A stretch of 63,990 bases of DNA, the filler included, from Octopus bimaculoides (lineage: Eukaryota), in assembly GCF_001194135.2 (NCBI RefSeq). It is 7 parts of 6 records of this genome, joined end to end, with 100 filler letters (N's around TTAATTAATTAA, not from the genome) between each part and the next. Parts side by side here need not be neighbours in the genome. Positions count along the whole stretch, not along the records: positions 52,031 to 57,323 come from NC_068984.1; 6 more parts are not named here. The stretch is one strand, 5' to 3'. Made by a program: the position numbers and the translations under genes. How positions within the stretch are numbered: position 1 is the first letter of the stretch; each line of letters begins with the position of its first letter. Shown piece by piece: positions 1 to 63,990 of the stretch. The notes under the pieces are model-generated. The model did not search any database. It saw only the letters and a program-made list of their open reading frames with translations, and had not been told where the DNA came from.

Positions 1-34
<34 letters not shown>

Positions 35-294
35 TGTGTGCGTTGCGTGAGCATATTCACATTTCTTCAGGTAATTATAGTCAATCTGAGTAGCAGCGGC
101 CACTGGTTGTGCTTAGGTGTAAAGATTAGCATAGATAAAAACCAAGACTAACATGAGAATAAGTAAAAAAAAAAAAATAAGACAGAGAAACGGAAAACAT
201 TCGGACAAGCGAAAACAGGTGAATGAGATTATGTTTAGAAATAAAAAAAAAATACAAAAATGTTAAAATAAATACAATAATAACAATAATAATT

Positions 295-690
295 GGTAAG
301 TGGCTGATGATATGTGCATCTCTGATCAGGAATAGGAGTAGTGGGGGAGCATCATAGCCATGTGTTGAGAGGAATTCCTTGAAGTTTGAATAATTCACCT
401 CTAGAACGATAGGTGTGTCGTTCATTATTCCTAAAGAAACATGCAAGGAACTTTCAAGCAGAATCGGCTACTCGACCTGCAGGAAATTCTAATTGGGCCC
501 TTCCTGCAAGGTCATGCACTGTTTCTCTTGATATAAGCTCACTATGTCGTGCACACATTGATAGGTTGCATGTGCCTGGTGTACCCTTATCGGCAAGGTA
601 GTCATGGTGGGTGTATTGGGCTTGGTATATTTGTAGACCGTGTCGATTTGATGGCATGCATTCCTCTTTCATATTCAATATTAATGCTGA
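295..690 (+). repeat. Unclassified interspersed repeat (family E), copy 1; SINE- or LINE-3'-like
   Basis: Aligns by eye over ~340 nt with 61605-61986 (shared GATATGTGCATCTCTGATC, AGTAGTGGGGGAGCATCATAGCC, GTGTACCCTTATC); ends in a simple-repeat tail. Confidence 0.75.
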
Positions 691-731
<41 letters not shown>

Positions 732-734
732 CTT

Positions 735-803
<69 letters not shown>
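690..803. repeat. Head-to-head (TAG)n/(CTA)n trinucleotide microsatellite (self-complementary)
   Basis: (TAG)n switches at AGTACT to (CTA)n, its reverse complement. Confidence 0.95.
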
Positions 804-859
804 AAGTACAATAATTTTTATCATTTTCATTGTTAGCGCAAGCCCAGCAATTGTAAAGG

Positions 860-1015
860 AAGAGGTTAGTCGATTACATCGATCCCAGCTGGTACTTATT
901 TTATCAACTCTGAAATGACGAAAGGCACCGACTAACTATGCGGAGCTTGACCTCAGAACATAAGATTGATGGAATACAGCAAAGCATTTTCTCCGGCGTG
1001 CTAATGATTCTGCCA
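860..1015 (-). mobile_element. SINE family A copy
   Basis: Reverse complement matches 37878-38100 (GGCAGAATCATTAGCACGCCGG...TAAGTACCAG...GGGATCGATGTAATCGACT). Confidence 0.7.
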
Positions 1016-1220
1016 CGAATGTGAAAATACGTATTTATATTCGGAAGGATAATATAATTATATCATTATATTATTATATTGGTACTATTTCTATACGTAT
1101 TCATATGTAAGCGTTTACATCTACTCGTATTTCGATTGTGCATTCATTCTTAGCTCGAGATATTTAATTATATATTACTCTGAATAGTAATTGTTTTTAT
1201 ATTCATGAGTTCCCTGTTGT

Positions 1221-1263
1221 TTTCTGTTAATACGCTTAGCACAAAGATATATACAGTGCATAC

Positions 1264-1352
<89 letters not shown>

Positions 1353-1540
1353 TACACACACGTATATATATATATATAAATATATTTATATATGTATATA
1401 TATATACATATATATAAGTACATATATACACCCACGATCATACATATATATATACATTCATACGTATATATAAATATATATATATATATCCATATATATC
1501 TATACACACACGTATATATATATAGATATGCATGTATATT

Positions 1541-1572
<32 letters not shown>

Positions 1573-1629
1573 CATGCATACTTATATATATGCATGTATA
1601 TTTATATATATATATACACTTGTATATTT

Positions 1630-1661
<32 letters not shown>

Positions 1662-2075
1662 ATACATATATATATACATAGGAACATATATATACACATA
1701 TACAAATATAAATATACCTATATATATACATATGCACGTATCCACATATAAATATGCACATAAATATACATGTATACATATATATATATATATATATATA
1801 CACAATAATATACATATGTCTGCGTATATATCTATATGTATATATAGACACATATAGATGCATGTTTATATATCTATAGACACACACATATACACAAACA
1901 TATATGTATGTGTATATATCTATATATATATATATACACACATACATATAAATGAATATGAATATTTATATATATATAAATATATATAACTATATATATA
2001 TATAACTATAAATCTCTCTCTCTCTCTCTGTATATATATATACGTGTATGTGTGCGTGTGTGTGTATACACATTT
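1221..2075. repeat. (AT)n-rich compound microsatellite block
   Basis: Direct inspection; source of the spurious YI/IY ORFs. Confidence 0.95.
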
Positions 2076-2339
2076 TTGTATGTATATTTTACTTAAAATT
2101 ATATACGCACGCGATTCACAATTCGGACACGTATCTATAAATATTTATATTTCATTGAAACAAATTACCATTAAAACTACATCATGAACAACTGCAACAA
2201 CAACAATAAACGCAACAATTTGAATACCAACACTCACAACAGTTACAATAAATCTACAATATCATTCCTATATATAATGATTTTATAAACATTTGTTTTC
2301 CATACTATATGATATCTCTCTTACGCACGATCACATAAC

Positions 2340-2620
2340 CTACCCACCTACCGACTTACCCACTTACCTACTTACCTACTTACCTACTTACCTACCTACC
2401 CACTTACCTACTTACCTACCTACCTACCTACCTACCTACCTACCTACCTACCTACCTACCTACCTACCTGCCTGCTTGCTTGCTTGCCTTTGTGCCTGCC
2501 TGCCTGACTGCCTGCCTGCCTACCTACCTACCTACCTACCTACCTACCTACCTACCTGCCTGCCTGTATACATACATACATACGTACATACATGCATACA
2601 TACATACATACATACATACA
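2340..2620. repeat. Compound tetranucleotide microsatellite (CCTA/CCTG/CATA)
   Basis: Direct inspection. Confidence 0.95.
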
Positions 2621-2654
2621 TAAAAGGGATAGAGATGCTGGAAAAGCAGTGACA

Positions 2655-3200
2655 TGTGACAACCGATGCAGACTTTTTGAAGATAACACTGAAGATATCA
2701 CCCACATCATAAGCAGTTGTCTGAAAATGTCATCACAGTAATATCTACCGATGAAGCATGATGCTGCAGCTAGGACACTGTATAATGAGATCTGTCAGAA
2801 GCATAACCCCGAGGCCAAAGAAATAAGATCCCATAATAAAATAAGTACTGGTGGAATGTCCCACTGAAAACCTCAATAAAATGCAAGCACAACTGACCTG
2901 AAAAAAGGATTTGGATTAGGGAAGAGAAACTGTGTACAGTTGTGGAGATTAACTGAAGATCAGTGAAAAAAGAATACCTACGCTGAACTAGTGAGAAATC
3001 TGCACTTAGTCTATCCAGATTATGAGTTCAGGTTTATACCTGTAACTATTGGGACCCTGGGATGTGTAACACACTGCCCAAATCTTGAGAAATTTGGCTT
3101 CTCAAAACTAGAAAGGAGAAAGCTAATTGGAAGACTTCAGATCCAATCCATCGCTGGAACTGTAAAAATCTGTAAAACTTTCCAGAAGTTTATCATTTAA
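2655..3200 (+). mobile_element. RLE-type non-LTR retrotransposon (R4-like) 3' fragment: CCHC knuckle plus restriction-like endonuclease, degraded
   Basis: Translates to DNRCRL..EDITHIISSC, YWWNVPLKTSIKCKHN, EEKLCTVVEI and FRFIPVTIGTLG...GTVKICKTFQKFII*; related copies at 24890-25010, 31140-31817 and 44700-45200. Confidence 0.8.
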
Positions 3201-3224
3201 ATATATATGAGCATGTAAATGGAG

Positions 3225-3668
3225 TAAAACCTATTTAAGCATTTTATCTGACCAAATTCATCCTATACTTGCGAAACTGTTACCAGGAGGAAACGCAATC
3301 TTTCAGGATGATAATGCACCAACTCACACAGCTAAAGTTGTTACTCAACGGCACGAGGAACATTCCAGGGAAGTTGAACATCTTATCTGGCCAGCACAAT
3401 CCCCAGATCTCAATATTATTGAACATTTATGGTGTATTTTAGAAAAACAAGTAAGGAGTCGATATCCTCCACCATCATCACTACAAGAACTGGAGACTGT
3501 TTTAGCTGACGAATGGACAAAAATTCCTTTGGAAACAATTCAAACTTTGTACGAGTCCATACCTCGCAGAATTCAAGCTGTAATTACTGCTAAAGGCAGC
3601 CCTACCCCCTATTAAAATAAATTTGTTTGAAATTTTAAGGTGTTTTCTTTATTTTGTCCAACCCCTTT
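3225..3668 (+). mobile_element. Tc1-family transposase C-terminal fragment (DD34E) with right TIR
   Basis: AIFQDDNAPTHTA...WPAQSPDLNIIEHLW...SIPRRIQAVITAKG..PY*, followed by TIR-like TTTTGTCCAACCCC. Confidence 0.9.
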
Positions 3669-4161
3669 ATGTTTAGTATATACAAGTTGTTCCAGAATTA
3701 ACTATCCATTTCAATGAAATCAGACAAGTTTTTGAAAAACACACTTTTATTCATGTTTATCATGTGTAATATATGTCAAAAGTGTATAAATTTTCTACTT
3801 CTGTTAATAAATTTATAATTTTGTATGTTTTTCTCTATAATTTTATTTTCATTCCTGTTGCGTCCCGCTTATTTGTCCATGACAGCTTTTTTCTTTTTCT
3901 CAATTTGGCTGCAATTATTTCCTCTACCTCCATCTGTAAGATGGAGAAATAGTTTAGATGGACTTGAAGAACTCATTCAGTTAGTAGTGCAAGTGATAAT
4001 GCCTGAAATATTTTTCGTAACGGTAAGGATAGATTTGTAATTTGCAGGAATACACAAACGGAGCACGTGTTGAAAATTTTCAATAAAGTTTAGACGTAAG
4101 ATTTATAAATCTATCTGTTTTCGCATCACAATTCAGCAATAAGCATAAAAAGAAGCATAAT

Positions 4162-4199
<38 letters not shown>

Positions 4200-4224
4200 T
4201 GTCTCTAGCGACTAGACAAGCAGA

Positions 4225-4505
4225 TGTTGTTATACACCACTAGTCACACTACGATTTCCTGTATTGTTGAAACATTGAAACATTCAAATGATACCACCCT
4301 GCTGCCTAGGTGGGTTGCCAGGCCAACGTTGCCCTCGAAGAGAATACCAGACCGGCCCTGGTTTACCAATTTACAGCTGAGTCAAGTGCAACATCGAGAA
4401 ATGAATTCCTTTGTGGAATAAGACAAGTCACAGCTAGTCTGGGAATTGAAACTACGATCTTGCGATCGTGAGTGCATGTTATCTACTAGGCCACGTTCCT
4501 TCCCA
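4225..4505 (-). mobile_element. tRNA-headed SINE (family C variant)
   Basis: Minus strand has an A box (TGGCCTAGTAG) and a B-box-like GTTTCAATTCCC; head resembles 37700-37777 and 28320-28440. Confidence 0.6.
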
Positions 4506-4533
4506 CATACACACACACGTACACACACACGCA

Positions 4534-4609
<76 letters not shown>

Positions 4610-5009
4610 TGCAAATATGGACAAATGCGTACGTATACACATACAAATTTGCGGTCAAAATATGTTGCTTTCGCTCAAAAATGACATTAGGGGTGCTTCT
4701 TTAAAATGTGATGTGGTTACTAACAATGTTTATAATGCGTCGGAAGGAAATTACTCTGGAACAAATGTAGAAAATATATTATTTTTAAACACAGGGAATA
4801 AAGATCAAAATACCCTCTATATGTAACTATTAGTTTGAAAATAACTGAGATCAATCGTTTCCAGACATTGAATGCCACTACCACGTTTTTAAGTTTAACT
4901 TGTACTTATAACATTTTTCAAAAAAACCCAACATTTCGACAAGTTACAGAAGCTATACACATACAGGAAACCGACTAAAAACACACTTATTATTTAATAT
5001 AAAGATGGA

Positions 5010-5206
5010 TGGTAGTGAAAGTTAAAAGCGTTAGCACGCAGGACAAAAAGCATAGCGGTATTTCTTTCGACTTTACGACCCGAGTGCAAATACCGCTGAA
5101 GTCAACTTTGCTTTTCATCCTTTTGGGGTCGACAAAGAAATGCACCAGTTGAGCACTGGGGTCGATATAATCGACTTACCCCCTCACACACACTCATGCA
5201 CGTGCG

Positions 5207-5263
<57 letters not shown>

Positions 5264-5310
5264 ACTCACCACGAAATGTCTGGCCTCGGGCAAAAATTTG
5301 AAACCAATAT
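5010..5310 (+). mobile_element. SINE family A copy with (CA)n expansion before its tail
   Basis: CGTTAGCACGC...CAAATACCGCTGAAGTCAACTTTGCTTTTCATCCTTTTGGGGTCGA matches 37878-38100. Confidence 0.75.
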
Positions 5311-6384
5311 TTAATATAAAGAACGTGTGAGCAAGCAACGCTCTCAATGAATAACGATCACCACAACAATACAGGAACAAAGATAGAAATAAGTTCAAAA
5401 ACAACTGAAGTCAACCAACACGAATGCACATCGACACACACATACATAAACACTCACTGTTCTGACGTTAGCTACAACAAAATAAATGAAAATGAACAAA
5501 TAGAAATGTCATCAGCTCGAATGCTTAGTAGAGAGATGTAGCACAAGAAAAGCATCGACAAAGAAAACAATGCATTTTTCTCTTTTAAGGAGAATATATA
5601 CACCTATTGAGAAGGCAGCAGATTGATGCAGTGAAAATATTTTGGAGGACATCAACTGCATTGCAAAAAGTGAAGCAGAAAAGATAGTGACTTTAGGATT
5701 TATTAATTATGACATCTTCCCAAATATAACAACGTTACTAAATATCTAAGAAGTTATCTCAAAAATGCTGTGGTATCTCGAAAAGAGAATACCCAGCTAA
5801 GTGGTAATTTGTAACAACAATCTGCCAGCCAAAAACATAGAGGATTGGATTACGTTGTGATAGATAGATATTTTGCTGGAATGTTCTCTTAAAAATGCTT
5901 CACAAACATTATATGAATATTACATTTACGAAATAATATTCCATACACACTTAGGCATATGCGTACACTGCTACACGCACGAGCACGCGCACATACACGC
6001 ATACACACACACGCATACACACACACATATGTATTTGAAAAAAGATTTTCATACGAGTTATTAATTTTTTTTTTTAAATCTTAGAATAACAGAATAACAC
6101 AAACTTGTTGAAATGAAATTTTCCTATTCTGGGAAACGCTTTAAGTGTTCAATTTTTGAAACACCTGTGTTACAGGGAATCTGTACAGCGGAAGTGGTTT
6201 TTAATACTAGACCAACAGTTCTCTTTACAAATTACCCCATAACAGCTGTGTTTGAAAAATTGAACTACGAAAGCGCTTACACACAATGAGGAAAATTTCT
6301 TCCAAAAAGTGTGTGTCATTTTGTTTTCTAAAAGTTTTTTTAAAGCAGTTACAAAGTTTGAGGAAAATATTTTTTCAAAGACGT

Positions 6385-6416
<32 letters not shown>

Positions 6417-6717
6417 TACACATACGCATATATGTATATATACCATAAACCAAAAGCTCTCTGTGAAAGTATTAATGAATGTATTAATGAAAGGAAAATA
6501 TAGAAGACACATGTTTATTAAAATATTTATCACCTTTGGCCTTATTTCTATTCCATACAAATTCGATTTGATTTTGTCACATCACACAAGACACATTCAA
6601 TAAACATATTAATACTGTTGTAAATTTTCGTTACGTATTTAGGCTACAGCGATAATTTCATTTATATTAAATATTTTATTTGAATACAAATTTGGTAAAG
6701 ATATATGATATATGATA

Positions 6718-6840
<123 letters not shown>

Positions 6841-7124
6841 AGAAAAAGATTCCTCAACTTTAATAAGTGTTACGTCTTGATAACAAAAAGAATTCTTTAT
6901 AGAAGGTGATATTATGTATCTCGACTCTTTTACTTGGCTTAGTTATTGGGCTGTGGTCATGCTTGGTGCCTTGGCATAGCCCAGTGCATGCATTTGTATT
7001 TATCCGACTAAAATAATTCAAGTTCTCTCGTCGAACATATCGAACCATAATTTAAAATCTGAATTTTAGCTTAGTTTATCGGTCTCTGTACAAGGAGATA
7101 AACAAAGTCAAACCGATTCTCACA

Positions 7125-8250
7125 CGTTATGAAATAATACAAGAAATATGAGGTCATAAAATTCTTAAAGATGTATATAAGATCCTCCACATGAGAGAGC
7201 GTCCCTGACGCGTTTATCTATTGAATTTGTCATGGTAACTATTTCATCTGGTGTAATACTGTGAGCAGTATCCACAATAGCTTCCCAGAGTGCATCATTC
7301 ATTGAAATCTGCCATCCATCTTGATATATCTTCCTCTTCAGAACTCTCAATAGATTTTCAGTCAGGTTAAGTCAGGTAAACACGCTGGCCACTTCATCAA
7401 ATTGTGTTTAGAGAAGCCTAAATGCTATAGGTATTCCAGAGATTTCTTAGCTGCATGGGAGGGGGGCATTTTCTTCATGAATACCAGCATTCTATTTAAT
7501 GAAACTTTCTGCTTCTACAACCATGGCCTAAAATTGTTCTCCACAAAGGTAACATAGGCATTGTATGTCATATTAATCCTGTCTGTAACTTTCCAAGGAC
7601 CTACCAACTTGGCTCCAATGATGCCAGTCCAAATCCTGACTGCGCATCACCCTTTGTTGGCATCTGAAACGATGAGGACGATTTCCATTAATTGCAACCC
7701 ATCCTTATACCCCAGGCATCTGGTTAGTCTAGAGTAGCACGGCATTCGTCAGTAAAGAGGACTTTTGAAAAATCTATCTTAATGTAATCTTCTGCCCATT
7801 TGACTCTATTTTGTTTATAAACAGCTTTCAGGGGTTCCTTGTAACAGGTTTTACGTTCTTGGCTCCCTGATTTATGGTGCGACACCTGGTAGGTTTCGAC
7901 ATGTCTTCCTACCACAACGTTTAAACACTTCACGACTAGTTAGACACGTGTACTTCGCAACTTCCCTCGTTATATGTAACAGAGTATGCCTGGAAAGAAC
8001 CCTCGATTTACCCTTGCCAGCCCTCGAACAGACAGCAGAAGACTCCACAATTTATTCAGAGTTCGATGGTCTCTTCCCAGGTTCTTTTTTATTCCCAATG
8101 TCCTTTTTGTTTTTCCAAGCTGTGAGATGATGGTAGACTTCTCATTTGATGTTAAATCACGTTTTTGACCCAAAATAACACTTCTATTGGGCACTTGCAG
8201 AATAATCCAGGACGGTAAAATTGCAGCTGTTTCAGGAAAATAGTCACCGT
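7125..8250 (-). mobile_element. Tc1-family DNA transposon, near full-length but frameshifted
   Basis: ORF pieces GQKRDLTSNEKSTIISQLG, RVKWAEDYIKIDFSKVLFTDECRATLD, and ENL..VLKRKIYQDG...GGSYIHL. Confidence 0.9.
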
Positions 8251-8394
8251 TTGTTTACAATGTATTTTATTACAGTATGCGCAGGCAGATGTTTTCATCG
8301 TTCAGTGAAAAATATCTGGATTCGAACGAATAAATACTATGTTATTTAAAAAAAAAAAGCAAAAAAAACATAGCTGCCTAATAATTTGACATGC

Positions 8395-8396
8395 AG

Positions 8397-8472
<76 letters not shown>

Positions 8473-8525
8473 CCTATCTACCTATCTATCTATCTATCTA
8501 TCTGTCTGTCTGCCTGCCTGTCTGT
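8395..8525. repeat. (TCTA)n/(TCTG)n microsatellite
   Basis: Direct inspection. Confidence 0.95.
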
Positions 8526-8559
8526 CTATATTTTTTTCGTTTTCTTTTTCATTTTTGTA

Positions 8560-8765
8560 GTTTCAGCTCAGACCTGTGGCCATGCCGGGGCACCGCCGTT
8601 TCGCTACACTGTTATTACTGAGAGCGTCCTCTAATATGTGGCACTTGGTGAAGAATGGAGTTTGATTTAGCAACCCTCATTTGCATCTCTTGCCGTGAGG
8701 AAAGTTCATCTGGGTCTCTCGACAGGAAGAGGTCCAGTTTTGATTTGAAAACACATCCACTTTGT
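8560..8765 (-). mobile_element. CR1/L2-group LINE 3' end (ORF2 C-terminus, 3'UTR, stem-loop tail)
   Basis: VFKSKLDLFLSRDPDE...RVAKSNSILHQV, homologous to 11600-11720; ends GGCGGTGCCCCGGCATGGCC...CTGAAAC. Confidence 0.75.
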
Positions 8766-9632
8766 ATATATATATATATATATATATATATNNNNNNNNN
8801 NNNNNNNNNNNNNNNNNNNNNNNNNNNNNNNNNNNNNNNNNNNNNNNNNNNNNNNNNNNNNNNNNNNNNNNNNNNNNNNNNNNNNNNNNNNNNNNNNNNN
8901 NNNNNNNNNNNNNNNNNNNNNNNNNNNNNNNNNNNNNNNNNNNNNNNNNNNNNNNNNNNNNNNNNNNNNNNNNNNNNNNNNNNNNNNNNNNNNNNNNNNN
9001 NNNNNNNNNNNNNNNNNNNNNNNNNNNNNNNNNNNNNNNNNNNNNNNNNNNNNNNNNNNNNNNNNNNNNNNNNNNNNNNNNNNNNNNNNNNNNNNNNNNN
9101 NNNNNNNNNNNNNNNNNNNNNNNNNNNNNNNNNNNNNNNNNNNNNNNNNNNNNNNNNNNNNNNNNNNNNNNNNNNNNNNNNNNNNNNNNNNNNNNNNNNN
9201 NNNNNNNNNNNNNNNNNNNNNNNNNNNNNNNNNNNNNNNNNNNNNNNNNNNNNNNNNNNNNNNNNNNNNNNNNNNNNNNNNNNNNNNNNNNNNNNNNNNN
9301 NNNNNNNNNNNNNNNNNNNNNNNNNNNNNNNNNNNNNNNNNNNNNNNNNNNNNNNNNNNNNNNNNNNNNNNNNNNNNNNNNNNNNNNNNNNNNNNNNNNN
9401 NNNNNNNNNNNNNNNNNNNNNNNNNNNNNNNNNNNNNNNNNNNNNNNNNNNNNNNNNNNNNNNNNNNNNNNNNNNNNNNNNNNNNNNNNNNNNNNNNNNN
9501 NNNNNNNNNNNNNNNNNNNNNNNNNNNNNNNNNNNNNNNNNNNNNNNNNNNNNNNNNNNNNNNNNNNNNNNNNNNNNNNNNNNNNNNNNNNNNNNNNNNN
9601 NNNNNNNNNNNNNNNNNNNNNNNNNNNNNNNN

Positions 9633-9676
<44 letters not shown>

Positions 9677-9729
9677 ACACATACACACACACACAGACCC
9701 ACACATATATATAATTTAAATAAGCTGTA

Positions 9730-11030
9730 AATGGAGAAAAGTTTCGATCAACAAACAAACAAATTGACCAACATAGGTTAATTATCTTTTAATACAAAAC
9801 ATAGCATAACATTGCATAACGATTCTTACGGCCGTTTCGGCTGCCAATGTCAGTCGATGCTATCAAAGAAACTTCTGAAAATAATATTCGCCATCATTAT
9901 AGCACATTCGATCTAGTATATGGAGCTTAATATAATATATATTAAGTGAGATTAAGTAAACTGTGGTTTGTGACCATGTTAGTAATTAACAAGTGATTTA
10001 ATTTGTAATCGTTTAACTGCTCGAGGTTTTTGTGCTTTTGCCCTCTCCTATGTCTGAGAGGCTGAATGCACTCAGGTACGTGTAGACATTTACGTGTTCG
10101 TCTAGTATTATCACCACTTGGAAATATGCTGGCTGTTTTAAGATGTCAGATTTAGCATTATATTTCGAAGGTAATTTCCACTAGTATTCTCTTGTCCTAT
10201 CAATAGTCTCCCCTTAACTGTAAAAAATGTTTATAGCCGTATTGGTTGCTAGCATTTCTCTTATTTTTATTTTTATTTTATGTTATGTTGAGATGGTGTA
10301 GAAGTGCATAAGCGGCCTCGTCGCACTTATGACATAGTCTTCTCCCCCACATCTTTTATTTACTGGTTCATTGTTTTCTTTATTTACGTTTACTCCTTAG
10401 TTTAAATATAACTGACCAATTGTAGAGATGGTTGGACTTTGGTCAACTCCATTACGGAGAACAGGTGGTTGGTCTCTAGAATATTTCAGTAAGTACACCA
10501 TTATAAAAACTCTACGGGCTTGGTTTTGGGTAAATATTAATTAGCTCTATTTATGAAATCATAATTACTATGCTTTTTCTACACATATTGCAGATTCTTG
10601 TTTTACTTTAGCACTACTACTATTTGTACACCCTGGTATCCCTACATAAAGAGATAACACATAAATTATTTCTCTGCTAGTTCACTCTTTTGCCTATCGA
10701 CTTCAAGCTTCACACTGCAAAATGGTCTGATTCTAATATATTGAGCCCTCTGGCCTCATCTCGAGACCCTGTACTTTCCTCCGCCCTTTTTCTTTCGTTT
10801 ATTGTATTTTATATATTTGTATTCACTCCCATGAAGCTCCATGTGCTAGATCGAATGTGCTATAAAGATGGCGAATATTATTTTCGGAATTTTCATTGTA
10901 AGCACCGACTAACATTGACAGCCGAAACGGCTGTAAGAAATGTTATGCAATGTTATGTTATGTATTGTATTAAAAAACAATTTCACGATGCTGGCCAATT
11001 TGTTTGTTGGTCAAATGTTTTCTCCATTTT
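9730..11030. mobile_element. Element bounded by ~200-nt inverted repeats (9730-9928 / 10835-11030) containing HHR-like relics; probable decayed Penelope-like element
   Basis: Arms align by eye (AAGCTCCAT..CTAGATCGAATGTGCTATA...CAGCCGAAACGGCYGTAAGAA...GTTATGCAATGTTATG). PLE identity is inferred. Confidence 0.55.
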
Positions 11031-11224
11031 CTACTTTTTTAATTTGATTTCTGATAAACTTTTGTTTATTCAGTTATTACTTGTAACCCATGAGCATAGT
11101 GTGCTTGCATACCCATGCCCATGCCGATGGATAACATAGGTGAACGATGCCGGTAGTAGGAAGGGTAAGCTTGTCCCTTAGAAGGTCATGTTAACCTCTA
11201 ACTTTACTTGCCTATATATATATG

Positions 11225-11328
<104 letters not shown>

Positions 11329-11340
11329 AGGGAGGGAGAG

Positions 11341-11853
11341 CCACTGTCACTAGCTATGCCGATGATACAAAATTATCACAGGCAATAAAGAACCAAGATG
11401 ACGCTACAAACTTACAACTCGACATACAAGTGGGCCAAAATAAGCAACATGCAGTTTATTGCTGGAAAGTTCCAAACACTGCGCTATCAATTCACGAATG
11501 CACTACAGACTGTATATACAGGACCAGGTACAGCAATATTCTAAGATTCAAAGAGCCACAACTCTTCAATGGCCTGCATAAGAAATCTACATAAAGTGGA
11601 AGTAGACGTCTTCAAAAAAGAACTAGACATCCTCCTCTCCAAAATAGCGGATGAACCAATAGCCCGACATGAGGTGCAGACCAGAGCAGCAGAATCAAAC
11701 ACCCTTATACATCAGATGGGCCAATAGGTGGGACAAAGTCACATGCAAGAGTGGTGATGTGAAACACCCCAGAGTGAGGAAGCGAGAAAGACCACGGTGG
11801 TGCTCGAGCATACCGCAGCCACATGGGGGAAACGAGTGAAAGAGTAAAAAAGT
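11341..11853 (+). mobile_element. CR1/L2-group LINE 3' fragment (RT YADD to tail, internally deleted)
   Basis: SYADDTKLSQAIK...KWAKISNMQF; RNLHKVEVDVFKKELDILLSKIADEP...RAAESNTLIHQM; tail GAAACGAGTGAAAGAGTAAAA. Confidence 0.85.
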
Positions 11854-11874
11854 ATATCTCTAATATAAATCCCG

Positions 11875-11966
<92 letters not shown>

Positions 11967-12395
11967 AGTGTGTGTGTGTGTGTGAAAAATATTATAAAGG
12001 CTGTATTTTTCAACTGATTTTCTCCAAACTGGAAACATATATTACTTGTGTTCCAGGGATGGTTTTAGACTCTTACAATTTTCCCCGTAATGAGTAACGG
12101 GCCCCCCTGAGGGTAGAAACACCTGTTCTTGGGTTACGTGGAGAAAGGAGGTAATTCTTTGCGAAGTAATTCATTGCCTCCCTGATATTCATTGGTCATT
12201 AAAAAATATTGCTTTTTATATTAGATTCACGTTTTTGAAATTTAAAAGAAAATGCTTTCTTCAGGTTTCCTAGCATCAGTGATGTCTATATCTCTCTATC
12301 CATCTCTATCTATCTCTATCTTCTTATATCTCTCTATCTATATCTCCCATCCATCTCTATCTCTCTATATATCTATCTCTCTGTATCTCTCTGTC

Positions 12396-12456
<61 letters not shown>

Positions 12457-12959
12457 ATCTACCTTATTTGTTTAACTAGCTAGTTCTCCCTCTCTCTCTT
12501 TCTATCCCTCTCTCTGTATCTCACTCACTCTCTATAGTTTTCACTTTAAGTTCAATCGCTATTGTTTTCAATGAAAGTTTTCAGTTGCTATTTACAACGA
12601 CAAATTACTGACAGAAACAAGTTCACAATTACTGATGAAAGCAATTTCATACATGATTTACTGACAGAAGTAATTTCATAAATTTCACTTCAATCCGTAC
12701 ACTTCGTTAAATATGCCTACAAATTTATTATTTAATTTTGCACCGTTTTGTGTTCCTTGTTTTTCACGGAATTACTGATAAAAGTAAGTTCATATTTTAC
12801 TGACAATTTCCCTTAAATCCGTACACTTAGTTAATTTTCCTAAAGGTGTCTTACCTACTTTTGCAACGGTTTGTGTTTTTCTTTTGTTAACGTTTTTTTT
12901 CTGGTTCTTTTGATACTTGCTCTTTGGTTCACTCACAAATTTTCTGTAAACATTTTTTA

Positions 12960-13712
12960 TTTAATTTCTGCCCGTCGTATTAAGAAGTAAATTTTCCGTT
13001 ACCCAGTTATTTTCATAGTTTGCTATCTTCTGCATCCGTGTATTTCTGCATACGTATATAACCATGTCTAGTAGGAAAGTGTCGAATTTGTCTACAATGT
13101 CAAGGTCAGCCAAAAGGACAACTAAGTTCATACATTGTAAAGCAAGGAAGTGGCCTAGGGACGCACCTGCACTGTGCTGTAGTGGTGGAAAGGATAAACT
13201 CCCTGCCATTCCCCAATCTCCAGAGTCATTGAAGAAACGGTTGTCATCAATTGACCAAGATTCCAAGCATTTCCAAAACAAAATTACACAATACAACGCT
13301 GCACTACAGATGACATCATTTGGATCCACAAGAGATTAAACTGAGCCAGGATTCATGCAAACTTTCAAGATGCAAGGTCAGATTTATCATAGGATTGGCT
13401 CTCTACTACTTCTGTCAAATAAATCACCAAAACTGACCTTTCATTCTTTTATAATTTGTACCAGTTTTTTGGTTACGAAATAAGCTACACAAACGTGTTT
13501 TTGAATTACATGTACTTACTTTATATACATATGTTAGTTGAAAACTTTCTTTTAACATTTCACTTAGCGTCTACGGTCCATGCTGGTATGTGTTAGAAAT
13601 TATTAATGTAGAAAGTTGGTATCTCAGCTACTAACAGTTGAGACCTGTGTAAAATACATGGCGTTTTAAAATTTCATTATTATCACTAGCCCGGGCAACG
13701 CCGGGTATATAT
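12960..13712 (+). mobile_element. Helitron fragment (N-terminal Rep region plus 3' hairpin)
   Basis: CCSGGKDKLPAIP...YNAALQMTSFG...TFKMQGQIYHRIGSLL; hairpin CCCGG-GCAACG-CCGGG at 13690-13705 just before the gap. Confidence 0.85.
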
Positions 13713-13829
13713 NNNNNNNNNNNNNNNNNNNNNNNNNNNNNNNNNNNNNNNNNNNNNNNNNNNNNNNNNNNNNNNNNNNNNATATATATATACAAATATA
13801 TATACATATATACAAAATTTATAACCCGA

Positions 13830-14400
13830 TCCATATTAGGGAATATATCAATCCGCATTACTGACCTCTCACAAACGAGGAAGTATTTAAACCAAACGAG
13901 GACTTTTATATTTCAGCATTAGAGGAGGCGGGATATAGAGAAAAATTAAAATTCTTCTACGGTAGTAGTAATAGAAATAATAAACGTAGTGGGAGAGACC
14001 GTCCTAACAATAACCAATATAGAATGAACAATATGAAGAACGCCACTAACCACCACGAACGGACAGTGGGAAAAGTTAAAGATAGAAAGTCCGTGCATTT
14101 ATAATTAAACAATAGAGTACATAGAACCAAAAAGCACAGCACAAATTTACATGAATTTGTGCCAAATAAAATGCTAAGTGACTTCGATAAAAATGGAGCT
14201 ATCAAGAGGTTCCATTCAGATAGAGGAGGTAACCAATACATAAGCCCTGCCAAAAGTACAATACAAATAACTGACAAATATAATGGCAAACGAACCCAAT
14301 GCTGAAATTATAAATAGCTAGATAGGTTACATACTTTTATAAAAAGCTTAGGTAGAAATAGAAATATATACCGCAATAACATAGACACAAATCCTCGTAA
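13830..14400 (+). mobile_element. Penelope-like element remnant (RT thumb/linker)
   Basis: NISIRITDLS / TNEEVFKPNEDFYISALEEAGYREKLKF (one frameshift) resembles the PLE SI..RIS.LSSNE..F......Y..AL..SGY motif. Confidence 0.6.
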
Positions 14401-17200
14401 ACTTACTCAGTGACTTCCAATTGTCTGATAGTTATCGACTGGATTTCCCTGATGTGCCAGTATAGACATGGAGCAACCACAATGGGTCGTCCAGATCGTA
14501 TCTAGATAGAATATTTGCCACGTCAGAGGATATGGAGAGTGTAGGTTGTCCACAATTTAAATTCGTCAGCTATACAGACCACAAGTTTGTGATCTGCACA
14601 GTCGAGTTAAATATAACTCTTAGACAGGGACTCGGTTACTGGAAGTTAAACGCAAATTTTCCGGCTCACAAAGACTACAGGGACCGGATTAGTGAACTAG
14701 ATAAGCGACAGTTGACGGGGCAATCGTCAACAACCGGTGGTGGGCTACCCTGAAGAGGGTGATTAGAGCAGAATCGACAGAGTTTAGGAAAGGTAGCGTT
14801 TAGAAAAGAATAGATGAGAGGATAAACTAGTTAGAAAAGAGGCAATTAGAAATGGCATAGCGACCGATGTGCTAGAGGCGAGATTTACCCTTGATCATTT
14901 CTTAGAAGCGAAACACGAAGGTTGCGTTGTTAAAGCTAAGGCTCGTGCACTCAAACAGGAACTAAAGCTGTCTTTGACGGATTAGTAGTGGACTTTAGTT
15001 CGTACCTGGACGGCTTGCCACGGCTCTCGGTAGCTGAGTGAGGTTATGTGAAAGGCCGATAACAGACACTGAAATTTGAGAGGCGATGAGCAATTGCACA
15101 AGTTTCAGATCGCCTGGTTTGGATGGTCTGCCCTACGAATTCTATGTATTCATGCCAGATTTGTTTAGCGACCTCTTAGCAGACGTCTACTGCAACTGGG
15201 CTTCAGAACGAGAGAATTCCTAGTGTTGTTAGCAGAGGTGTCGTGACACTGCTCAGGAACCACACCGACAATGGGGACGTACTAGAGAATTTTCGTCCCA
15301 TAACTCTGCTAAACACAGAGTTTAAGAAAAGGTTGGCACTTGTTTTCTGTAGCATGTCCGGAGAAGTGCAAACGTGGACAATCCCTAGTATGTCTATCCA
15401 GGACAAGCTCCATCTTATGCGGTACATCAAAGAGAGGGCTGGGACCACAGCTGGTTTCCGGGGTGCTCTCATCAATTTGGATCAATCAAAAGCATTCGAT
15501 AGGATCGACCATCACTAATTGGAAGCTGTCCTGAAAGTAGGCTGTTTCGAAGCCGTTTTTAGAGACTGGATCGCTGCAAAGCACAGTGATACCTGTCCAG
15601 TGGTAAAAATAAACGGCCACCTATCGGAACCGTTTGGCATTGCACGCTCGATCTGTCAGGGATTCCCGCTGTCACCTCTTCTATATGTATTGGAACTCGA
15701 GTTACTATTGCGGAAGTTGGAACAACTAAGGGGCATCCCATTCGAACTGGGACAAGGAAGGGCGGTGTCAGCATACGCGAATAATATCACCGTCATGGTG
15801 TCAGACGCCTCCGAAGTGGAGACGGTCGGCACCATCCTAAAGGAACATAAATCAGTTGCAGGGGCTAAAATCAACACCGACAATTCGGTTGGTTTGCGGT
15901 TGGGCTCCTGGAGAAGTAGGACGATGCCATAGGATGGCGTCGTTGGACGCTGGGCCGATAGACCAGTAAAAGTGCTCGGGGTCTGGTTTGGTCCTAACCT
16001 CCAGGTTGATAAGAACTGGGACAAGGTGACGAATAGGGTGGGCAGTCTTACCCAGAAATGGGCTGAAAGAAAGCTGTCCTTCCGTTATCATTTATTGCAT
16101 GACATTGTGCCTTGTCCTGGCTAATGCTTGACCAGTTTGGAGCGTCTCTTATTTAAATTCTTGTGGATGGGATGCGTTCCAATGGTCAAGCGGTCAGTAT
16201 GTTGCCAGCATCCTCTGAGTTCAGATTAGGTATGCCGTGGCTCCTAATGCGCTGACACGCGCTTAGATTGGGCTACCTGCAACGATTTCTGGAAGGTGAG
16301 TGTGTGTGGGCTCCGTTTGTGAGGCTCACCTTTCCGTAGCTCGTCTCCTTGACGGAGTTGCAGTCCTGGGTGAAGAAAAGACCAAGGCTGGGCGACTGGC
16401 ACCTAGAATGTCGTCAGGCGCTCACAGCCCTCTACCATTCGGGCAATGGGATCGCTGGATGTTCCGCTTTAGAAACTTGGAGAGGATTAGTGGCGGGGAA
16501 GCGCGACGACATTCTCGGGAAGACTTCTGGGTGCCGACGAGAACGAACTGGCTTGTCAGTTCCGGAGGACTTTCCGGACGGGAACTATAAAGGATAATTT
16601 CTAGATGTCCTTGGCTTGGCGGTGCTACCTGGGGGCGCTACCGGTTCGATACAAGCTCTACAGGCATGGATGTGCTGTCAGATGGACTTGACCGAGGTGC
16701 GCGCAGAGTGACGAAACCGTTCTGCATGCCACGTTCAGTGTCCGGACATTGCTGACTTGTGGGGTTATGTTGAGCAGTTACTGTCCCGTGTGAGGCAGAT
16801 CCGTCTGTTGGCTGAGTCTGTCGTGGTGATTGCACCACCACCTTCCTTCAATCGGACAAGCAAGGCAGTTTTTCTTTGCCTGATGGCTGTGGCGAAAGAG
16901 GTTGTTTGGCGGACAAGGCTGACAGGAATGAGGACAGCTACATTCCTCTTTAGTGGAGCTCTCATTGACTTTTTAAGTTTCCCTTGAAAAGAAAATTGAG
17001 AGTGGAGAGGGAAGTGTTGTCCTCGAGTGAATTTATCGAAAGGTGGGTGAAAGTTGAGAAAATGGCAAGAGTGGATGGTATCTCTCTAAGTGTAGACATG
17101 TTAGCCGGAGAGAAGGAATTGGAGAGTGCACTTGCCCATAGGATTTCAGGGAAATATCGGACTGTGGTGTCCCTCGATTATCTCTCGAGGCATTCTTGTA
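14400..17200 (+). mobile_element. L1/Tx1-like LINE ORF2, 5'-truncated pseudogene (APE end, RT, C-terminal Cys/His region)
   Basis: YTDHKFV...GYWKLNA; NFRPITLLNTE; LINLDQSKAFDRIDH; ICQGFPLSPLLYVL; AYANNITV; many stops and frameshifts. Confidence 0.92.
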
Positions 17201-17283
17201 TCAGGAGGATCACATCTCTATCAGGAGGGTAACATCTCTATCAGGAGGGTAACATCTCTATCAGTAGGGTAACATCTCTATCA
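17199..17283 (+). repeat. 20-bp tandem repeat, ~4 copies, at the LINE 3' end
   Basis: Unit TCAGGAGGGTAACATCTCTA. Confidence 0.95.
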
Positions 17284-18026
17284 TCTTCCCCTATATATAC
17301 ATATATATATATATNNNNNNNNNNNNNNNNNNNNNNNNNNNNNNNNNNNNNNNNNNNNNNNNNNNNNNNNATTAATTTATTAATAAATCAACAATTAATA
17401 ATTTTTACCAAGCCCATTACAAGTAATGCTATCTGTTGGAGTCTCAGCTTTTTTAGCTGCTATTTCTGAACTTCGGTATGTGGTGAAGCAAATGTTTGCT
17501 GATCCCTTAATTATGTTTATATATATATATATATATATGTATAAGTATATATGTACATGTGTGCTTGAGTGTGTTTTTGTGTGTGTATGTATGTGTGCGT
17601 ATGTGTGTGTGTGTGAGTGGGGGGGGGAATAAATTCAAACCAAATATTTATAATTTGAGTGCATACAGTTCGCACGTTTCAGATAATTATGCAAGAAAGG
17701 AAGCTTTTTTCCCTTTATATGATACAATATTTGGTTTGGACTTGCTACTATATCATGCAACACTACGCCATTACAATCTACGTTGTTCTTGCTTTGTTTA
17801 GAAAGATATTATAACAAGGATTTGATGTGGACTGTTCTACAGGAACTGAATGGGAAAATCCTGCGTTGTATGGCTTATAAGCATAACACTTAATATATAT
17901 TCCTACATGCATATATACACACATACATACATGTGTATATATGTATGTGTGGAGATAAAAAAAATGCATATGAAATATATATATATAGAGAGAGAAGAGA
18001 ATGTGGGAGAGAGATAGAGAGAGAAA

Positions 18027-18062
<36 letters not shown>

Positions 18063-18072
18063 TAGATGGATG

Positions 18073-18110
<38 letters not shown>

Positions 18111-18258
18111 AGAATAAATAGACAGAGAAATAGAATGTTCTATGTATTTATATGCATGAATCGACAGAATAATTCATAAAACATCTATATGAAAATTTCC
18201 GCCATTGTTGCAAGTGTATTTTCAAATATAATTTTCATTTGATATATATATTTATGTT

Positions 18259-18290
<32 letters not shown>

Positions 18291-18404
18291 CTTGTGTGTG
18301 AGTGCGCGCGCGCGGATGTATGTATGTATGTATGTATACATATATATATTATGTGTATCGTGTGTCTATGTGAGTATATTTATATAAAAACAGATACATA
18401 CTCA

Positions 18405-18447
<43 letters not shown>

Positions 18448-18544
18448 TGCGCACGCTCGCTCGCTCTACTTTCTTTATTTCCACTCCTTTTGATCGTAAA
18501 TTCAAAACGAACTCCCCTTTAGCGATTCCAAGTCATTATTATTA

Positions 18545-18550
18545 TGATTA

Positions 18551-18609
<59 letters not shown>

Positions 18610-18650
18610 ATACTACTACTACTACTATAACTACTACAACTACTGAAAAT
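18545..18650. repeat. (ACT)n microsatellite
   Basis: Direct inspection. Confidence 0.95.
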
Positions 18651-18961
18651 AATTTTATAGCCATTACAAAGGCTGGACGCACTATCGTTTTTTCGCTTTG
18701 AGATGACATGTTATACTCACGCACACACACAATCTTCCTCTCTCGTACACACACATATAGAAATGTATTAAAAATAAATGTCTACACCAATAGACATATT
18801 TATTTATTTATGTGTTTCAGCCAAGTGGCTGCGGTCATGCTGGTGCACCCTGCTGGTTTGCATGTGTTCAATGCATACATACGTATACAAACTTTACATA
18901 CATGCATATATGCATACATACACATATGTGCATATATATATATACATATACATACATACAT

Positions 18962-19013
<52 letters not shown>

Positions 19014-19111
19014 GCATATAAATATCTATATACATATGCATACATAAATATATATGTATTTATAGATATATACACTTGTACATGCATACACAAGTCTCTC
19101 TTCCACCATAC

Positions 19112-19163
<52 letters not shown>

Positions 19164-19513
19164 AGAAGAAGATGGAGGGAATCCAGAGGTAGTATGCATC
19201 AGCTGTTAGACATTATATTATGTCTATTTATTTAGTATATATATATATATACATGTGCAAAGTAGCAGTAATTTCAAGAATGGAGAAAGGAGTGCAGTTT
19301 CTTACAGCTGTTTCTGCCAAGAAGAGTAACCCACATGTTATTTCCATCTTTTTAGGGAACTCTCCTGATCTATAGATAAAGTCACGACACTCGCGTGTGC
19401 CGCTAGGCTTCGCCAGAGAGTTAAGAAGAGGGTCTAAGAAGTTCAGCGGGTTGATTTATATATATATAAACATACATATACATACATGTAAACAATATAT
19501 ATATATATATGCA

Positions 19514-19593
<80 letters not shown>

Positions 19594-19603
19594 NNNNNNN
19601 NNN

Positions 19604-19659
<56 letters not shown>

Positions 19660-19964
19660 ATATATATACACATATACATATACATATACACATGTACACA
19701 CTTATAACAGAATCAGTTATTAGTAGGCGTGGTACAGTATTCTTATTAGAGAATGCTCAAGAAGAGAAATAAGAGTATAATCGAAGTAAACGATGGAATT
19801 TGAGAGGAGTACAGTTTTGAAGAAATGAAATGGTATATGAAAGGCAATGCATATATATACACATACATATGCATAGATACATACATACATACATACATGC
19901 ATACATATATATACATAAATACATATATATATAAATGTATATATATANNNNNNNNNNNNNNNNN

Positions 19965-20001
<37 letters not shown>

Positions 20002-20099
20002 GACACACATTTCATGCGTTAGGAAGGGTGTATTCCTGCAGAGGTTCGTATTTTACTTGCATATAAACATGCACATACGTATAAACATACTACGTGTTT

Positions 20100-20830
20100 A
20101 CAGTTGAGGGCCCGAGATCATGGTTTTTAACAGGTGAAACATTGACCTTGTTGGAGTCATTTCCATACCTAATCCTTATATTTTGTAGTAGGGGTTTTGA
20201 ATGCAAAAGTCTTCGGCCACCTCACGTAAATCAATCAAGATTGTGTTTTAAAACAGAAAAATGTCTATAATGAATTTTTTTTACATAATGTTCATTTCAA
20301 AAAGTTACTGTACATAGTTAATATTTTGTGTGGGTTTCCTTATCTTGAATAATTGTTTCAATGCGCCTGGGAAAAGATGAGTACAAATCCTTCACCATCC
20401 TCACACGTATCAGATGCCATTCTCTGTGGCTGAACTCCCACAACTCTTCAAAATTGCGTGGATTCTTCTGACAAGCTCTTCTCTTTCGTTCTGTCAACAT
20501 TTTCTCGATGATACTTAAGTCAGGCTTCTGAGCTGGGTAATCTTTCAATACCTTAACACCTTCATCAACCAGATTCTGTTGTCTTGCACCCGATCTGTGG
20601 CAAGGAGTTCCCTCATGCAGAAAAATCTCACCTTTATTCAAGTCTGGTATCAAATTTTCCTTGAGCGACTGGACGTATTTCGCACTGTTCAAACTACCTT
20701 CAATTTTAACCAACTTTCTTGCGCCATCGATTTTTATGTATCCTAAGGCCTCAGACTCTTACGCCCAAACTTCACTGTTCTAGTAGTGTAACATAGGTCG
20801 TTTCGTTTTCTATTAAGTGAGAATTTGTCA
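20100..20830 (-). mobile_element. Tc1-family transposase fragment
   Basis: ORF 20318-20713: EIFLHEGTPCH...YPAQKPDLSIIEKM...LYSSFPRRIETII...TKY; TA|CAGTTG TIR-like end near 20100. Confidence 0.85.
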
Positions 20831-23177
20831 GAAGGCCTCCAGGAAAGAGATAAAACTCCTTGGATTTGATATTCACAATATATATATAGATGTATAAATG
20901 TAAATAAAGAAAAGTCAAAGACAGAAAAATTTTCCAATAATTAACAATTCAAGTATAATTAAATATAAATATATATATGTCAAATTCCACACACACACGC
21001 ATATATATCAATAGAGCAAACTTACTCGGATTAGAAAGCTTAAGAGGATTAGGAGGGAGAGGGTATGGTGATAAAAGTCCCAACAGCTGTCATTGGGGGG
21101 CTCCGAGTTACTTCATTATGTTGGCATCCAGCATTGGTTACAAACATTGGTAAAACCCCGTAGTACATACATGCATGCCTGTACAATACGTAATACATAC
21201 ATGCATACATATATACGAAAATGTATACATGCATATGTATACATAAAATTACAGATACATGCATATGTATACATAAAATTACAGATACATTCATACATAT
21301 GTAATTTACAGTAAAATACATTACGTGAATTATAATTAGTTGAATATATACAGATACGTATATATCTAAATATAGTAACACGCTGGTTTATCAGGATACC
21401 TGCAGACAGTTTCAACGTGCGCATATATAAACGAAACGAAAACGAAATATATTGGGATTCATATCCATAGTTATAGACAAGTATCTATGCAAATACAGTG
21501 TGTGCATGTGTGCGTGGGGGGTTAATATGTACATATATATGTATATATATGTATATATATGTGTATATATATATATATATATATANNNNNNNNNNNNNNN
21601 NNNNNNNNNNNNNNNNNNNNNNNNNNNNNNNNNNNNNNNNNNNNNNNNNNNNNNNNNNNNNNNNNNNNNNNNNNNNNNNNNNNNNNNNNNNNNNNNNNNN
21701 NNNNNNNNNNNNNNNNNNNNNNNNNNNNNNNNNNNNNNNNNNNNNNNNNNNNNNNNNNNNNNNNNNNNNNNNNNNNNNNNNNNNNNNNNNNNNNNNNNNN
21801 NNNNNNNNNNNNNNNNNNNNNNNNNNNNNNNNNNNNNNNNNNNNNNNNNNNNNNNNNNNNNNNNNNNNNNNNNNNNNNNNNNNNNNNNNNNNNNNNNNNN
21901 NNNNNNNNNNNNNNNNNNNNNNNNNNNNNNNNNNNNNNNNNNNNNNNNNNNNNNNNNNNNNNNNNNNNNNNNNNNNNNNNNNNNNNNNNNNNNNNNNNNN
22001 NNNNNNNNNNNNNNNNNNNNNNNNNNNNNNNNNNNNNNNNNNNNNNNNNNNNNNNNNNNNNNNNNNNNNNNNNNNNNNNNNNNNNNNNNNNNNNNNNNNN
22101 NNNNNNNNNNNNNNNNNNNNNNNNNNNNNNNNNNNNNNNNNNNNNNNNNNNNNNNNNNNNNNNNNNNNNNNNNNNNNNNNNNNNNNNNNNNNNNNNNNNN
22201 NNNNNNNNNNNNNNNNNNNNNNNNNNNNNNNNNNNNNNNNNNNNNNNNNNNNNNNNNNNNNNNNNNNNNNNNNNNNNNNNNNNNNNNNNNNNNNNNNNNN
22301 ACATTCATACATATGTAATTTACAGTAAAATACATTACGTGAATTATAATTAGTTGAATATATACAGATACGTATATATCTAAATATAGTAACACGCTGG
22401 TTTATCAGGATACCTGCAGACAGTTTCAACGTGCGCATATATAAACGAAACGAAAACGAAATATATTGGGATTCATATCCATAGTTATAGACAAGTATCT
22501 ATGCAAATACAGTGTGTGCATGTGTGCGTGGGGGGTTAATATGTACATATATATGTATATATATGTATATATATGTACATATATGTACAGAGGTACATAT
22601 AGGTATATCTGAATATATTTTTGATAATGCTTAGGGGCTATTTTTGTTTGTAAGTCCAGAGACGCACAGACAACTATATCGTTCCCCAAAGCATATATAT
22701 GCAATGTCACACAAGCAAATACATACATATACATATGCATACACACACACACGCACATAAATATATGCATATATGGTGCTTGGTAGACATATAGAGCCAT
22801 ACATACACAAATACACCTGTATGTACGTCCATGTATCAGTAAGGCGTGTAAATGGCACACGTCTGTGTATATGAATTCAATTTCGAAGTTTCATGATGGT
22901 GCAGCATATGATATATTCCTTCATGTATGTACACTCCTCAGATCAATAAGGGAACCAACACAACCGCACGATCACATGCACACAGATACACAGACACGCG
23001 CGCACGTACACCTACAAACACAGAAACACACACAGAAACACGGACACACAGACACACAGACACGCACAGAGAAAGATATGCACAAAAATATCTGATCTTC
23101 TATATAAAAATAAATATAAATAAATATACATATATATAAATATACATATATATAAATATATATATATATATATACAC

Positions 23178-23228
<51 letters not shown>

Positions 23229-23388
23229 NNNNNNNNNNNNNNNNNNNNNNNNNNNNNNNNNNNNNNNNNNNNTTAATTAATTAANNNNNNNNNNNNNNNN
23301 NNNNNNNNNNNNNNNNNNNNNNNNNNNNCCTGCAAGTAAGTTCTGCTCATTGTGGATCCTAACATGTCTTTTAAGACATGTTATATAT

Positions 23389-23459
<71 letters not shown>

Positions 23460-23499
23460 CCACATCAGTGTTTCAAACTTATTAGAAAGCTATCAATTT

Positions 23500-23660
23500 T
23501 AAGGGTAGGAGGTTATTCGACACCCACGACCATAGTCTGTTACTTATTTTATCAGTCCTGATGATCTCAGGCAAAGATGATCTCAGCAGGATTTGAACTC
23601 GAATGTAAAAAGCCAGAATACATAGCGCAAAGAATTTTTCCAACGCTGTAAATATTCGTC
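23500..23660 (-). mobile_element. SINE family A copy (diverged)
   Basis: Reverse complement contains CGAGTTCAAATCCTGCTGAG...GATAAAATAAGTA. Confidence 0.6.
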
Positions 23661-24889
23661 CAATCCAATGCTCTAATATATATATANNNNNNNNNNNNNN
23701 NNNNNNNNNNNNNNNNNNNNNNNNNNNNNNNNNNNNNNNNNNNNNNNNNNNNNNNNNNNNNNNNNNNNNNNNNNNNNNNNNTATACATATATGTGTGTGT
23801 GTGTGTGTGCGCGTGTGCGTGCGTGCGTGCGTGTGGATGTATGTATGTGTGTATGTATGCATGTATGTGTGTGTACATATATATATATATACATACATAC
23901 ATAAATAAATGTATGTGTTAGTGTGAACGTATGTGTGTGCTCCTGCACGCGAGCATGCGTGTATGTGTCTGTATGTCTGTGCGTATATCATTCACATGAA
24001 TTACTTCTATTTCCGCATCTTTAGCTCTTTTTACCTTGCTCAGTATTATATCTCTTTATATATTTATCTTCCGCTAGTTTTAATATCGCTATCGGAGTTC
24101 CTTCTTTATTTTATTTCCTTTCGTTCCTCATCTCCCTTCAGAATATTTTGACCACACTATTTTAAATATGTTAAATATTTATGTATTTTATTTTTTCCCT
24201 CACATTTGTTGAAATTTTTATATTTATTTAATATTTTCCTTAATTTCTTCGATGTTTTTAATTCTTCCATTTTCTGTTTAGTTTTTAATTGATAGATGAT
24301 AGTATTCATTCCACATATATGTTTATTCAGCATGGGAATCTTTTAGATGTAACAATCAATAATTATCAATGATATTCTGATGTTATTCCACTGAGTACAG
24401 ATATGGATAATCTTTATCCATTCTGTAATATGTATATGGCTTGCAGCAATTTCAAAAAACACTCAATAGAAAATTTTGAAATCTTTCTAGCGGAAGCAGA
24501 GGTGCGAGTCCATATATAGATACGTCATCTTTTCATAGAAACACATCTACATGCATCCACACGCACTCACATATGCGCCTACACTCAATGTTTGTACAAA
24601 CACGTACGCACAAGCATTTTCACACACATATAGACATACAAACACACATACATATGCATGTGGGTATGTAGGTGTACAGTTCTATTTTCAATTATTTAAA
24701 GTTTTCATGCAAGAAAAGAGCTGGTTTCTTACAAAGACACAAAGATACAAAGCTCCATCGCTGGAACAAAAAAATTGTCATATGTCGAACTTGAGAAAAG
24801 TTTTGCATATCTTTACTGCTCCGCGTGCAGATTTTATTTGTAATGTGCATGCTAGCTAATTGATTTCTTATTCCTTATAACTTTAACTT

Positions 24890-25010
24890 TTCTACATTAT
24901 CACTTTGGCATTTACATAGAAAATTATGTACACCAATTTTTGTTGATATAAATCTAAATTTAAAGTCTGGGTATAGAAGCTGAAGATTTCGAAGCGTTTG
25001 TCCGTAATTA
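24890..25010 (-). mobile_element. R4-like LINE 3' fragment
   Basis: DNYGQTLRNLQLLYPDFKFRFI, homologous to 2990-3060. Confidence 0.7.
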
Positions 25011-25830
25011 TCCTCGCTCTGTTTCCGAAAAGACGACAATAACGACCAACGACGATGATTTAAAGTCGGTGCCTTTTGTGCGATGTCACTTTTCTCCTTC
25101 ACCGAGCTACAGACCTGAGTCAAGCACAGACCAGGACTAGGTAAGTGGTATCTGGAACGTTTACAGTCACTCAAAGATCTCTACCGGCTAAAAAACCTAG
25201 TCAGTATAAAGTAACGTGACTTTCGTATCCTATAGAGGACTAATGGAGGATAGAATCATACGATTGCCTGCGTAAGATTCGGCGAGGAGGCTGATCAGTC
25301 TCCTCCGAAGGACATACACGTCGACAATTAAAGAGAATTTGCAAAAGCCCTTGACTTGTTAGCGCTACAGAAGAATTTTTCTTATTCAGGATAAAATCAA
25401 CAAGAACGGAAACGTCAGCAACTGAACATCTCCATTTGCTTCTTAAGACCATCTTTCATGGCCAGGCTCATTACCCTTGCAGTGCTATAATAATTACTGG
25501 CTTGTGTCGAAATACGGGTCAAGCTACTGCTAGCTAAGGCTGGCTAGTTTTTTTCTCTCCTGCAACTATGGTGAAACATTTGGATACGCTTAAAAGGATC
25601 AACCCTTTTTCTTTCCCTTTTTCTCTATCTTCAAGTATCATTTGAAGAGAAAGTTGACGATGGTGCTGCTATGCAATGTTTCCCAATGAGAGTGAGAATG
25701 GTTAGACAAGTGATATTAAATAGGCCTAATTGATTAAACCACTGTAAATAGGAGGCAAGAAACTAAAGGTGGGCACATTATTTACATTATTTACATTTGA
25801 CGGATATTTGTCCTCATCTTGTTTGTTGTT

Positions 25831-25876
25831 AACACAACGTTTCGGCTGATATACCCTTCAGCCTTCATCAGGAGTC
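25831..25876 (-). ncRNA. Minimal type I hammerhead ribozyme (PLE-type)
   Basis: GACUC-CUGAUGA-A-GGCUGA(AGGGUAUA)UCAGCC-GAAA-CG-UU^GUGUU; stem I 4/5 paired, stem II 6 bp, palindromic ACGU in place of stem III. Confidence 0.8.
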
Positions 25877-25941
25877 TTGGGGGAAATTTCGAACATGGGT
25901 TTTCATTCTTAAGGTATTTTCTATGTTGTTATTATTAATAT

Positions 25942-26003
25942 CACTGCTTAGAATCGAACTCTGAATCAGTAGCCCGCGCTCTTAACCACTACGCCATATG
26001 CCC
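25942..26003 (-). promoter_or_regulatory. tRNA-like Pol III internal promoter (A and B boxes) inside the PLE 3' repeat
   Basis: A box TGGCGTAGTGG (25986-25996) and B box GAGTTCGATTC (25951-25961), starting ~9 nt after the endonuclease stop codon. Confidence 0.65.
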
Positions 26004-26353
26004 GTGGGCAATTATGGAGTGAATTTTAGGGCATATAAATCTAATATTTTCCTATCCTTCCTTAATACCGGTTCCCATATGCTGCTCATATCTGCATTCG
26101 GTCTGTTTAGGAGGTTGTTGTGTCCTAGCATATGTGCTGCTTCTTTTAGTTTTCGTATTTTCCAGTGGTGCTCTCTGTCTGTTATTCTAACTTCATCCTA
26201 CCGGGGGAGATGGTCTCCATTTTTCCATACATGATCAGCTATACCCGATTTATCAACATCTCCTCGTGTCACAGCTTTGCAATGTTCATCTACCCTTATT
26301 TTGAGTGGGCGGCAATGTTTCACCAAGATTCCGAGTTCGATTCCAGGCAGTGA

Positions 26354-26416
<63 letters not shown>

Positions 26417-26559
26417 TAATAATAACAACAACAACAACAACAACATCGAAAAATACCTTAGGAATGAGGACCCAGGTTCGAANNNNNNNNNNTACATAAT
26501 TCCTCATCTGTTAAATATAGAACTGTAAAGGAGGGCAATTTCGAAAAAGAAATGACTAC

Positions 26560-26750
26560 AAGATGGTAGAATCGTTAGCAGCATTTCGTCCGTCTTTACG
26601 CAATGAGTTCAAATGCTGCTGAGGTCGACTCTGCTATTTATCCTTTCAAAGTCAATGAAATAAGTACCAGTAAACTATTGGAGTCGATGTGGTCGACTAT
26701 CCTCCCAAAAAACTTTCAGCCTTTTGCCTACAGTAGAAGCAATTATTGCT
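26560..26750 (+). mobile_element. SINE family A copy
   Basis: GAGTTCAAATGCTGCTGAGGTCGACT...ATAAGTACCAG...GTCGATGTGGTCGACT. Confidence 0.7.
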
Positions 26751-27384
26751 GTTATTGTTATTGATGTGAAAAGGTGGGCGACTTTGTTGTTTGTGAAATT
26801 CTTTAATCCTCTTACTTGTTTAAGTGAAAAAAAAAACACTTTTTTTTTTTATAAGTATCTTCTTTAGAGACATTTTCTGGAATATATCTCGATGACTCTT
26901 CCCAATGATGAGGTAAAATAGGTAGCCATTTTATGAATTTTTAAATAATTATTTTTCCGTTTACATTCAACCTAAAAAATGTCTACTACACGACAGAGAT
27001 ACCGTCCACCAAAATTCAATACAATATAACAGAACAGGAAGCTAACCGGAAAAAGAAAGGAAGTCAAATTAATCACAGCAAGATGTGAATATTTTATAAG
27101 GAGAAAAAATAATGTATTGGTAGCAAACGCAAACATAAAGCAGATATTAGATATGGTATAGCAAACAATTCAATACACACGCACAAGTGTTTTCTTTACT
27201 TAGCGGGAATAACTCACACACATGTTTCGCCAAGCGTCTGTTTGTCTGAGGTAACTTAGACAGATGACGCTTGAATGTGAATTATGTGTCGGAGAAAAAA
27301 AATGTTTTACAGAAACTCATAACAGAATACATGGGGCGGTGCACACATTTGTTACACTAAGAGATATGTGACGTTAATCTTGGC

Positions 27385-27510
27385 TCTGTCATCCATTCGG
27401 GGATGATAAAATAAAGTTCCAGTCAAGTATTGGGATCGATTTAGTCGACTATACTCTTTCCTAAATTTCTAGACTTGTGTCTCTATTAGAAACAAAGTTA
27501 TTTCTAACAA
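27385..27510 (+). mobile_element. SINE family A 3' fragment
   Basis: CATCCATTCGGGGATGATAAAATAAAG...GGGATCGATTTAGTCGACT plus tail. Confidence 0.6.
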
Positions 27511-28319
27511 TACTGTGTCACTAAACACTGAGTTGATAGATTTGCTCGAGACAACTTTTTGGAAAGAGTCTTTATTTATTACTACTGTTATTGGATCTAC
27601 AGTTAGATATCCTTTTATGCATAACAGATTGTTTTTATATGAAAATATTAAGAAAACACTGCAGGTAAGGGGTGTCAGCAATCTCAGACATTTTACTTCA
27701 AACTTTAATATAAGAAAGCCTAAATTTTGGAAACTTTGCATATCCCTCTTTTCTCACTTCTCTCATCCCTTTAACTCCCTACAATGTCATTCTCAAATGA
27801 AGTGCATTCTAATTAAGAGAAATATGAACAAAACTCAGTATCTGCAGTTTATAAATCTTAGAAACCTGGTTGCATTAGCCAAAAAAAATTGTCTCTTCAC
27901 TGTTGTCAAAAATTTTGAACCTGAACTAGGAATCTTTTGAAATACAGAATCCGAAAATGACGTCCCTTAATTACCATCACGTCAAGATTTCAATATACTG
28001 GATCCATAGAATTTCATTTTTTCTCAATAAAACAGCTTATGAGAAACAAAGCATAACATACAAACATATAGAGAAGTTGGCTTTTCTACAAAACCAGAAT
28101 GTTTTCTTAAAATTCTACTGAGAAACTAGTAAAAATCTTAACAAATTACATCGGTGTTTATACTCAATTTGCGTTTGGGTGATTATCTTAAATGCCGAAC
28201 CTCAGGAATATCCCGAACCTCAGGAATATCCCGAGCCATGTTCAAGTGGTAGTCCACTATCATAGGCAAGTCCCGTCTGCCATGATAGCTTTCTTGTATT
28301 GATGAGGAAGGGTGTTGAT

Positions 28320-28625
28320 TTGTAGTTAGGGTATTCGGCTCACCATCGTAAGGTCATGTGTGCGATTCCCGGCGGTGCGTTGTGTTCTTGAGCAAGACAC
28401 TTTATTTTTTGTTACTCCAGTCCACTCACCTAGCAAAATGAGTGGTACACGTAATTCAAAGGGCCAGCCATAACATATTTTGTGTCACGCTGAATCTACC
28501 TGAGAACAGCGTTAACGGTGCACGTGTCTGTGGCGTGCTCAGCCACTTGCACGTTTATTTCACGCACTGGCTGTTCGGTTGATCGTATCAACTTGATCCC
28601 TTGCCTACATAACCGACGAAGAGCT
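28320..28625 (+). mobile_element. tRNA-headed SINE (family C variant with a different central module)
   Basis: 3' half (AATTCAAAGGGCCAGCC...GTCACGCTGAAT...CTCAGCCACTTGCACGTT) is shared with 33379-33665 and 37392-37777. Confidence 0.75.
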
Positions 28626-29124
28626 AGGCCATTGATTTTATGACCCGATGGAAACGTTCTTTCTGCTCATCACTTGTGTCACGAAAATTTTCAAGGAATT
28701 TATCAAGATGACTGTGGAGATAATGCAGTTTTATGCTCGTATTTGCTCGTAACTTTTGAAAGTTCTCCAGTATTTTATCGACTATTTCGTCATAGCTGGC
28801 CGCTTTCGTGTTGTCTAGAAAGTCTTTTACAACTATTACAAATGAATTTCATGTTGCCGCTTCGATGCAATTCAATGAATTTACAAAGTTTCCATTTCCC
28901 ATCAATTATCTGATTAGAGGCCCATTAAATACTCCATATTTTATTTTTTCATTGTTCAGACCGGGAAATGTGCTGCAGATATAGTAAAAGCATTGTCCAT
29001 CTTTATCCAATGCTTTAAAAAATTGCTTTATAATGTTTTGATGTGAGATGGAGATAAGATTATTTTTTCGCGTTGAACTAAAGGCTCTTCAACCACATTT
29101 AAAAAATCCTGATCACATCACGGG

Positions 29125-29767
29125 AAAATCTTACATTGGAAGAGACAGATCCAGCTGGTTTCGTCCGGCGTCTCCTAACTCAGGATGTATGTGGGGTTCA
29201 TCACTTTGAGCCAGAGACAAAGAGACAATTCATGCAGTGGAAATACCCCTCCTCACCTGGTCTAAAGAAGGTCAAAGTCGTTTCATATACATGGAAGGTG
29301 ACGGTCTTAATTTTTGGGAAGCAAACGGTATTGTTCTTATTGACTATCTTCAAAAGGGCCACATCATCAGTGGAGAGTACTATGTCAAATTGCTGAGGCA
29401 GTAACGAAAGGCTATCAAAACCAAACGCCCAGAAAAACTGACGAAGTCCTTGGTTTCAATGGTTGCTGTACGTGACTGTGGCTTTGAAATGGTTGATCAC
29501 TGTCTTTATTCTTTGGATTTGGACTCATTTGACTATCAACTCTTCCTCAACATGAAAAACACTTGGCTGGGAACCAGTCATATCTGTTATTGATGAATTT
29601 TTTTACCAACAGGACGAAAGCTTCTTCACCAATGGGATCCAAGCACTGCAACAGCAACGGAAAAGGTTAGAAAACTGCAAGGGGTACTATGTTGAAAAAT
29701 AACCCACATTTGGTCACATTCCATGAGAACATTTTGGTCAGCCTATGAAGTTTTCAGCCGACCCTTA
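29125..29767 (+). mobile_element. mariner transposase fragment, degraded
   Basis: VHHFEPETKRQFMQWKYP; IDYLQKGHIISGEYYVKLL; GYYVEK*; TIR-like end. Confidence 0.88.
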
Positions 29768-31139
29768 TAAACCTTGACTAAACATGTTCAGCATCTTACC
29801 ATTTGTGGGTGAAATAATGATACCAGAAAAAAAAAAAGGAAAAGTTGATTCGAGAGAAAACTTAACTCATATCTTTATATATCTTTTTCCTAATTATAAT
29901 AACATAACATAGATTATAGTAAGATGTGGCGAGGCCGTTGTTCAGTTAATAATGGATCTCCAATCAACTACTGACAAAGAGCCCCCACCCCCGCTACAGC
30001 GTTTCAGTTAGTCAGATAGTTATGTAGAGATGCATCCACCTACAAGATTATTATGACAGACTATCTCAGCATTTTATCTGAAAATTTCACCACATCAGTT
30101 ACTTAATGCTCCGTTAATAGTGGAAAAAATCTGGTCTTTCATCGGGATAATGAGACTTCCCAAACTGCCAAAATCGAAAAGAGTTTAATGTTGTAGAATA
30201 ACTAGCAAACAGTTCGACGCGTTTACAACTAAGAACTTATGGCAGCTACTCAATGAATTCGTATGATCAAAGAATAACATTACTTTGGATGAATTGTAAA
30301 ACATTTATTAGAAAATATGAATGTTCAACCATTTTTACACAACGTTCTATCAATTTTACAGTTGGTAGATTTGTCCGCTTGAGAGTTAAATGCTTTAGAC
30401 AATTTGGTGTGTCAGTTACAGAAAAAGAACCAATATTTTCACCCTCTTGTTCTCCACTATCACTCACACACGTGCAAGTATGCATATATGTATATATGTA
30501 TATAATATATATATATATATANNNNNNNNNNNNNNNNNNNNNNNNNNNNNNNNNNNNNNNNNNNNNNNNNNNNNNNNNNNNNNNNNNNNNNNNNNNNNNN
30601 NNNNNNNNNNNNNNNNNNNNNNNNNNNNNNNNNNNNNNNNNNNNNNNNNNNNNNNNNNNNNNNNNNNNNNNNNNNNNNNNNNNNNNNNNNNNNNNNATAT
30701 ATATATATATATATATATACATACATACATACATACATATGAATATATATATATACATATATACATACATATGAATATATATATATATATACATATGTAT
30801 GAATATATATATACACACACGTACATACATACATATATATACATATGAATAAAAACATATATGTAAAAATATATATATGCATTCATACACATACACATAC
30901 ATATGTATGCATGTATGTATGTATGCATGTATGTATGTGGGAGGCATGAAGAGATTAGTAGTTAAAATAGACAGATATCGTTATGCAACTCTTGTCTGTA
31001 CACACACACACACACACACACACAAAATCACACACACACATACACAAAATCACACACATACACACACACACACGCACAAGCACACACAAACACACACTCA
31101 TACGTACATAGATATATAGATACCGATGTATCAGATCAC

Positions 31140-31817
31140 ACTTCGAAGACTATTCATTTGCAACCCAAGAGCAGGAGGTTGCCACAAGGTACTTAATAAA
31201 AATAGCGGACAATGAAGTCCTCAGAGCCCCTAGAATCAACCGAAAATGTCGATTATATCATATTTCTGTAGAAGACCTCACACATATGACCAACATCTGC
31301 CCAAAAATATCATTAAGATACTTCTTCCCAATGCGACAAAATGCAGTTAAAATATATAATGCCATCCGAAGATAGACTGCCCTGTCATACATACATACAT
31401 ACATAAACATCAAGGCGAAGGATTATAGTGGAACATTCCCGTCAAATTTTCAACCAGGTGCAAACATAACAGGCTGGATACAACTGTTTGAGACGTACGA
31501 GAAAAAGTATATGTACTGTCAATGGGGTCCGCTACCTTGTGATGTAAATCTCTCTTCGAAAGACAAGGAAAAAAGGGATAACTAAGAACAGTTGTTTCAA
31601 AACCTACAGTTTATATACCAAGGTTATATATTTACGTTATACCAATAATAGTTGTTATACTCGATTTCGTGAGTGAATGCCTAAGTGACCATCTGGAAAG
31701 TTAAGGTTTTCAGAAAGAAAAAGAAATTAACCAGCTAACATGGACATAAATTACAAACACAATCTATAAGTGGAACAGTAGAAATATGCAAGGCTTTTCT
31801 TAAGTTCAACATGTGAC
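31140..31817 (+). mobile_element. R4-like LINE 3' fragment (diverged subfamily)
   Basis: EDLTHMTNICPKISLRYFFPMR; WNIPVK..TRCKHN; KLQTQSISGTVEICKAFLKFNM*. Confidence 0.7.
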
Positions 31818-32762
31818 ATTGTTTTTACTACATACATTCCAACCATGGAGCGTTGTATGTTAGTTATAAATCAGCTCCTTCCTTACAGGAGGACTTCAAA
31901 TCATTAAAAGTAGAAGAGAACATACACACACACACATGTATATATGCATGTGATATATATGTGCGTGTGCTTGTATGTCTGTTTGTGCATACGCGTGCGT
32001 GTTTGTGTGCAGTGCGTAGGCGGGCGCGGGCGTATGTGTGCATGCGTGTGTATGTATGTTTCTATATAACATGTATACTGAAAGGTAAAAAAATAAAACA
32101 AAGTGTTTAGACAGGTAGAATTTTACAGATAAACTATTTTGTCATCTCTCATTTTTTATACCTTCTGTCATGAACTACAATATTAACATGCTACACCCCA
32201 GCAACACAATTCTCCCCTTTCCTACCTGGTGAATCCTACATGATCCTTCTAACTTTCTCTCAACCTTTAAACATTGTAACTCACTCTAATGTAGCCAGCC
32301 TCTCTTTTCACATTGTCATTTTACTCATCACTTTAACACTGTACAGCTATTCATACAAAATATTTCTTCCTATTTTTGATGTCGCTGTTTTATTTTCATT
32401 TTATATCTTACGATATCTTAGATTTTTCAATATGTCATACTATCGTTTTCTTCACTAATATCATCTAGTTCATTATCGTTTTCTTCACTTGTATCATCTT
32501 ATTTATTAATATTTTCTTTTCCTTATCGTTTTTTTTTTATCATTGTTTCCTTTGCCATATTGGCGTCTAAATTTTTACACCACATTCAACGTAGTCATAA
32601 TTATTAGCACTAATGTTACTACTTCCTTTGCACTATTCTTCCAGCTACGCCATCTCTGTATTTACAATGTATATATATCATGTATAGATATGCACGTGTA
32701 TGAATGTGTGTGAGTGTGCATATATATGCATACAGACATATACATGAATGCATATATATAGC

Positions 32763-32827
<65 letters not shown>

Positions 32828-32900
32828 TTCGTTATGTCTAAGCGAAATCATGTTTTTGTGTATACATGCATATGCATGTATATATATATATATGTATATA

Positions 32901-33277
32901 TCTCTTTTACTCTTTTACTCTTTTACTTGTTTCAGTCATTTGACTGCGGCCATGCTGGAGCACCGCCTTTAGTTGAATCAAATCGACCCAAGGACTTATT
33001 CTTTGTAAACCTAGTACTTATTCTATCGGTCTCTTCTGCCGAATCGCTAATTTACGGGGACCTAAACACACCAGCATCGGTTGTCAAGCAATATTGGGGT
33101 GGACAAACACAGACATACAAACATATACACACACACATACATACATATATATATACATATATACGACGGGCTTCTTTCAGTTTCCGTCTACCAAATCCAC
33201 TCACAAGGCTTTGGTCGGACCGAGGCTATAGTAGAAGACAGTTGCCCAAGGTGCCACGCAGTGGGACTGGACCCGGG
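32901..33277 (-). mobile_element. SINE family B copy with (GTAAAAGA)n tail
   Basis: GTCCCACTGCGTGGCACCTTGGGCAA...GGTAGACGGAAACTGAAAGAAGCCCG...GGCGGTGCTCCAGCATGGCCGCAG; matches 55158-55530 and 57465-57817. Confidence 0.85.
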
Positions 33278-33378
33278 NNNNNNNNNNNNNNNNNNNNNNN
33301 NNNNNNNNNNNNNNNNNNNNNTTAATTAATTAANNNNNNNNNNNNNNNNNNNNNNNNNNNNNNNNNNNNNNNNNNNNC

Positions 33379-33665
33379 GAAAACACCTAAAAGCTCCACG
33401 AGGCTCCGGCAGGGGATGTTGACGAACCCTGCTGTACTCTTCCACCACAACTTTCTCTCACTCTTACTTCCTGTTTCTGTTGTGCCTGAATTCAAAGGGT
33501 CAGCCTTGTCACACTGTATCACGCTGAATATCCCCGAGAACTACATTAAGGGTACACGTGTCTGTGGAGTCCTCAGCCACTTGCACGTTAATTACACGAG
33601 CAGGCTGTTCCGTTGATCGGATCGACTGGAACCCTCGACGTCGTAAGCGACGGAGTGCCAACAAC
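33379..33665 (+). mobile_element. SINE family C copy (head lies in the gap)
   Basis: High similarity to the reverse complement of 37392-37690; ends CGACGGAGTGCCA(ACA)n. Confidence 0.85.
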
Positions 33666-33939
33666 AACAATGAATTTATTATAAAGGTACAAAAATTTAA
33701 ATAAGATAAATATTCCTTTAGCTGATACCGGACATCAGACTTTTATTGACATTAGCTAAATAAGTAAATATATAACTTTTAGTCTAATACATTTTGAATT
33801 ATTATACTTTTTCTAAAAATCTTCTCTATTGGTAAACTACATATATTTTACCATAGTATTTTATTCCTTTTCTATGGTGTTCTGCTCAACTTGATTCTTT
33901 TATTTTATTTCTTTATTATTTTATAATTAGCTTTTATTT

Positions 33940-34630
33940 TATTCATGTGTGTGTGCGTGCGTGAGAGGGAGAGAGGGGTGAGGTGGAGTGTGTCTGGGAG
34001 CGTTGGTGCAACTAAGGGTGTAGGCTTTATGTGTGCGTGCACTGAGTACGTGTGCGGGCTTCGTGTGAGTGTGTGCGTATGTAGGAAAGTGCGTGTGTGC
34101 GTGTGTGCGTTAGTGCGTGTGTGCGTGTGCGCGCGAGCGCGAGGTGTACGTGTGTGCGTGCGTGTGCGCGCGCAGGTGTAGGTGTGCTGTGTGTGTGGTG
34201 TGTGGTAGGGTGTGAGTGTGATGTGCGGTTGTGTGTGAGGTATGTGTGTGTGCGCAGGTGTGTGTGCGCAGGTGTGTGTGTGTAGGTGTGTGAGTGGTGT
34301 GTGGTTGGTCTGAGTGTGGTGTGTGATAGGATGTGAGGGGCGTGTTGACAAATGTGTGTGTGTGTGTGTGTGTGTGTATACGGTGATGTTGTTATTAGTG
34401 TGTATATTTGTATGTTTGTGGGTGTGCGTGTGAATATGCGTGTATGTGTGATGTGTGTATATGTATATGTGCATATGAGTGTGGGGGGGGCCTTTATGTA
34501 GGTGTGTGTGTGGTCATGCATGTGCATGTGTGTGAGTGTGTATGGAAGTGTGTGTGGGTCGTGTATATATGTGTATGAGTGCGTGTGTATGAAGGTGTGT
34601 GTGTGTATGTGCATATACACACGGGCCAGT
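33940..34630. repeat. Degenerate (GT)n low-complexity block
   Basis: Direct inspection. Confidence 0.9.
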
Positions 34631-34635
34631 ATGTG

Positions 34636-36060
34636 TACATGAGATATGTGGATGACATTAACATCGTAGTCAAAACACCATCAAACATTCAGACTGAAGA
34701 GAACGAGAAGATCGTGATGGAAAACATCCAGAATATAGCTAATGCAATACACCAGAGCGTCAAAGTAACAATAGATTACCCAACAAGAAACCTAAACAAG
34801 AGACTCCCGGTACTTGACACAGAACTTTGGCTAGAAACAATTAACGACAAAGTTCAAATCCTACACTCACATTATATGAAACTTATATCTTCAAAGTATG
34901 TTATCTATAAGAATTCGGCTCTATCACACAGTGTGAAAATTAATATATTAATAGCCGATTTAGTCAGAATAATGAGAAACATATCCCCCTGTGCAGTCCC
35001 TTGGAGAGACAAAGGCATACACAAGACTTCATGCATCGCATGCAGTTTTCGGGATACAGCCAGAAAGATAGGATCCGAGTGTATAGAGGAGCTAGCAAGA
35101 AATTTGAGGAGATTGTTGTCAAAGATACAGATGGAACAGAACCTAGGTATCGTAATAAACAGTGGAATAGACTACAAAGAATTAGTGATAAAACAAACAG
35201 AAAGAACACGTGGTACGATACCGACAAGTTCCAAGGGGTAATGTTTATAGACGCCACACCACACGGAGAACTAACCCGCAGATTTAGAAAAATCCTCAAA
35301 AGTACTAAGTTGAAGATAAATGTCATAGAAAAACCAGGGAGATCCATTAGGTCGATAATATGCAAAACATACCCCTTCAGAAGGACAAGATGTGTAGAAG
35401 AGAATTGCATTGTGTGCAAAAATAGTCCTGGTGCCAACTGCAAAGCCAGAAATGTAGTCTACAAAATAAGCTGTATGGATGGTGAGTGTAAAAACAGAAA
35501 CACGACATACATAGGTGAAACGGCAAGAAGTTTGGCTGAGCGTGTAAACGAACATTGGAGGGACTATAATAATACGAAACANNNNNNNNNNNNNNNNNNN
35601 NNNNNNNNNNNNNNNNNNNNNNNNNNNNNNNNNNNNNNNNNNNNNNNNNNNNNNNNNNNNNNNNNNNNNNNNNNNNNNNNNNNNNNNNNNNNNNNNNNNN
35701 NNNNNNNNNNNNNNNNNNNNNNNNNNNNNNNNNNATGTGTTGTTCACACATATGATGCGGAATATGAACGTAAATAAATTAATTAAAACGTCTCTATCTG
35801 ATCTGATATAAACGAAATTGTTACAAACACACATATGGACGCACATACTTACATATAAGCACGAACACATAAGTGCGTGCGCACATATGAGCGTGCACAC
35901 ATACGAGCTTGCACACACTCACATGCTCATACCGAACAGTTTCGAAACAACGCCAAAACAACACCAAAACAACGCCAGATCATACATTCAAAATAAATGG
36001 AAGTGGAGAGACAAGTTACTGAAGAGATTGCAAGAGTGCAATGAAATAATTTAACAAAAA
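34636..36060 (+). mobile_element. Penelope-like element 3' half: RT (YVDD), thumb, GIY-YIG endonuclease, terminal repeat with HHR
   Basis: YMRYVDDINIVV; RLPVLDTELW; HYMKLISSKYVI; NVVYKISC...TYIGETARSLAERVNEH; one frameshift near 35000. Confidence 0.92.
36015..36055 (+). ncRNA. Minimal type I hammerhead ribozyme downstream of the PLE ORF
   Basis: GUUA-CUGAAGA-G-AUUGCA(AGAG)UGCAAU-GAAA-UAA-UU^UAAC; stem I 4 bp, stem II 6 bp, stem III minimal. Confidence 0.65.
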
Positions 36061-36360
36061 ACTATATAAATTAATAAAGGACTGAACCAGTGCGTGTGTT
36101 TATTACTGGCATAATGCCTCTCCCAAGGTTTAATTGTAAATACTATTTATAAATAAATAAAGGACCGAACCAGTGCATGTGCTTATTACTCCCATGTTTG
36201 ATAGTAAATAATAAACAATGAATTATTATAAGATAATAAGTGCAGGCGTTTCCAGAGCTAAACATTTGAAAGTTGTTCGCCCGGTTTAGCCTGTGACCGT
36301 CACTCATTCCCACGCAGTTTGTTGTTTCACTCTGCTTTCCCTTGCGAGAAAGATACACAT

Positions 36361-36447
<87 letters not shown>

Positions 36448-37275
36448 CATATATATATGTATGTATATGTATATTGATATATCCATACATACATATATAC
36501 ATACATATATACATACATACATACATACATACATACATACATACATACATACATACATACATACATGTATACACACACACATACTTTCAATTTTTTTCTA
36601 GGTCAACTATACTGTTTATCTCTTTGGCGGGATCGATGAACTAAAATACAAGACAGGTATTGGTATCTATTGTGTTGACTACCGTTTTCTTTCGAACGAA
36701 TTTACCCCAGGAATTATTCTTTTAAAGACTAGTACTTATTCTATCATATTTATTCTAACGTTGTAACTAACAACATTAACCTCACGACTACCTTTATTCA
36801 TGAAAATAAATGCATACATAAAAACATTTGAAGAGAAAATCGTGATGCCATAAAAGGGTACGTTTTGAACACAAAAGAAGCTGACTATTGTGTGAAGTGT
36901 GATAGAGGAAGATGAACGCTATCTTCTATCTTATTGTTCTTCGTCAACATCTATTTGAAAGGTGAAGAACTTATCCAAAGTTGTATGAGGTTTAGGATGC
37001 GTCGTCTCTTTGTACAAGCTCAGTGTAAGAACTGAACTCATTCTAGACTCTTCATGTAATTTTTACCCTACATTCACATATCATTCACACAAGTGTCACA
37101 GTCCCATTCCGAATTTAATGTAGATCTCTACGTGTGGAAAACTGATAAAGTTACTAGAGTCGTAGGCACAAGAGGGGAAGATTCATAGATTCTTCCCTTC
37201 TTGTGCCTCTGACCTAAGTTATAAAATCTCTACACTGTGCTTTCTCTGACGGAGACACACATACATACACACACG

Positions 37276-37310
<35 letters not shown>

Positions 37311-37391
37311 ACAAAATCACACACACAAACACAATCACGCACACATACATACATATATACATACATACATACATACATACATACGTACGTA

Positions 37392-37777
37392 CGCTTTGAA
37401 TGGCACTCCGTCGCTTACGACGTCGAGGGTTCCAGTTGATCCGATCAACGGAATAGCCTGCTCGTGAAATTAACGTGCAAGTGGCTGAGCACTCCACAGA
37501 CACGTGTACCCTTAACGTAGTTCTCGGGGATATTCAGCGTGACACAGTGTGACAAGGCTGGCCCTTTGAATTACAGGCACAACAGAAACAGGAAGAAAGA
37601 GTGAGAGAAAGTTGTGGTGAAAGAGTACAGCAGGGTTCGCCACCATCCCCTGTCGGAGCCTCATGGAGCTTTAGGTGTTTTCACTCAATAAACACTCAGA
37701 ACGCCCGGTCTGGGAATTGAAACCGCGATCCTATGACCGCGAGTCCGCTGCCCTAACCACTGGGCCATTGCCCCTCC
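37392..37777 (-). mobile_element. SINE family C, full-length, tRNA-derived head
   Basis: A box TGGCCCAGTGG, B-box-like GGTTTCAATTCC; body shared with 33379-33665. Confidence 0.88.
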
Positions 37778-37877
37778 ACACGTACGTACGTACATACGTA
37801 CATACATGCATACACATTCAGTCTCCGTGGCATCCAAAATATGTAACTACAGACATTGCCATCAATAAGGCTGTGAG

Positions 37878-38100
37878 CTGGCAGAGACGTTAGCACGCCG
37901 GGCGAAATGCTTAGCCGTATTTCGTCTGCCGTTACGTTTTGAGTTCAAATTCCGCCGAGGTCGACTTTGCCTTTCATCCTTTCGGGGTCGATAAATTAAG
38001 TACCAGTTACGAACTGGGGTCGATGTAATCGATTTAATCCCTTTGTCTGTCCTTGCTTGTCCCCTCCGTGTTTAGCCCCTTGTGGGCAATAAAGAAATAA
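37878..38100 (+). mobile_element. SINE family A, best-preserved copy
   Basis: GGCAGAGACGTTAGCACGCCGGGCGAAATGCTTAG...GAGTTCAAATTCC...; A-rich tail AATAAAGAAATAA. Confidence 0.85.
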
Positions 38101-38352
38101 CACATTGCCATCAAGATTGTTGTTGTACGTCAGTTATTCAAATGATGACAGATTGGTAGTGGGGTGGGCAAAGGTTGTATTATCCTTGCAAATTATATTG
38201 CTGTTATTTAGGCTGAAATCCATCCTCACTGACCTACGATCAAAGACATTTCTTTCAATTTTTAAACTACCTTATCTCTTACCGTTATCTAATATGTTGA
38301 TGCTGAAGATAAAGAATGATGGTGATAATTTGAAAAACAGAAACAGACAGGT

Positions 38353-38394
<42 letters not shown>

Positions 38395-38774
38395 GTAGAT
38401 AGATGGATAGATGGATGCATAGATAGAAAGATAGATAGATAGATATTGCTTCATATACATGATTCACATCTTTAAAAAGATTTCTCAATATCAACTTCCG
38501 GTATTAACGTTGCAACAGCGAAATTTTCCGTTTTCATTTGCGAAACCTCTCACTCTCTATTTCAATGGTTTAATTCGCTATTTGCAAACAACTACGATAA
38601 AATACTGAAAGAAATATTTACTAAGTTCATAAATTTCGCAAGAATCTGCTTACTTTGTTAATTCCCTTAAAATTTTTTTGTTTATTTACTTTTTGCGCGC
38701 CGTGTTCAGCTCTATGTATTTGTTGCCAGTCACACACGCACGTGTGTTTTAGTATGTACGTTTGTATACACTTA

Positions 38775-38830
<56 letters not shown>

Positions 38831-38946
38831 CGAAAAGTGGTGTGTTGTCATGTATACGTACATACGTATGCATACATCTTTTTGTATGTATGTGTGTGTA
38901 ACAGAGAGAGAGAGAGAGAGAGATATGTCTAAGTGGCTCTCTCTCA

Positions 38947-38986
<40 letters not shown>

Positions 38987-39249
38987 TACATACAAAAAAG
39001 ATGTATGCATATTTATGTATGTACGTATACATGACAACACACCTCTTCACTAGCTCTCTCACACATATACACACGTCCATTTCATCTGATGTTTGATACT
39101 TTATATATGCGTGTGCGCGCGTGCGTAAGGCGTTCCAAAATCACCATTTATTTCAATCGCTCTTGTGAAGATATTTTCATAACCCATGTTTTCATTTAAT
39201 CCCCATTTTAATTTTCAAAGAAGTTTCCGAAGATGTAGATGATCAGTAT

Positions 39250-41824
39250 TCTACAGTGAAGCAAAGATGAGTACAGGTAGTCAATGGGGGACTTCTGCAA
39301 CTCTGTTAACTATATTAAGTATGTTTGCAAATATATAAACAAAGGTTTAGATGCTGCAACATACACTCTTATGCAGAATGTCCGTCAGCAGATAAACAAA
39401 AATGACGAAGTTGCACAATATGACAAAGGAAGATACATTAGTACAATGAGGCTTTTTGGCACATCTTCAATTTTCTCATTAATAAGAGGCACTCAGCAAT
39501 CATTCATCTGAATGTCCATCAGGAGAATGGCCACAGGGTTATCTTTACAAAACGAACAGCCTTGCAACAAGCACTTACTCCAAAAGAAACTGCCTTTCCT
39601 TTTTAAGTTGTGTCAAGTAGATGAAGATGCAAGAAAACTCCTTTACCCACAATTACCCATGTATTGCACCTGGAGAAAAAATAAATGGCACAAGAGGAAA
39701 CTTGGGGTTGATGCTCTCACAAGAGTTTACAGTGTCCCCCTGAGTCAAGCAAAATGCTACTACTTACGACTCCTTTTGCATGAAGTACTTGGTCCCAAAT
39801 CATTCCAAGATTTGAGGATGGTAATTGGTCATGTGTGTAAAACTTATAGGGAGGCATGCTATCAACAAGGTTTTTTAGAAAATGATGAGCATTGGGACCT
39901 TGCATTAACTGAAGCATCAGTATCAGATTCTCCAAGGGAACTCTGTAACGTTTTTGCAATTATACTGAACATGTGTCAACTTGGCGGTCCCCTACAGCTT
40001 TGGATGAAACACCGTAAGGACATGGCTGAGGACTTAAATTGTGCAGTTCAACGGGCAAACCCAGATGTTAATATTCAATTCTCTGAAACAATTTTAATGA
40101 AGCACTGATTGAAATTGAGGATTAGGTTTTGGCCATAGGAGGCAAAAATTTGTCTTTGGATTGCTAAAAACAATCAAATTAGTGAAACATAGCAAGAGAG
40201 ACAAATTATGACATCACGGAGTTGGCTGCATTTGTTAATGAACATGAACCTAAATCTCTTCCAGAATAACGTTGTGCATATGATAAAATTATTTCGCCAG
40301 TCAGAGAAGAAAGTGGAAGAATTTTCTTTCTTGATGCTCCTGGTAGTACAGGTAAAACATTTGTAACAACATTGCTTCTCTCCAAGATAAGGTAACAAAA
40401 ATGGATTGCAGTTGTGGCATCATCTGGCATTGCTGCCATTCTCCCAGGAAGACGAACAGCTCATTCTGCTTTTAAATTACCACCACACCTGGTCACAAAT
40501 GACAGTCCAATTTGTAACATAAGCAAATGTTCAGGTTTAGCTGAAGTGTTGTGCCAGTGCCCCTGATCATTTAGGATGAATGCACCGTGTCACATAGAGG
40601 TGCAATGGATGCTCTTGGTAAGACCTTACAGGACATAAAAGGCAGCAATAAATCTATATGAGTTGCATTACTGTTATCAGGAGACTTCAGACAGACATTA
40701 CCAGTCATTCTGAGATGAACAAAGCCTGATGAAATAAAAGCATGCATTAAGTCTTCCTATCTTTGGAATAAAGTACATCTCCTTCAGTACTAACGTGCGA
40801 GTTTTATTACATGGGGACCAATGTGCAGAACCGTTTTCAACCTGGCTCCCCCAATTACGAAATGGGAAGTATCATTTGATGGGAATGGTGATATCATTTT
40901 GGTTCATATTACTATCGTGGTGAATTTCCCTGCTGAACTGAAGAACAGGGTATTTCCAGACTTATAATTATAACTCACATAAATGGTTGTGTAAAAGGGC
41001 AATTCTTGCTCCAAAAAATGACACAGTAGCAAAGATTAACCATGGAGTAATGAATAAGATTCCAGCAGTCATTAAGGAATACAAATAAGTTGATTCAGTC
41101 CTTGATGAAAATCAAGCCGTCCATTACACAACACAGTTCCTTAATTCCCTTGAGCTCCATGGAACTCCTCCACATAATCTTTTTCTGAAAGTAGGAGTCC
41201 TAATAATGCTTCTAAGAAATTTAGATCATCTTAAATTATGCAATGGGACAAGGTTGATTGTGAAGACATTCTCACCTAATGTGATAGAAGCTACTATCAT
41301 CACTTGATGTGCCTCTGCAGAAGAGGCATTCATTCTAAGAATCCCAATCAAGCCAACAAACATGTCATTTGAGTTCAACTTTACTTCGCAATGTCTATTA
41401 ATAAAGCTCAAGGTCAAACTTTGTAATCTACTGGCTTGCACTTAATTGAGGTTTGTATTTCTCATGGTCAGCTTTATGTTGTTTGCTTCGGGGTTGGTAG
41501 TTTACAGAACTTATTTGTCTATGATCCAAACCAGGAAACAAAGAATGCTGTTTACCCAGAAGCACTTACGTAATTTCCTCCAACATATATGATAGATTTT
41601 TATCTCCCTTCATAAAATCGTAAATTTTGTATTTTCGTTTTTTATTATTATTATCATTTTATTTATTTATTTATTTATTTATTTGTATATGAATTCAGAA
41701 TTCATTTCCCAATTGAAGAATAATTTGAATTTAGAATAAGAAATTACACAACATATTTTGCTTTTTTCTTCCAATATATAAGGAACAATTTCATTCCGGG
41801 ATAGCGCCGGGTCCCTCCGCAAGT
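39250..41824 (+). mobile_element. Helitron RepHel pseudogene (Rep C-terminal region and PIF1 helicase) with 3' terminus
   Basis: IKYVCKYINKG; CYYLRLLLHEVLGPKSFQDLR; FFLDAPGSTGKTF; ASSGIAA; GDFRQTLPVI; LLRNLDHLKLCNGTRLIV; 3' hairpin CCGG-GATAGCG-CCGG then degenerate CTAG (CAAG) at 41820-41823. Confidence 0.93.
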
Positions 41825-42098
41825 ATACATATATATGAATCACATTTATTCATTTTCGTATGTTCACTTTGTATTGTTTTATTTGCTTCCGACCTTATAT
41901 TTTCCGCAACTTTCGCGGGCACCGCCAGTATGAGAAGTTCTCACTCTTATCATTAATGGTGCTAAACTAATACCATTTGGTTGATAACTGATGAAGAGTT
42001 AGGAACCTTCTGTGTCTGTCTCCCGTCCGGTTGTACACTCAGTGTGTGTTATGGCGTTTGTTTATTTACAACACATTATTTCATTTACACGCACACAC

Positions 42099-42183
<85 letters not shown>

Positions 42184-42210
42184 CTAGCAGGGATACCCGG
42201 TGTTGCTCGG
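42184..42210 (-). mobile_element. Helitron 3' terminus (non-autonomous element extending to the right)
   Basis: Minus strand CCGAGCAACACCGGGTATCCCTG-CTAG|T. Confidence 0.65.
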
Positions 42211-44699
42211 AATTAAAACTGTCAAGCGATGGTGGGGGTACATACACAGACACACACATACCACACACGCACTCGCACACACACACATATACATATAGAT
42301 AAATATATATACATACCTATATATACATATACATACGTTATATACATATGTATATGTACATACATTTATATATACAGATATATATATATATATACATATA
42401 TATACATATACATACATATATACATATATATATANNNNNNNNNNNNNNNNNNNNNNNNNNNNNNNNNNNNNNNNNNNNTTAATTAATTAANNNNNNNNNN
42501 NNNNNNNNNNNNNNNNNNNNNNNNNNNNNNNNNNATATATATATATGGGTGGGGGCGTGTGTGGGTATGTATGTATGTATATATGTATGTGTTTATATGT
42601 GTATGTATAGCCTATTCACAGAGCAGACATTATTATTAGATATTTTCACTAGCTGATTCTTATCAATCTGTGCGAGTGCGTTTGCGTGTGTGTGTGTTTG
42701 TGTGTGTATGTGTGTAGTGACAGAGGCGTACGTATGTATGTAGTATATCTATCATAAGTACATATGATATATATATGCGATAGTTTTTGTGTCTGTTTAT
42801 ATAAATATGTGCGTGTGTAGGTGTAACTAAAGAAAAGAACAATGAAGTATTTGTATTTACAGCTTCACCAAGAATCGCATTACTTTATGTTTTGCGGATC
42901 CACATAGAATCTCTTATCGTTTAGATGCTGAATACTGAATAATTGTGCCGTCACCGCTTGCAAATGACGCTAATCTTTACACTGAATGAAGAATGAATCT
43001 CATTGATATTGTTGGATTTACATCATACATCTCATATGGCTACTAAGAGTATCTCGATGAGAAGCACATTTAGCATGGTGTGCAGAGATAGTTTCTCAGT
43101 CTTTCATTAAAAATTGCAGTGAAATTCAAAATTTCACGAAATTTCTTGAGTTGTATTAATAATTAATATTAACTGGAAGTTTGCATGAAGAAAATCCTCT
43201 TGGTGGCAGCAAAAGGATAGTTATGTGGCCCTGTTGAGAGATACAGTGGGCTGTTGCTAGATGAGAGGTTTCTCTCAAAAACATGGACTTCAGTTTTGCG
43301 CACAATGGATTAAGGAGAGGCCGTATCAAGTATGTTCTTTTGGTTATAAGAGGTAATGCATTTTTCCGCGGCCCGATGTCGCCAGAGAAATTAGGACAGG
43401 AAGGAAGAGTTTCCCTCTCCGGTACTCGCTCAGGTACATATATTTTGGTTATCTAGAGTTCAATTGTGCTTTTACATTTATCATTTGTTTTGTATGGCTA
43501 GACAGGAGGGAATTTCTATACCAACAATAGTTGCATATTTAATTAGAAAAGTCTTAAATATTTTCCTTCTTCCTATCAATTTAAATTCATTTTCAAAACA
43601 GTAGTTGGATGAGGGGGGTTTTTCTGTCTAAAATCCCAACTTTTCTTGACNNNNNNNNNNNNNNNNNNNNNNNNNNNNNNNNNNNNNNNNNNNNNNNNNN
43701 NNNNNNNNNNNNNNNNNNNNNNNNNNNNNNNNNNNNNNNNNNNNNNNNNNNNNNNNNNNNNNNNNNNNNNNNNNNNNNNNNNNNNNNNNNNNNNNNNNNN
43801 NNNNNNNNNNNNNNNNNNNNNNNNNNNNNNNNNNNNNNNNNNNNNNNNNNNNNNNNNNNNNNNNNNNNNNNNNNNNNNNNNNNNNNNNNNNNNNNNNNNN
43901 NNNNNNNNNNNNNNNNNNNNNNNNNNNNNNNNNNNNNNNNNNNNNNNNNNNNNNNNNNNNNNNNNNNNNNNNNNNNNNNNNNNNNNNNNNNNNNNNNNNN
44001 NNNNNNNNNNNNNNNNNNNNNNNNNNNNNNNNNNNNNNNNNNNNNNNNNNNNNNNNNNNNNNNNNNNNNNNNNNNNNNNNNNNNNNNNNNNNNNNNNNNN
44101 NNNNNNNNNNNNNNNNNNNNNNNNNNNNNNNNNNNNNNNNNNNNNNNNNNNNNNNNNNNNNNNNNNNNNNNNNNNNNNNNNNNNNNNNNNNNNNNNNNNN
44201 NNNNNNNNNNNNNNNNNNNNNNNNNNNNNNNNNNNNNNNNNNNNNNNNNNNNNNNNNNNNNNNNNNNNNNNNNNNNNNNNNNNNNNNNNNNNNNNNNNNN
44301 NNNNNNNNNNNNNNNNNNNNNNNNNNNNNNNNNNNNNNNNNNNNNNNNNNNNNNNNNNNNNNNNNNNNNNNNNNNNNNNNNNNNNNNNNNNNNNNNNNNN
44401 NNNNNNNNNNNNNNNNNNNNNNNNNNNNNNNNNNNNNNNNNNNNNNNNNNNNNNNNNNNNNNNNNNNNNNNNNNNNNNNNNNNNNNNNNNNNNNNNNNNN
44501 NNNNNNNNNNNNNNNNNNNNNNNNNNNNNNNNNNNNNNNNNNNNNNNNNNNNNNNNNNNNNNNNNNNNNNNNNNNNNNNNNNNNNNNNNNNNNNNNNNNN
44601 NNNNNNNNNNNNNNNNNATATATACATGCATAAATACATGCATACATATATACATACATATACACATACATACATACATACATACATACATACATTATC

Positions 44700-45200
44700 T
44701 ATAGTCTTCAAATTTGTTTTCTCCTTCCTGGATTTGAGAAGCCTAATTTCTCAAGATTGATATTTAAGCAGTGTTTTACATATCCCAGGGCCCCAATAAT
44801 TACAGGTACAAACCTGAACCTGTAATCTGGATGGAGTAACTGCAGATTTCTCAATAGTTCAGCATAGGTCTTCTCTTTTTCACTGATCTTCAGCTTTATG
44901 TTAACATCCGCTGGGCAGCTTATTTCCACAACTGTGCACAGTTTCTCTTCTTTATCCCAAATATTGATAAGATATGGTCGGTAGAACGTTAGCTTCTTGT
45001 ACCAATATCCAACAATCAAGTCTCTTCCAGGTGCTTTTCTATCCTGGAGTTTCTGGATCACAGTTGCAAGAGTTTCACCATCAATGTTGTATTTCTTGGA
45101 TGTAACACAAGAGCAATAACTTTTTGGGATTTCTTCCAGCCACAGAGCATCTTGGTTAAATTCCTTCTATCCACTCCAGATCTTCCTCCAGAAGGAGTCT
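44700..45200 (-). mobile_element. R4-like LINE with internal deletion of the RT domain
   Basis: KAPGRDLIVGYWYKKLTFYR joined directly to IWDKEEKLCTVVEISCPADVNIKLKISEKEKTYAELLRNL. Confidence 0.8.
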
Positions 45201-45302
45201 ATGTATGCATATATGTATGTCTGTTTACTTCGGAATATAGAACTCTTTATCTGATAAATATGTATGTTCAATTCGTCAAAAGCAAGGAAATTTGTTTTGT
45301 AG

Positions 45303-45415
45303 AACTAACGCAACAGCTGGTAATAGAATAGAATTTGAGGTTCGTTTGTGTCACATTGTTGGCAGCAATGTCAGTAGATTCTCCTACAAGCATTACATTT
45401 ACTGCGATGAGCTAA
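45303..45415 (+). CDS. Candidate internal exon of a host gene, FN3-like beta-strand segment
   Basis: Acceptor TTTGTTTTGTAG, donor GTAAG; open frame TNATAGNRIEFEVRLCHIVGSNVSRFSYKHYIYCDEL with two N-glycosylation sequons; non-repetitive sequence. Confidence 0.4.
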
Positions 45416-46254
45416 GTAAGGTAAACCTGGTATTTTCATGATTTTTTTAAAAGTCGGGATACGTAGGATATTTTGCAACTACGGTTTGTCAATAGCTTCA
45501 ACTTGGCGAAATCTAGTCACAGACATTAGATATATTAATATAAAAATAAATAAATAAATAAATAAATAAACACTGGCGTTTTTTAATTCTCGTCTCACAT
45601 GAAGATGATAACAATAATCTTGGCATAGAATGAATAATACAAAATTTTTGCATAATATACAGCGTTCTCCGTTCGGGGAATATTTATAAATAATTTGTTT
45701 TTATAAACAAAACCATTGACACATATTGCGATTGTGCCGTTGTATATGTCTGTGCACGTAATAAAAACCAAGCAAGTTCTGGAATATTTATTTAAATGTT
45801 ACTGAGTTAAAAGTATCCGATGCTCACAATTTATATACAAATGTGTTTCTTTCAACAAATCCGCGCTTAATATTAATGAATTTTGTCTCCTTATTTTTGG
45901 AACAAGACCAAATGCATTTCAGGGGAATTAATCATTGTGGAATGAAAACCATTCCAGTTCATTACTAGAGTACATGATTATTTTTAACCAACGTTGATGA
46001 GTTGAAAAACAAATATGGAAGTGTGATTTAAATGCAATAAAACGCTGAACGGTGAAACCAAAAACTGCTAGGTTCATTGTCGTATCATCTCTGCCATTTT
46101 GTTGATAAATTCATTCTTCTTTTTTTTCCCCAATGTTATTTGAATTAACTCCAAAAACATTTTTATCATAGAGTTTTATGGTATTTCGTAACTCTATTCT
46201 TCCTCTACAACTTTTGTTAATCGGTTTTGAATAAATTTTATCTCTTTCCAGACA

Positions 46255-46915
46255 TATGACAACAGAGAGCCAAGTTGAATACAATGAGCATTGTACACAT
46301 TTGCTTGTCTTCGCTTTCAGTCAAGGCTCCGAAGCTGCTATAGCAATTCCAGACATTTGTGCTGTGTATAGAAAAGATGCTATTCCTGAAAGAATTGCAT
46401 AGAAATACTTGTCTCGCCTCAAGGATAGAAACGTCGACCTCACAAGCTCTCCGCGTTCCGACAGACCTATTCGTTTTAAAAGGGATCGATTAAGCCAGCT
46501 CATCCATGAGAATTTGCAATAATTCACTAGGAAATTGGTGCAGACGGGGTGCTCCCATAATTCTATCGCCCGTCACCTTCAGTTGACGGCTAAAGCCCAT
46601 ATGCGATACGGCGTGTTTGTTCAACACGACGAACGATGCTATAATCACTAATTTGGCCAAAAATGCTATTCAAGATCTCAATTGAAAAGTTCTACCACAC
46701 CCACCATATGCTGAAAAAACACCTTCAGTTTATTGCCTTTTCAGTCACTCGCCAACAGTCTGCGAGTGCTTTGCTCAATGACGATGAAGGGCTAAAAACG
46801 CGATTCAGTTATTTTTTTGATCCAAGACTCGGTGATTTCTACGGTCAACGTATCGACAAGTTAGTAGAACATTGGCAACCACTCGTGAACAATGAAGAAT
46901 ATACTGGTTTCCAAT
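46255..46915 (+). mobile_element. mariner (Mos1-like) transposase, internally deleted
   Basis: HLLVFAFSQGSEAAIAIPDICAVY...SPRSDRP (HTH_48-like); FYGQRIDKLVEHWQPLVNNEEY. Confidence 0.85.
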
Positions 46916-46934
46916 TTTAGCATAAAGTCAGCAA

Positions 46935-47065
46935 ATTTTTTGGTGGGGGCGGTAATTTGATTACATCAACCCCAGTGCTCAACTGGGACTTATTTTATCG
47001 ACCCTGAAAGGGATGAAAGACAAAGTCGACTACGGCGAGATTTGAGCTCTGAACATAAAGACCTA
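46935..47065 (-). mobile_element. SINE family A fragment
   Basis: GATTACATCAACCCCAGTGCTCAACTGGGACTTATTTTATCGACCC is the reverse complement of the family A core. Confidence 0.75.
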
Positions 47066-47249
47066 CACTAGGTTCAGCCATCCTTTTGATACGTCTTGTT
47101 CTTAGTCCCGAGGGGTTTCTAGCTTCTAGCAATTCTACTGGATCCCATGTTAGCTGTACCATGCTGAGGCTGATGTAATAGAGGTATCGCTTCTAAAATT
47201 GCAAGCTTTATGCCAACATTTGAAACCACTCTTATATAAGTTTCCGAAG

Positions 47250-47410
47250 GTGGTCAACTGGCAGAATCATGAGTGCATTGGCAAAAAAGCGCCATATGGT
47301 ATTTGTTCCGGTTCTGCTTATATTCTTAGTTCAGATCCTGCCGATGTCAACTTTACCGTTCATCCTTTCCAGACAAGTTCTCGGATCAACGGCATCGACT
47401 AACCACCATC
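47250..47410 (+). mobile_element. SINE family A copy (diverged)
   Basis: TGGCAGAATCATGAG...AGTTCAGATCCTGCCGATGTCAACTTT. Confidence 0.6.
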
Positions 47411-47414
47411 TCTT

Positions 47415-47800
47415 CGTTTTCTCCGCCCACCATTTCTGGGAACTGTCGAGGTGGTACAGTCTTCAGGCACCGCCTCCATAGGGTCCTATCAGAAGCAACT
47501 GTCATTACACTTTCTGGCAGGATTCCCAAGCGTGAACAACTGAGAATATGGATATTATCCAACCATTTCGTTTTTGGTTTACTGCTAGGTCTCCTGGCGA
47601 TTGGTTCGGCTTGAAGAATCCGTCTTGCGATCATTTTCTGCGATGCTATAATCACATGACCGTCTACCGAAGCTTTGACATTCCAATGCGTAGAAGTGGC
47701 TTGATCTGGAGACTCTCTCTGATCTCCGAGTTGCGCACTCTGGCGAGTAACGTTACTCCAGTGAGTCCTTCGGAAGAGCCCCATGTAAACTGTTCATATT
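47415..47800 (-). mobile_element. RTE-clade LINE 3' fragment
   Basis: IARRILQAEPIARRPSSKPKTKWLDNI...VASDRTLWRR, a typical RTE C-terminus. Confidence 0.75.
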
Positions 47801-48914
47801 CGTGAGTGTTATCTTTCGGCTGATACACAACATTCGTGACCCTAAGTGAGGATAGGTACTACAATCGAATTGAAGGTAACAAGTTTGTTTTTTTTGTTGT
47901 TGTTTTTTTCACCAAACTTTTCTGGGGATCGAATACTGGAGTCCCAAAACGAATACCCAGATATCTGTGTTCGAGTAAACGGTGCTAAGTCAAAACTGAC
48001 ACCACCCTCTCTTAAAATTGTTGGCTTTGTGCCTTAATCATCCATTTATCTTTTATAGCCATTATTTCTGGGAATATCAGTGGGGTAGAGTCCTCAAACA
48101 CCTCCCTGTTAAGATCCTATCAGCGGCAACTGTCATTAGACTTTCCGGCTGGATTCTCAAGTATGACAAACCGCCACTATCGATATTATCCAACTATTCC
48201 ATTCTTGGTCTACCCAGATGTTTGTAATTTGATAAATTATGCCAAACCAACCACTACCTTCTCTTAAAATTCCTGGCCTTGTGTCTTCAGCAGAAATGAT
48301 TATTCATATATTGACAGATACATCAAAACTTTATTTCTTACATAAATAAAATAATTAGGCCTATCTTGCGTAAACACACAATCATACACAGAAGATATTC
48401 AATGATTTCTCTGAGAAGTCTCTAACAATACTAACAAATCCTTCCATTGAAATTTACTAGCACGTTCTTACGTCCATTCTTTTCACACCGTTTGTCGATA
48501 TCCTTACGGAATTGATAACCTATCATAATAAATGTACTAATTCCAAACGCAATGAAGAATATATATATAGATAAATCTTAAATGCCATAATGGAATAAAT
48601 TCAATTGCCAAGGCAGTGTAATTCCTCAGCTTTTCAGCTCGCTTCTGTACGATGTTAGAGTAATTTTGAATTGCTATATCAATTATTGTCAGCCTATTGT
48701 TCGTTTTGTTAAAGAAAATGACATCAGACTTATCAAGTTCTATATATATATCTATCTGTCTATCTATCTATCCATCTATTGATTTATCGATCGATCTATC
48801 TATCTAACAATCTATTTAACTATCCGTCTGTCTGTCTATCAATCCGTCATACTGCATGCTGAAGTTCCATACAATATTTGCATTGACGTTTTCGCAACCA
48901 GCTAATATTATGTA

Positions 48915-49320
48915 CGACGTGGTATCAACAAGTTCCTGGACTAGTTATGTTTGATAACAGATAACTTATTTACCTAAGTTTTGACGTCATCGCCCTTCGA
49001 AATAGTCACCTTGCACAGAAATACACCGACCCCAGCGTTCCTGCTGCCTTTGGAATCTGGCCTAGAAGTCGTTTTCCGTATGCTGGTCAAGGACCTTCTG
49101 CGATTCGTTCTGGATCTCGGCAACAGTGTTAAAACGGCGATCTTTCAGCTGCATTTTCATCTTGGGGAAGAGATGGAAGTCTGCAGGTGCTAAATCTGGC
49201 GAATATGGCGTGTGTAGAAGCGATACCTTGTTGTTTTGGGAAAGAACCTCACGAGTGAGGCGAGCTCGGTGACAGGGTGCAGTGTCATCGTGAAAAATCC
49301 AGTGTAAACCATTGAATTTT
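48915..49320 (-). mobile_element. mariner transposase C-terminal fragment
   Basis: FHDDTAPCH; HTPYSPDLAPADFHLFPKMKMQLK; RCISVQGDYFEG. Confidence 0.88.
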
Positions 49321-50515
49321 TTTCACCGGTGTGTTGAAACTGGGTGGGTAGGGGTTTATAAAGGTTTAGATACGTTGGGGTGACTGACTTCATAGTGGAC
49401 AGTCAAGTAATGGGTTTCAGGGATGGGGTCCAATATAGGATGCCTGTATGTTTGTGTGTGAGTAAGAGAGAGAGAGTGTGTGTGTGTGCGTGTGTCTGTG
49501 TCTGTGTCTGTGTCTGTGTCTGTTTGTGTGTGTGTGCACGCGTGAGTGTGTGTGTGTGTGGCAACAGCATCATCTCAGATATAGGAGCAGTCCTTCATTG
49601 TGGATCTAGCTCGTTTGATCATTAAAACAGGTTAATAGTTGTTGGGGGTTGAACTATTTTCTGGTGCTGAAGAGGAAGACTGGGTTTTGTGACGTAAACT
49701 TTACTATGAGTGAGAGTGGGAGGGGGATATAAACAGAGAGAGAGAGAGAGGACAGGAGACTGAAAGTGAGTGCGGGGGGAAAGATACAGATACGTATACA
49801 AGTGAGTGTTAAATAGAAAAAGAGTGGCAGAGAGTGAGTGAGTGAGTGAGTGTGTGAGTGATTGAATATGTGTGAGTGTGTGTGTTTAAGGCAGAAAGAA
49901 ATGGAGAGAAACAGAGACAGACAAAGAAAAAAAGAAAAATATTTATTTTTTTAACAGACTGCGTGTTAAGATTTATGAAATAATCTGAGTTGACTTAAAG
50001 AGGAAATAGAAGAAGATTGTTAAGAAACAGAGCGAGTTTTGTTTTTTACAAGTAATGAGTTATAACTGACGACATATTGGTAAGATATTTGCAAAAAGAA
50101 AAGCGATGACTGATTAAAATGCCCATTGGTGGTATTGTTTAGTACCAAGCCGATCCAGAAAGAGAGAGAGAGAGAGAGAGAGCAAAGCAAATTTTATGAT
50201 GAAAGACAGACCAAACAAGACCATCCAGCACAGCTCTGGATTAACCATTAAGTAATATAAGCATGTGTTCTTAGAGCAACAAAGGAAGGGAGCACCACAG
50301 AAATGGTAAAAGGCTTACGGTACAAAAGAAATCACTTTGTACTTGCTAAAATAATGTTTGAAGTGGTTTACATGATAGGGAATATGATTCTGAAGTGCAC
50401 ATTGTGTCATAGTGAGAATCTGAACAAAGGCATTGCCACTGAAAACAGTAGGAAAAGAAAAAAAAGCTTTTAAATACAAATAAAGCGCATATATACAAGA
50501 TAGACATTATTTTAT

Positions 50516-51280
50516 ATTAGGTTGTTCCAAAAATACTGTCCAATCGTTCGTTGTAGTGTTTTAGACGAGATTTTACATGCTTAATAATTGATGAGTACTC
50601 TTTAATAAATTTTTATTAATTTCTTCCAGAATACAATTTTTAAGCGTAGAAATCCTTAATTTCAAATATGAGAGAAGGAAGAAATGCGTTTGCATTTTTT
50701 GCATGAATTCAAGCCTGAACATGATGCTTCATAAACAGCCGTCAAAATCAAGAGAGCATGGGATGAAGAGTCTACAAGTGAGCGGATGGTACGACGGTGT
50801 TTTCAGAGATTCCGTAGTGGGAATGAAAGCCTTTGAAGATCAGGAAAATAGAGGATGCCCCTCCACCCTTGATGATCAGCATTTGAAAGCAATTCAGTAT
50901 TCTGAAACCTAACCAGAGCATAGGAAGTTTACTGTAAGCAACGGGAAGAAATGTGTGTTCACTTGAGCAAAATGAGACCTGCAACGTAGTCCAATTCTGT
51001 TCTACGACAGTGCTTGACTGTACGTTTTCCGGATGACACTGCAGAAGCTCACAGACTTAGGATACGAGACTTTACCACCTCCTCCATATTCCCCTGGTCA
51101 TTCACGTACTGACTACCACTTTTTCAAGCATCTAGACACTTTTTTAAGGCAAAAGACCGTCCGTTTCAAAACCACGGTCGAAACTGAATTCAAGGATTTC
51201 TTGGCATCAAAACCTTTGGATTTTTATCGAAGCGGCATAAACGACCTTGTTACTCTATGGGAGAAATGCATATGTATTAT
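50516..51280 (+). mobile_element. mariner element, internally deleted
   Basis: Starts TA|TTAGGTTG (mariner TIR); FLHEFK..H.A; LQKLTDLGYETLPPPPYSPG...DYHFFKHL...LWEKCI. Confidence 0.88.
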
Positions 51281-51489
51281 GGTCTATTATTGCTTATATT
51301 TCGAATTACATTATAATGGGGGAACCAAAATCTTTTAAGTGCCTCTATGGGACTTAATAGATAGATAGATAGATAGATAGATGTATATCATATGCATATG
51401 CTCTTTACTCTGACTCATATAGAGACATAGATACAGGCATATACATATAGAGAGAGAGAATAGGTAGACTACTAATAGTGTAGTAAACG

Positions 51490-51539
<50 letters not shown>

Positions 51540-51611
51540 ATATATACATATATATATGTACACGTGTATATATATATGTGTGTGTGTATGTGTGTATTTG
51601 TGGAGGTATCA

Positions 51612-51830
51612 ATTAATGAATAGCAAAAGAACAAGAGTTACGTCATCGGTGTCGTTAGCTTACAGCTGTGTCTTCTGTTCTAAGAAGCAATACTCTCTCA
51701 GAGTTGAGATTCTATGCAACTTCCTATAGCATACAATCCCAGCTCTGAGAGTATTGCTTCTTAGAACAGAAGACACAGCTGTAAGCTAATGAAAGTAAAT
51801 TACGTAACTTCTGTTCGTTCATTATTCATT
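51612..51830. repeat. Long fold-back palindrome / hairpin MITE
   Basis: Arms 51655-51717 and 51729-51789; 43 bp perfect complement, 11-nt loop, more diverged outer arms. Confidence 0.92.
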
Positions 51831-51894
51831 ATATATATGTGTGTGTGTGTGTAATATACATATATGCATATGCATATTTACACACATATATATA

Positions 51895-51930
<36 letters not shown>

Positions 51931-52030
51931 NNNNNNNNNNNNNNNNNNNNNNNNNNNNNNNNNNNNNNNNNNNNTTAATTAATTAANNNNNNNNNNNNNN
52001 NNNNNNNNNNNNNNNNNNNNNNNNNNNNNN

Positions 52031-52103
<73 letters not shown>

Positions 52104-52624
52104 AACCAAGACGAACATGAAGAGTACATTAAATACCATACAGTATAAATTCTTGATTGATTTAAATGATTTTATCTTCAAGAGCGTTTAGATCAACCGG
52201 TTACCGCACCAGCACCAAATGAGAAGAGGAGATAATCACAACAAACAAGAATTCTCAGAAATTTATATACCATGAAGGAAAACACAATTTGATTGCCTGA
52301 AGATAAGAGAACAACTGTGGACATATGTTTCTGCTTCAATAGACACCATCAGCACAAATATCGTCCTGTTTATATCAGCAGCAGATACGATGTTTGAATG
52401 GTATAACACGTTTGTGGCCTAAGCAATTTACGTCAAAGAAATGGAAATGATCTTTTATTATGAGAGTCGCTTACGATTGCTGCTATGCAAATTTCAATTC
52501 ACTGTCAAATTTTGCATACGTTATTCTGTACATCACCTACCTTACTTTAATTCACGCCAGTGACCCATTTTAATTATTTCCCTTTGCCCACATTTTACAC
52601 ACACACACACAGAAGTAAATAGAG

Positions 52625-52670
<46 letters not shown>

Positions 52671-53639
52671 ACAGAGAGAAGTACACATACACACGCATTC
52701 GCAGATAGAATAGTTCATCCGTAATCTCTTCCTTCACACTCACATACAGATACAAACATACCTACACATCCATATGTGTANNNNNNNNNNNNNNNNNNNN
52801 NNNNNNNNNNNNNNNNNNNNNNNNNNNNNNNNNNNNNNNNNNNNNNNNNNNNNNNNNNNNNNNNNNNNNNNNNNNNNNNNNNNNNNNNNNNNNNNNNNNN
52901 NNNNNNNNNNNNNNNNNNNNNNNNNNNNNNNNNNNNNNNNNNNNNNNNNNNNNNNNNNNNNNNNNNNNNNNNNNNNNNNNNNNNNNNNNNNNNNNNNNNN
53001 NNNNNNNNNNNNNNNNNNNNNNNNNNNNNNNNNNNNNNNNNNNNNNNNNNNNNNNNNNNNNNNNNNNNNNNNNNNNNNNNNNNNNNNNNNNNNNNNNNNN
53101 NNNNNNNNNNNNNNNNNNNNNNNNNNNNNNNNNNNNNNNNNNNNNNNNNNNNNNNNNNNNNNNNNNNNNNNNNNNNNNNNNNNNNNNNNNNNNNNNNNNN
53201 NNNNNNNNNNNNNNNNNNNNNNNNNNNNNNNNNNNNNNNNNNNNNNNNNNNNNNNNNNNNNNNNNNNNNNNNNNNNNNNNNNNNNNNNNNNNNNNNNNNN
53301 NNNNNNNNAGAATTGCGCGAAACATTACACAAATGTGTAGAATGATCAGGTAGTGTTGCTGGGCTTTGTATTTTTTTCATAGCACCCGTGGTTACCGAGA
53401 TAATCTACTATAATAATACTCTTGTGTTTATGAATGAGAAAGGAAGGGGTGATAGATGAATAAGGAAGGAAGGGGTAATGTCATACTTGGTAGTGGGATG
53501 ATGAAAATAGTACGCTGGAAAAAATAAATCAAACAGCGTTTCAACTCTGTGTGAATATATGTGTGTGTATGTAAAAGGGGGTATGTAAATGTGCGTGTGC
53601 GTGTGTGTGTGTGTGTTTGTGTTTGTGTGCGTGTGTGCG

Positions 53640-54125
53640 CGCAATGAAAGTGGGATTTTTTGTGAAGTCTTTGTAGTGTTTCAGTTATTTGTCTTTCAGT
53701 TTCAGATGGTTTTTTTTTTATTTTGGTTTTTTAAATTTTGTGTAATATTTCGCTTTGAGGTTGAGGTATTTAATGTTTTTCAGTCATTATATTTTCGTTG
53801 TTTTTTAACCTTTGAAAATTTAAAAGATCTTTGGCCTATTTTTTTTTATTTCTTTTAATTTTTAGTTTATTTTTTATGTTTGTTTCTGTTGTTTTGCATC
53901 TTTGTTCGATTACTATTTGGGTTTATTTTTTTAATTTGGTTGAATCTTGGCTGTTTTTTTGTTTTTTTTTGCTGGTCATTTATTTTTAGCATTTTGACAG
54001 AAAAAAAGTCATTCTAAAATTGTTTTTTAACGTAAGCGTGCCCAAACAAGTCGAATGCTTACACAGAACAGGTTTTACAGCCACATCATCCAAACCGACC
54101 GGGTGAAACCGGGCTTAGCTGCTAG
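53640..54125 (+). mobile_element. Non-autonomous Helitron-like element (3' end clear, 5' end uncertain)
   Basis: CCGG-GTGAAA-CCGG hairpin at 54099-54112 followed by CTAG|T at 54122-54126. Confidence 0.65.
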
Positions 54126-54157
<32 letters not shown>

Positions 54158-54173
54158 TTTTATTTTTTTTATT

Positions 54174-54394
54174 CAGGGTTGGCCAAAAGTCACTCTACAG
54201 TAAATCAAAATTCCATAGATACTATTTGCAATTCTATACTGACTCGAATGGAAAAATGTGTCGCTCAGTTTTAACAATTTTCATGATGTTTCATATTTAG
54301 ATGCTTTTATTAAATTCATACAGTTGTTAAACATGAATAAAACTTGGAATTAAATGGTTTTGATTTACTGTCAGGTGACTTTTGGCCGACCCTG
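54174..54394. mobile_element. Tc1/mariner-type MITE
   Basis: 20-bp TIRs CAGGGTTGGCCAAAAGTCAC / GTGACTTTTGGCCGACCCTG (1 mismatch); TA on the right flank. Confidence 0.88.
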
Positions 54395-54483
54395 TATATA
54401 TACCTATTTTCCCACACACACCGCTCCAGTGCTTTCTTGTTCTCACGTTTCTGCTCTTTAATTATTATCTCTCTCTTTTCTTT

Positions 54484-54515
<32 letters not shown>

Positions 54516-54871
54516 ACACACACACACACACACACACACACATGCATTTCGTACACATATATACACACACATATATACTTACCCACATATGCTATGCATC
54601 TCTATCTCACACCCACACGCACATACTCTCTTTTTGTCACACTTATGCTTTCCTTCTCTCTCTTTCTCTCTCTCTCTCTTTGTCTTTCGGGTTCTCTCTC
54701 TCTCCATTCTCCTCTCTCTCTTTCTTTCTCTCAGTCTCTGTCAGTCTCTCTTACTCATGGAATTTCTTGTTACGTGTCATTTCTCTCGCTATAGTTCATA
54801 CGCACGCATACACAAACATCACACACGCATACACTCATAAATGCTTTCTCTTGTCTCTTTCAAAGTCCTAA

Positions 54872-54909
<38 letters not shown>

Positions 54910-55104
54910 GCACACATATACTCAAACACACAGAGGGTTTCTACTGGTTTCTTACGATTTCATTCTTGTGTGTGTGTGTATTGCCACACACACGGTTACA
55001 CACACACACACACACACACACACTTCCTCGTCTTTTCTCTGTATTTCATTATAATTGAGACATATACACATACAAATATACGTAACACAGACGTTCTCTG
55101 TGTG

Positions 55105-55157
<53 letters not shown>

Positions 55158-55159
<2 letters not shown>

Positions 55160-55530
55160 GCGTGGTACCTTGGGCAAGTGTCTCCCATTATAGCCTCTAG
55201 CTGACCAAAGCCGATAAGTGAACTTGGTAGACGGAAACTGAAAGAAGCCCGTTGTATATGCATGTGTGTGTGCGTGTGTGTGCGTCTTTGTGTCTGCCCT
55301 TTACCACCATTTGACAACCGGTATTGGTGTGTTTACGTCCCCGTAACATAGCTGTTTGACAAAAGAGATCGATAGAATAAGTACCAAGTTTTGCAAAAAA
55401 CAAAACAAAGCAAAAAAACAAAAACAAAAGTACGGGGGTTGATTCGTCCAACTAAAATTCTTCAAGGCAGTACTCTAGCATGGCCGCAGTCTAATAGCTG
55501 AAACAAGCAAACGATAAAACATAAAAGATC
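55158..55530 (+). mobile_element. SINE family B copy (5'-truncated)
   Basis: CTGCGTGGTACCTTGGGCAAG...GGTAGACGGAAACTGAAAGAAGCCCG...GCATGGCCGCAGTC...CTGAAAC. Confidence 0.85.
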
Positions 55531-56402
55531 TATCTATCTCTCTATCTCTTGCACGTGATACACAGTTACTCCCTAATACTTCACTTTCTCTTACACACAC
55601 ACACAAACACACACACACTGTCTCTCTTTCTCACTCTCTCTCTCTCTCTCTCTCTCTCTCACGCACACACATACATATACACACTCACACACACAGGCTC
55701 AAACATTTCCTTTCCCTCATGCTACTTTTTAATTATACTTAATTAACACTTTAGTTTTAGTACATGATATTATTTTCTTAAATTTCGATTGGTTAATTAC
55801 TTCGTTAAATTCCACCAATCTCTCCTTACCCTTTCTCGTCAACTTCCACATATCGCCAAAGGCGCAATTCCCCCACCCACGCTCACACACACACACACAC
55901 ACACACTACCACTATTCTGTTACAGTGTTTTCTCAGTTTACCATTTCAGATCCTTCGTTCATCACTCAAGTCGCCGAATGACGGAGTTTGTTGTGTTACG
56001 TGTAGATTTTGCAGTGTGTGTGTATGTGTGTGTGTGTGTATGTGTGTGTGTGTGTGTATAAGTGTCTGTGTTTGTGTGTGTGTGCGTGTATGTGTATATT
56101 TCACCATCACCAACATACTATTATCATCATCATCATCACCATCACCACCACCACCGCCACAGCCGCCACCATCAGCACCATCAGCACCACCGCCACAGCC
56201 GCCNNNNNNNNNNNNNNNNNNNNNNNNNNNNNNNNNNNNNNNNNNNNNNNNNNNNNNNNNNNNNNNNNNNNNNNNNNNNNNNNNNNNNNNNNNNNNNNNN
56301 NNNNNNNNNNNNNNNNNNNNNNNNNNNNNNNNNNNNNNNNNACCACCACCACCACCACCACAGCATTAGAGGTTCTTGGCCCTTATTCCTATCGATGTAG
56401 AT

Positions 56403-56669
56403 GTTCTAACGAATCCAGGTAAAAAAAAATCACAGTGGGTGTCCTGGGGGGGATTTAGTCCGGATCCCATAAATTGTGACGTTTTTCCTGTAACTTTATA
56501 ACCGGTCATCATAAACTAATTGTGACTTTTTTCCTAGCCAAAATTGTGACTTTTTTCCTAGCCAAAATTGTGACTTCTTCCTAGCCAAAATTGTGACTTT
56601 TTTCCTAGCCAAAATTGTGACTTTTTCCTAGCCAAAACTGTGACTTTATTACTGGTCACCGTTCTAACG
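56403..56669. mobile_element. Small TIR-like element with internal 24-bp tandem array and candidate 8-9-bp TSD
   Basis: GTTCTAACG direct repeat at both ends; imperfect TIR CCAGGTAAAAAAAAATCACAG / CTGTGACTTTATTACTGG; 5 copies of AATTGTGACTTTTTTCCTAGCCAA at 56518-56647. Confidence 0.6.
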
Positions 56670-56800
56670 CCCTAGTCATATTTAGGACAATTTAGTTTCC
56701 TTTTTTGGTAAAACATTGCACACGGTTGTCTATATTAATTGCTTGAAAACACTTGAGCGATTCGTTAAATCATCCATAGATTTTTATGGTGAATTCATAT

Positions 56801-56940
56801 GTACTGACAGAGAATTAAATGCGGAATCAGCCGAATTGAGCGGTCCCTACTGATGAGGCTACGGAATTAGCCGAAACTGTCCGATCAGTATAGCGAATTT
56901 TCGACCGATGCTTTCGGACGATTACAGTTCTTGTCAGTGC
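56801..56940 (+). ncRNA. Canonical type I hammerhead ribozyme with long extended stem I
   Basis: CUA-CUGAUGA-GGCUA(CGGAAU)UAGCC-GAA-ACUG(UCCGAU)CAGU-A^UAG. All core nucleotides are intact, with four further helices extending stem I. Confidence 0.92.
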
Positions 56941-57224
56941 ATATATATACAATGATGCGCTTTAACTGCAATATTAGAGCTTTTACCTCTTATCTCTAGC
57001 AATGTAAGTGTATGTGTGTGTGTATTTATGTATATGTGTGTATGTATGTTTGTATGTATGTATGTATGTATCATTCAGAACAGAAAAAAGTGTTGCAGAT
57101 TGGTGTTGGGAATGTGATGATGATGATGACGTTTACTGTCTGCGTTTTCTATATGCTGTCTTCTCAGTTTTTTCGCGTCTCTTCTATTATTCAATTTTTT
57201 TAGCTCGTTATGCTATGTGGTTTA

Positions 57225-57275
57225 CGCCTGAAGAATATGTTTGAGTTCTCTCAACATATGAAACTATTAGTAGCG
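57225..57275 (+). ncRNA. Type I hammerhead ribozyme (short stems I and III)
   Basis: CGC-CUGAAGA-AUAUGUU..GAG(UUCU)CUC.AACAUAU-GAA-ACU(AUU)AGU-A^GCG. Confidence 0.7.
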
Positions 57276-57423
57276 CTTTAATATATGTATTGTGACCTTT
57301 AAATATATATATATATATATATANNNNNNNNNNNNNNNNNNNNNNNNNNNNNNNNNNNNNNNNNNNNTTAATTAATTAANNNNNNNNNNNNNNNNNNNNN
57401 NNNNNNNNNNNNNNNNNNNNNNN

Positions 57424-57462
<39 letters not shown>

Positions 57463-57464
57463 TA

Positions 57465-57817
57465 CTCTTTACTCTTTTACTTGTTTCAGTCATTTGATTG
57501 CGGCCATGCTGAAGCACCGCCTTCAGTTGAGCCAATCGACCCCAGGGCTCATTCTTTTTTAGCCTGGTACTTATTCTATCTTTTTTGCCGAACCGCTAAG
57601 TTACGGGGATGTAAACACACGAGCATCAGTCATCAAGTGATGGTGGGGAGACACACAAACATATACACACACATAGATATAGCTTCTTTCAGTTTCTGTC
57701 TACCAAATCCACTCACAAGGCTTTGGGCGGCACAAGGCTATAATTGAAGACACTTGCCCAAGGGGCCACGCAGTGGGACTCAACCCGGAACCATGTGGTT
57801 GGTAAGCAAACTACTTT
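57465..57817 (-). mobile_element. SINE family B copy
   Basis: Matches 32901-33277 including the (GTAAAAGA)n tail; tRNA-like head CCACATGGTTCCGGGTTGAGTCCC. Confidence 0.85.
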
Positions 57818-58749
57818 ATTTCATTATTACATAAGTATTTGCCATGAAGGCATTACAAAGAGGGGACAAACAAGGACAGACAAACATAAAAGGGTGTAGT
57901 AGCTGCTATGTAGTGATTAAAAATTTACGATTTAAAAATACAACAATTTAATGATTATATTTATAATTTTCGACTTTAGTGTTGCTCATTACAAATTGCA
58001 TCCGACCACAGCTTTCTCTTTGATTTTTTTGGCTTCCATTTACCTGGTGTCAAACACNNNNNNNNNNNNNNNNNNNNNNNNNNNNNNNNNNNNNNNNNNN
58101 NNNNNNNNNNNNNNNNNNNNNNNNNNNNNNNNNNNNNNNNNNNNNNNNNNNNNNNNNNNNNNNNNNNNNNNNNNNNNNNNNNNNNNNNNNNNNNNNNNNN
58201 NNNNNNNNNNNNNNNNNNNNNNNNNNNNNNNNNNNNNNNNNNNNNNNNNNNNNNNNNNNNNNNNNNNNNNNNNNNNNNNNNNNNNNNNNNNNNNNNNNNN
58301 NNNNNNNNNNNNNNNNNNNNNNNNNNNNNNNNNNNNNNNNNNNNNNNNNNNNNNNNNNNNNNNNNNNNNNNNNNNNNNNNNNNNNNNNNNNNNNNNNNNN
58401 NNNNNNNNNNNNNNNNNNNNNNNNNNNNNNNNNNNNNNNNNNNNNNNNNNNNNNNNNNNNNNNNNNNNNNNNNNNNNNNNNNNNNNNNNNNNNNNNNNNN
58501 NNNNNNNNNNNNNNNNNNNNNNNNNNNNNNNNNNNNNNNNNNNNNNNNNNNNNNNNNNNNNNNNNNNNNNNNNNNNNNNNNNNNNNNNNNNNNNNNNNNN
58601 NNNNNNNNNNNNNNNNNNNNNNNNNNNNNNNNNNNNNNNNNNNNNNNNNNNNNNNNNNNNNNNNNNNNNNNNNNNNNNNNNNNNTGGGGGCTAATGTATG
58701 TGGGGCTAATGTATGTGGGAGCTAATGTATGTTGGGGTTTGGAGGTTTT

Positions 58750-59340
58750 TTTTTGTAGTTGAAGGGCCTGGTGTCTGCGCACTTATTCTTTTCTTCCATA
58801 TTTCGTATTCTACACATATTCGAAACATGTGGGCCTTTTGCCCTCTACTTGAATTCTGAGGGCAATATGCTCACCCAAGAGCACTCTCTCTGGAAGCATT
58901 TCGATATCTTCCTGAGTTCCCTGAATAATAGCGGAGATGCTCTGCCCGTGCCAATTTTGTGGGACAGTGCAGGTGATTTGGAGGAAGGTAATTTTGTCCG
59001 TCCTGTTATACAACAGGGTGGCCATCACCTCCTGTGCCTCAATTTCTGGTGGTACATCGTTCACTTTGACGCGTGCTGTTCTCCTTCCCATGTAGGTTGG
59101 GAGCAGCACCACCTCCTTTGTTTTCAGGGGACTCACTGAGTGCCCTTGGGCTTTTTCGGCTGTCTCAAATCTGGCCTCTATTGTTCCATATGCCCGGCCC
59201 TTCGCTATGTACTTTATGTCTTTCCATATAGGGGCCAGGCACTTTTCTATTTCGCACTTTTCGAAGCGCTTAAATTTCTTTGATGAAGGTCAGTACGTTT
59301 TGTAAACGACTGTCCTCTTCATGTTTTCAACACTAGGGGA
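58750..59340 (-). mobile_element. LINE ORF1-like (gag-like, degenerate CCHC) pseudogene, probably L1/Tx1 group
   Basis: RTVVYKTY...GTIEARFET...LLPTYMGRRTARVKVNDVPP...LRIQVEGKRPTCFE followed by a frameshifted Cys motif. Confidence 0.6.
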
Positions 59341-59569
59341 GGGTGAGATCTTTATATTCTCACCCACCTTCCTCTTTCATTCTCTCAAAAAGCTCAGAGA
59401 GCTTCTCCGTTGGTATTACCACGTTTTCACATGATACAGTGGCTACTGCCACGAACGTTTTTGCTGGCTCATCCAGTGGTTTTGTTTGTTGAATTATTTC
59501 GACAGACATACTCGGTCGAAATTAATTCTTACAGAATAAAGTTTTCAATTATAATCCCTAATAATGGGA

Positions 59570-60100
59570 TTTTTTTCCCTCTTAAAGAGAATACCAGTTC
59601 AAATCCTACCCCCCCCCCCACCGCTCGTGGGTGGAGTGTAGTAGTAGAGCCTGTAATGAGCTTACTTTTTCCAAAACGGGAAACCTATGTTTTTCTTTCT
59701 TTTTCCTCTTAGAGAGGATACCAGTTCAAATCTGGGGTGTAGCAATAGAGCCTGTAACGAGCTTTTCCAAAACGGGAAACCTATAATCTGTGTTCTTTTT
59801 TCCCCCTCTTAATGAGGACAATAGTTCAAATAATAAAGCCTACAACAGCTGAAGTTTAGTTTTCCTACACAGCACAGAACACATCAAAGATAGAAAACCT
59901 ATGTTGTGTTTTTTCCTTTTAACGAGGATAACAGTTCAAAAATAAATAAATCCTACGGCATAAATTAATCCCTCAAAACGGGAGACCTATATTGTGATTT
60001 TTTCCCTCTTAACGAGGATAAAAGTTCAAAAATAAATAACAGTTCATATCCCACCCCCACTGGGGGGCTGGGCGCAACAATAAGCCTACAACGGCTTTAA
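59570..60100. repeat. Imperfect tandem array of 5 monomers (~90-130 nt) upstream of the ORF1-like region
   Basis: Core TTTCCCTCTTAANGAGGATANCAGTTCAAA at ~59575, 59702, 59801, 59913 and 60001; AAAACGGGAAACCTAT also recurs. Confidence 0.85.
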
Positions 60101-60849
60101 AATGTTCAATTTTTAGCATATAAAAACGACTCTGCACAAACAATTCCTTTCTCCCGTCACCGGGGAAAGGCACAAAGAACATCAACAGTTTTTCGGAGAG
60201 TGGGTTATACATCAATAGATGTACACCTAACTTTCCTATGTTAAATTAGAAGAGAACTGAACGCAGAAACTCCAAACTGATCAACAACAACAAATATTTA
60301 TTGTACGGTGAAAAATAAAACAGCCTCCAATCGTCCGGTTTTAGAGTAGCCTGAAATGTAGATATACGGTTCCTCGAGCTGGTGTCGTTGTAGAGACAAC
60401 TTGGTTCAACCACACTCAAATGGGAGAGCTTGCTTAGACGTCTTGCTTGGTCGCTGTCAGGCTTGGTAAAAAAGCAGACTAATTGCGGGAACGCTTTGAT
60501 GTTGAAAACCCACGCATGCGTGGTTAAGGATTCAGCAATGGCGCCTATGCCTTTTAGCGCCAATATGACGTCACTACAAGTTCAACAATTTTCGACAATT
60601 CGAAAATGTTCGACACGTTAACAACAATTTCAATAGCAACAGTCCAATTTTGAACAAAACGCTCAACGACAGAGGTAGGCAAGCAACTTTATTTCATTTT
60701 ATTTGCCATAAAGGCAGTATACAGAGTAGCTGCAGGCTGGACAAACACATTAATGAGATGAGATGAATGATGAACATGATGATATTAATGGGAGAAGACA
60801 GAAGCCGCCCGCCAAACTCTGTTTCTCTAAAACATTGTTTCTCTGCTTC

Positions 60850-60976
60850 TTGTCATGGATCGTCCTGCTGGGATAGCACACGTTTCCCCGACAAGTTTGT
60901 CCACGACCCACGCCAATCTTTTCGCTAGCACCTTGGCCAAAATCTTTAACTCTGTGTTCAGCAGAGTTATAGGCGG
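60850..60976 (-). mobile_element. L1/Tx1-like RT fragment
   Basis: PITLLNTELKILAKVLAKRLAWVVDKLVGE, homologous to 15290-15400. Confidence 0.85.
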
Positions 60977-60979
60977 CAC

Positions 60980-61415
60980 GTCATCTGCATAGCTAGCAAG
61001 GGTGGCTATCTGAGCAGCCGAGGGTATGTCCGAGAGGGCCACTATGAAGAGCAGTGGTCCCAAGACAGTGACTTGTGGAACACCACTTGCTATTTGCGTT
61101 TCCTTGGAGATGGCTCCATTGGCCACTACTGCCTGAGGCTATGCTTTAGAAAGTTGTGCAGCCATTCTCCAAGTTTTCCGCATATGCCGAGATCACACAG
61201 TTTGTGACATATCATATCATGGTCAACTTTATCAAAGGCTTTTGCAAAGTTGAGATATATCACAGCCACGCTTCTGTTTTAACATCCAGTCGTAGTGTTG
61301 CAGCAGCTGTGTCAGACAGCTTCTACCTGGACGAAATCCATGCTGGGTGTCAGTCAACAAGTTGTTTTCTTCTAGGAACGTGATTAGTTTCTTGCGGACT
61401 ATTTGTTCCATGACT
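60980..61415 (-). mobile_element. CR1/L2-group LINE RT fragment
   Basis: QHGFRPGRSCLTQLLQHY; IYLNFAKAFDKVDH; SGVPQVTVLGPLLFIV...SYADD. Confidence 0.92.
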
Positions 61416-61604
61416 TTATATGTGTGTGTGTGTCTATGTATATATATATATGTATATATATATATGTATATATGTATATATATGTATATATATATATATA
61501 TGTANNNNNNNNNNNNNNNNNNNNNNNNNNNNNNNNNNNNNNNNNNNNTTAATTAATTAANNNNNNNNNNNNNNNNNNNNNNNNNNNNNNNNNNNNNNNN
61601 NNNN

Positions 61605-61986
61605 GTCAGTTGTTTGACCTTAACCAGTTGAGCATGTCCCTTGGTGACTGACGATATGTGCATCTCTGATCATGAGCAGAAGTAGTGGGGGAGCATCATA
61701 GCCGTGTGTTGAAAGGAATTCTTTGGGGTTTGAATAATTCACTTCTGGAAACATGGGTGTTTTGCTCAACATCCTTAAACGACCCTTATTCAGGGACCTT
61801 TTGATTGGGATGGGTTACACGACCTGAAGAAAATTCTAACTGGGCCCCACCTGCAAGATTATGCGCTGCTTATCTTGATATGAGATCACCATGTCGCGCA
61901 CATATGGTTGTGATGCATGTGCCTAGTGTACCCTTATCAGACGGGTAGTCATGATGGGTATACTGGGCTTCATATATTTGTACCCC
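61605..61986 (+). repeat. Unclassified interspersed repeat (family E), copy 2
   Basis: Aligns with 295-640. Confidence 0.8.
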
Positions 61987-62129
61987 AGTTGCAGCAAAGG
62001 TGAAAGAAATAAGAACGAAAAACAGAAGAAGAATAGCAGATGTATTACGACTAAATTCTATGATACCACCAGTTGTACCCGAAGTATAACAATCACGGAT
62101 CTATTCAATTTGACGTATAGATCCAGAAT

Positions 62130-62537
62130 CACTACCCACCACCATCGCAACCACCACCACCACCACCACAACCACCACCACAACTACCACCACAACCACC
62201 ACCACAACCACCACCACCACAACCACTACTACTCCCACGACGACCACTACCTCTATTGCTACCATCACCACTGCTATCACTACCTCTGCTACTAAAGCCA
62301 CCAATAGCTTCTACTACTACCACCACCGCCGCCACCACTGTCACATCACCACCACTACTTCTACAACCACCACCATCACTACTACTACTACTACTTCTAC
62401 TTCTACCAACATTAATATAACAACCAAAGCTACTACCAGCAGTCCTATTACTACTACCACTATCACCATCACAGCTACTTCCTCCAACACCACCAATACT
62501 ACTTCTACTACTACTACCACCACTACTACTACTACTA

Positions 62538-62599
<62 letters not shown>

Positions 62600-63990
62600 G
62601 CCACTACTACTACATTAGTACAAGACATAANNNNNNNNNNNNNNNNNNNNNNNNNNNNNNNNNNNNNNNNNNNNNNNNNNNNNNNNNNNNNNNNNNNNNN
62701 NNNNNNNNNNNNNNNNNNNNNNNNNNNNNNNNNNNNNNNNNNNNNNNNNNNNNNNNNNNNNNNNNNNNNNNNNNNNNNNNNNNNNNNNNNNNNNNNNNNN
62801 NNNNNNNNNNNNNNNNNNNNNNNNNNNNNNNNNNNNNNNNNNNNNNNNNNNNNNNNNNNNNNNNNNNNNNNNNNNNNNNNNNNNNNNNNNNNNNNNNNNN
62901 NNNNNNNNNNNNNNNNNNNNNNNNNNNNNNNNNNNNNNNNNNNNNNNNNNNNNNNNNNNNNNNNNNNNNNNNNNNNNNNNNNNNNNNNNNNNNNNNNNNN
63001 NNNNNNNNNNNNNNNNNNNNNNNNNNNNNNNNNNNNNNNNNNNNNNNNNNNNNNNNNNNNNNNNNNNNNNNNNNNNNNNNNNNNNNNNNNNNNNNNNNNN
63101 NNNNNNNNNNNNNNNNNNNNNNNNNNNNNNNNNNNNNNNNNNNNNNNNNNNNNNNNNNNNNNNNNNNNNNNNNNNNNNNNNNNNNNNNNNNNNNNNNNNN
63201 NNNNNNNNNNNNNNNNNNNNNNNNNNNNNNNNNNNNNNNNNNNNNNNNNNNNNNNNNNNNNNNNNNNNNNNNNNNNNNNNNNNNNNNNNNNNNNNNNNNN
63301 NNNNNNNNNNNNNNNNNNNNNNNNNNNNNNNNNNNNNNNNNNNNNNNNNNNNNNNNNNNNNNNNNNNNNNNNNNNNNNNNNNNNNNNNNNNNNNNNNNNN
63401 NNNNNNNNNNNNNNNNNNNNNNNNNNNNNNNNNNNNNNNNNNNNNNNNNNNNNNNNNNNNNNNNNNNNNNNNNNNNNNNNNNNNNNNNNNNNNNNNNNNN
63501 NNNNNNNNNNNNNNNNNNNNNNNNNNNNNNNNNNNNNNNNNNNNNNNNNNNNNNNNNNNNNNNNNNNNNNNNNNNNNNNNNNNNCAACAACAACAACTAC
63601 GTTATTACCACCAACACCGCCACCACTACCACAGCCACCGCCACCACAGCCACCACTACCACAGCCACCACTACCACAGCCACCACTACCACAGCCACCA
63701 GCACCACCTTCTGCAGTACCTGTTGGTTCCAATAGTCAGAAGACGGGCCAGAATTAGCCTTTATGTGGTCATCGAAATGCTAGAAACATCAGGTAAATCC
63801 TCCTCCCAAACAACCACCACCACCGCCATCATTACGACACCTAACCGCACCAATACGAACTAGCACCTCCACAAAAACAACAATCACCACCACCATCAAC
63901 AACAACAACAACATTGTTATCACCAACACCGCCACCAACACCACAGCCACCACCACGACCACCACCAATACCACCAACACCACTAACAAT
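62130..63990. repeat. Degenerate (ACC/ACT/ACA)n low-complexity region interrupted by a gap
   Basis: Direct inspection; includes 15-nt units ACCACTACCACAGCC near 63620-63700. Confidence 0.9.

What the first reader, a model, noticed from the sequence alone, without database searches (positions are those of the whole stretch)
56801..56940. Intact canonical hammerhead ribozyme at the tip of a ~140-nt rod, with no parent element visible
Seen in sequence: the full HHR core is present. CUGAUGA is at 56850-56856, stem II is GGCUA/UAGCC (5 bp, loop CGGAAU), GAAA is at 56873-56876, stem III is ACUG/CAGU (loop UCCGAU), and the GUA cleavage triplet ends at 56890. Stem I is CUA/UAG, then an asymmetric internal loop (C versus CGAAUUUUC), then CGGUC/GACCG (56841-45/56903-07). 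It continues through CCGAA/UUCGG, AAUC/GAUU, AGAAUU/AGUUCU and GUACUGACA/UGUCAGUGC (56801-09/56932-40). Established: an internal loop in stem I docking onto loop II is the hallmark of fast natural type I HHRs, such as Schistosoma Sm-alpha, retrozymes and the amniote intronic HH9/HH10. Inference: every neighbouring transposon is heavily decayed but this structure is fully paired. It is therefore either a recent copy of an undescribed retrozyme/SINE-like family or a domesticated self-cleaving element in a host intron or UTR.
Basis: partly seen in the sequence, partly recalled or inferred. Interest (0 to 1): 0.9.

Follow-up and report, generated by a model that had tools for sequence, protein, structure and literature searches.

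The report
Solitary hammerhead ribozyme in a hairpin
A complete-looking self-cutting RNA motif (a type I hammerhead ribozyme) sits at the tip of a roughly 148-base hairpin in repeat-rich eukaryotic DNA; it is most likely a stray single copy of the ribozyme-carrying small repeats already known from many animal genomes, so it is a nice but fairly ordinary find.

Summary
This is not chance. My descriptor finds about 1 minimal hit per 8 Mb of composition-matched random sequence, none of this quality, and the arms pair far better than shuffles (z = -5.4).

Four caveats:
- Rfam gives only a sub-threshold hit (27.1 bits against 48.5), and to the wrong permutation.
- Nearest-neighbour folding prefers an unbranched rod that sequesters the core, by about 6 kcal/mol.
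- The rod is about 61-66% paired, not "fully paired".
- The loop-loop docking is unverified.

There is one copy in the 5.3-kb piece: no tandem repeat, no coding remnant, and no relative in any collection I could search. New details:
- The left arm is a decayed duplicate of the ribozyme's 5' part.
- A 13-nt terminal inverted repeat is flanked by TA/CATAT.
- A weak second hammerhead-like match lies 382 nt downstream.

Best reading: a solitary monomer of a small non-LTR retrozyme-like repeat. Rivals are a ribozyme-carrying MITE-like element and a domesticated ribozyme. It is a new member of a known kind, of moderate interest.

The parts
56797..56944 (+). Whole self-complementary unit (rod/hairpin) carrying the ribozyme. 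GC is 46%, against 34% in the flanks.
   Evidence: MFE -49.8 kcal/mol (z -4.45); arm duplex z -5.4; no second copy in the piece.
56847..56893 (+). Hammerhead catalytic domain, type I topology (helix I open, helices II and III capped by loops).
   Evidence: Sequence reading, pair list, own descriptor hit, partial Rfam Hammerhead_3 match at 27.1 bits.
56850..56856 (+). Core box C3-A9 (CUGAUGA).
56857..56872 (+). Helix II: GGCUA/UAGCC, 5 bp with G10.1-C11.1, and 6-nt loop CGGAAU.
56873..56876 (+). Core box G12 A13 A14 A15.1 (GAAA).
56876..56889 (+). Helix III: ACUG/CAGU, 4 bp including A15.1-U16.1, with 6-nt loop UCCGAU. It is long enough to act as a monomer.
   Evidence: Comparison with helix III lengths in PMC7229834.
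56890..56891 (+). Predicted scissile bond: after A17 (56890) of the GUA triplet and before U1.1 (56891).
   Evidence: Position in the motif. Activity was not tested.
56894..56902 (+). Asymmetric internal loop or bulge on the 3' strand of helix I (CGAAUUUUC, opposite C56846). It is a candidate 'loop 1' and contains a UUUU run.
   Evidence: The constrained fold pairs C56846-G56895, leaving a 7-nt bulge.
56797..56846 (+). Left arm of the rod (5' strand of extended helix I). It is also a decayed duplicate of the ribozyme's 5' two-thirds: ACTGACAGAG at 56803-12 and CGGAATCAGCCGAA at 56822-35.
   Evidence: 13/14 identity to 56862-75, matched by 0 of 1000 shuffles.
56903..56944 (+). Right arm of the rod (3' strand of extended helix I).
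56797..56809 (.). Terminal inverted repeat ATATGYACTGACA (12/13), partnered with 56932-56944. The direct repeat CATAT at 56796-56800 and 56940-56944 (or TA at 56798-99 and 56942-43) could be a target-site duplication or the junction redundancy of a 144-nt unit.
   Evidence: Ambiguous because the flanks are TA-rich.
57225..57275 (+). Uncertain second hammerhead-like match: CUGAAGA at 57228-34; stem II AUAUGUU/AACAUAU; GAAA at 57260-63; stem III ACU/AGU with a 3-nt loop; GUA ending at 57272; stem I CGC/GCG. It lies 382 nt downstream of the first cleavage site.
   Evidence: about 6.6e-4 expected per piece. But there is no Rfam hit, the local fold has z -0.35, and it shows no homology to the first element.

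Best explanation
The locus encodes a genuine type I hammerhead self-cleaving motif. Its helix I is prolonged by about 33 further base pairs into a self-contained rod of 144-148 nt. The most likely origin is a solitary (monomeric) genomic copy of a small ribozyme-bearing repeat of the non-LTR retrozyme type, that is, a cDNA copy of a rod-shaped hammerhead RNA.

Mechanism (inferred, not shown):
- When the + strand is transcribed by read-through, helices II and III form first, and the hammerhead fold cuts the RNA between A56890 and U56891. This leaves a 2',3'-cyclic phosphate and a 5'-OH.
- The more stable unbranched rod then sequesters the core, through the helix UACUGAU 56848-54 / AUCAGUA 56884-90. 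This is the arrangement seen in viroid-like and retrozyme RNAs.
- With only one ribozyme copy here, this locus cannot release a unit-length RNA or a circle. It can only sever a host transcript, so this copy is probably an inert by-product of the family's spread.
- The left arm descends from a duplicated, now inactive, copy of the ribozyme's 5' part.
For: - The core and all three helices are intact, with no mismatch.
- Chance is excluded. The descriptor null gives 22 hits per 176 Mb, none of this quality. Arm duplex z = -5.4. Fold z = -4.45.
- The + strand folds better than the - strand (-49.8 against -43.3 kcal/mol), and both G-U pairs of the rod are on the + strand. This fits RNA-level structure in the ribozyme's polarity.
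- The hammerhead is perfect while the arms are only about 66% paired, which suggests constraint on the ribozyme (inference).
- GC is 46% and the unit is highly self-paired, as described for metazoan retrozymes (PMC7229834).
- Helix III is 4 bp plus a loop, like the invertebrate retrozyme hammerheads that cleave as monomers (PMC7229834).
- Monomeric, dispersed retrozyme derivatives are documented, and consensus lengths run from 51 to 972 bp (bioRxiv 10.64898/2026.07.22.740005).
- The internal 40-45-nt duplication points to a repeat history.
- The 5-nt CATAT repeat at both ends fits either a short target-site duplication or slightly more than one turn of a 144-nt template.
Against: - The defining tandem arrangement is absent. 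There is one copy in 5.3 kb.
- No other family member was found anywhere I could search, so multicopy status is unknown.
- At 144-148 nt it is below the roughly 170-400 nt range reported for animal retrozyme RNAs (PMC7229834).
- The Rfam score is below threshold.
- The hammerhead fold is only about 1e-5 of the predicted ensemble. That model ignores tertiary contacts and co-transcriptional folding.
- The unit's ends coincide with the base of the rod. This is not expected for a random break point on a circular template, but it is what a terminal-inverted-repeat DNA element would show.
Confidence: 0.5

Rival explanations
1. It is a miniature inverted-repeat (MITE-like) DNA transposon that carries a hammerhead. 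The outer rod is simply its terminal inverted repeats, flanked by a TA (or CATAT) target duplication. The ribozyme sits in the central region and cuts any transcript that reads through the insertion.
For: - A 13-nt terminal inverted repeat ATATGYACTGACA (12/13), extendable to about 18 nt with one indel.
- TA dinucleotides directly outside TGYACTGACA on both sides.
- The length (about 145 bp) and the sharp coincidence of the element ends with the base of the hairpin are typical of MITEs.
- It is a single dispersed copy rather than a tandem array.
Against: - The flanks are TA-rich microsatellite-like sequence, so a TA or CATAT repeat is weak evidence.
- The termini do not resemble the usual Tc1/mariner ends (my own knowledge, not tested).
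- Complementarity continues well beyond the termini through the whole arm up to the ribozyme. It includes two G-U pairs on the ribozyme strand only, which fits RNA-level pairing.
- My literature search found no MITE with a hammerhead.
Confidence: 0.15
2. It is a single-copy, host-domesticated hammerhead in an intron or UTR, functionally analogous to the amniote intronic HH9/HH10 or the rodent Clec2 3'UTR ribozymes. It would regulate an mRNA by co-transcriptional cleavage.
For: - The ribozyme is intact amid non-conserved, repeat-rich DNA.
- It is one copy only in the piece.
- Retrozyme-derived ribozymes are thought to have been co-opted this way (PMC3088659 discussion).
Against: - There is no exon, ORF or protein similarity anywhere in the 5.3 kb.
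- I had no orthologous sequence to show conservation.
- The surroundings are microsatellites and assembly gaps.
- The prior is low, because such cases are a handful against thousands of repeat-borne copies.
Confidence: 0.1
3. The two hammerhead-like motifs (cleavage after 56890 and after 57272, same strand) work together as the ends of a 382-nt unit. That unit would be excised and could be circularised. It would be a retrozyme-like element with two unrelated ribozymes.
For: - The second motif satisfies the full consensus, including pairs adjacent to the core.
- A second hit in the same 5.3 kb is expected only about 6.6e-4 times under the Markov null.
- The 382-nt spacing lies within the 170-400 nt retrozyme range (PMC7229834).
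Against: - No Rfam signal for the second motif.
- Its local fold is no better than shuffles, z -0.35.
- Helix I is only 3 bp with no extension. Helix III is 3 bp with a 3-nt loop, and helix II is A-U rich with A10.1-U11.1.
- It has no sequence homology to the first element.
- The 382-nt interval folded as a circle is no more structured than shuffles (z -0.4), and it contains a (TG/TATG)n microsatellite.
- A Markov null understates the number of hairpins in real AT-rich DNA.
Confidence: 0.07
4. It is a catalytically dead look-alike. The motif is present but the RNA is trapped in the unbranched rod, or lacks the tertiary contacts, and never cleaves. It would be a relic, or a structured repeat that merely resembles a hammerhead.
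For: - The competing rod is about 6 kcal/mol more stable, and the hammerhead fold is about 1e-5 of the ensemble, even for the isolated 47-nt domain.
- The Rfam score is below the gathering threshold.
- Proximal helix I is only 3 bp.
- Four of 18 consensus-conforming candidates were inactive in Perreault et al. 2011 (PMC3088659).
Against: - All invariant nucleotides and all helix pairs are intact, which is very unlikely by chance or after neutral decay.
- Nearest-neighbour models ignore core and loop-loop tertiary energy.
- Stable inactive rods coexisting with transiently active hammerheads are the rule in viroid-like RNAs (established knowledge).
Confidence: 0.12

Closest known systems
Metazoan non-LTR retrozymes (type I hammerhead repeats; Cervera & de la Pena 2020, PMC7229834), including their solitary 'monomer' derivatives (bioRxiv 10.64898/2026.07.22.740005)
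   Same: - Type I hammerhead.
- Stable helix III, as in invertebrate members.
- Helix I continuing into a highly self-paired rod.
- GC below 50%.
- No coding capacity, and no LTR, PBS or PPT.
- Dispersed monomers are documented.
   Different: - Not in a tandem array here.
- The 144-148 nt unit is shorter than the reported ~170-400 nt RNAs.
- The unit ends fall at the base of the rod, with a terminal inverted repeat.
- Copy number and circular RNA are unknown.
- No sequence relative was found.
Schistosoma Sm-alpha hammerhead (type I, SINE-like repeat)
   Same: - Type I topology.
- 6-nt loop II.
- An internal loop in helix I that could serve as the docking partner.
- Repeat-borne.
   Different: - No tRNA-like or pol III head was detected.
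- The helix I bulge lies on the 3' strand, after only 3-4 bp.
- There is no sequence similarity beyond the core.
- The hairpin-shaped unit is unlike Sm-alpha.
Penelope-like element pLTR hammerheads (minimal type I, acting as dimers)
   Same: Type I topology and association with retroelement spread. The proposed parents of animal retrozymes.
   Different: - Here helix III is 4 bp plus a 6-nt loop, not the 0-2 bp of minimal variants.
- There is no tandem ribozyme pair.
- There is no RT or GIY-YIG remnant in the piece.
Hammerhead viroid-like RNAs and small circular satellite RNAs
   Same: - A rod-like most-stable fold that hides the ribozyme.
- A transient active fold.
- Small size.
   Different: - This is genomic DNA.
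- The ribozyme is in one polarity only. My descriptor finds none on the - strand.
- It is smaller than any known viroid-like RNA (my knowledge: about 220 nt and up).
Amniote intronic HH9/HH10 (Rfam RF02275/RF02277)
   Same: Type I hammerhead with a 6-nt loop II of similar flavour (CGGAAU here; I recall CAAAUA in those, from memory).
   Different: - The best Rfam clan member is not HH9 or HH10, and nothing reaches threshold.
- No genic context or orthologues were available.

Membership tests
Hammerhead ribozyme (class) | Invariant core: C3 U4 G5 A6 N7 G8 A9, G12 A13 A14, A15.1-U16.1, H17 (not G) | tested here: met
   CUGAUGA at 56850-56, GAAA at 56873-76, A56876-U56889, A17 = 56890.
Hammerhead ribozyme (class) | Three helices with standard pairs directly adjacent to the core (10.1-11.1, 1.1-2.1, 15.1-16.1; criterion of Perreault et al. 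2011) | tested here: met
   G56857-C56872, A56849-U56891, A56876-U56889. Stems I/II/III are 3(+1+5...)/5/4 bp with no mismatch.
Hammerhead ribozyme (class) | Reaches the curated Rfam covariance-model threshold of a hammerhead family (clan CL00010) | tested here: not met
   The only match is Hammerhead_3 at 27.1 bits against a gathering score of 48.5, E = 4.4e-4 in a 181-nt search. It aligns the core and helix II in the wrong permutation. No better clan member was reported.
Hammerhead ribozyme (class) | Site-specific Mg2+-dependent self-cleavage | not testable with these tools
   Needs in vitro transcription of 56795-56945.
Hammerhead ribozyme (class) | The active secondary structure is thermodynamically accessible | tested here: inconclusive
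   The hammerhead-constrained fold is -43.5 against an MFE of -49.0 kcal/mol, about 1e-5 of the ensemble. The model omits tertiary energy and kinetics.
Type I hammerhead | Helix I open-ended, helices II and III closed by loops | tested here: met
   Loops CGGAAU and UCCGAU close helices II and III. Both RNA ends leave through helix I.
Canonical (fast) type I hammerhead | Conserved tertiary contacts between an internal loop of helix I and loop II | tested here: inconclusive
   A 1 x 9 internal loop (or a 1-nt plus a 7-nt bulge) and a 6-nt loop II are present. I could not check their contact nucleotides against a consensus. Some bona fide retrozyme hammerheads (mussel) lack them (PMC7229834).
Non-LTR retrozyme | Head-to-tail tandem repeats, each unit with a type I hammerhead | tested here: not met
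   TRF and self-BLAST find no second copy in 52031-57323. The downstream hammerhead-like match is not homologous. Only the 'monomer derivative' category could apply.
Non-LTR retrozyme | Multicopy family in the genome, co-occurring with Penelope-like elements | not testable with these tools
   The source genome is not available. No relative was found in the viral, metagenome or prokaryote-genome collections.
Non-LTR retrozyme | Unit RNA highly self-paired, GC below 50%, non-coding | tested here: met
   Fold z = -4.45; arm duplex z = -5.4; 61% paired as a 144-nt circle; GC 46%; no ORF of significance.
Non-LTR retrozyme | Unit size about 170-400 nt (PMC7229834); 51-972 bp in the 2026 survey | tested here: inconclusive
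   At 144-148 nt it is below the first range and inside the second.
Non-LTR retrozyme | Expressed as linear and circular RNA | not testable with these tools
   No transcriptome data.
Penelope-like element pLTR hammerhead | Minimal hammerhead with a vestigial helix III, in tandem pairs, next to an RT/GIY-YIG ORF | tested here: not met
   Helix III is 4 bp plus a 6-nt loop. It is a single copy. Six-frame translation of the piece shows only low-complexity, stop-rich frames. The assembly gaps at 52781-53308 and 56204-56341 leave a little room.
MITE (non-autonomous DNA transposon) | Terminal inverted repeats | tested here: met
   ATATGTACTGACA at 56797-809 against 56932-944, 12/13. The 18-nt alignment scored better than all 1000 shuffles.
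MITE (non-autonomous DNA transposon) | Target-site duplication of fixed length, and many copies with identical ends | tested here: inconclusive
   TA and CATAT are repeated at both ends, but in TA-rich flanks. Copies elsewhere could not be examined.
Sm-alpha-like SINE | tRNA-derived or pol III promoter head | tested here: not met
   ARAGORN finds no tRNA-like sequence in the piece. I saw no convincing A or B boxes by eye.

The most novel reading that the evidence does not exclude
The 144-148-nt hairpin is the complete unit of an undescribed class of hammerhead carrier. It could be the smallest retrozyme or viroid-like circle yet seen: a 144-nt rod with an AUAU tetraloop at one end and an on/off switch built from the 7-bp alternative helix. 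Or it could be the first DNA-transposon-type (MITE) element that carries a self-cleaving ribozyme.
Probability: 0.15. Interest if true: 0.65.

Novelty: new member of a known kind. Interest (0 to 1): 0.35.

Why it matters
If the ribozyme is active, this adds a hammerhead that standard Rfam annotation would miss, because it scores below threshold. It would also be an unusually compact, self-contained ribozyme hairpin with a built-in competing rod fold.

If the family turns out to be multicopy with these exact ends, it would extend the lower size limit of retrozyme-like elements, or link hammerheads to DNA transposons for the first time.

If it is just one stray monomer of a known kind of repeat, it is an ordinary piece of the already large catalogue of animal genomic hammerheads.

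Tried and rejected
1. Searching for relatives by DNA pattern:
- The strict family pattern CTACTGATGAGGCTA-N6-TAGCCGAAACTG gave 0 hits in metagenome and prokaryote-genome contigs.
- The core plus helix II pattern in viral contigs gave 6 unrelated phage hammerheads.
- The looser pattern with this helix III gave 0 viral hits, 59 metagenome hits and 9 genome hits. All were unrelated phage or bacterial hammerheads, chance matches, or a separate JAAUYA/JAAUXW family.
- The helix I/core 18-mer gave 0 hits.
- The terminal-repeat pattern gave 65 chance hits, none with a partner repeat or a core.
- blastn against phage genomes gave no match.

2. Reaching eukaryotic assemblies through spurious ORFs that cross the element:
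- Two exact look-ups found nothing on record.
- One homology search found no candidate.

3. Full-text and supplement searches for the ribozyme's sequence strings found nothing.

4. A tRNA-like or pol III head was not found.

5. Bacterial promoter and terminator scans were uninformative.

The translations are plainly low-complexity, stop-rich, non-coding sequence, so I did not pursue it.

7. The idea that the downstream hammerhead-like motif is a diverged tandem copy was rejected. There is no homology, and the interval has no structure.

8. The 12/13 match between TAGCCGAAACTGT (56868-80) and the 24-nt tandem repeat (56629-41) was judged to be chance (E = 2.2).

Full report
**Observation**

I read 56700-57323 directly and listed every proposed pair by script.
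- CUGAUGA at 56850-56.
- Helix II GGCUA/UAGCC (56857-61/56868-72), with loop CGGAAU.
- GAAA at 56873-76.
- Helix III ACUG/CAGU (56876-79/56886-89), with loop UCCGAU.
- The GUA triplet ending at A56890.
- Helix I CUA/UAG (56847-49/56891-93), then C opposite CGAAUUUUC, then CGGUC/GACCG (56841-45/56903-07).
- Outward from there: CCGAA/UUCGG, AAUC/GAUU, AGAAUU/AGUUCU and GUACUGACA/UGUCAGUGC.

Pairing continues four more base pairs (AUAU/AUAU), to 56797/56944. Both RNA ends leave through helix I, so the topology is type I.

**Is it chance?**

I wrote a hammerhead descriptor. It requires the invariant core, H17 not G, standard pairs next to the core, and stems I>=3, II>=4 and III>=3 with loops of at least 3 nt.
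- In 176 Mb of first-order Markov sequence with the piece's own composition, scanned on both strands, it gave 22 hits. That is about 1 per 8 Mb, or 6.6e-4 per 5.3-kb piece.
- Only 3 of the 22 had stems as long as here, and none of those had the usual G10.1-C11.1 pair.
- Independently, the two 50-nt arms form a -39.3 kcal/mol duplex (z = -5.4; matched by 0 of 1000 shuffles).
- The 151-nt stretch folds at -49.8 kcal/mol (z = -4.45).

The combination is far beyond chance, even for a gigabase genome.

**Caveats on the ribozyme**

1. Rfam. The only hammerhead-clan match is Hammerhead_3 at 27.1 bits. The gathering score is 48.5. The match aligns just the core and helix II, in the wrong circular permutation. 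Routine annotation would therefore miss this locus, and membership by that criterion fails.

2. Folding. The minimum-free-energy fold is not the hammerhead.
- A 7-bp helix, UACUGAU (56848-54) with AUCAGUA (56884-90), plus two short helices, turns the whole 148 nt into one unbranched rod.
- The hammerhead-constrained fold is about 5.5-6.5 kcal/mol worse and makes up about 1e-5 of the predicted ensemble. This holds even for the isolated 47-nt domain.
- Nearest-neighbour models ignore the core's non-canonical pairs, loop-loop contacts and co-transcriptional folding.
- A stable inactive rod alongside a transiently active hammerhead is normal for viroid-like RNAs. I therefore read this as a possible on/off arrangement rather than as disproof. 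It does keep an inactive look-alike on the table.

3. Pairing. The rod is about 66% paired in the arms (61% of all bases as a 144-nt circle), not 'fully paired'.

4. Docking. An internal loop in helix I and a 6-nt loop II exist, but I could not test whether they carry the conserved docking nucleotides.

**Context**

The piece (52031-57323) is eukaryotic-looking, non-coding DNA.
- It holds dozens of microsatellites and two assembly gaps, at 52781-53308 and 56204-56341.
- It has no ORF other than low-complexity or gap artefacts.
- It has no tRNA-like sequence.
- The 148-mer occurs once. There is no tandem repeat of it and no diverged second copy on either strand.
- Its GC content (46%) stands out from the flanks (34%).

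**New anatomical details**

(a) The left arm is a decayed duplicate of the ribozyme's 5' two-thirds.
- CGGAATCAGCCGAA (56822-35) matches CGGAATTAGCCGAA (56862-75) at 13 of 14 positions, matched by 0 of 1000 shuffles.
- ACTGACAGAG (56803-12) parallels ACTGATGAGG (56848-57), at an offset of 40-45 nt.
- So the unit has a history of internal tandem duplication.

(b) The ends form a 13-nt inverted repeat, ATATGYACTGACA (12/13).
- TA sits immediately outside TGYACTGACA on both sides.
- Equivalently, there is a 5-nt direct repeat CATAT at 56796-800 and 56940-44.
- This can be read in three ways: a TA duplication of a MITE, a short target-site duplication, or the overlap of slightly more than one turn of a 144-nt template whose far end closes with an AUAU tetraloop.
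- The TA-rich flanks make all three readings weak.

(c) Both G-U pairs of the rod lie on the ribozyme strand, and the + strand folds 6.5 kcal/mol better than the - strand. This is mild support for RNA-level structure in that polarity.

**A second hammerhead-like match**

My descriptor also hit the + strand at 57225-57275:
- CUGAAGA at 57228-34.
- Helix II AUAUGUU/AACAUAU.
- GAAA at 57260-63.
- Helix III ACU/AGU with a 3-nt loop.
- GUA ending at 57272.
- Helix I CGC/GCG.

It lies 382 nt after the first cleavage site. Under the Markov null a second hit in the piece is expected only about 6.6e-4 times. However:
- It has no Rfam signal.
- Its local fold is no better than shuffles (z -0.35).
- It shows no homology to the first element.
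- It has no helix I extension.
- The 382-nt interval folded as a circle is unstructured (z -0.4) and contains a microsatellite.

I treat it as unexplained and probably fortuitous, and I list a two-ribozyme unit as a low-probability rival.

**Relatives**

None could be found, and this is the main limitation.
- The collections I could scan by DNA are viral, metagenomic and prokaryotic.
- Strict and loose patterns returned only unrelated phage and bacterial hammerheads, chance matches, and one separate repeat family.
- Attempts to reach eukaryotic assemblies through spurious ORFs crossing the element also failed.
- Text searches for the sequence in papers and supplements found nothing.

Copy number, covariation, insertion polymorphism and host identity therefore remain untested.

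**Interpretation**

From the literature:
- Most type I hammerheads of animal genomes sit in small non-coding repeats, the non-LTR retrozymes. These are expressed as highly self-paired linear and circular RNAs of about 170-400 nt.
- Invertebrate members have a stable helix III and cleave as monomers (PMC7229834).
- A 2026 survey reports family consensus lengths of 51-972 bp, proportions of solitary 'monomer' copies from 0 to 1, even dispersal of monomers along chromosomes, and descent from Penelope-like element termini (bioRxiv 10.64898/2026.07.22.740005).

The present locus matches these elements in ribozyme type, helix III, self-pairing, GC content and lack of coding. It fails the defining tandem arrangement, and it is small.

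I therefore file it as a probable solitary monomer of such a family (confidence about 0.5), not as a demonstrated member.

The proposed mechanism is read-through transcription, co-transcriptional cleavage after A56890, then collapse into the inactive rod. All steps of it are inferred. A lone ribozyme cannot release a unit or form a circle, so this copy is likely inert.

Rivals:
- A hammerhead-carrying MITE-like element (0.15).
- A domesticated single-copy ribozyme (0.10).
- An inactive look-alike (0.12).
- The two-ribozyme unit (0.07).

**Novelty and score**

This is a new member of a known kind.
- It is interesting for three reasons: Rfam misses it, the unit is unusually compact and self-contained, and it has a clear competing fold.
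- Against that, genomic type I hammerheads and their stray monomers are well described.
- Interest: 0.35.
- The most novel reading still open is a new ultra-small retrozyme or viroid-like unit, or the first ribozyme-bearing DNA transposon. I give it a probability of about 0.15.

Noticed in passing
window 57225-57275 (+): A second sequence satisfies the full hammerhead consensus (CUGAAGA ... GAAA ... GUA, stems I/II/III of 3/7/3 bp). It lies 382 nt downstream of the first cleavage site on the same strand. It is statistically unexpected (about 6.6e-4 per piece). But it is thermodynamically weak, has no Rfam hit, and is not homologous to the first element.
   Followed up: yes
window 56819-56837 vs 56859-56877, and 56803-12 vs 56848-57: There is an internal direct repeat. 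The left arm of the rod is a decayed copy of the ribozyme's core box, loop II and 3' strand of helix II (13/14 identity in the best block).
   Followed up: yes
window 56848-56854 / 56884-56890: A 7-bp alternative helix (UACUGAU/AUCAGUA) pairs the catalytic core with the 3' strand of helix III and the cleavage-site A. It turns the whole unit into an unbranched rod that is about 6 kcal/mol more stable than the active fold.
   Followed up: yes
window 56471-56653: A 24-nt minisatellite (AATTGTGACTTTTTTCCTAGCCAA) has about 5.5 tandem copies at 56518-56647 (93% matches), plus an isolated partial copy at 56471-89. It lies about 150 nt upstream of the ribozyme hairpin. Its 12/13 match to TAGCCGAAACTGT of the ribozyme looks fortuitous (E = 2.2).
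   Followed up: partly
window 52031-57323: Microsatellite density is extreme. (TG)n, (GA)n, (TC)n, (CA)n, (TCTA)n, (TGTA)n, (CAC)n and (AT)n occur every few hundred bases. Two assembly gaps (N runs) lie at 52781-53308 and 56204-56341. The piece is a draft eukaryotic scaffold, and the species is not identifiable with the tools.
   Followed up: partly
window 56898-56901: A UUUU run sits in the helix I bulge, 8-11 nt after the predicted cleavage site. If the unit were transcribed by RNA polymerase III, this could act as a terminator before the right arm. This is pure speculation.
   Followed up: no
L008, L009, L011, L018, L024, L027, L036, L038-L041, L044, L051, L057 (metagenome assemblies JAAUYA01/JAAUXW01): A multicopy family unrelated to the finding carries CUGAUGAG-helix II-CGAAACUG...CAGUU.
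- A compensatory C-G to U-A change in helix II occurs in 3 of 13 copies.
- The flanks are conserved (…TATTCCGGGCGGCC… upstream and GAATCAATGTCATC downstream).
- There is no standard 1.1-2.1 pair, and helix I seems shifted by one nucleotide.

It is possibly a variant hammerhead repeat of an uncharacterised organism.
   Followed up: partly
L001, L002, L004, L006 (IMG/VR contigs): Near-identical phage hammerheads share this ribozyme's helix II sequence (GGCUA...UAGCC) by coincidence. They sit just upstream of a ribosome-binding site and start codon.
   Followed up: no
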